A stretch of DNA of 64,000 nucleotides. Origin: Octopus vulgaris. Lineage: Eukaryota. Location of the stretch: assembly GCA_951406725.2 (NCBI GenBank), contig OX597820.1, forward strand, positions 16,430,001 to 16,494,000, written 5' to 3'. Shown in pieces: positions 1 to 64,000 of the stretch. Each line of letters begins with the position of its first letter. Position 1 is the first letter of the stretch. The notes beneath the pieces were generated by a model that did no database searches, was not told the DNA's origin, and was given only the letters and a program-made list of their open reading frames with translations. A program made the position numbers and the translations under genes.

Positions 1-269
1 ACTGTAGTTTGGCTGCTATTTCTAGCGTGTAAAGCCATGGTATAGAAATTCTTTTGCCAGTTGAGGGTCTTAGGTTGGACACAAATATATCCAAAATAGA
101 AAATCTTCAGCACATCTCGAGACACGTGTGATTCGAACTAGAAACTTTCTCAGAGTGAGAGAGTCCGGAAGTGAACACTATTGAATTTACATCTAATATA
201 GGATAAAATGTTTCGAAAAAATTCTATCAATGGCCAGCATATTAAAAAATACATTTAAAGGTTAAATTC

Positions 270-423
270 ATAAATAACTTATAAAATAAAGGCAAAAGAA
301 AAATTTAATGCCAAATATGCCGAAAATAGACAAATTGTCAATAACCATTATGACAATTTGTCTATTTTCGGCATATTTGGCATTAGAATTTTTTCTTTTG
401 CCCATATTTTATAAGTTATTTAT
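270..423. repeat. Fold-back inverted repeat (~71 bp arms, 10 nt loop) abutting (TA)n
   Basis: 270-340 is the near-perfect reverse complement of 351-423; (TA)n/(TG)n follows. Confidence 0.9.
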
Positions 424-427
424 ACAC

Positions 428-515
<88 letters not shown>

Positions 516-589
516 CAACAATAATAAGGATTATTAAGAAGTGGCATAGCATTACCTTTAATTCTTTTAATACATATACAGCTTTACAT

Positions 590-675
590 AGACCTACACA
601 TGTTTCAACTGCAACGATTAGTGACAGTTGCAATTGGAACCCTATTATAATACCGGTGCCGTTTCTTCAGGGTCC
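590..675 (-). ncRNA. Type I hammerhead ribozyme (Penelope-like), extended stem II
   Basis: Minus strand GGACC-CTGAAGA-AAC...GTT-GAAA-CATGT-GTA^GGTCT; stem I 5 bp; 57 nt between the core halves; lies between microsatellites. Confidence 0.75.
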
Positions 676-767
676 TTACTTAATATCCTTCGATTTAAAT
701 GTTTAAAGTTTTTCGTTATATCTACTCTACGTTGTATGAAGTAAAGTTCTTCGCTAAGTCATATATA

Positions 768-868
<101 letters not shown>

Positions 869-1299
869 TATATAACTATACATATATATATATATATATA
901 CATACATACATATATATACATACACATACATACATACATACATACATACATACATACATACATACATACATACATACATACATACATGTAAGTATCTAGA
1001 GTGTGGTAAAATTAGTCTAGAGGACTGATACTTTAACAATGGTGTAGGGTGTGTGCTGCCCGGCTGGCCTTTAGGTTGGCTATTCACCCACACTCCACTT
1101 CCGCCCCTATACATGCTTATATGGCAAACCCCCAAAATGCAACTACTATAACAGCGCCCTTCCTCCTCACTTGAATATGCTACTGTATTTTGTACATTCA
1201 TAGATAATAAAAAAACGCTTCTGGGATCAAATATGTATACCAGTGGCGTACGGTGGTCTCTGTATTGGAAAGACTGATGCCTCGTTCGGCCCACACACG

Positions 1300-2360
1300 T
1301 GTCCAAAGTCTGCCAATACATACAACATCTTTTGACCACCAAGTGTTGAGGTGCATCCCTTGATCAAGTTTGCATACATGAAGCTGATAACATCATAAGA
1401 CTTGGAAGGCAGCTCCTTGAGCAACACTCTTTGTCTGATAACCTAAAATATATGCCCAAAGACGTCGCACGACTCTACTGCATCATATCATGAGATGAAA
1501 GGACGAGACTGTATGAGTAGAAGACTAAGCATGGATATGTTAGTAGAAAACTCTTTGATGATAGTAACATTGATTATCAAAGCAGTTTATCATGGACGAA
1601 GAGCCAGATTATTACCTCCCACTTTCAATCCAGGAACAGGAAATATTAACCAAGCACCTGATGCACAAAAGGGATACAGATGCGGGAAAAGCCGTAAAAT
1701 GTGACAACCGATGCAGACTTTGTGGAGTTCACACTAAAGATATCACCCTCATCATAAGCAGTTGTCCGAAAATGTATTATCTACCGATGAGACATGACGT
1801 AGTTAGGACACTCTATGGAGAAATCCGTCGGAAGGATAATCCCGAGAACAAAGAAATAAAACCCCACAATATGGTAGAAGCCATAGCCACTCATAATGAA
1901 AAGGATGTACCAGTAGTGGAATATACCAGTGAAGACCTCAATAAAATGTAAGCACAACAGGCCTGACATAATGATTTGGGATGGAGAAGAGAAACTGTGC
2001 ACAGTTGTGGAAATTAGCTGCCCAGCGGATGCTAATATAAAGCTGAAGATCAGTGAAAAAGAGAACACCTATGCTGAACTGTTGAGAAATCTGCAGTTAC
2101 TCTATCCAGATTACAAGATCAGGTTTATACCTGTAATTATTGGAACCCTGGGATATGTAACACACTGCTTAAATACCAATCTTGAGAAATAAGGCTTCTC
2201 AAAACCAGAATGGAGAAAGCTAATTCGAAGGCTACAGATCCAATCCATCACCGGAACTGTAAAAATTTGTAAAACTTTACAGAAGTTTATCATTTAAATA
2301 TATATAAGCATGTCTAGATATGTAATTCTATGCATGAGAATACATACATAAAACATACAA
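1300..2360 (+). mobile_element. Decayed RLE-type non-LTR retrotransposon (R4/Dong-like), 3' part
   Basis: Frameshifted ORFs with zinc-knuckle-like CRLC...IISSC and restriction-like endonuclease motif NRPDIMIW...VVEISCP...EKENTY...IPVIIGTLG; ends in (TACA)n; boundaries approximate. Confidence 0.8.
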
Positions 2361-2410
2361 ATCTGTACATACATACATACATACATACAGACAGACAGAC
2401 AGGCAGATGG

Positions 2411-2442
<32 letters not shown>

Positions 2443-3079
2443 GCAGACAGACAGACAGACAATGAGACGGACAGAAATGTAAACACGAAAAAGAGTGTTC
2501 AATACATGTAACAATGTTTAATTGAGTACAGTCGATGTTTCACTCCGTAACAATTCGTAGATTCACGGTCGGAAAGATCATTCGCGACATTGGGAAGTGA
2601 ATACTTGCAAACAAGATGGCGGATGAAATTATTACTGATACTCGGCTCTTATTGGTTAGAAGAGATCAGGTGGCGTGCTTCAGTTCAGTTCAGCGTCTTA
2701 CGTTGAGGCTGAAGGCAGCGGAGGAGGAGATAATGAATGTGTGTGTGTGTGTATGTGTGTGTGTGTGTGTGTGTGTGTAGAAGCGCTATGTAGTGATGTG
2801 TATAAAAACAAGCTTGTTACCAGTTCAAGTATGTTTGGGGCATATTTGAACTGTTAACAGGTTTTTATATACGTATATATGTATGAGTATGTGAGTGTGT
2901 CTCTGTGTGTATATGTATATGTGTGTGAGTAAGTATGTATGTATGTATGTACGTACGTATGCATGTATGTACGTTGATATGTATGTTTGTATATATGTGT
3001 GTATGCATATATGTGTGTATGTATATGTGTATGTAAGTACATATGTATGTATGTGTGTTCTGTTTTTATTTAAATTCTT

Positions 3080-3290
3080 CCCCTCTGAGGAAGGAGCTGA
3101 TTTCTAACAAAGATACAATCCTTCTTGCTTGGAATATAAATAATAAAAGCGGTGCCACATTCTAAACTTGAGAAAAGTCTTGCATATTTTTATTGTTCTC
3201 CTTACAGATTGTATTATTTGTATGATGGTTGTCAGGTCACTCTCGAGTTTTACTGGTAACTTGTAACCCATTAGAACATGTGGCATGGTC
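3080..3290 (-). mobile_element. 3' fragment of a related RLE LINE
   Basis: IIQIIQSVRRTIKICKTFLKF resembles the C-terminus QIQSITGTVKICKTLQKF of the 1300-2360 element. Confidence 0.55.
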
Positions 3291-4469
3291 GGATCGTCAG
3301 CGACTAAACCGATAACCCCACCAGGCTTGCTTGGTGAAGAGGGTGATTATTGGACACCCTGTGGGGCGAAAAATAGGGACTGTCAAAGGGCGGAGGAACC
3401 GATGCAAGTCAACGGTCATCAATTTGGGGTCTGCTGTTCGTCAGTTTTGTGGCATACTTGCACCAACTATTGCTGTCAGCAGTACCAAAGAGTGTGAATG
3501 GTCCAACACAAGCCATTACCACTTCAAACGAGTCACTGCTTGGACTGCCCAAAAGATTTGCTTACTCCACACTTTTAGCAAGATTATCCTGAAAATGGAA
3601 AAGAAAATTAGAAAAGAGCTAAATTCTTTGGCACTCACGCGTCGAATTCGACGAGAGGAAGACAGCGACCATTTCATATACTCGTAGAGGTAATATGTTG
3701 CTACTAAGAGTAATTTTGTCTTGAGTTGAGATCGATATTGACCTTTAAATCCAAATAGGAATCAATTGTGTGTATTTTATCGGTGTAACTAGTTATTAGA
3801 AACCCGTTGTAACAACACAATCAACTCGGTTTATACCCTACATAACCTAACCACAGATAAAATAAAGAGATTCGGAGAGCGTCAAGAAAAATTATCGCGA
3901 AGAATAAAGACTTGTTTTTCGGCGATATCTTTCATTGTACTTCTGATAATTATATAGTCAAAAAGAAAGGATGAAAGCAGGATTGAAGTAGAAAGAAGGG
4001 TTAAGGGAAAGTGATAGTGTATTGATAGAAAGATAGTGGATTGATGTGAGAGAAAAAGGAGAGAAATGATAAAACATGTAGGTTATAGAGAGAAAGCGTG
4101 ATTGAAAAGGTAGAGACAAAGAGAGATGTATAGAGATAGGCTGATTGATAGACTGATACTCAGGGGAAGTAAGAAAGAAAAAGGATTAGAAAAGAATAGA
4201 GAGAGAGAATTAAAGCCATAAAAGACAGAAGGTAGGAAGTGAAAGTTGGGACAGAGGATGGTGACTGTATGAAGAAGAGAGTGAGAGAAATTAGAGAGAA
4301 ACAAAGAGTGAAAAAGAATGCGAGAAAGAAGGAGGAGATGAGAACCGCTGGAATATGGAATTAAACGGAGAAGTGTTTGAACCGAATCAAAGAGAATGGT
4401 TTGTGTGTTTATGTGCGTGTATGACTTGGTTTACGTGTGTGTATGTATGCATGTGTGTGTGTATACATA

Positions 4470-5104
<635 letters not shown>

Positions 5105-6107
5105 TCGGTTTAATAAGGTGTATGGCCGTTGCATGCACGCACGCGTGTTCATACATGTGTATTTGAGGAATTTGTGTGCGTACATATAATGCGTGCGTAC
5201 ATATAACTCTGTGTGTGTATGCGCGTGCGTATGCGTGTGTGTTCGTGCGCGCGTGTGTGTGCGTGTGTGCGTGTGTGGATCGATTTACATTGAGAATTAG
5301 CATTGTGTGTGTGTGTGTGTGTGTGTGTTTGTTTTATGTAACTTGGAAACACTAGAAAACATTAGCGAAGTGATGCATTTTTATTACAATGCAAACACTT
5401 CTTGTTTGAAACTTTGCACCGAACAATACCTGTTGGAGTCTAGCAATTTCCTGGACAGAATGAATAGTGTTTGGTTTATAGATTCCTTATTTTTCTTCCT
5501 TTATTCTTTTCTTCTTCCATTTAGATATCCTTTTTTTTATTTCATTTAGCTATTTTTTACTCATTCAGCATTTTCCGTTCTTTTTCTTTTTTTAAAACTT
5601 TCTTGCATTTTTTTTTCTCTTTTATCGTTTATATCCTTTTTTATCTTCCAATTTAGCACTATTTCTTAGTATATTTATTTGTTCTTTCATACCCGTTTTT
5701 CTTTTTTTTTTTCGGTTACCTGGTTGTTTTCGTAGAAATAACTTCAATGCTAGTTGTAAACGAGCGATAGACATTTGAAACCAAACCTGCCAAAGCAAGA
5801 TATACAAATATAGGTCTATCAAATACCATACAACATAAATTCTTGTTTTATTAAAATCGTTCCTGCCTGTAGAAACTGTACAATAATTAACAAGAGGTAA
5901 AGCCATTCTGAGTTATTATTCTGAGCTCATTTTACTTCAAAATTATGCCAACTACCAATGCAACTCGTATTCAAATCCAAGATTTGCTTCGTTGATCATA
6001 GGCGAAAAGAGGTAATTTAGTTGACTTAGATCTAATGGGTAGCGCTTAGAATAGCTCCCTACTAGTAGAACTCCTATCACAATAAGCTAATGAGACACAT
6101 TAATGTT

Positions 6108-6535
6108 TGGGGCTGCTGAAAAGTTCCTGGTTTGGGGTAAAAGAGGATCAGTTAACTGTGATTTTATTCAATATATTCCGCTCTCAGATTCACACACGTA
6201 TTGCAGCGGTCCTTCAGTTTTCTAAGTCTTGTAAAAGAACTCAGAATGTTGGGGCTCCAGACAGGCCTTTCGCGATACCCTTAACTTTTCAGCACCCTTT
6301 CGTGTACACACACACAGGAGAGGGTGCTGGAAGGTTACTGGCTTTGGATAAAAGAAAAATACAGGAGGATCAGTTACTTATGATTTTATTCAACATGTTC
6401 CCCTCCCAGATTCACACACTTATTACAGCGGTCCTTCAGTTTTTCTAAGCCCTTAAAAGACCTCGGAAGGTTTGGCCTCTACCCAGGCCTTTCGTGAAAC
6501 CCTTAAATTCAGGAACTTTTCAGCAACCCCTCGTA
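6108..6535. mobile_element. Two tandem mariner-like MITEs
   Basis: TIR-like GGGGCTGCTGAAAAGTTCCTGG ... CAGGAACTTTTCAGCAACCCCTCGTA; internal sequence duplicated. Confidence 0.6.
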
Positions 6536-6764
6536 TGCATTGCTAAAAATCAATCCACGCCCTTTTCATGTCACTTTTGCCTATGATATTGGTTTCAAAT
6601 TCTAGCCCAAGACCTGTAAATTGGAGTAAGGATAATTTGGGGTAGAGATAAACCCAGTGCTCAACTGATACTTATATTATCGATCCCGAAATGATGAAAG
6701 TCAACTTCGGCGGAAATTGAGCACAATTTTGCCTGAGGTATTGCTATTCAGAAAATATCTTTAG

Positions 6765-7039
6765 TTGTTTCGATTTGCGGCCATACTAGGACACTGCTTT
6801 GAATGGTTTATTAATCAAATAGTTCGCTTTTTTTTTTTCTAAGTTTGGTACTTATTCTGTCTGATTCTTTTATCGAAACGGTAAGTTACGTGGACGTAAA
6901 CAAACCAACATCGGTTGTCAAGCGGCGTCGGGGAACAAACATAAACACATACACGCACGCATGCACACGCATATACACACACACATATACAGAGACACAG
7001 ACAGACATATACATATACATACAGATAGACAGACCGACT

Positions 7040-7113
<74 letters not shown>

Positions 7114-7252
7114 CATACAGTGGGTTTTCGCACACGGTTTCCGTCTACCAAATTCACTCACAAGGCATTATTCGGCCCGGGGTTAGAGTAGAAGATACTT
7201 GCCCAAGGTACCACGCAGTGGAACCGAACTACATAGTCGCAAAGCGAGTTTC
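6765..7252 (-). mobile_element. SINE family A (tRNA-derived, internal microsatellite)
   Basis: Reverse-complement match to copies at 22259 and 54165; boundaries approximate. Confidence 0.75.
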
Positions 7253-7321
7253 GTATGCTGCAGACATGTGTATACATACATATATATATATATATATATA
7301 AAGAGAGGGGCGGGTGGAAAA

Positions 7322-7390
7322 CAAAGCAGGAGGGTTTGTTCATAAAATATTTAGTAACTAAATATTTTATGAACAAACCCGCCTGCTTTG
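7322..7390. repeat. Short palindrome between (TA)n tracts
   Basis: CAAAGCAGG-AGGGTTTGTTCATAAAATATTTAGT/ACTAAATATTTTATGAACAAACCC-GCCTGCTTTG. Confidence 0.85.
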
Positions 7391-7588
7391 CTTCGCCTTG
7401 TATATATATATATATATATTCTATGATCGATCCAACTGTGAGAGTTCAACAAAATGAAACTCAGACCATTGTACGAGGTCTCGTCTTGGATATACAGGAA
7501 TACACATCGTCAGTAGTTGCTATTTCGATCTGGTTAAATCTTTTCAGTACAAAAAAAAAGCGTTCATCAATTACATTATATTATTTTA

Positions 7589-7978
7589 CTAGCAGTATCT
7601 CCCGGCGTTGCTCGGGTTTTTTTCGATCCTTTAGAATTGGAATTTTTGAAAAGTAAAAATTTTGCATCATGTAGCTTGTTATTCTCTTTAAGTGGACATT
7701 TTTCTGGTTGAAATACACCGAAAAATGGCGACACAGCAGTAAAAAAAATCGTAAAAAATATGGATTTCCATAGAAAAAAAGCACGTTTTTGGTGTAAATA
7801 ATTCTTGGTGTTAACATGGTCCGATTTGATTTTTTTCTTCTACAGAAGGAAGAGCAAGTCTTCTATCATAGTCTCAATTTTGGTCAACTTGCGCCGCAGG
7901 GTTTCGGAGGAGATAGGGTTAGTTGAAGGCTACCAAACCAGCCATACACAGACAACTTCAGTTTTATATAGAGAGAGA
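7589..7978 (-). mobile_element. Non-autonomous Helitron
   Basis: Minus strand starts TC and ends with hairpin CCCGAGCAACGCCGGG then CTAG; inserted between A and T. Confidence 0.7.
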
Positions 7979-8225
7979 TTACGAAAGGAATGAGAAAATG
8001 GAGTAAATATTTGGGCGAAGAGAAAGTTAGGGAAGATATATGATGAAGGCATAACACTAGGAGGATGTCGTTCTGTTTTTTTTTTTCTTTCTCCTTCTAG
8101 CACATAGGTCTTTAGTTATGTATAATGAGAGAGGGAGAGAAATTAAGCACTCCGTGGTTTTTCCTCCACGTGGAAATACCTTTTGCAGATACAGAATTAA
8201 GTACAGATGCAGCTTTGTCGTAGGC

Positions 8226-8791
8226 CAGTGCTCTGCGACAGGTATTCCGCGGAACCCTGGTGTGTCACGAGTCGATGCTAGGTGTGCCGCAGTGTAACCT
8301 GAATATAATTTTGACCTCCACCTTAGCGAAGACGGAGGTATTGTTTCAGTCGCGTTTGTTTGTTTGTTTGTGGACAAGATATCTCAAGAACCGCTGGATG
8401 GATTCAGATGAAACTTTCAGGGATGTTTGGCCTTGTGGCTAGCACGAACTGATTAGATTTTGGGATCGATCAAGTACCGGACAAGGATTCTGGATTATTT
8501 TCCGGGGGGTTTTTGTTTGTTTGTTTTCACTTAATTTGTGAGAGCAGTCGGGTTCATTTTTAGTATTCTCGTTTGTGAGAAAAGTCGAGTTTATTTCAGA
8601 TATTCTCATTTTAAAAATCACTTCTGGCTAATCGTTGAGAGGACGTTAGTGTTGCCTTGGCGGAGGTTTGCGCTCTCTGAGTGCTCTTGTTTTCCCTATA
8701 CTTTTAGTTATATTTTTATAGTTCCGGCGTGCCGCCGAATTTTGAAAAGAATATAAGTGTACCGCAAGTGAAAAAAGGTTGCGGGACACTG
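8226..8791. mobile_element. hAT-like MITE with nested Helentron/DINE-like element (~8312-8690)
   Basis: CAGTG...CACTG termini; 8-bp TSD TCGTAGGC/TGGTAGGC; nested ACCTCC/GGAGGT subterminal repeats and 3' hairpin GCGCTCTCTGAGTGC. Confidence 0.6.
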
Positions 8792-9026
8792 TGGTAGGCT
8801 ACACTTCAGTTATGCCGTAAGAAGGAGGATATGTTTAGTTCTAGTTATTCTCAGTGATGTGTGTGTTGCACCCACGTCCGTTCGTACCTACCTGGGTAAC
8901 GGTTTACTCAGTCATGAATGTTCACAACTAAACAGCATATATTACCATCTGGGGATCATTGGTTCGATAAAAATGTTTGGTGGTATTGTAAGCTCTTGGT
9001 TTATTGGTTACTCCCTTCTTTTTCAG

Positions 9027-9420
9027 TGAAGGCGCATGGTTCTGTGGTTAGAGTGTCGGGCTCACAATCAAGAGGTAGTGAGTTCGATTCTCGGACCGGG
9101 CTGCATATTGCGTTCTTGGGCAAGACACTTTATTTCACGTTGCTCCAGTTCACTCAGCTGTGGAAATGAGTTGTGACGTTACTGGTGCCAAGCTCTCTTG
9201 GCCTTTGCTTTTCTCTTGGATAACACTGGTGGCATGGAGAGGGGAGGCCGGTATGCATGGGTGACGCTGGTCTTCCATAAACAACCTTGCCTGGACTTGT
9301 CCCTCAGAGGGTGACTTTCTGGGTGCAATCTCATGGTCATTCATGACCGAAGAGCCTTCTTCTTCTTCTTCTTCTTCTTCTTCTTCTTCTTCTTCTTCTT
9401 CTTCTTCTTCTTCTTCTTCA
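9027..9420 (+). mobile_element. tRNA-derived SINE with (TTC)n tail
   Basis: A-box/B-box head (GTGGTTAGAG, GGTAGTGAGTTCGATTC); body shared with 11275-11470. Confidence 0.75.
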
Positions 9421-9769
9421 TCATCATCATGATCACCGTCGTCGTCGTTATCATCATCATCGTCATCGTCGTCAACATCAACGTCATCATCGTCATCGTC
9501 AACAATAACAAAAACAACAACAAAAACAACGACAACAGCAATAACAACAACAAGACAATGAACTAAAATCAAACAAAGGAACGTAAATCGATATCCAGGG
9601 CCGAAGATATTTTCAGGACCGGATAGCGTATCCTTTATCTCGTCTTGGAGGGAATGAGACTATTGGGCGCAGCTGCTTGGATGTAGATGATTTGGCGCGG
9701 CTGACGGGACATTCAGCCTGTCGTGGTAACGGTACTTTGTGCATGCGCAGAAATATACACATACGGAGT

Positions 9770-10050
9770 TTTTGTTCCTTCTCGAGCCATACCTGGCTCT
9801 TAAGGGCCGGTTTTCCGGTTTCCTTGGCGTATAGGTTCCCCACCTGGACGGGACGCCGGTCCGTCGCAGGTGAGCCGCAAGATGCAGGAGGAAAGAGTGA
9901 GAGAAAGTTGTGGCGAAAGAGTCAGCAGAAGTTCGCCATTACCTTCTGCCGGAGCCGCGTGGAGCTTAGGTGTTTCGATCATAAACACACACATCGCCCA
10001 GTTTGAGATTTGAACCCGCGATCCCTCGACTGCAAGTCCGCTGCTCTAGC
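9770..10050 (-). mobile_element. tRNA-derived SINE (family C variant)
   Basis: Near-identical to 44905-45193; tRNA-like head at the right end. Confidence 0.8.
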
Positions 10051-11274
10051 CACAAGGCCATGTGCCTCCACACACACATACGGAGTGTATGCGTGTGTGA
10101 GAGAAAGGGAGATAGTGAGAGAGAAAAGAGGGAGGGAGATAGTGAGAGAGAAAAGAGGGAGGGAGACACGTTACACGTGCAAACATTTCTAGATGCATAC
10201 ATACATAAACAGAGAGAAAGAGGAAGAGGAAGAGAGGGAAGGTAAGAGAAAGAGAGACAAAGAAATAAAGAGAAAGAGAGTGAGAGGACAGAGAGAGAGA
10301 AAAACACTACAGTTTATTCATTGAACAATTACCCTCCCCTCCTCATACACACAAAAAGAGTTAAGTACACACGCAGAAGCAGAGAGAGGTGGCTTGGGAC
10401 AGAACAAGAGAAACATTAAAACGCCATGTCAAATAAGTCAGCATCGAATCAACGGCGCCAAGTAGGTGGCGCCGAAACGGCTGTAGCAAAATACTTCAGA
10501 CCCTTCTATGTTTTATGTTCGACGTGCCAGAGTTAACAGCCAAATCTTCCCTCAACTCAAACATATATCGTTCGGAGCAATAACTATACAGATCTCTCTT
10601 GGTCGATCGTGTAACTACTTGCGTTCTATGGGTTTTATCGATCAGAGCCCGACCTGGAACTACGCTACGATTCGTACAAAGAATTAATGAAACGTATGGT
10701 TATTGCGTTAAGGTCACATCAGAAATATTAATCGGTTTTTTGTTGGGTTTTTTTTGTATTTTTTTTTCTGGAAGATTTGCTTGTTGATCGTCATTGTCAA
10801 CTTCCAATTTCAACGATTTGTCATTGTTAGTTTAGTCAATCGAGCGTTTCAGAAAATGTTTAGAACGAACTGGAAGCAGTTCTCCTTCACTCTTCACTGG
10901 CTGCTCATCCATGGGAATTATCTGGCAGGAGATAATACTGATTCAGATGAGATCAGTCACGCAGTCAACCAAATCGATTATGGAAGTTCTTTTGTGGTCA
11001 CTTTGAGATAAATAACGCCAGGAAAAAGAAGGAAAAAAACACTGTCAATTCGCGCAAAAAAAAGGTGTGAAATGAGAACGATAAAAGTAGAATAAGGTGG
11101 AGAAATAAAAGATACCTGTTCGATATATATTGATTCTGACTCTTGGACAGAAGAAGTGAAGATAGTGTAATGGATGAAGCGGGTGGTCGATAGGAACAAG
11201 TGCAGCAGGCGTGAAGCATTGTCGTTGTCATCGTCGTCGTCGTTGTTGTAGTTGCTGTCTTCCTTTTCTGTAAA

Positions 11275-11467
11275 AGTGAGTTGTGACGTCACTGGTACCA
11301 AGCTGTATCGGCCCCTTTGCCTTTCCCTTGGATAACACTGAGGGCGTAGAGAGGGAAGGCTGGTATGTATAGGTGACTGATGGCCTTCCATAAACAACCT
11401 TGCCCGGACTTGTGCCTCGGAGGGTGACTTTCTGGGTGCAATGCCATGGTCATTCATGGCCGAAGGG

Positions 11468-11498
<31 letters not shown>

Positions 11499-11780
11499 CT
11501 TCTTCTTCTTCTTCTTCTTCTTCTTCTTCTTCTTCTCCTTCATCTTCTCCTTCTTCTTCTCCTCCTCTTCTTCTTCTTCTTCTTCTTCTCCTCCTCCTCC
11601 TCTTCTTCTTCTCGTCCGCCTCCTCCTCCTCCTCCTCCTCTTCTTCTCGTCCGCCTCCTCCTCCTCCTCCTTCTTCTTCTTCTTCTTCTAATTCTTCTTC
11701 TTCTTCTTCTTCTTCTTCTTCTTCTTCTTCTTCTTCTTCTTCTTCTTCTCCTTCTTCTTCTTCTTCTTCTCCTTCTTCCA
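11275..11780 (+). mobile_element. 5'-truncated SINE with expanded (TTC/CTC)n tail
   Basis: Homologous to 9165-9355, followed by ~310 bp of trinucleotide repeat. Confidence 0.75.
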
Positions 11781-12084
11781 ATCAGGACTCGCACCATTAG
11801 CCACAAAGAATAATCTCTAATTCGAGCCTACTCTAAGCTACAAAGAATGCGTGTGACAACTTGAAGATCCACGCACCACACGCGATAGAATGGCGGTTGC
11901 ACGGGTGCGAAAGCTACGTTGTTATCCGCATCCCGCAAACGGTGGCTTTTAACGGGTGGAGAGCTGAACCATCCTGGGGTAGAGAGGATTCGCAATCTAG
12001 ACTAGGGTCTGAAAGTTTTATCACACCATAGTGGGCTACACCATGGTTCCTCTGCTTTGTGGCAGAAGTGGGAAGAAAGAGTGA

Positions 12085-12265
12085 AAGTTGTGGTGAAAGA
12101 GTACAGCAGGGTTCACCCCGCCACACACACACACACCTCGCCGGAGCATCGTGAAGCTTAGGTATTTTTGCTCAATAAACATTCACAATGCCCGGTCTGG
12201 GAATCGAAACCGCGTTCTTACGACCGCTAGTCCGCTGCCCTAACTACTGTGCCATTGCGCCTCCA
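12085..12265 (-). mobile_element. SINE family C (tRNA-Arg-like head TGGAGGCGCAATGG)
   Basis: Matches copies at 42471 and 53250. Confidence 0.7.
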
Positions 12266-12319
12266 CTGTAGTTGCTGTTCTTGTTCTTCCGCCTCAGGCC
12301 AACCCTTATTCTGTTAGGA

Positions 12320-12642
12320 AAATCGTTAACACGCCGGTCTTAATGCTCAGTAACATTTCATCCGTCTCCACGTTCTGAGTTCAAATTCCACCGAGGTCGA
12401 CTTTGCCTTTCATCCTTTAGGGGTCAACAAAATAAATACCAGTCGAGTACTAGGTCGATGTAATCGACTAATCCCCCCTCCCCTAAAATGTCAGGCATTT
12501 TGTCTATATTAGAAAATATTATTATTATCATTACTATTATCATCATTATTATTATTATTATCATCATCATCATCATCATTTATTATTATTATTATCATCA
12601 TCATCATCATCATCATCATTATTATTATTATTATTATTATTA

Positions 12643-12727
<85 letters not shown>

Positions 12728-13520
12728 CAGCAGCAGCAGTAGTAGCAGTAGTAGTAGTAAAGCGGCGAGCTGGCAGAATTGTTAGCATGCCGGACAAAAT
12801 GCTAAGCAGCATTTCTTTCGGTTTTACGACCGAGTTCAAATTCCGTCGAGTTCAAATTCTGAAGATCAATGAGATAAGAAGAGTTAAACACTGCGGACCA
12901 ATGTAATCGACTAGCCCCCCACCCCTCTGCCAAACTTTCATGTCTTGCGCCTATAGTAAAAAGGGCTATTGTTGTTGTTGTTGTTGTTGTTGTTAAGGTG
13001 TGGAGCGGGCAGAATTGTTAGTGCATCGAACAAAATGCTTCGTAAGGTATTGGAAGAAAGCACGTTCTGAGTTCAAATTCCTCTGGTGTTTTCACAACTT
13101 GCGAAATAAACACAGCGATGTCACTCGGCACATTGCCTCATGAGGGTCGCTGCCAGCTTTCATTGCGCATGCAACCGTGTGCTGCCGTCTGTTGGCGCGC
13201 TACAGAATGAGTCCTGGAACTTTTTTGATACCACCTCGTACAGGCATTTCTTCCGACGCCTTACATCCTGCGTTCAAATTCCACTGATGCTAAATTTTCC
13301 CTTCATCCTTTCAGTGGGGGCAATAAAATAATTATCAATCAATTACTGGGGTCAATGTGTTTAACTAACACTCACCCCACAAAATTTCAGACCTTGTACA
13401 AATCCTGTTGAGGTCAACTTTTCCTTTCATCCTTTCGCGATCAACCAGTCACGTGCTAGGGTCGATATAATCGAAAATCCTCTCCCACTAAACTTGCGAG
13501 CCTTGTGGCAAAATTTGAAA
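12320..13520 (+). mobile_element. Cluster of SINE family B copies separated by (ATT/TAG/GTT)n
   Basis: Repeated GTTCTGAGTTCAAATTCC..GAGGTCGACTTTGCCTTTCATCCTTT core. Confidence 0.7.
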
Positions 13521-13528
13521 CCATTATG

Positions 13529-13762
13529 CAGGGTGTCCAAAAAGTCCCTCCGCAGTAAGTATTTAATAGTTTTCGGGCGATTCTTGTACACTGATCCTTT
13601 ACTTGCTCCCCAGAAAAAAATGTCTGGCGGTGTTAAATCAGGTGATCTTAGTGGCCTAAGTTCCTTCGAAATAACCCGTTCACCGAAAAACTCTTGAAGT
13701 AACGCCATGGTGATGCGCAGGATGAAAGAAATTCACTACGGAGAGACTTTTTGAACACCCTG
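13529..13762 (-). mobile_element. Internally deleted Tc1/mariner element
   Basis: 28-bp TIRs CAGGGTGTCCAAAAAGTC.../...GACTTTTTGAACACCCTG; TA flank; transposase motif RSPDLTPPDIFFWG. Confidence 0.8.
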
Positions 13763-13849
13763 TACATATATTCATACATACATACGCACATACATTCATA
13801 CATACGCACATACATTCATACATACAAACGCACATACATGCATACGAAC

Positions 13850-14270
13850 TCGCGCCTAACAAGATAAGAAGGAAGGCAAGAATTGATGAGTTGTGAGGAA
13901 TGTATTCAGACAGAAGAAAGCAATGTTGCTTTGTATATAATGGATGCAAAAGAAGCATTGCTTGTGCAAATAAATAAGACAGGTTTGTTATATACGGAAA
14001 GCAGTTGGGAGAAGATGAATTGCGAAATGAAGAGAGAAAGAAAGTGGGGAAACAATTGAAAGGATAAGAAGATACGCCGTCAGTTCTTGAGAGAGAGAGA
14101 TATCAAGAAACACAGATTCGGATAAAAGATGGATGCGGTTACACGTACAAACATGTGACCTGAAACCTGAAGCAGAGTCTTTGAAAAAGACAGCAGATGG
14201 ATAAGCGTTGAGAACAAACTATAGGAAGCATAGGGGGAGAATTCACGAAAGAAACAAAAGACGAAGACAG
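13850..14270 (+). mobile_element. Highly decayed non-LTR retrotransposon fragment (post-RT region)
   Basis: Broken frames read LMSCEECIQTEESNVALYI...DLKPEAESL...RTNYRKH, typical of the region after RT in RLE/RTE-like LINEs. Confidence 0.5.
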
Positions 14271-14500
14271 GTTGTATAGAAAGCAAACAGATGTTTTAGT
14301 ATAACGCTCGGGAATTGAAAAAGTCTTTAACGTTTCGAGCCTACGCTCTTCCACAGAAAGGAACAGAGAAAGAAAAAAGGAGAGAAAAAATGTGAGTAGT
14401 GGCTACCGATCTATCATCATCATCATCATCCTCATTATCATTTTCGTCGTCGTCGTCGTCGTCATCATCGTCATTGCTATCATTATTATCATCAGGTTAA

Positions 14501-14718
14501 GGCAGTGAGCTGGCAGAATCGTTAGCACGCTGGGCGAAACGCTTAATTGTATTTCATCTGTCTTCACGTTCTGAGTTCAAATACCGCCGGGGTCCACTTT
14601 GCCTTTCATCCTTTCGGGATCGATAAATTAAGTACCAGTTACGCACTGGGGTCGATGTAATCGACTCATTTCCCTTCTTCCAAATTTCAGGCCTTGTGTC
14701 TATAGTAGAAAGGATTAT
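14501..14718 (+). mobile_element. SINE family B, full length
   Basis: Head GGCAGTGAGCTGGCAGAATCGTTAGCAC, B-box GTTCAAA, central GCCTTTCATCCTTTCGGG domain. Confidence 0.8.
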
Positions 14719-14744
14719 TATCATTAATAAACAAATAAATAAAT

Positions 14745-14990
14745 GTGCCCTTTTAAAGCCTAGCCAGGCTCATGAGCTCGGTTTCCCGGTTTCAATGGCG
14801 TATGTGTTCCCCAGCTGGACGGGAAGCCAGTCCATCGCAGTGTTACTCATTTTTGCCAGCTGAGTGGACTGGAGCAACGTGAAATGAAGTGTTTTGCTCA
14901 AGAACATTACTCGTCGCCCGGTCCAGGAATCGAAACCACAATCTCACGATCATAATGCTGACACCCTAACCACTAGGCCACGCGCCTCCA
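14745..14990 (-). mobile_element. tRNA-derived SINE
   Basis: Minus-strand head TGGAGGCGCGTGGCCTAGTGGTTAGGGT...GGTTTCGATTCC. Confidence 0.7.
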
Positions 14991-15386
14991 CGATTATTAT
15001 CATTAGGTTATCATTTATCGTGAACATCACCATCATTACCACCACCGCCACCGCCAACGCCAACATTATCGTCACAATCACCGCCACAATCACCATTTAT
15101 AGCAACAATTACCACCACTACCAACAACAACAACAACAAAAACAACAACAGCAGCAACAAGAGCCACGTTAATTCAGAGAACTCTTTCATAATTATTTCG
15201 ATCTAATTACACGGCTGACAGTTGCATTAGAAGCTTTTGATGCGAGCCAGCATTTCCTTCGTGATCTCATGCTTTCCACTCAAAATTGTTGGCACGACAA
15301 AACCTTTGATCTCCCTCTTGCGACCAATTATGTAACAAATACCTCTGACTGCAGTTCTACACGAACAATGACACGATTTCTTTCTC

Positions 15387-15423
<37 letters not shown>

Positions 15424-15667
15424 TTTCTTTCTTTCTTTCTTTCTTTATTCCTTCCTTACTGTCTTTCTTTTTCGTCTTTTTCTTTTCATTCCTTTCTTTT
15501 CTTGAAAAATAAAAATTATCACGAATAAAATGAATGATAAGTAAAAAAAGATATATAAAACTAAAACTGAAAATAAAAATATAAAAAAACGGCTTCGGGC
15601 TCGACATTTTTCACCTAATATAATTTCTGTGAGGAGATAGGTGGAGAGTTTATTTAAAATTATGCTT

Positions 15668-15743
<76 letters not shown>

Positions 15744-16159
15744 CAGCAACAGCAACGGTTGTTGGGGAGGTTCTCCATGATGAAAGAAAGAAGAATGACA
15801 TGGATAGAAACTATTAATTTGTCTTTTCATTAATAAAGACAAATTTGGAGAAAAAAATTTCTCGTTTTCCTTTTCTCTCTCATTTCTTTTCGCTTTTTCT
15901 TTGAGGGGTGGAGTAGTGGAAGCAATTTTACAGTCAGCGCTCTGAGATAATGTTAGATCTGCAAGCTTTTAGTGAGAACATACTATTGAAATAACTATAG
16001 GCAAGACAACTCTCTCTCGCTCTCTCTTGAATATTACAAGCTCATGAGTAATTGACTACTCCATCGCTTGATGGTTCGACTAAATCCCCCAAACTATCAG
16101 TATATAGAATTTACCATATGAATCATTGTATGATTCAGCAAAATTAAGTACCAGTTACG

Positions 16160-16236
16160 CACTGCGTGGCACTTTCTACTATAGCCTCGAGCCGACCAAA
16201 GCCTTGTGAGTGGATTTGGTAGACGGAAAGCCCGTC

Positions 16237-16303
<67 letters not shown>

Positions 16304-16487
16304 TCCCCCCAACATCGCTTGACAACCGATGCTGGTGTGTTTGCGACCCCGTAACTTAGAGGTTCGGCAAAAGAGACCAATAGAATAAGTACTAGGCTTA
16401 CAAAAGAATAAGTCCTGCGGTCGATTTGCTCGACTAAAGGCGGTGCTCCAGCATGGCCACGGTCAAATGACTGATACAAGTAAAAAG
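16160..16487 (+). mobile_element. SINE family A, 5'-truncated
   Basis: Matches 22259-22706, with internal (GT)n. Confidence 0.8.
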
Positions 16488-16495
16488 AAAGAGAT

Positions 16496-17384
16496 AGCCA
16501 GTGCACAATCACCTGGTCCTTGGATACTTGGGTACCCTTAACGAAGTACGCTCTCTTGGAAGCATTCGAGCCAATTCTACCGTTTCTTTTATTTCTCTCA
16601 TCCTCAGACGTAGAGAACCTATAAAAAAATAACTCATAACCGGTGCTCAATCACCTGGTCCTTGGATACTTGGGTACCCTTAACGAAGTACGCTCTCTTT
16701 GAATCATTCGAACCAATTCTACCGTTTCTTTTATTTCTCTCATCCTCAGAGGAGGAAAACCTATGAAAAATAACTCATAATCGGTGCACAATCACCTGGT
16801 CCTTGGATACTTGGGTACCCTTAACGAAGTACGCTCTCTTGGAAGCATTCGAACCAATTCTACCGTTTTCTTTTATTTCTCTCATCCTCAGACGAGGAGA
16901 ACCTATGAAAAATAACTCATAGCCAGTGCACAATCACCTGGTCCTTGGATACTTGGGTACCCTTAACGAAGTACGCTCTCTTGGAAGCATTCGAACCAAT
17001 TCTACCGTTTTCTTTTATTTCTCTCATCCTCAGACATGGAGAACCTATAAAAAAATAACTCATAACCTATTTCTTTACTACCCACAAGGGGCTAAACATA
17101 GAGGGGACAAACAAGAACAGACATAGGTATTAAGTCGAATACATCGACCCCAGTGCTTAACTGGTACTTATTTAATTGACCCCGAAAGGATGAAAGGCAA
17201 AGTCGACCTCAGCGGAATTTGAACTCACAACGTAACGGCAGACGAAATACCACTAAGCATTTCGCCCGGCGTGCTAACGTTTTTGCCAGCTCGCCGCCTT
17301 TACTCATAACCGGTGCACAATCACCTGGTCCTTGGATACTTGGGTAACCATAACGAAGTACGCTCTCTTGGAGGCATTCGTACC
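16496..17384. repeat. Tandem repeat, ~142-bp unit x ~4.5, interrupted by a SINE
   Basis: Unit anchor GTGCACAATCACCTGG at 16501, 16643, 16784, 16926, 17313. Confidence 0.95.
17068..17301 (-). mobile_element. SINE family B with 10-bp TSD
   Basis: ACTCATAACC at 17058-17067 and 17302-17311. Confidence 0.9.
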
Positions 17385-17975
17385 ATAGTTGTGTCTATAT
17401 CACTCCTCTATATAGTTTCCTCTATATCTCTCCTCATCAAACTTAGAAAATCTACAGGAAAAATAGTTCATAGCTCTAGTGCATCTCTTCTCATTGATTA
17501 AATCGTTGAAGGCAAAGTAAACAGGTCTTGTGTTTAAACACCAGTTATCGTATCTGCATGACTTTTCTTTTCCTTTTATGTGTGTATTTTACTGAGGCAC
17601 TCTTTACTCTACGACCTTGTGTACACATCACCGTTTTAACCTTGGTTTTAACTTCTGCCTGGCTCAAAATACCACACAGGGCTTATATATATATATGTCA
17701 GAAAATATATTAAAACTTGCTTGCGATATAATTTGTACCTTATGCAAGAGAGAACATGAATAAAAGTAGAAACAAAAAAAGAAATACACTCCACTGACGT
17801 GTGGTTGCTGCTCCTCGTGAAAGTGTTAGCTTAGCACCAGCTTCACTGCTTGAAGGGAGAAAGGAAGGAAGGAAGGAAGGAAGGAAGGAAGTAAATCATA
17901 GAAATGTAAATATGTATTTGTGTGAGGTAGATGCAAATGTAAATGTATGCATATATATGCATACGTTTTATCTCT

Positions 17976-18070
<95 letters not shown>

Positions 18071-18095
18071 GTATGTATATATATATATGTATATG

Positions 18096-18136
<41 letters not shown>

Positions 18137-18777
18137 ATGTATATATATATGTATATATATATATATGTGTATGTATATATATGTGTGTATATATATAAAT
18201 ACATATATATATGTATAGATATATAAATATATATAATACATATATATACATATTTAATTTATACATATATATATATATATACATATTTATACATATACAT
18301 ATATACATATTTATATTATATATATATGCATACATACATATTAATATAATGTATATACATATATATACATATTAATTTATATACATATACATGCATATTT
18401 ATATAATATATATATTTATATATACACAGACACATATATACATTCATATATGATATATATATATTATGATGTATGTATATATGTATATATATGTGTGTGT
18501 GTGTGTATTACATACATATATACATAAACATATATGCATGTATATGCTTGTGTGATATGTGTGTATGTGTGTGTATGTATATACATTTAGCAATACCTAT
18601 ATGTTCACCAATATATTTAAACACGTTCACGTGTATATATATTTACAAACACCACACTCACACGTGTGTACATACACATACGTATGTATATATATATACT
18701 TTGATACTTTGATACCTTTGATAGGTTTCGGCCATTATTGGCCCAGGCCATGTCTAACTTAATAGCACCACCTTAGC

Positions 18778-18836
<59 letters not shown>

Positions 18837-19567
18837 GTATGTGGGTATGTATGCATTATGTATGCATGAATGTTTGTATAGATACGTATGTACGAAATCA
18901 TTCATACATACACTCACATTCACATACATACATACGTACATACATACATACATACATACATACATACATACATACATACATACATACACACACACATACA
19001 CACACACATACACACACACATACACGCATCAAAAACTGTACATATTTCTGCATGTTGAGGCAAAACCCGTTAGGCGGTAGTGGTGGAAGTTTTCAGAGCA
19101 AAGATTGCAGTAATAATTAATGCATCATTTCTATTAGAGGTTAGGCCTGACTAACCGCAGACAGCCGTTTCTCATTTAGCAGACGTTATTTCTCTGAACG
19201 AGTTTGTTAAAAGTGAACATCTTTCAGCAGTTTTCAAAGTCCTTGTTGGTTATATAACGAAGAAGAGAGGAGGAAACTTATGGTGAGGGACACGGAATCT
19301 TTTCTTTTCATTTTATTCCATTTTTTTTTTTCTTTAACGCAAGCACACTTTCTGAACTGCTTCAGGTACTTATGTATTGGGGGTAGATGTATGTATGTAT
19401 GTATGTATGTATGTATGTATGTATGTATGTATGTATGTATGTATGTATGTATGTATGTATGTATGTATGTATGTATGTACGTACGTATGCATGAACGTAC
19501 GTGTGTGTGTACACTTGTATGTAAGTATAAATATATTTTTATGTATGCATATATCTATGTATGTATG

Positions 19568-19616
<49 letters not shown>

Positions 19617-19704
19617 ATACATATATATATATAAATACATATATATATATACACATATATATATACATATATATATACATATATCTATATATATACATAC
19701 ATAC

Positions 19705-19764
<60 letters not shown>

Positions 19765-20259
19765 AGAGAGAGAGAGAGAGAGGCGAGGGAGAATAAGGGA
19801 GTGGCAGACAAAACAGATATCTTTTTGAGGTCGATAAAAAAAGTACCTGTTGAGAACTGGAGACGATGTGATCGACTTATTTCCTCCGCAGATCTTACTG
19901 GCTTTCTGCAAAAATTTGAAACTATTACCTTTATTATTATTATTTCTAAATCGACACCAGTTTCAAAGTAACTCAAAGACCGAGAGGTTCGTGTATGACA
20001 CTTTACATTTTTATTTAAATAGTTAATAACTTTGATTTTTTTTTTATTTAAATACATATGTGTGAGTGAGTGAGTGAGTGAGTATGTATGTATGTATGCA
20101 TTTATGTGTGTATAATCTTATACACAAGCACATCTTTTTCTTTCTTAGATTTAGCGTTAGTCTCTTTACAACATACGCATATGATTCTATACATATACAC
20201 GCACACAGACATATGCATACATGCATACATATATACATATGCATATATATTCATATATA

Positions 20260-20303
<44 letters not shown>

Positions 20304-20382
20304 TTTATTTAAAGCAGCAGAAAATTCAACAAAACCTGTTACTCTGAGTTTCACGTTGCCGTTCATCGGACAGTTTTTTCTA

Positions 20383-20434
20383 GCAAAAACTGTCCGATGA
20401 ACGGCAACGTGAAACTCAGAGTAACAGGTTTTGT
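20383..20434 (+). ncRNA. Minimal type I hammerhead (CCGATGA variant) within perfect hairpin 20303-20460
   Basis: GCAAAAACTGT-CCGATGA-ACGGCAACGT-GAAA-CTCAGA-GTA^ACAGGTTTTGT; mirror copy on the minus strand in the left arm. Confidence 0.75.
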
Positions 20435-20530
20435 TGAATTTTCTGCTGCTTTAAATAAAGCATATTACTCTACCACTGGTATTTGAGTACTCTTTTTTTC
20501 CACCTTGTTTCACATTTATGTGTTTACTCC

Positions 20531-20600
<70 letters not shown>

Positions 20601-20737
20601 TATATTATATTCTTGTAATTGTCAGTTTTTTAAAATAAATAAGTTGACATAATATAATGTCTAAAAGTTGATGAACCACAAATCGATCCCCTCCATTTTC
20701 TTATTGCTATATATGTATGTGTGTGTGTTTGTGTGTG

Positions 20738-20889
<152 letters not shown>

Positions 20890-20910
20890 TATATATATCG
20901 TATATATATA

Positions 20911-21297
20911 TTGATCAAAATAAAAACATGATGCCAAGGATTCAGCGGTACATATGTTTCGGGCCTTTATTAGACAGATTTATAACAATGCATAATGTAT
21001 GTCTGTGGCCTTCTTCAGCCGCGCACAACAGCTTCCACAAGGACATGTGTTACATCAAAAATTCTTGGTTGGGGATGCAAATCCTCTCATTCGCGTATGA
21101 CATAATGCGGCAGCAGCATAGAATTGAAGCGTCCATCTCTTTCTTCTCTCAATATAGAATCATGTCCTTGTGGAAGCTGTTGTGCGCGGCTGAAGAAGGC
21201 CACAGACATACATTATGCATTGTTATAAATCTGTCTAATAAAGGCCCGAAACATATGTACCGCTGAATCCTTGGCATCATGTTTTTATTTTGATCAA
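20911..21297. mobile_element. Penelope-like fold-back element (137-bp arms, 113-bp spacer)
   Basis: 20911-21047 is the reverse complement of 21161-21297; (TA)n flanks; hammerhead in each arm; spacer QILSF...RIEASI weakly resembles a GIY-YIG C-terminus. Confidence 0.7.
21186..21263 (+). ncRNA. Type I hammerhead, extended stem II
   Basis: GCGG-CTGAAGA-AGGCC...GGCCC-GAAA-CATAT-GTA^CCGC; palindromic stem III ACATATGT. Confidence 0.75.
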
Positions 21298-22258
21298 TTT
21301 ACTCCACCACCTACACCACCAAACGGTATACACAGGTGCTTATAATTATCAAGTACTCACCCCGAATTTCTGTACTCAACTATATATATATATATACTTA
21401 TACTTATACTTAAGTATATACATACGTTCAAACATACATAAAACACACACATATATATATATACATACATGCATGCGTGCAACACACACACATACACACA
21501 CACATGCGCCTTTTCCTTTTCAAATAACCCCAATTGTTTTAATTTAAATATGCATAGTGACATTTCCTTTACAAAATATGTTTATATTATTCACTTATGT
21601 ATATATAATTATATGCGCGCGCATGTGTGTGCCTGTGCCTGCGCGTATAGACAAATACAATATATTCAAATACAGGTATGATAAATACCTTGCAATATAA
21701 ATTCTTGATTTATTGAAAGGATGTATCATAATTACCAAATGGCAATTAAGACCAGCTCCGCTTGAGAAAGGGAGATAATCTCATAAATCAAGAACTCTCC
21801 AAAACTGATGTGCCAATAAGGAAAAGAGCAGGCTTATTGTCTGGGGACAAGTAGAAAAGTCGTGAACACATGTTTCTGCATCAGTAAGCGTCATTAGCAC
21901 GGCAATTGTTCAACTGCAGTCAAGGGACATAAGCGTACAAAAAGAGAAGTATGGCCTGGGCAATTTGCATAATTTAAGCAAAAAAATGAGTCAAGGGAAA
22001 TAACTCAGAGTAGCCTGTAACATATATTTGAACAACATGACAAATGTAGGTGTATCAAATACCATGCAATATAAATTCTTGATTTCTTAAAAATAATCCC
22101 CCCCCTCTCTCTCTCTCTTTCTCTCCCCCCCCACACACACATACATACACAAAGAGTTTGTGCAATGTGAAATAAATTAAACTAAGCACATAGCTCGTAA
22201 ATGCTAGTTTTATAAAAACATTACTTCGAATGTTTAAAAGTTATTGTATATATATATA

Positions 22259-22427
22259 GGCGTAGGAGTGGCTGTGTGGTAAGTAGCTTGCTTACGAACC
22301 ACATGGTTCCGGGTTCAGGCCCACTGCGTGGCACCTTGGGCATGTGTCTTCCACTACAGCCTCGGGTCGACCAAAGCCTTGTGAGTGGATTTGGTAGACG
22401 GAAACTGAGAGAAGCCCGTCGTATATA

Positions 22428-22491
<64 letters not shown>

Positions 22492-22706
22492 CGTGCGCGG
22501 TTATGTGTGTCCTTGTGTTTGTTCAATGCTTGACAACCAGTGATGTGTTTGTTTGGGTACCCGTAACATTAGCGGTCCGGCAAAAGAGTACCGATAGAAT
22601 AACGACCATACTAAAAGTACGTACAAAAGCGATTTGTTTGACTAAACCCCTCAAGACGGTGCTCCAGCATGGCCGCAGTCCAATGACTGCAACTAATAAA
22701 AGATAA
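22259..22706 (+). mobile_element. SINE family A, full length
   Basis: tRNA-like head GGCGTAGGAGTGGCTGTGTGGTAAG...GGGTTCAG, internal (GT)n, A-rich end. Confidence 0.85.
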
Positions 22707-23229
22707 AAGTTGAAAGATGCATATTTTAAAAGATACTGCCATAAAGCTGTATTAGCGAGTTAAATCGAATTCTTGTAAGGATACATTCGTGAGATGCTAC
22801 AGATAAAATATAGTTCAATGTTCTTAGCCATACGATGGTGGTGGTGGTGGTGGTGGCGGCGGCGGCGATAATGGTGGTGATGGTGATGGTAATGGTGGTG
22901 GTGGTGGTGGTGGTGGATCTCCGTCGTTTGATGATGCGGATTCAGCTGTTCAATCAACGGAATTACCTGCTCCTGAATTAACATGTAAATATCTGAGCAT
23001 TCATTCCAGAAACGTGTGCCCTTATCGTAAGTCTCAGAAAGAACCATCGTAACAGGTCCTCCGTCGGTTACGACGATGAGTGTTCCAGTTGATCCGATCA
23101 ACAGAACAGCCTACTCGTGAAATTAAAGTGCGTGTGGCTGAGAACTCCACAGACACGTGTACTACTAAGTCAAGTGCTTTCACATACCATCGTAACACGA
23201 GATTTTATAAATATTTCAATTTTTTTCCC

Positions 23230-23605
23230 ACAAGGGCAGCTTGGGAGAGGTGGGGATGAATCGATTACATCGACCCCAGTGTTCAACTGGTACTTATTTT
23301 AATCGATTCCGAAAGGATGAAAGACAACGTCGACCTCGGCGAAATTAGAACTCAGAACGTAGCGACGGGCGAAATACCTATTTCTTTACTACCCACAAGG
23401 GGCTAAACACAAAGAGGACACACAAGGACAGACACACGGATTAAATCGATTACATCGACCCCAGTGCATATCTGGTACTTAATTTATCGACCCTGAAAGG
23501 ATGAAAGGCAAAGTCAACCTCGGCGGAATTAGAACTCAGAACGTAGCGCCGGGCGAAATACCGCTAAGCATTTCGTCCAGCGTGCTAACGATTCTGTCAG
23601 CTTAA
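23230..23605 (-). mobile_element. Two tandem SINE family B copies
   Basis: Repeated GAAAGGATGAAAG.CAA.GTC.ACCTCGGCG core. Confidence 0.75.
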
Positions 23606-24395
23606 CACGATGTGTTACAATGCAGTTCTTCTTTAATTAGATATGGCATCCACCCTACGGCGCTTCTACACGGTTTACGTAACCCAATCTCACAAGTTAT
23701 GGATCGACTCTCGGCTGTGGAAATTTATACTTGCCATTTATACTTCCGATTTCCCTATAAATTCGAATACTCTTGTTTAAAATATTACTTATTCATCATG
23801 CTGTTTGCTAAATAGGTCATCGTCAAGGTGTTACCTTACCTGTTTATACATGTTTTTTACCAGAAGATGGTACATTTATGCTATAACGTAATTTATGACT
23901 ACCGAAACAGCTGTAGAAAATTTTAAAGCCCATTTCTCTTCTTTTATACCAAGCCGCACCTGGCACTAACCCTGAGTCGGATCTACGGCTTAAATTGGAT
24001 TTTATACTTACATATTCACATTTCTACGGTACACTACCAGCAGGATACCTCATAGTTGTTTTACTTCACTGTGAACCCTATGTTAAGTTGCCTACCTAGT
24101 TCTAGCGTCCTACCTCTTAATGCGCCGAGATTTTAATGAGTCCTATAATTAATTAATGAAAGCAAGTTAGCAATATGTGGTTTCGTATTCAGTCCCACTG
24201 CACGATATCTTGAATAAGTACCTTCTTCTATGGCCTCGGGCCGACCAATATCCTGTGATAGACGGAAACTGTGTGGAATCCTGACATATACATACACAAA
24301 CACACATAAGTATATATATATATATATATTAGAAGGTTTGGAGTTGATGTACAGGTATTATATATTAAAAGAAATAAGGTGCCTTATTTCTTCTA

Positions 24396-24476
<81 letters not shown>

Positions 24477-25338
24477 CACGCACACGTATATGTGTGTGTC
24501 TTTGTGACTGTGTTTGTCCAGTCTAGGACATTTACCCCCACTGAACAACAGCTCCCTGAGAACAACAGAAGAATATCTAAAACTTCTTAATGTATTGGAG
24601 AGGGGGTAATTAACCAGGTGGGGGTAATTGTCTTGATACAGTGTTTGTCATCCCATCACCGCTTGACAACCGGGGCTGGTTTGTGCACACCCTCGTAGCT
24701 TTGCGGTTCGGCAAGATAGACCGATAGAATAACTACCAGACTTTAAACAAGAATAAATACTGGGTGAAGGCTCGGTTTGTTGGACTAAAATCTTTTCAAG
24801 ATGGTGCTCCAGCATGGCTGCAGTCCAATGACTGAAACAAGTGAAAGGTAAAAGATAAACTATAAAGAAAAGTAAATTTGAGCGAAGAGAATTAACTAAA
24901 ATAAGCAAATGGCGTATACTGAGCTAAATCACGTTTGTATGGATGTACTAAATGACGCCCACAAACCATTTAATTCTTAATGAACTGGATTTTTCCGCTT
25001 AAATCGAAGAAACTTATCCTTTATTTCAATGAGCCCTCACTAACAAAGATCAGCTTTCCCTCCACTTACTTTAATTAAATCTTAATTCATTTGTATCACT
25101 TTTCCTTTTCTTTTGTAGTTGCTAACGAATACCGCAAGGTTTTTGTGAATTTTTCTCCAAATAAGAATAAAATTTCAATTCGTTAAGATACTTTTTCTTT
25201 TCTTTTATTTTGCAGACGTCATTCAGTGCTTCCATACATAATTGGTTTATAAAAAATGTTCGTCATTGATTTAAGTTATGCAAATTGGTGCTTGCTACAC
25301 ACACACACACACACACACACATATGTATACATACAGAC

Positions 25339-25457
<119 letters not shown>

Positions 25458-25772
25458 GGCGTTGGCGTGGGTGCGTGGTAATAAGCTTGCTTCCCAACCA
25501 CATGGCTTCGGGTTCAGTCCCACTGCGTGGCACCTTGGGTAAGTGTCTTCTACCAAAGCCTTGTGAATGGATTGGTAGACGGAAACTGATAGAAACCCAT
25601 CATGTGCGTGTGTGTTTGTCCCCCACCATCCCTTGAGAACCGGTGTTGGTGCGTTTACGTCCCCATAACTTAGCGGTTCGGCAAAAGAGAATGATAGAAT
25701 AAGTACTAGGCTTACAAAGAATAAGTCCTGTGGTCAATTTGTTCGACTAGCGGATGACTGAAACAAATAAAA
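25458..25772 (+). mobile_element. SINE family A
   Basis: Matches the family head and body. Confidence 0.8.
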
Positions 25773-25784
25773 GAATGACATGCT

Positions 25785-26140
25785 CGTTCAGGTCATGTGG
25801 TACCCTCTTGTCCAGCTTTTTTACCTTGCCGATTTGTTTCAGATGGTCTAATACAGTTGGAATCGAAACATCAAACCTTGCTGCTAACTCACACGTAGTT
25901 TGAGACGTATCTGTTTCCACTACAGCTTCCAGCTCATCATTGTCCACCTTGGTTTCAGCTTTACCACGGGGCTGATTCTTAAGAGTAAAGTCACCGGACC
26001 GGAACTTCTCAAACCATTGACGTACAATGCGCTCATTCGCCACATCTTTACCAAACACCTCACTGGTGTTTCCAGCTGTCTAGGATGCATTGGTTCCACG
26101 ACGGAACTCATATTCATAAACAACACGAATTTTTTTATCT
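25785..26140 (-). mobile_element. Mariner transposase N-terminal (HTH) remnant
   Basis: NERIVRQWFEKFRSGDFTLKNQPRG...ELAARFDVSIPTVLDHLKQIGKVKKLDKRVPHDL. Confidence 0.85.
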
Positions 26141-26186
26141 ATCCATGGGTTCACAAAAATTCGTATACAAGAGAAAACACAATATA

Positions 26187-26872
26187 TATTTCTTTACTGC
26201 CCACAAGGGGCTAAACACAGAGAGGACAAACAAGGACAGACAAACGGATTAAGTCGATTACATTGACCCCAGTGCGAAACTGGTACTTTATTTATCGACC
26301 CCGAAACGATGAAAGGCAAAGTCGACCTCGGCGGAATTTGAACACAGAACGTAAAGACAGACGAAATACCGCTAGGCATTTCGCCCGGCGCGCTAACGTT
26401 TCTGCCAGTTGAGCGAAAACACCTAAAAGCTCCACGAGGCTCCGGCAGGGGATGGTGGTGATCCCTGCTGTACTCTTTCACCACAACTTTCTCTCACTCT
26501 TACTTCCTGTTTCTGTTGTATCTGTATTTCAAAGGGCCGGCTTTGTCACTCTCTGTGTCACGCTGAATATCCCCGAGAACTACGTTAAGGGTACACGTGT
26601 CTGTGGAGTGCTCAGCCACTTACACGTTAATTTCACGAGCAGGCTGTTCTGTTGATTCGGATCAACCGGAACCCTCGTCGTCGTAACCGACGGATGCTTC
26701 CACATAAATATTTCTTTATTGCCCACAAGGGGCTAAACATAGAGGGGACAAACAAGGACAGACTAACGGATTAAGTCGATTATATCGACCCCAGTGCGTA
26801 ACTGGTACTTATTTAATCGACCCCGAAAGGATGATAGGCAAAGTCGAGCTTAACTCAGAACGTAACGGCAGA
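26187..26872. mobile_element. Adjacent SINE B / SINE C / SINE B fragments
   Basis: Family B on - (26187-26410, 26710-26872) around a family C body on + (26410-26700). Confidence 0.7.
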
Positions 26873-27291
26873 ACGTATATATATATATATATAATGGTAA
26901 TCTTGGAGGGAAAATACGAATTCACTCGTCTATATAAATTCGGATGTGCTGACTATCTTTTGTTATTTTCCGATGGCGCGTGATCGGGATGCAAAGAATA
27001 GGTTCCTAGCATTTTCAAATTTATAAATTCTTGAAATATTATGTTGAGGACGGAAATGAATTTGTATAGTTCTAATCTAGAAATTTTCGGTATGTGGTGA
27101 AGCAACTTGTTGCTTAACCCTTAATAGTTAATCGAAGACTGTTTGATTTCGTTATTTTTCCTCTTTTTGCCTATGTGAGTTACAAATATTGTTATCTGTG
27201 GAGTCTTATCTGTAGTAAAAAGAAATGAGCTGTCTTTTGGCTGCAATTTCTAAATTTTCGGTATGTGGTGAAGCAACTTGTTGCTTAACCC

Positions 27292-27352
<61 letters not shown>

Positions 27353-27365
27353 ATTCTTTCTTTTC

Positions 27366-27705
27366 TTTTACTTGTTTCAGTCATTTGACTGCGGCCATGC
27401 TGGAGCACCGCCTTTGGTCGAGCAAATCGACCCCGAGACTTATTCTTTGTAAGCCCAGTACTTATTCTATCGGTCTCTTTTGCCGAACCGCTAAGTGACG
27501 GGGACGTAAACACACCCGCATCGGTTGCCAAGCAATGCTAGGGGGACAAACACAGACACACAAACACACACATACATATACATATATATACATATATACG
27601 ACAGACTTCTTTCAGTTTCCGTCTACCAAATCCACTCACAAGGCATTGGTCGGCCCGGGGCTATAGCAGAAGACACTTGCCCAAGATGTCACGCAGTGGG
27701 ACTGA
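27366..27705 (-). mobile_element. SINE family A
   Basis: Near-identical to 54165-54500. Confidence 0.8.
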
Positions 27706-27835
27706 ATTCTATATATATATATATATATATATAAGTTCAGCAACAATTTAGATTCAAATGAATATTGTACTTAATTTAGATGCACCAAAATTTTGTATGG
27801 TGTTACCCATAAAAATATGCGGGGTGATTATAATC

Positions 27836-28374
27836 AAAAATAAGCAACAAGAATGACTCCGGTAATTTGGTACAATTGTTTCGCACTACAACATTTTATT
27901 AAAAGTTGTAAGTATTACAGCAGATTTAAGATGCTGAGTGCTCTTCAGCCAATTATATAGGTTTTCCAATAATATAAAAGCTTTCAAATCAAGTAGTAAC
28001 ATTTTAGAGAAGGTAGATATACACATAAAGATGTAGATTTAAATTTTAAGAACATATGAGGTTGTGAAGTTCAGCCACTAACCGACCAAACTATGGTTGT
28101 ATCTGACTGCTATAAGAATTAGAAGTCATAAATGGCTGAACTTCACAACCTCATATGTTCTTAAAATTTAAATCTACATCTTTATCTGTATATCTACCTT
28201 CTCTAAAATGTTACTACTTGATTTGAAAGCTTTTATATTATTGGAAAACCTATGTAATTGGCTGAAGAGCACTCAGCATCTTAAATCTGTTGTAATACTT
28301 ACAACTTTTAATAAAATGTTGTAGTGCGAAACAATTGTACCAAATTACCGGAGTCATTCTTGTTGCTTATTTTT
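27836..28374. mobile_element. Penelope-like fold-back element (~242-bp arms, ~55-bp spacer)
   Basis: 27836-28077 versus 28133-28374 with about 3 mismatches; between (TA)n tracts; hammerhead in each arm. Confidence 0.75.
28255..28347 (+). ncRNA. Type I hammerhead, canonical core, extended stem II
   Basis: TTGG-CTGAAGA-GCACT...AGTGC-GAAA-CAATT-GTA^CCAA; palindromic stem III ACAATTGT. Confidence 0.85.
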
Positions 28375-28376
28375 TA

Positions 28377-28419
<43 letters not shown>

Positions 28420-28430
28420 CGCGCGCGCGC

Positions 28431-28475
<45 letters not shown>

Positions 28476-29030
28476 TATCCTACTATAGACACAAGGATGA
28501 AAATCAAAGTCGTCCTCAGGAGAATTTGAATTCTGAAAGTAAGGCGGGAAGAATTGCCGCTAAGTATTTTGTCTGGAGTCTTAACGATTCTTATTTCTTT
28601 ATTACCCACAAGGGGCTAAACATAGAGGGGACAAACAAGGACAGACAAACGGATTAAGTCGATTACATCGATCCCAGTGCGTAACTGGTGCTTATTCTAT
28701 TGACTCCGGCAGGATGAAAGCACGAAGTCGACCTCGGCAAAATTTGAATTCAGAACGTAAAACCAGAAGATATGAAGCTAAACATTTCGTCTGGCGTATT
28801 AATCATATTGCTAACTCGCTTCCTTTCTTTGGTGTAAATAATGAAAAGCAAAATGACGATAAGCAGAACCAGACAAGATATATCTAAGCAAAGAAGGTAA
28901 AGAAAAGATTTTGAAATAAACTTGAAGATAATTAAATAAAACTGAATAAGCAGTATTCAGCGAGTAATGGTGGAAACATGTTGCATTCAGAAGTTTGGAT
29001 AATATATTAATTAAATTGATTAGAAATGGT

Positions 29031-29730
29031 AATCCTTTCTATAATAGGCACGAGGCCTGAAATTTGGGGGAGGGGTATAGTCGATTTCATCGACCCCAGT
29101 GTTTCGCTGGTACTTAATTTATCGACCTCCCAAAAGGATGAAAGGCAAAGTCGACCGCGGCGGAATTTGAATTCAAAACGTACGGACGAAATACTGCTAA
29201 GCATTTGGCCCATCGCGCTAAGGACTCTGCCAGCTCACCGCCTTTTTTTTTTTACTTTAAGCACAAGGCCCGAAATTTCTGGGCAGTGGGGCCAGTTCGA
29301 TTATATTGACTCCAGTACGCAACTGGTACTTAATTTATCGACCCCGAAAGAATGAAAGGCAAAGTCGACCTTGGTGGAATTTGAACTCAGAACGTAGCGA
29401 CGGACGAAATACTTATTTCTTTATTACCCACAAGGGGCTAAACAGAGTGGACAAACAAGGACAGACAAACGGATTAAGTCGATTACATCGACCCCAGCGC
29501 GTAACTGGTACTTATTTAATCGACCCCGAAAGGATGAAAGGCAAAGTCGACCTCGGCGGAATTTGAACTCAGAACGTAGCGGCAGACGAAATACCGCTAA
29601 GCATTTCGTCCGGCGCGCTAACGATTCTGCCAGCTCGCTGCCTTTTCTTTTTTACTCTAGGCACAAGGCCCGGAATTTCTAGGCGGGGGGGGGGGCAGTT
29701 CGATTAGATCGACCCCAGTACGCAACTGGG
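29031..29730 (-). mobile_element. Head-to-tail array of SINE family B (3 copies plus a partial one)
   Basis: Core repeated at ~29135, ~29350 and ~29530. Confidence 0.8.
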
Positions 29731-29850
29731 CCCCGACAATTATTGGTACTACTACCACTTTTTCCATCGACCACAACTGCTTAACCTGCCATGCTAACCT
29801 GTCGTATCTATCGACTTTTCTTTCTTCCTTATCATCTACCTTTTTTATTC

Positions 29851-29864
29851 GTCACCTGGGTAAC
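29851..29864. promoter_or_regulatory. Candidate RFX X-box
   Basis: GTCACC-TG-GGTAAC fits GTNRCC-N(0-3)-RGYAAC; in unique sequence ~6.9 kb upstream of the tektin ATG. Confidence 0.35.
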
Positions 29865-30677
29865 GAACGCTTGGGGAAGGATTTGAGGTGGGCTATCTGA
29901 AATCATAGGAATGTAAGATGAAATCGATTCCAGATTACCCCCTATCCAACAGTAACTTGAGATCGATTTCGTCCCACCCACCCATTCTCCGGTAACCAGA
30001 GCGCAATTTCAAGTTTCTGGGATGTGAGCTAAACGGGAGGTAATCTGAAATCGTTACAGCAGCGCTCTACTCATTCTGTTATCTAACAAATATATTGATG
30101 AATAATACGTTTAAAATAACAACTATATCTATTTAGTGTCCTTTACCCACTCTTTTTTCTTCGTTTTAATATTTCCTTTTTTTTTTCTTTTTGCTTTTTT
30201 TTGCTACACAAAACGCAACTTTTGCTGGAAATGAAAATAGACTGACTAGCCCGAACCATCTTCGGAGTTTTCCTGTACGTCTTCAATTTCGTTACCAACT
30301 TCATCGTAGTTTATAACAGAAGAGGATACAAAATAAAAGGCCGACCATAACGGATAAAAGATGAGCCGGTATGGCATTTCTTCTTTTCCATTCAATTTCT
30401 TTTATCATTTTTCTTGATAGAGTTTCTGTAAATAAATTCCCTCTATACACTCTATTTGCAGAAAAAAATAAAGAGGGAGGATTTCCTGACGGACCGTTTT
30501 ACGATTAGTTTATCAATCATCAGAGAAGACGTACCCTTTGTCTTTCTTTCCCAAACGTGAGCATATATAATTAATTTCAGAGCGAAAGCATTCTAATATG
30601 TTTAAATTCAACTCAGTATGTCTGATTCACGTAGCGTTGCGCATAAATATATACATACATATATATTCCAAGTGCAA

Positions 30678-31185
30678 TTGTTACGACTTTAACTTCCTCT
30701 AAGCGATCGTGTTCGGTCGTCTTCTCCGGGCCAACAGAGAACGCGCGGAACACCGACGACGCGCGGAACGCCGACGACGCGCGGAACGCCGACGACGCGC
30801 GGAACACCGACGATGCGCGGAACGCCGCCGCGCTTAAGCGGACTCTGTCGACCAGATCCGAGGACCACACAGGACCGATCGATCGGTAGTAGTGACGGGT
30901 GGTGTGCACAAAGGGCAAGGAAGTGATCGACGTGGGCTGATGACCCGCGCATACCGGGAATTCTTCGTTCACGTGGTTGGTTCCAGGCCCCGATTCCTAT
31001 CACGGGAGGTGGTTCAGTGGTTTCCCGACCCTCTCGGGCCGGAGGAGACGCGCCCGCTGATACCTCCAGTGTAGCGTGCGTGCGGCCCCGGACATTTAAG
31101 GGCATCACAGACCTGTTATCGCTCCGCCTCGTGCGGCTTTCTGCCGCCCGTCGCTCTAAGAAGCGCTGCGTTCGCCAACCGACTG
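30678..31185 (-). pseudogene. 18S rRNA 3' fragment (pseudogene)
   Basis: Reverse complements of conserved 18S motifs (TTGTTACGACTTT.ACTTCCTCTA; GACGGG.GGTGTG..CAAAGGGCA; AAGGGCATCACAGACCTGTTAT) with CpG-type substitutions; isolated, about 500 bp. Confidence 0.9.
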
Positions 31186-31389
31186 GCCCGGATGCAGTCA
31201 TTACACTGTGGACATGCTGGGGCACTGTTTTTTAAAGAATTTTTAGTCGAACGAATCGATCCCAGGACTTTCTTTTTAAAGCCTGATACTTTATTTTGCC
31301 AAACTGTTAAGTTACAGGGGCGTAAACACACCAATCCCAGTTTACATGTGTGTATATATATATACACACACACACATACATACATATAT

Positions 31390-31454
<65 letters not shown>

Positions 31455-31521
31455 CAGAAAGACAGATAGATAGATACGTACATATAATAAATACGTATGT
31501 AGATATATATTACATATATAA

Positions 31522-31576
<55 letters not shown>

Positions 31577-31581
31577 TATAC

Positions 31582-31641
<60 letters not shown>

Positions 31642-31929
31642 ACATATATATGTATATACATACATACAGACATACATAATGTACCATTCCTCTTTTTCAT
31701 ATAAAATACTTTGACGCAGTCATGTTCTGACATGTTTCTCTTTCCCTCTCTCCTTTCCCCCTCTCTTTCTCTTTCTCTCTCTCTCTCGTCATCCTCCTTT
31801 TCTTTCTCCAACTCTCTCTCTCTCCTTCTCTCTCTCTCTCTCTATGCCTTGTTTTCTCTCCCTCTCTTCACAATTGCGATAAACGATTCTTAACAAATTG
31901 CTGCACAACAGGAACACGGCTTTCGCTTC

Positions 31930-31990
<61 letters not shown>

Positions 31991-32398
31991 TTATTATTAT
32001 TATTCTTTCTTTGTTCTACGCCCTCCCCCAAGACAAGGGTGTTAAACCAAATTATTAACAATTGATTTGCAGAAATACAAATAAGAAGAAAAAAAAGCAA
32101 AATCAACAAAAAAAAACTATAAATAATTACACAAAAAGAGAAATCAATTAACAATAAAAACAACAACAGCCACAGGAAAAGGAGGATTTCAACGCGAGCT
32201 GCGGAGCAAAACATCAACTGTTGCCATTTTTGAGCGAGATTTTGTCCGGTTCGTTAGCTTCTGTTTTTGCTTTTAGCAACGCCTTTGCAAATACGCCATT
32301 TTTTTTTCTGGGGTTACTCTCTCCGCACCTCATCTTCTGTTGTTTAATTCCCCTCTTTTATTTCTGTATTTCTTTTTATTTGTTTCCTTGCTGAGGTA

Positions 32399-32910
32399 CC
32401 GTAAATCCTCGAGTATTTTCCGCATTTTCTTCCCAAAATTTAATGGTCAATATCCCTACTGCGTACTATATACTAGGATAAAAATGAAAATTATTTTCTA
32501 AGCAATGTCCGAGTCTCTATTTGTTGTCCGGCAATGTTTATTCAGACGCATTTTGTGATGTCAGGCGCAAAAATACCTTAAGCTAAGCCTGAAAGCAATG
32601 AAGTCATAAAAGAATCATCCGTAACTTGCAGTTAGCAACATTTATTAAACGTTATTACTGTTATTTCTTTATTTTCTGCAAACAAAATGCACAAAAAAGC
32701 TACACGTTTGCATTATGTTATATGTACAATAATAATAAAGGACGTTACCGTATACAGTTTTACAAACCAAGGACGTTATATAGACCTCCTTGACTCAAGT
32801 TAGAGAAGGGGTTCGTGTTATACACAAGGTTTAGATTTTTCAGAGGTACAGCCCCCTAACAATCCCCTATGTATTATACTCAAGGGCAGACTATACTCGA
32901 GGATTTACGG
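32399..32910. mobile_element. pogo/Tigger-like MITE
   Basis: Perfect 18-bp TIRs CCGTAAATCCTCGAGTAT/ATACTCGAGGATTTACGG; TA TSD. Confidence 0.85.
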
Positions 32911-33279
32911 TATTTACGAGAGTAAATAGTGAGATACCAGAGAAAGTATACATGTAAAATGATGATAATTGCTTCGTTTTGTCAGATGACGATTGTCTCA
33001 CATTCAAACGGAATGTTTGGATTTGGGACTTGGGATTTTGGATTTATTCTCATCCATGCAAGTGCACAGATATGGCTTTTCACAGATATGGCTTTTTACG
33101 CCACGCTTCCATTGCCATAGGTCTTTATATAATACAAATCGGATCAAGAACTGAAACGGCAGTAGGATATATGTTCTAATGACCTTCCAAAAGGTCTGAA
33201 AAAGCAACGTTTTTGTAAAAGCCTCTCTTTCATAAAATGCAGTCATGGCGTGTAGTTGCGAGATTACTTCACACACGCG

Positions 33280-33317
<38 letters not shown>

Positions 33318-33378
33318 TGTATGCGTACGTTCTATTTTAGCGCTGATATTGGTACGAACCTGAAATGTGAGGGCAGAT

Positions 33379-33471
<93 letters not shown>

Positions 33472-33483
33472 AGAGAGAGACAC

Positions 33484-33514
<31 letters not shown>

Positions 33515-33583
33515 TAGACAGATAGAGAGAGAGATAAAGAGAGACAGACAGACAGACAGGTAGACAGAGAGAGATAGGTAGAT

Positions 33584-33626
<43 letters not shown>

Positions 33627-33872
33627 GTAGGTATGTGGGTAGGTAGGTATGTAGGTAGATAGATAGATATATATATATATATATACTACAAAATTAGAGA
33701 GTGGAGAAACATACTTAAATCAATAAAACATCAACTATCCGATGATACCTAATCAATACTTTAATACACCATTACATATGAGTAGAGGCATTATACAAAA
33801 AGAGATATACATTAATAGTAAAAAGATAAAGAGATATAAGTAAAAAATTTCAAATATAATATGCAATTAATC

Positions 33873-33988
33873 AAAACTGACAGCTGTTTCGGCAGTGAGG
33901 GCAGTCATACCTCATTTAACCTATAAGCCATAAAGGCAGGTATAAATGAGGCATTAACAAGGATGCCCCACGGCCTCTTCAGAGAATT
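33873..33988 (-). ncRNA. Type I hammerhead with an 85-nt stem II domain
   Basis: Minus strand CT-CTGAAGA-GGC...GCC-GAAA-CAGCT-GTC^AG; palindromic stem III ACAGCTGT; stem I weak. Confidence 0.7.
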
Positions 33989-34240
33989 AAATTAAATTTG
34001 TTATAATTGTGAAAAATATTATATAATCATATACATATAAATATAAAAATATAAAAATGTAAAATATAAAAACTTATACATCATAATGCTACACTTATAT
34101 AATATAATACACATTGGTACAATAAAGGAAGGTAGACAGAACAAAATAAAACAAAATATATATCAGTGTATATATTAATATTAATAAGTACCGATATTAT
34201 ACATATTTGGCTAATATTTTTTTTTAAAAAAACCTAACAC

Positions 34241-34322
<82 letters not shown>

Positions 34323-35581
34323 TGAACAAACACATACACGTACATATATATTTGCAATAAAAAATCATACATACATACATACATACATACATACATACAT
34401 GGCAAGAAATCTTGAAATAAACATATATACATGCATACATATATTAGCATGAGTACATTAAAAACACTTAAACCTACTTACTGGTGCGCCTTGACAAGAA
34501 GTTCCCTGTTGATTCAAAGGACTTGTTACACCTTGATGTATAAAGTAAGATATATGAATGCTACGTAACCAAATACTCCAATGCAGTGTCGCTTCTGCCA
34601 ATCCCCTGTCCCCTCCTAAATAGCTAATAAATAATTATCTCTAACATTTTCCCTACAAGTTGAACTAACCAACTGCCAGGAATATGTTTAATAAGTGAAA
34701 TTGGTTTACACCACTAAATTTAGTGGTTATTAAAACAGCCTGTTCGTGGATGGTTAATGTTTTAGATGTGGGACTGAACAAGGAGCAATAACTCCCGAAA
34801 TATGTATATACACACATTATCTATTTTTCTGTCATAGATTGCATTGTTTAAATGGACAGATTCGTATACAAAACGATGTAACTTTCGATGTTGGCTCTAA
34901 TTTCAATAGAAAATCTGTAGAAATAACTGCCAACACAATTAGAATGCAGAATTGACTGACAAACCTTTAATACACTTGGTGGTATATTATGGTTTAATAT
35001 ATTTGATAGGATGTTGAATAATTTAATCGCACTGCTAACACAGTAAGGACACAGTATTGAATTATAAAACCTTTCACATACTTTGTAGTATATTATGATG
35101 GTTGCATAACGAAATGCGGTGTTCCTACAAGCAATTAATAAAATACCAGATAATTAATTGCTTCAAACCTTGGAACAAAGCCAGCAATTTTAGGTACAGG
35201 GTTGATCAATTACATCGATACCAAAATTTGATTGGTACTTTATTTTATCGACTCCGAAAGGGAAAAAGGCAAAGATGACCTCGTCGGTATTTCAACTCAG
35301 AGCATAAAGAGTCGGAAGGAATACCGCTAAGCATTTTGTCTGACGCGCTAACGATTCTGCCAGCTCACCGCCTTTGGCTTGAAATGTTGAGATCGATAAA
35401 ATGAATATCATTCAAATATTGATATCGATTAAGTCGATCGTAATCTTCTCTCGAAGTTGCTGCCGAAATGGGATGGCGGAGATCTATGTTAGAATATTTA
35501 TGTTTATATAGGCGGTGCCCCAGCATGACCGTAGTCTAATGACTAAAACAAGGTAAAGATAAAATTAAAAGGATATATTTA

Positions 35582-35749
35582 GGTGCAGGAAGGTATGGCT
35601 GTGTGGTTAAGAAGGTCACTTTGCAAACGTGTGGTTCCGAGTTCAGTCCCACCGGGAGGCAACGGGGGCAAGTGTCTTCTACTATTGCTCCCAGCTGACC
35701 GATGCCTTGTGAATGAACTTGGCTGACGGAAACTGTGTAGAAGCCCGTC

Positions 35750-35812
<63 letters not shown>

Positions 35813-35885
35813 TGTGTCTGTGTCTGTGTGTGTATCTATAACTTAATGATTCGGCAAAAGATATCGATAGAATAAGTACCCGGCT
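35582..35885 (+). mobile_element. SINE family A (diverged)
   Basis: Head and internal (GT)n match the family. Confidence 0.65.
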
Positions 35886-35980
35886 TTAGCGCAAGACTTA
35901 AAATTGCAATGACCAATTGATAAAATAGCTAATATCTCTCTCTTTCTCCCTCCTTTTCTCTCTCACCCTCTCTCTCTCTC

Positions 35981-36070
<90 letters not shown>

Positions 36071-36092
36071 TCTCTCACCCTCTCTCTCTCTC

Positions 36093-36150
<58 letters not shown>

Positions 36151-36167
36151 ACACACAGATTCTAAGG

Positions 36168-36693
36168 CAGAGGTCACCAAATTACGGCCCGCGAGGTCAG
36201 TTCATCCTGCCTGTCACTGCACTGTACCTTTTGTGTAAGTACCTGCAATGAGAGTTCATTTGCCTCTGCTGTGGCATCAGTGTTTAGAACAACTTATGTC
36301 TGTGAGCAAATGTTTTCAAGAATGAAGAATGTGAAGTCAGCCCATCGAATGAGGTTGACTGATGAACATTTGAAAGCAATTCTCTTGGTTGGATGCAGCA
36401 ATTCCAAAGCAAATATTGATGACGTCTTAAAAATTAAACACCAGTTTCGCAAATCTCACCAACCTTTTTTGCTGTTTTGTTCGTGAGATTTGATTATGTG
36501 CGCATCGGATATTGATATAACTATCTTTTTGTTAAACGTCGCCTTCTTCGAAAACTTTTTGGTAAATAAATATGTTGGCTGTCTTTATTTTTTGTGTATT
36601 CATTGTATTGTATTAAACAAAACGGTTATGCGGCCCGCGCTCATCATTCTCTCAGTTATCTGGCCCGCCGGGAAAAAAGTTTGGTGACCCCTG
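36168..36693 (+). mobile_element. Internally deleted hAT (Charlie/SPIN-like) element
   Basis: TIRs CAGAGGTCACCAAA/TTTGGTGACCCCTG; degenerate 8-bp TSD; dimerisation motif FRTTYVCEQMFSRMKNVKSAHRMRLTDEHL. Confidence 0.85.
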
Positions 36694-36750
36694 GTCTTAG
36701 GCATTATGAAAATTCATTTATTTTTTGGTTTTTCTTTTTTTCCTTTCAGA

Positions 36751-52863
<16,113 letters not shown>

Positions 52864-53050
52864 ATGCTGTTCCTATGTACGAGATATGTCTATAATTTCA
52901 AAAACTATTTTCATGTTTTACAGCGACTTTTTTTTCAATGAAAAAATTGCTAGGTCAAATTTCAAAAACAGGTCTTTTTTTAAAATTATGTATTGAATAT
53001 TTTCTAAAAATTATCTTATTTTTATCTCAGAAACTTGGACATTTAATTAG

Positions 53051-53579
53051 CCCTTTAGCACTTAAACCAGCCATAACAGACCAAAATATTTTACCTACTT
53101 TTATGTTCAAACTAGCTAGATCCAACCTATCACTCCTACCCTACAATGTCATTCTAAAAATAAGCAATCACCTCATTAAATGTCAAGGCTACAAGATAAT
53201 GCAGGATTAATTCAAAGTGACGTGAATAAATAAGAATTATATTCCACAGGTGGAGGCGCAATGGCCCAGTGGTTAGGGCAGCGGACTCGCGGTTGTAGGA
53301 TCACGGTTTCGATTCCCAGGCCGGGCGTTGTGAGTGTTTATTGAGCGAAAACACCTAAAGCTCCACGAGACTCCGGCAGGGGATCCCTGCTGTACTCTTT
53401 CGCCACAACTTTCATTCTTTCTTCTGTTGGCCTGCTCGCTTAGCCAGCGGGGTGGCGTTATTTGAAGGCTAAAACAATGCGAAGTGCATTGTGACCAGCG
53501 ATGTATAGCAACATCTGATAGCCTGGTCGGTCACGGTGATCACGGTGATATTTGACAGAGTAACGTGAATGCTAAAGGG
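53051..53579. mobile_element. piggyBac-like MITE with SINE C inserted (53250-53548)
   Basis: CCCTTTAGCA...TGCTAAAGGG-TTAA termini; same family as 59682-59897. Confidence 0.7.
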
Positions 53580-54164
53580 TTAAAACTTGGAAGGTTTTGT
53601 TGTCTTTTTTTTTACAAGCTTATATTTAATATTTGCACAAATTTGTTTCAGGGGAAAAAAGGAATTTGTAACATTGATTTGATCCAAATAAATGTTAATT
53701 TCTTCGTGTAACACCAAAATACAATTTCGCCATCGTATAACTAATGAAGTATTATTGTCTCATACATGGCCTCTAAAAATTGACATGTTGCTCATAATAA
53801 ACTTTCAAACACTCAAAGTATAACATTTTTAATCCCTTCTGGACTCGTTACATGTCTCAAGCGTTTTCATAACTTTGTCCTTGAACGTCCTTGCTTGTTT
53901 TGGGGACTTTTAGACCTTGTTTTATCATTATTTAATGCCCATTGTCCATGCTGGAATGGGCTGGGCGGTTTGACCAGGGTGCACTAAACTCCACTCTGAT
54001 TTGGCATAGTTTCTACGGTTTGATGCCCTTCCTAACACAAACCACTCCCGATAGTGCAATAGGTGCCTCTTACGTGCCAACTACGTGACACTGACATCGA
54101 TCACATTGCTTCCGTGAGGCCCAACGTTCGAATGGTGCCTTTTACGTGCCAGATACTCTCTTTT

Positions 54165-54557
54165 TATTTGTTTGTCATTTGACTGCGGCCATGCTGGAGC
54201 ACCGCCTTTAGTCGAACAAATCGACCCCGGGACTTATTCTTTGTAAGCCCAGTACTTATTCTATCGGTCTCTTTTGCCGAACCGCTAAGTGACGGGGACG
54301 TAAACACACCAGCATCGGTTGTCAAGCAATGCTAGGGACACACACACACATACACACATATATATATATATATATATACACACATACATATATACGACAG
54401 GCTTCTTTCAGTTTCCGTCTACCAAATCTACTCACAAGGTATTGGTCGGCCCGGGGCTATAGCAGAAGACACTTGCCCAAGATGCCACGCAGTGGGACTG
54501 AACCCGGAACCATGTGGTTGGTAAGCAAGCTACTTACCACACAGCCACTCCTGCGCC
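54165..54557 (-). mobile_element. SINE family A, full length
   Basis: Reverse complement of the 22259-type element. Confidence 0.85.
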
Positions 54558-54562
54558 TAAGT

Positions 54563-54880
54563 CTACGTGACACCGCTATCGGACACATTACCACCGTGAG
54601 GCCCAACGCTCGAGTAGTGCTTTTTACGTGCCAGTTACATGACGCCAGCATCGGACACATTGCCTGTGAGGCCCAACGCTCAAATGGTGTTTTTCACGTG
54701 TCTGCTACATGACACCAGCATCAGACACATAGCTTCCGAGAGAACCAACACTCGTATGATGCTTTTTACGTGACGCTGGCGTCGGCCACATTGCCTCCAT
54801 GAGGTCCAACGCTCGAATGATGCTTTTTACGTGCCAGCAAAGTGACACCGGCCACATTGCCTCCGTGAGACCCAACGCTA
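54563..54880. repeat. Tandem ~55-73 bp repeats (GACAC..CACATTGCCTCCGTGAGGCCCAACGCTCGA..TGCTTTTTACGTG)
   Basis: About 5 copies, plus one at 54083-54150 before the SINE. Confidence 0.8.
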
Positions 54881-55093
54881 TTCTGAATACTATAAAGCCT
54901 TCCTTTCCTAAATCCCAAGTTACTCTGGTAGTTGAAAACGATCTGGGAATGCAGATGACACGTGATGCATGAACACCAGGGGAATAAGTCCTGTGTATCA
55001 CATGATATAGAAAACAAGCAAAGGGTTAAAGAAGTATATACTCGTCTTATATTACGGAAGCAGGGGGCGCTAAGCAGTGGTAAGTATAATTAC

Positions 55094-55235
55094 AATGTTA
55101 TTACCAATCCAAAAATGCTTCAGGCACGTTCGAACTGGGGAACAAGCCATTCACTTTCTCCATGACAAAACACAGTGAATGGTTTGTTTCCCAGTTCGAA
55201 CGTGCCTCAAGCATATTTGGACTGGTAACAACATT
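55094..55235. repeat. Imperfect inverted repeat (~62-bp arms)
   Basis: 55094-55155 versus 55174-55235. Confidence 0.85.
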
Positions 55236-55618
55236 ACTCTTCTTATATTTCGTAATAAAGGTGGCAAGTTCTGTTTTGGCATGGTTTCTACAGCTTCATG
55301 CCTTTCCAAATACCAACCACTTTACAGAGTGTACTGGGTGCTTTTTATAAAAATTCTAAAAGTTAAAAAAGAAAAAACTTTTTTTTTCTGTAATTTTTGT
55401 GAAACAAATATTGTATGCAAGTGAACGGTCTCTTTCCTCTTAAAATACTGACGCTGGGGAAATTTACCAAAAAAAACAAAAAATAAAAAAAAAAACCAAT
55501 GAGAATAGAAATGAAGTGAAAAGTACTTTTATTTCAATCTAAATGTATGGATAGACAGAACAGATATAGGTTTCTGAGAATTTGACTGTCATAACAAATG
55601 AAGTGACTGTCAATGGAG

Positions 55619-55650
<32 letters not shown>

Positions 55651-55805
55651 AAATGTTGAAAGCGCCAGATCTCAGAGACTGATCTGTAAGGAATACAGAA
55701 TACATTTTGTAAGTCTTGAGACAAACTTACTAAATACATTTTGTCAGTCAATCAGAAGGAAATGGAAAGAAAATTGAGACAAAATAATGAATAGTTTTTA
55801 AAGAG

Positions 55806-55928
55806 TTATTTTTCCGCTTCCATTTCTTCAGTGATCATCCCTTCTGTTGGAGTAGGTAGTTCTTGCTCCTCTTCCTCGTCGTCTTCCTCTTCGTCTTTGT
55901 TCCCATCCTTCTCTTCTTCGATTTCATT
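55806..55928 (-). CDS. FKBP4: FKBP4-like acidic terminal exon
   Basis: NEIEEEKDG...EEMEAEK*; TTCTCAG acceptor, phase 0. Confidence 0.8.
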   Translation of the reverse strand, partial: NEIEEEKDGNKDEEEDDEEEEQELPTPTEGMITEEMEAEK

Positions 55929-58900
55929 CTGAGAAGGAAGAAATTTTAAAAGATAAGAAAATGAAAGAAATTCCAAACAGAGTAACTAGCTATTGTGTGT
56001 CTTTAACTTGAAAGATTAGGAGAGATGCTCTCGAAAAGTTTCCAAATTGATTTTTAAAAATTACATTAATCAAATGTACAGCAAAAATTGTAGTAGAGAA
56101 CAAATACAACATTGTTTAGAATATCAAACAGTTACTCCCATACAAAAGGAATAAAAAAGCCATTCAAAATGATTCATGGTTTGAAAATTAGGTTCAATGT
56201 TAAAGACAACTATAGCAAAACTACCAAGGCAAAAAAAGTGTTGAGGGCTAAGAAAAGCAGGTGCCCTTAAATATATTGAACATGCTCAATTGGCTGTTGC
56301 CAATATCACTAAAGACTGCCACAGACAAATATCAATGACTCTAATGTTTGTACGAAAAAAATGTAAAGCCTTAGGGCATTTGGAAATGTCTCTTAGTAAA
56401 AGATGACAATGAGAATTTTGGATCAACATTATTTAAATATATCCTCCAATTTTTCCCCACACAAAAGAAATTATTAGACCAAATGTAGTGAATAATTCAG
56501 AGAAGCAACAACTTCCACAAAATATATGTTAGGGGCGAAAAAAAACAAATAAAAAAAAAAACGTTAAGATCATGGGTTTTATGGCCTTAGGTTTTTCAGT
56601 TTTGTAATAAGAGCTCATTAGAAAGGATTGAAGCTAAATCTGGACATTAGTGATAGTGGAGAGCTGAGAGCTGGGAATGAAGAACAGTGAAGTACCATTG
56701 TCATCAGAGTCCTCATGAGACTGACATGCAGTGCCAGTCTCAGGCATTTTTTCACCAAAAGCCTCCATCTCTTGTGGAATACTCATCATGCCCTTGGCCA
56801 TGTCATTATTCCATTCCCCTACATTATCAAACACATTTCCCTCGTCGTCACAATTACTTTCAAGCTACAAAAATGCAAAGATCAAGGTTAGTGTGTAAAA
56901 TATTTTGTCTGATTAAAAAAAAAAAAAAATTTTTTTTTTAAAGTAACTTTATCTAACAAATGATAAATGACTACATGAAACAATGATAATTTTAAGAAAT
57001 ATCAATTCCTGTTGTGTGAAAGGGAAGTCTTTATTACAAAAATAAACTGTAGCAAAGTTATTTACAAAACATTTTAGATCAACTTTTTTTTTCCTTCTAC
57101 TTTTGTATGGGAAGAACATTTTAATATCCTGTGCAAGTTCAGAAAGACAAAACATCTTTGATTCCACAATATTCAGGAACGTGGCACATAAAAAGCACCA
57201 TCCGAACATGGCCGTTGCCAGCGCCGCCTCAACTAGCTTCCATGCTGGTGGCATGTAAAAAGCACCAATCCGATCGTGGCCGTTGCCAGCCTCGCCTGGC
57301 ACGTAAAAAGCACCCACTACACTCATGGAGTGGTTGGCGTTAGGAAGGGCATCCAGCTGTAGAAACACTGCCAGATCAGATTGGAGCCTGGTGCAGCCTT
57401 CTGGCTTCCCAGATCCCCGGTCAAACCGTCCAACCCATGCTAGCATGGAGAACGTACATTAAACGATGATGATGATGATGAATTAGTTTTTTTGAAGTTG
57501 GGTTATTCAAAAACAGCTTCAGTAGATTTTGAACAAAACTGTTACAAAATGCAACTGTAACAGCTCTTGTTCTTTAGTAAATGCATATTTTGTTACTTTT
57601 AAAAGATGAAAGGTTGAATCAAATCTATGATCTGAACCATAGAATGGCAATGGTTTCCAAACTTGCTACCATTACTTCTATATAATCAGCCAGTTACATC
57701 TTTTTAAGACAAACTATGGCATGCATGCTACTTTAGCAACAAAAACCTATATTCAATTAGATTTTCAGTAATAGATATACATTAATATTTAGAGCTTTGC
57801 TTTTTTTTTTCTTTTTTTTTTTTCTTTTTAGTTTTCATTAACAGCAAATGATGCTGAAAACATTTTTTTTTTTTAATCATAAAATTAAAATTAGAGGACT
57901 GTGCTTTAGCATGATTTCTATGGCTGGATGCCCTTCTAAATACCAACCACTTTACAGAGAGTACCCCACACTAGTGAGGTTGCCAAATAGCTCATAAGAC
58001 AAGACCCTTTGAATTAAGTGGGATGCAGTATTGAGAGAAGTGGTTTGTGCCAGTTAGCAGAGTGCTATCTGAAATGCTAACAGCTCAACTTGAGGAATAT
58101 AACCAAACCAATCTTGTCCAACAAAATAGAGTTGCTATAACAACTTCTCATTAAGAACATAGAACAGTTACTGTAGGACAATAAGGCACCAAACTGTAGT
58201 TGTGCCTTTACTGTTTTCGCTTTCAAGCAACAAAGCACATTTTTCAATACCAAGTTTCTCCTAGTCTTGAAAAATATTTTATAATTTGGTCAACATGAAA
58301 TAAGAAACAAGGATATCACCACAAATATACAAAAACTTTTATGATTCCAATACTGAATAATCTAGTTTTAAATTTAATCTTAATATTTACATTAAAAAAA
58401 AAACCGTCCTATTATTACACACTAATAAAAATGCAAATTAACTATTATCCTTAGCTTTATTAAATAACCATATCAAATTAAGAACTAACTAAGATGTCAC
58501 TCTTTTAATAATCACATTTTATTTCATCTTTAAATCAACTTATTGTTCTATAAAATGTGCGTCTTAAAGCAAGAATGCAATACATTTTTCTTCATTGGCA
58601 TCGAGCAAAATTGCCTGAATTCTCTGCAGAAAGACACTAAGGAAGCAAATCATGTTTCTCCCTCAGCCATACGTTTGTATGTAATCTAATGTTATTGAAA
58701 ATTAAATAACAAAATCTATAAATTATGAAATGATTTACAACATATTAAACATACTTATCAATAAAGTCTGACTGAATAACATCCTAAATAGAGACCTTAA
58801 TGTCAAAACAGAACAGCTTTATCACCCAGAAATAGCCTAATTTACTAACAAAAAAATATTATGAAACAAGGAAGTCAACTCACCATTATATATATATACA

Positions 58901-58962
58901 CATATATTACACATACATACATACACACGTGTGCCTAAGTGAGTAAGAGACAGACAAGTGTG

Positions 58963-58996
<34 letters not shown>

Positions 58997-61900
58997 TGTG
59001 CCTAAGTGAGCGAGAGGCAGACAAGTATATATACATACACACACGTGCCTAAGTGAGCAAGAGACATACAAGTATATATATATACATATATATATATATC
59101 ACCACCCCCTGCCGGAGCCTCGTGGAGCTTTTAAGGAGTTTTCACTCAATAAACACACAACGCCCAGTCTGGGAATTGAAACCGCGAGTCCACTGCCCTA
59201 ACCACTGGGCCATTGCGCCTCCACATATATATATATATATGTATATATATATACATATATATACATACAAACACACACACACACGTGCCTAATTGAGCAA
59301 GTGACATACAGTATATATACAGACACACACACATGCTTAAGTGAGTGAGAGACAGACAAGTATAAAAAGTGTGACAATACCAACCTTGGCATTCTCCATG
59401 GTGTATTTCGAGAAGATGTTAGCATAGAGTTTCTTTTCCTTTTCTTTGTAGTCTTTCATTTTCTTTGTGCAAATGATGATGTGATTCTTAGCAGCTTTAT
59501 TGTCGGGTTCGAATTTTAGCAAGCAATTGAAATCATCCAAGGCTTCTTTGTAGTCATTCTCATTCATCTTTGCCTGTAAAGCACACACACACACAACCAG
59601 ATCAGAAATTTACTTAACACTCGTCTCAATCTTAGTGATTGAATGAGTTTTATAAAGGCAGTGACAACACAAGAGAATTAACCCTTTAGCATTTAAATCA
59701 GCCATCTTCAGCCCAAATATTCTACCTACTTAAATGTTCAAACAGACCAGATCCTGCCTCTTACACCCACACTACAATGTCTTTCTAAAAATAAACAATC
59801 ACATCATTGAAATTCCAAAGCTACAAAATATTGCATGATTAATTCAAAACAATATGAATAATACTACATTCGACAGAGTAATTAGAATGCTGAAGGGTTA
59901 ATGAGTGAATTAATAACATATATACGACAGGCTTCTTTCAGTTTCCATCTGCCAAATCCCCTCACAAGGCTTTCGTTGGCCGAAGACAATAGTAAAAGAC
60001 TTGCCCAAGGTGCCATGCAGTGGGACTGAACCTGGAACCATGTGGTTAGGAAGTAAGCTTCTTACCAGACAAAACCACACCTGTGGAACATTAAATCATC
60101 ACAAGTAATGAAACAATTCAATAAGTGTCTCACCAGGAGTATCCATCTGTATTAACTGGACACAGAAGTCAAGAGACCCAAATTCCAATTGCAGGAATTA
60201 AAATTCAACTGAGACAAATTGTAACAACTGGTTTATGACTTTAGGTTAGTATCAAAGAGTTTTAATTTTAGCGTATTTAAAATTAACACTGTGAAAAATA
60301 GTGAAAGATAATTGTATTACCTGCCCTCGGCGGAAGAATCCTTTGACATTTTGCTCATCAATTTCTAATGCCTTATCACAAGCCTGAATAGCACGATGGG
60401 AATCATTTGTTTTAAGATGACACAAAGCCGTGTTGAGGTGAGCAGCAAGCAAGAGAGATTTCTTTTGTACTTCTTCATCATCTTCTAGACTGGATTCATT
60501 TTCCAAATATGATACAATCTTTTTGTATTGCCTCACAGCTATTTGATATTTTTCACTCTAAATAAAGAGAGACAAAGAGAACTGTACAAAAAAAAGCTCT
60601 GGAGATGTTCAATATATGCGATTTAATGCAAAATACAGTTCATTTATATATAAAAAAATATATGGAAAATACAAGGAAATCACCACATATTGTCAGGGCT
60701 ACTTTCTGGAAGTACTTGCTGTGCCTGGACAATATATGCATCTCTGATCATGAGCAGGAGTAGTTGGGGAGCATCATAATCATAGCCATGTGTTGAGAGG
60801 GATTCTTTGAGGTTTGAATAAATATCGTAACAAAAGCAAAGTTTCAAGGAAATAATAGCCATTTTCCATACTTTTTGTGTAAGCAAATAAGTAATAACAG
60901 TTGCTATCCAAAGACAAAAATCACGTTACACAGTGTTATAGATTCAACAAAGAATTCCTTTACTGAAGAAACATTATGCAGATTACTTCTCTTCAAAAAG
61001 ATTAGAATATAGTAAGAGAGCTAAAAACACTTATTTGGAAATTACAGAGAAAATACAAAATTTAGGACGTTTTATTACAAGTATTGAATATTTCTTACAT
61101 GTGTTGGTAAACTGGGTAATCATGCATGCATGTGTAACACTCTAAAACTATATCAGATATTTAAACATGCTCATTAATTATATCATACACTAAATGGTCT
61201 TATGTTCTCACCCAATAATACTGGATTCAGAATATTACAAGGACTTCATTACGACCAGTTTAACGAAAGGAAATTTGGACTTTGAGTCACAAGTTAATAC
61301 TGATATCATTTTTAATTCAAGGCAACACCATCATCAAGCATTGACAAAAATGATAACATGAAGAACACAAAAACAAACAGGAAAAGAAAGCAACAACAAT
61401 AATATTACCTTATAATATTGGGTACCCTTATTTTTGGCTAATTCTGCTTGTTTTAATTTTTCTTTTGCGTCCATTCTCCAAATTTCTTTTGCCTGAAAGA
61501 AAAATATTATTTCTAATATATTTAGAAGGTTATCAAAATAAAAATATTTTAACATTCATTCAAGGCCCTTTTACAATCCCATTCACTTAGAATGAGCAGA
61601 GAGAGCGAGAGAGAGAGAAGGAACATTTAAGACATTTAAGTTAGACAAAATGATAGTAGAAGCAATTTTTAAGAAAATAGCAGTTACACTTAAACCAATC
61701 AGAAATCGATTCATCGTTATTCTAATAACAGTTTCTGCATACTAACTGGTTCTATAATACAGCAAAGTGACACTCATTTTGGTTCTACACCATTTCATCT
61801 ATAAAGTCCAGTACCCAAAAGCTACCCTCATCACATTCTCTCACACTGTATTTACTGACCATTCCAACACAGTTCTCTCTCCTGAACACCTAAGCTGATG

Positions 61901-64000
61901 CTCTTAAGCAACACTATTTTGCCTTTTTAAAAAAAAAAAAAAAATTAAGAAAATAAAATTCAATTTTATTACTAGTTTTAGTTATTGCAACCAAATCAGA
62001 ATCACCCCACCCCACCAATACTTAAGTCTTATATTTTATCAATCTCTTTGCCAAACCTAAAACTTACAGGACTTAAAAGGGAACACCACAAACAACAGCT
62101 TTTAGACAGGTGCAAAGACACACACCTATACACCGAACATGGTGTACTTTTGCAACTTCCAGCTACTATGGTCCACTCACAAGGTATTGGTTACTACATG
62201 CAACTTGACTAAATGCTGCTGCAATTCTAAACTAGTTTTTTATGAATAAATTAAGACCATAATCAAATTATGTGTATATAATTACAATGTGGAATCTTTC
62301 TCGGCTGACCGAAATATCTATAAAGTGACGAACAATATGATGGTTTAATGTAAGAGAAAACACTACACAGCATCCATCACACAATAACCTGAATCAGAAC
62401 CAATATCTAAAATCCAGCACCAATTGGTCTCAGGTCAGCTGCTAAAACAGATTCTTTTCGCATTCCTCAAGCTTTAAAAAAAAAAAAAAACAAGAACTCA
62501 GCATTGTAAGCTAACCTGATTGTAAATAAACATATGTTAAAGCTATTTACAAGTGGACTGAATCAATGATATTTAACTGATTTAGTGGTGGTACAGATCA
62601 GGAGATATAAACTGTCAACCCTTTGGCTAATAAACACATATTCTATCCTTTCTGCCATGAAGTGCATTACAGAAGACATTTTTATTAGATGCAGTCAAAA
62701 GTCTGCAAGGTTTTCATTTTTCACATTTGCTTTACAAAAATAAACAAAATATGAAAATGGGAAAATGCAAAGGAATCAAAGTTCAAGGAAGGTCGTCTGT
62801 CAGTAAGTTACAAGTTCAAGTTTAGCCCTTTAGCATTTTAACTAACCTTATCTAGCCCAAACATTCTGTTTAATGTTCAATCACATAGAGTTCTATATTC
62901 AAGAGATGAGGAATTATGTACATTATTTACATTCGACAGATATCTGTCCCTATCTTGTTTGTTGTTAACATGTTTCGGCTGATATACCCTCCAGCCTTCT
63001 TTAGGTGTCTTGGGGAAATTTCAAACCTGAGTTCTCATTCCTAAGGTATTTTTCGATGTTATTATTATTGTTAAGGTCAATGCTTGGAATCGAACTTGGA
63101 ATCTTGGGGTTAGTAGCCCGTGCTCTTAACCACTATGCCGTATGCCCATGGGGATATAGCATAGAGCTTAAGAGCATGGGCTACTAACCCCAAGATTCCG
63201 AGTTCAACTCCAAGCACTAACCTGAACAATAACAATAATAACAACAACATCGAAAAATACCTTAGGAATGAGAACCCAGGTTCAAAATTTCCCCCAAGAC
63301 ACCCGAAGAAGGCTGGAGAGTATATCAGCCAAAATGTGTTAACAACAAACAAGATGAGGACAAATATCCATCAAATGTAAATAATGTAAACAATCACATC
63401 ATTGAAATCTCAAAGCTACAAGATAATGACTGATTAATTCAAAACAATGTGAATAGATAAAGCATTACATGCTGAGAGAGACCGACATGTCACAGTATAG
63501 ACTCAGCGCTTCCTCTGCATGTCATAAATGGCGACTAAAGGTGGTTGAGGTAGGATTTTGCAATCGGACCTTGTAAAAACCCTCAGCAGCAATAACGAGC
63601 CAAACAGACCCATGGGCTGGAGGGTTGTTGCCTGAGTGGTGCAAAGGTGTCATCCGCTGGGGGTAAGGGAATCACAAACAAATGGAGGGGGGGGCAGCGA
63701 TGCACTGCTCCCATACTACTACCACTACTACTACAGTTGGCAGAGTAATCTGAACGCTAAAGGGTTAGGGCAACAACACATAAATTAAGTGATACTGAAG
63801 TTTTAAGTGGATAAAATGGATTTATACTGACAATCCATGCCAGCTCGGAAACCAGACATGAAATGATGATGATGATGATGATGATGGAGGCATAGAATGA
63901 GGTTTACCTTTTCAAATGATTTCAATGTGACATCATATTTAAGACGTGCATTAGGTGGAATATTGAATTTAGCATTACCCTCTTCACCATATGCGTACTT
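55806..64000 (-). CDS. FKBP4: FKBP4/FKBP52-like peptidyl-prolyl isomerase with TPRs, 3' part (5' end outside the window)
   Basis: Exons 64000-63908 ([31 protein letters not shown]), 61492-61409, 60557-60321, 59573-59385, 55928-55806, all phase 0; optional exon from 56864; TPR motifs [12 protein letters not shown] and [11 protein letters not shown]; [10 protein letters not shown]; AATAAA on - at 55533-55528. Confidence 0.92.
56696..56864 (-). CDS. FKBP4: FKBP4-like alternative C-terminal exon (3' end uncertain)
   Basis: TTTTGTAG acceptor, phase 0; [38 protein letters not shown]. Confidence 0.65.
57170..57480 (+). mobile_element. SINE/RTE-tail-like element with (GAT)n tail
   Basis: GGCGTTAGGAAGGGCATCCAGCTGTAGAAAC body; related pieces at 53930-54070 and 57910-57960. 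Confidence 0.65.
58920..59365. repeat. Intronic minisatellite (CACGTGCCTAAGTGAGCAAGAGACAGACAAGT) x ~5 with a SINE C fragment (59100-59224)
   Basis: Directly visible repeats. Confidence 0.85.
59385..59573 (-). CDS. FKBP4: FKBP4-like exon (TPR3 and C-terminal helix)
   Basis: [15 protein letters not shown]...[16 protein letters not shown], 63 codons. Confidence 0.92.
59682..59897. mobile_element. piggyBac-like MITE
   Basis: TTAA-CCCTTTAGCATT...AATGCTGAAGGG-TTAA. Confidence 0.8.
60321..60557 (-). CDS. FKBP4: FKBP4-like exon (TPR1-2)
   Basis: [19 protein letters not shown]...[10 protein letters not shown], 79 codons. Confidence 0.93.
61409..61492 (-). CDS. FKBP4: FKBP4-like exon
   Basis: [28 protein letters not shown]. 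Confidence 0.92.
62887..63390. mobile_element. Head-to-head fold-back of a tRNA-derived SINE with a Penelope-like tail, inserted in a piggyBac-like MITE
   Basis: Arms ~62917-63139 and ~63158-63388; candidate TSD CAATCACAT at 62878-62886 and 63391-63399; decayed hammerhead core in each arm. Confidence 0.7.
63908..64000 (-). CDS. FKBP4: FKBP4-like exon (end of FK2 domain), truncated by the window
   Basis: YAYG...[18 protein letters not shown]; donor GTAAAC. Confidence 0.92.

Follow-up and report, generated by a model that had tools for sequence, protein, structure and literature searches.

How a long and nearly perfect inverted repeat in the genome of Octopus vulgaris comes to carry a self-cleaving RNA motif, and whether that motif could act where it now lies, are the questions raised by a locus near the middle of a 64,000-nucleotide stretch of DNA (here called the window). 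The structure is read as what an endonuclease-positive Penelope-like retroelement left behind in a (TA)n run, likely in one insertion event: a dead 3' end (pseudo-LTR) of a parent that was probably of the Hydra type. A probability of roughly 0.88 is assigned to this reading. Judged from its sequence, the window is octopus DNA; a tektin exon within it has 97% identity to tektin-3 of Octopus sinensis. The tektin-3 start codon at 36751 on the + strand lies 8.4 kb downstream of the fold-back, which is therefore outside the coding span, although it could lie in a long 5' intron if that gene has one.

Structure of the Fold-back

The 242-bp arms and 55-nt spacer described in an earlier note made from the DNA letters were recovered by an inverted-repeat search, the arms differing at three positions (28024/28186, 27956/28254, and 27920/28290). 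They extend to 249 bp (27829-28077 / 28133-28381) with two further mismatches, remaining 98% complementary, and no longer inverted repeat occurs in the 64-kb window. The asymmetry of about 100 bp that had been claimed for the left arm is also real, as the left side holds 94-101 nt of extra sequence before its (TA)n when compared with the right arm. This tail measures 101 nt, or 94 nt with the short end set at 27829, an alternative suggested by the loose contig ends of the family described below. Runs of (TA)n flank the fold-back on both sides and would hide any target-site duplication. Divergence between the arms is 1.2-2%, corresponding to an age of roughly 2-3 My at the octopus rate implied in the available text of PMC13282606, if the arms have not been homogenised.

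Table 1. Positions of the fold-back, its parts, and its ribozyme motifs within the window
Feature	Position	Strand	Basis
(TA)12 run, left half of target microsatellite	27710..27733	.	sequence
Longer 5'-truncated copy of element 3' end (spacer, left arm, and tail), 398 bp	27735..28132	- (reads toward 27735)	contigs of other loci
One-sided 3' tail, 94-101 nt, missing from right arm	27735..27835	-	loose ends at 27837 into (TA)n
Left arm, 242 bp	27836..28077	-	inverted-repeat search
55-nt spacer, element sequence continuing left copy, no host filler	28078..28132	-	family contigs
Right arm, inverted and further truncated copy without tail; stops at family short 3' end (28374-28381)	28133..28374	+	arms and family contigs
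(TA)19 run, right half of target microsatellite	28378..28416	.	repeat search
Type I hammerhead, + copy, GUA cut after 28339	28258..28343	+	motif scan and folding
Type I hammerhead, - copy; core 27948-27942, predicted cut after 27871	27867..27952	-	motif scan; 27920 change
59-nt extended helix II domain (5 bp + 6 bp + 3 bp + 7 bp hairpin)	28269..28327	+	folding; structure-keeping family variants
Helix III 8-nt palindrome, predicted dimer interface	28331..28338	+	two-copy fold; paired variant 27874+27877

A Dispersed Family with Two 3' Ends

Sequence related to the fold-back occurs in public data, with at least 20 runs from 10 studies sharing part of it and none of those listed having half its words. 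Contigs from four runs, under three organism labels, were aligned to 27735-28132, and family contigs were found in all four (1831, 1118, 1627, and 102). Contig depth, which is not treated here as copy number, is high over the tail and hammerhead and drops about 100-fold or more by 28132, a gradient that is the pattern of graded 5' truncation in an element reading on the - strand. Loose ends at 27837 lead into (TA)n in 16, 22, 22, and 2 contigs across the four runs. The family owns a second, short 3' end some 95-100 nt from the long one, and it is there that the right arm stops.

The same contigs indicate how the two copies are related. Those of other loci span the left arm and spacer unbroken (one covers 28005-28119), and several carry variants at 28071-28091; as they cross from the arm into the spacer, the spacer belongs to the tailed copy, which at 398 nt compares with 242-249 nt for the inverted one. 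At 28024 and 27920, two of the three arm mismatches, the right arm bears the common family letter, and at 28083 the letter of the window is found in none of the contigs. The arms share letters that are minority in one run (28004 and 28035, for example), so that both derive from one template. Joints between opposite strands were seen at no fewer than four places (27787/27903, 27788/27903, 27872/27954, and 28073/28118), each in one contig, and the junction of the octopus locus itself was seen in none of the contigs of the four runs. In the run guessed to be RNA, A>G and T>C changes number 8 and 11, as against 7-9 and 9-12 in the DNA runs, counts that come from contigs alone and are silent on editing.

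Probable Insertion as a Penelope-like Element

Three features of endonuclease-positive Penelope-like elements were found, namely a head-to-head inverted and 5'-truncated copy, a tail at one end, and dispersed copies with variable 5' truncation. Fig. 2 in Craig 2021 (PMC8557442) shows this layout, a truncated copy in inverted orientation with a tail on one side, and PMC8969392 gives it as the typical Penelope-like unit; the head-to-head arrangement is the most frequent according to Arkhipova 2013 (PMC3846280). Hammerhead pairs on opposite strands, 100-700 bp apart, are described in Cervera 2014 (PMC4209133, partial text). The Penelope-type inverted insertion that had been suggested from the arm asymmetry thus finds support in the head-to-head layout, the one-sided tail, the (TA)n target, and the family data.

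In the mechanism proposed, an RT-GIY-YIG protein from a full copy elsewhere would have cut the (TA)n run, and reverse transcription would have begun at two internal RNA sites ~95-100 nt apart, one per target strand; the products would be a tailed copy that stopped at 398 nt and a tail-less copy of 242-249 nt. Two starts are proposed because the family has two 3' ends and because Frangieh 2024 (PMC11167929), working in vitro with the protein of another Penelope-like element, accounts for the tail by two internal reverse-transcription starts. The copies would then have been joined 5'-to-5', as they lie at the locus, with the minority alleles in common marking the one template. The ribozyme is predicted to work solely as a double hammerhead formed through its 8-nt palindrome, which would be possible in the tandem RNA of the parent. 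The fold-back is predicted to hold one sense copy per strand with the antisense arm first, so that read-through RNA would be an uncut 242-bp duplex and, if transcribed, a putative ADAR or small-RNA substrate.

No RT or GIY-YIG domain was detected by Pfam in nine chosen stretches or in the 300 longest of the 416 stop-free stretches of the window, the domains found there being pieces of tektin, FKBP/TPR, mariner, and hAT, and no long open frame occurs within the element. Two pattern scans of metagenomes for related loci gave 0 matches. One motif common to the tails of three window elements fell short of significance, since 419, 1859, and 205 of 2000 shuffles did equally well, and the tails of the window elements fold no better than shuffles.

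The Hammerhead Motifs

Each arm carries one complete type I hammerhead core, and both ribozymes face outward into (TA)n. A strict type I scan, requiring at least 5, 2, and 4 pairs in helices II, III, and I, respectively, found two sites in the window, the two arm copies, and none in 200/200 dinucleotide-shuffled windows. The earlier note had named one hammerhead, that of the + arm, which is confirmed; the - arm holds its mirror copy. In that copy CUGAAGA (28262-28268) and GAAA (28328-28331) accompany A17 at 28339, with the predicted cut directly after it, so that the CUGANGA, GAAA, NUH triplet, and G10.1-C11.1 elements of a type I hammerhead are all present. Helix II is formed by GCACT (28269-28273) and AGTGC (28323-28327), and helix I by TTGG (28258-28261) and CCAA (28340-28343), the latter extending across one bulge. 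Both helices and the cut site agree with those given in the earlier note.

Of the three helices around the core, I and II are stable in the + copy, whereas helix III has 2 bp as a monomer and 8 bp between two copies. The palindromic letters proposed for stem III, ACAATTGT at 28331-28338, are present, but one RNA makes with them just two pairs and a 4-nt loop, at a pair probability of 0.08-0.09. The nested helices that had been proposed for the 59-nt stem II domain, CAGCAT/ATGTTG (with one G.U) and GTTGTAA/TTACAAC, both appear in the minimum-energy fold of the + copy; in the - copy, the change at 27920 breaks the inner GTTGTAA/TTACAAC helix. Folding of the 116-nt region stands out modestly from shuffled sequence, with a z-score of -1.99 and 8/200 shuffles equally good. 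A focused Rfam scan up to E 10 gave 8 matches, none of them to a hammerhead family, a result that the long helix II likely explains; over the whole window, Rfam was dominated by microsatellite matches, 150 among the 200 matches listed.

Variation within the family can be read against this fold. From 40 listed of 73 variant rows, 27 variants were placed on it, and the sole single-stranded core position among these 27 is N7, the free one, while core changes may exist among the remaining rows. Variants 27874 and 27877 are carried by almost the same number of contigs in each run (76/76, 56/59, 58/66, and 5/5), and together they preserve the helix III palindrome, a pairing drawn from the similar counts of unphased variants. 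At paired positions, 6/7 changes keep or restore pairing, with 27884+27940 counted jointly; variant 27891 breaks a G.U pair. Among the mapped, unphased variants, changes in helices II and III thus appear to be structure-keeping.

Predicted Behavior of the Ribozyme

Folding prediction gives the full hammerhead fold a probability of 0.02 in a single RNA of the + copy and 0.0004 in that of the - copy. Two + copies are predicted to form a double hammerhead with both cores open (-52.8 vs -42.8 kcal/mol for two monomers), and two-copy folding of the - copy yields no double hammerhead. The + copy ribozyme is predicted by these models to need a dimer made through its palindromic helix III. In read-through RNA the hammerhead fold would cost 115-116 kcal/mol on either strand, and helix II is predicted to be lost in transcripts that begin at 27930 or further left, surviving solely for starts right of ~27945. 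Since the antisense arm is transcribed first from either side, the ribozyme is predicted to be trapped.

Published experiments point in the same direction. A single minimal motif is uncleaved and dimers cleave at a low level in Cervera 2014 (PMC4209133, partial text), and the cited text of Frangieh 2024 (PMC11167929) reports no cleavage without the element protein and the absence of RNA-seq ends at the cut. Because of these results and the predicted trap, cleavage at the octopus locus inside the cell is considered unlikely. What the earlier note had called the cleanest hammerhead in the window, fully canonical, deserves that description in its core, but activity here does not follow from it, as helix III is dimer-dependent and the arm is a predicted trap.

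Other Fold-backs and Hammerheads in the Window

Several further structures of related kinds lie in the window. At 20303-20532, between (TA)n runs, is a tailed fold-back with 76-bp arms, a 6-nt spacer, and a 72-nt tail, bearing on both arms a compact hammerhead with U4 changed to C; its layout resembles Hydra-2_aMil, and by eye its tail hairpin is like those of two Hydra consensi. A second tailed fold-back, at 20910-21380, has 138-bp arms, a 113-nt spacer, and a tail of about 82 nt, with hammerhead cores at 21190 (+) and 21018 (-) in which an additional A follows A9 and the helix II region spans 51 nt. An older, decayed fold-back at 62898-63406, matching at 210/238 positions, sits between FKBP-TPR exons and retains on each arm a hammerhead remnant, the core changes differing between the two. 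A lone hammerhead at 514-760 (-), with its core at 670, its cut after 595, and a 57-nt helix II region, is flanked by microsatellites and has no inverted partner. In the short fold-backs at 270-423, 7275-7425, and 55094-55235 a hammerhead was not found; the first two adjoin (TA)n runs. A 142-bp x 4 tandem repeat at 16494-17067 contains CUGAGGA on the - strand and fails the hammerhead scans.

Comparison with Known Elements

The "endonuclease-positive Penelope" unit, so far as the cited text describes it, shares with the octopus fold-back the head-to-head copy, the one-end tail, 5' truncation, a microsatellite target, and a hammerhead near the 3' end. Its tail is 30-40 bp (31 bp in Pen2a_Av), as against 94-101 nt here, or two to three times that length, and no ORF is present here. 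The metazoan Penelope-like hammerheads of PMC4209133 (partial text) are likewise of type I, with a palindromic helix III, G10.1-C11.1, dimer dependence, and opposite-strand pairs; their helix II has 7-8 bp, whereas the octopus motif has its 59-nt domain and lacks the extra nucleotide between A9 and G10.1. A precedent for a long loop II is the 35-nt loop of PLE-X1_sMoe. Poseidon of Anolis, or PAc, as presented in part of PMC11167929, resembles the octopus element in its two-start tail and AT-rich target, and its hammerhead is inactive without protein, but its start offset is 30-40 nt and its ORF begins within helix II, while the octopus element has no long open frame. Animal non-LTR retrozymes (bioRxiv 10.64898/2026.07.22.740005, partial text) also carry a type I, dimer-type hammerhead from Penelope-like ends; they form head-to-tail tandems, in contrast to the head-to-head arrangement here with one sense copy per strand, and as no tandem unit exists at the locus, this class was rejected.

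The Hydra clade, as tabulated in the supplement of Craig 2021, offers a fitting geometry. Its members prefer (TA)n (26/27 Hydra rows), have canonical type I hammerheads with a 3-4-bp palindromic helix III, and occur in Octopus. Among 24 Hydra consensi, 10 end 30-48 nt past the cut and 11 end 88-153 nt past it, the remaining 3 falling in neither range. The octopus fold-back, with distances of 35-42 and 136 nt, matches this spacing by an ad hoc measure for which there is no published criterion; the three tailed elements of the window end 37/109, 39/121, and 35-42/136 nt past the cut. The long tail is thus probably a Hydra trait already hidden in published consensus lengths. All Hydra rows have short helix II hairpins, in contrast to the 59-nt domain here. 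As the 3' end of Hydra-1_Obim, compared by eye, is unlike that of the octopus element, the latter belongs to another family.

Alternative Explanations

By RNA geometry, assignment of the parent to the Hydra clade is somewhat favored. Within the Penelope reading, the same mechanism would serve a parent from another clade with a C-terminal endonuclease (Neptune, Penelope/Poseidon, or Nematis), a less likely origin that nevertheless deserves serious weight: Neptune is tied to microsatellite targeting in the cited part of Craig 2021 (PMC8557442), every EN+ clade has the inverted copy with its tail, and Hydra-1_Obim does not match. The bimodal cut-to-end spacing and the 4+4 helix III, on the other hand, fit the Hydra table, in a comparison that is one-sided because it was made with that table alone. 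That the long-helix-II hammerhead might be the "missing" Naiad ribozyme, overlooked because published descriptors limit helix II to 17 nt, is barely credible, even though the (TA)n-targeted elements Naiad_Ovul and Naiad_Esco bear the flag "HHR_half_core." By eye, the octopus element does not resemble Naiad_Obim, Naiad_Ovul, or Naiad_Omin at the 3' end; three 16-letter probes gave 0 matches in the Craig 2021 supplement, where line breaks could mask one; and cephalopod Naiads are described as old remnants, whereas the octopus family looks young. A Naiad origin was rejected, Naiads being without a canonical hammerhead and the octopus Naiad 3' ends differing by eye.

A MITE or fold-back DNA transposon holding a hammerhead by chance would explain the long, terminal-looking inverted repeats, the TA flanks, and the high copy number, yet such elements have fixed symmetric ends and constant structure, while here the ends are asymmetric, depth follows a 5'-truncation gradient, and inversion points and truncation vary among copies. 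In addition, three unrelated families of the window all end 35-42 nt past the cut site, and a MITE is very improbable. Equally improbable is a hairpin or ribozyme switch used by the host, perhaps upstream of tektin-3: the intact core, the downstream tektin-3 start codon, and the presence of family parts in the run guessed as RNA would suit this role, but the low divergence of the arms marks them as young, conservation is family-wide rather than locus-specific, unrelated sequence at 20303-20532 and 20910-21380 has the same layout, and pairing of the arms is predicted to keep the ribozyme silent. The near-perfect palindrome, together with the junction unseen in the contigs of four runs, could also be the product of a sequencing or assembly artefact. 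An artefact would, however, mirror tail and flank with identical arms, not with three differences between them, and the right arm has the common letter of the family at two of these and stops at the short end of the family, so that an artefact is scarcely probable. The retroelement insertion remains the preferred reading of the locus.

Significance

The layout has already been published, and the octopus fold-back is ordinary in kind, recurring in the window with unrelated sequence; as a single locus, one dead insertion in a known pattern, it carries little weight. What is apparently new is that a Penelope-type hammerhead of an animal has a conserved 59-nt helix II, together with the explicit description of a long tail and the argument for self-trapping. 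A literature search over open papers, outside Repbase and Dfam, found no octopus Penelope hammerhead with a long helix II, and the longer tail may already be in print. The + copy represents a young, intact hammerhead predicted to be weak alone, active as a dimer, and silent in the fold-back, predictions that bear on the open question of the role of Penelope hammerheads. For models in which Penelope reverse transcription has two starts, the long tail supplies a second geometry.

Broader effects on octopus RNA are conceivable. Porath 2017 (PMC5625713) describes octopus as exceptionally rich in such double-stranded structures, the source being named in the cited text for frog alone. Hammerhead-bearing arms make up 2.2% of the 64-kb window, a figure that rests on a different measure from that of the quoted part of Porath 2017; if such fold-backs occur at this density across the genome, some of the double-stranded RNA load of octopus could be theirs. 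A bolder proposal, speculative and rather improbable, is that an octopus subtype of Hydra-type elements, with a conserved 50-60-nt helix II missed by Rfam and short-helix descriptors and a start offset of 70-100 nt, supplies through its self-muted, head-to-head dead ends a main source of the near-perfect double-stranded RNA behind hyper-editing.

Genes and Other Repeats of the Window

The tektin-3-like gene, at 36751-52860 (+), has eight coding exons by tblastn, and part of one exon occurs a second time at 45291-45326. On the opposite strand, the exons at 59337-64000 (-) belong to a TPR-containing isomerase of the FKBP type, FKBP4-like. The stretch at 1574-2192 (+), a mobile-element remnant without a Pfam match, resembles the zinc-knuckle/nuclease end of a LINE. 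Fragments of the 3' part of 18S rRNA at 30678-31231 (-), which enclose an 18-bp x 4.8 tandem repeat, are likely a pseudogene. Further mobile-element remnants are a mariner HTH at 25750-26079 (-) and a hAT C terminus at 36166-36483 (+).
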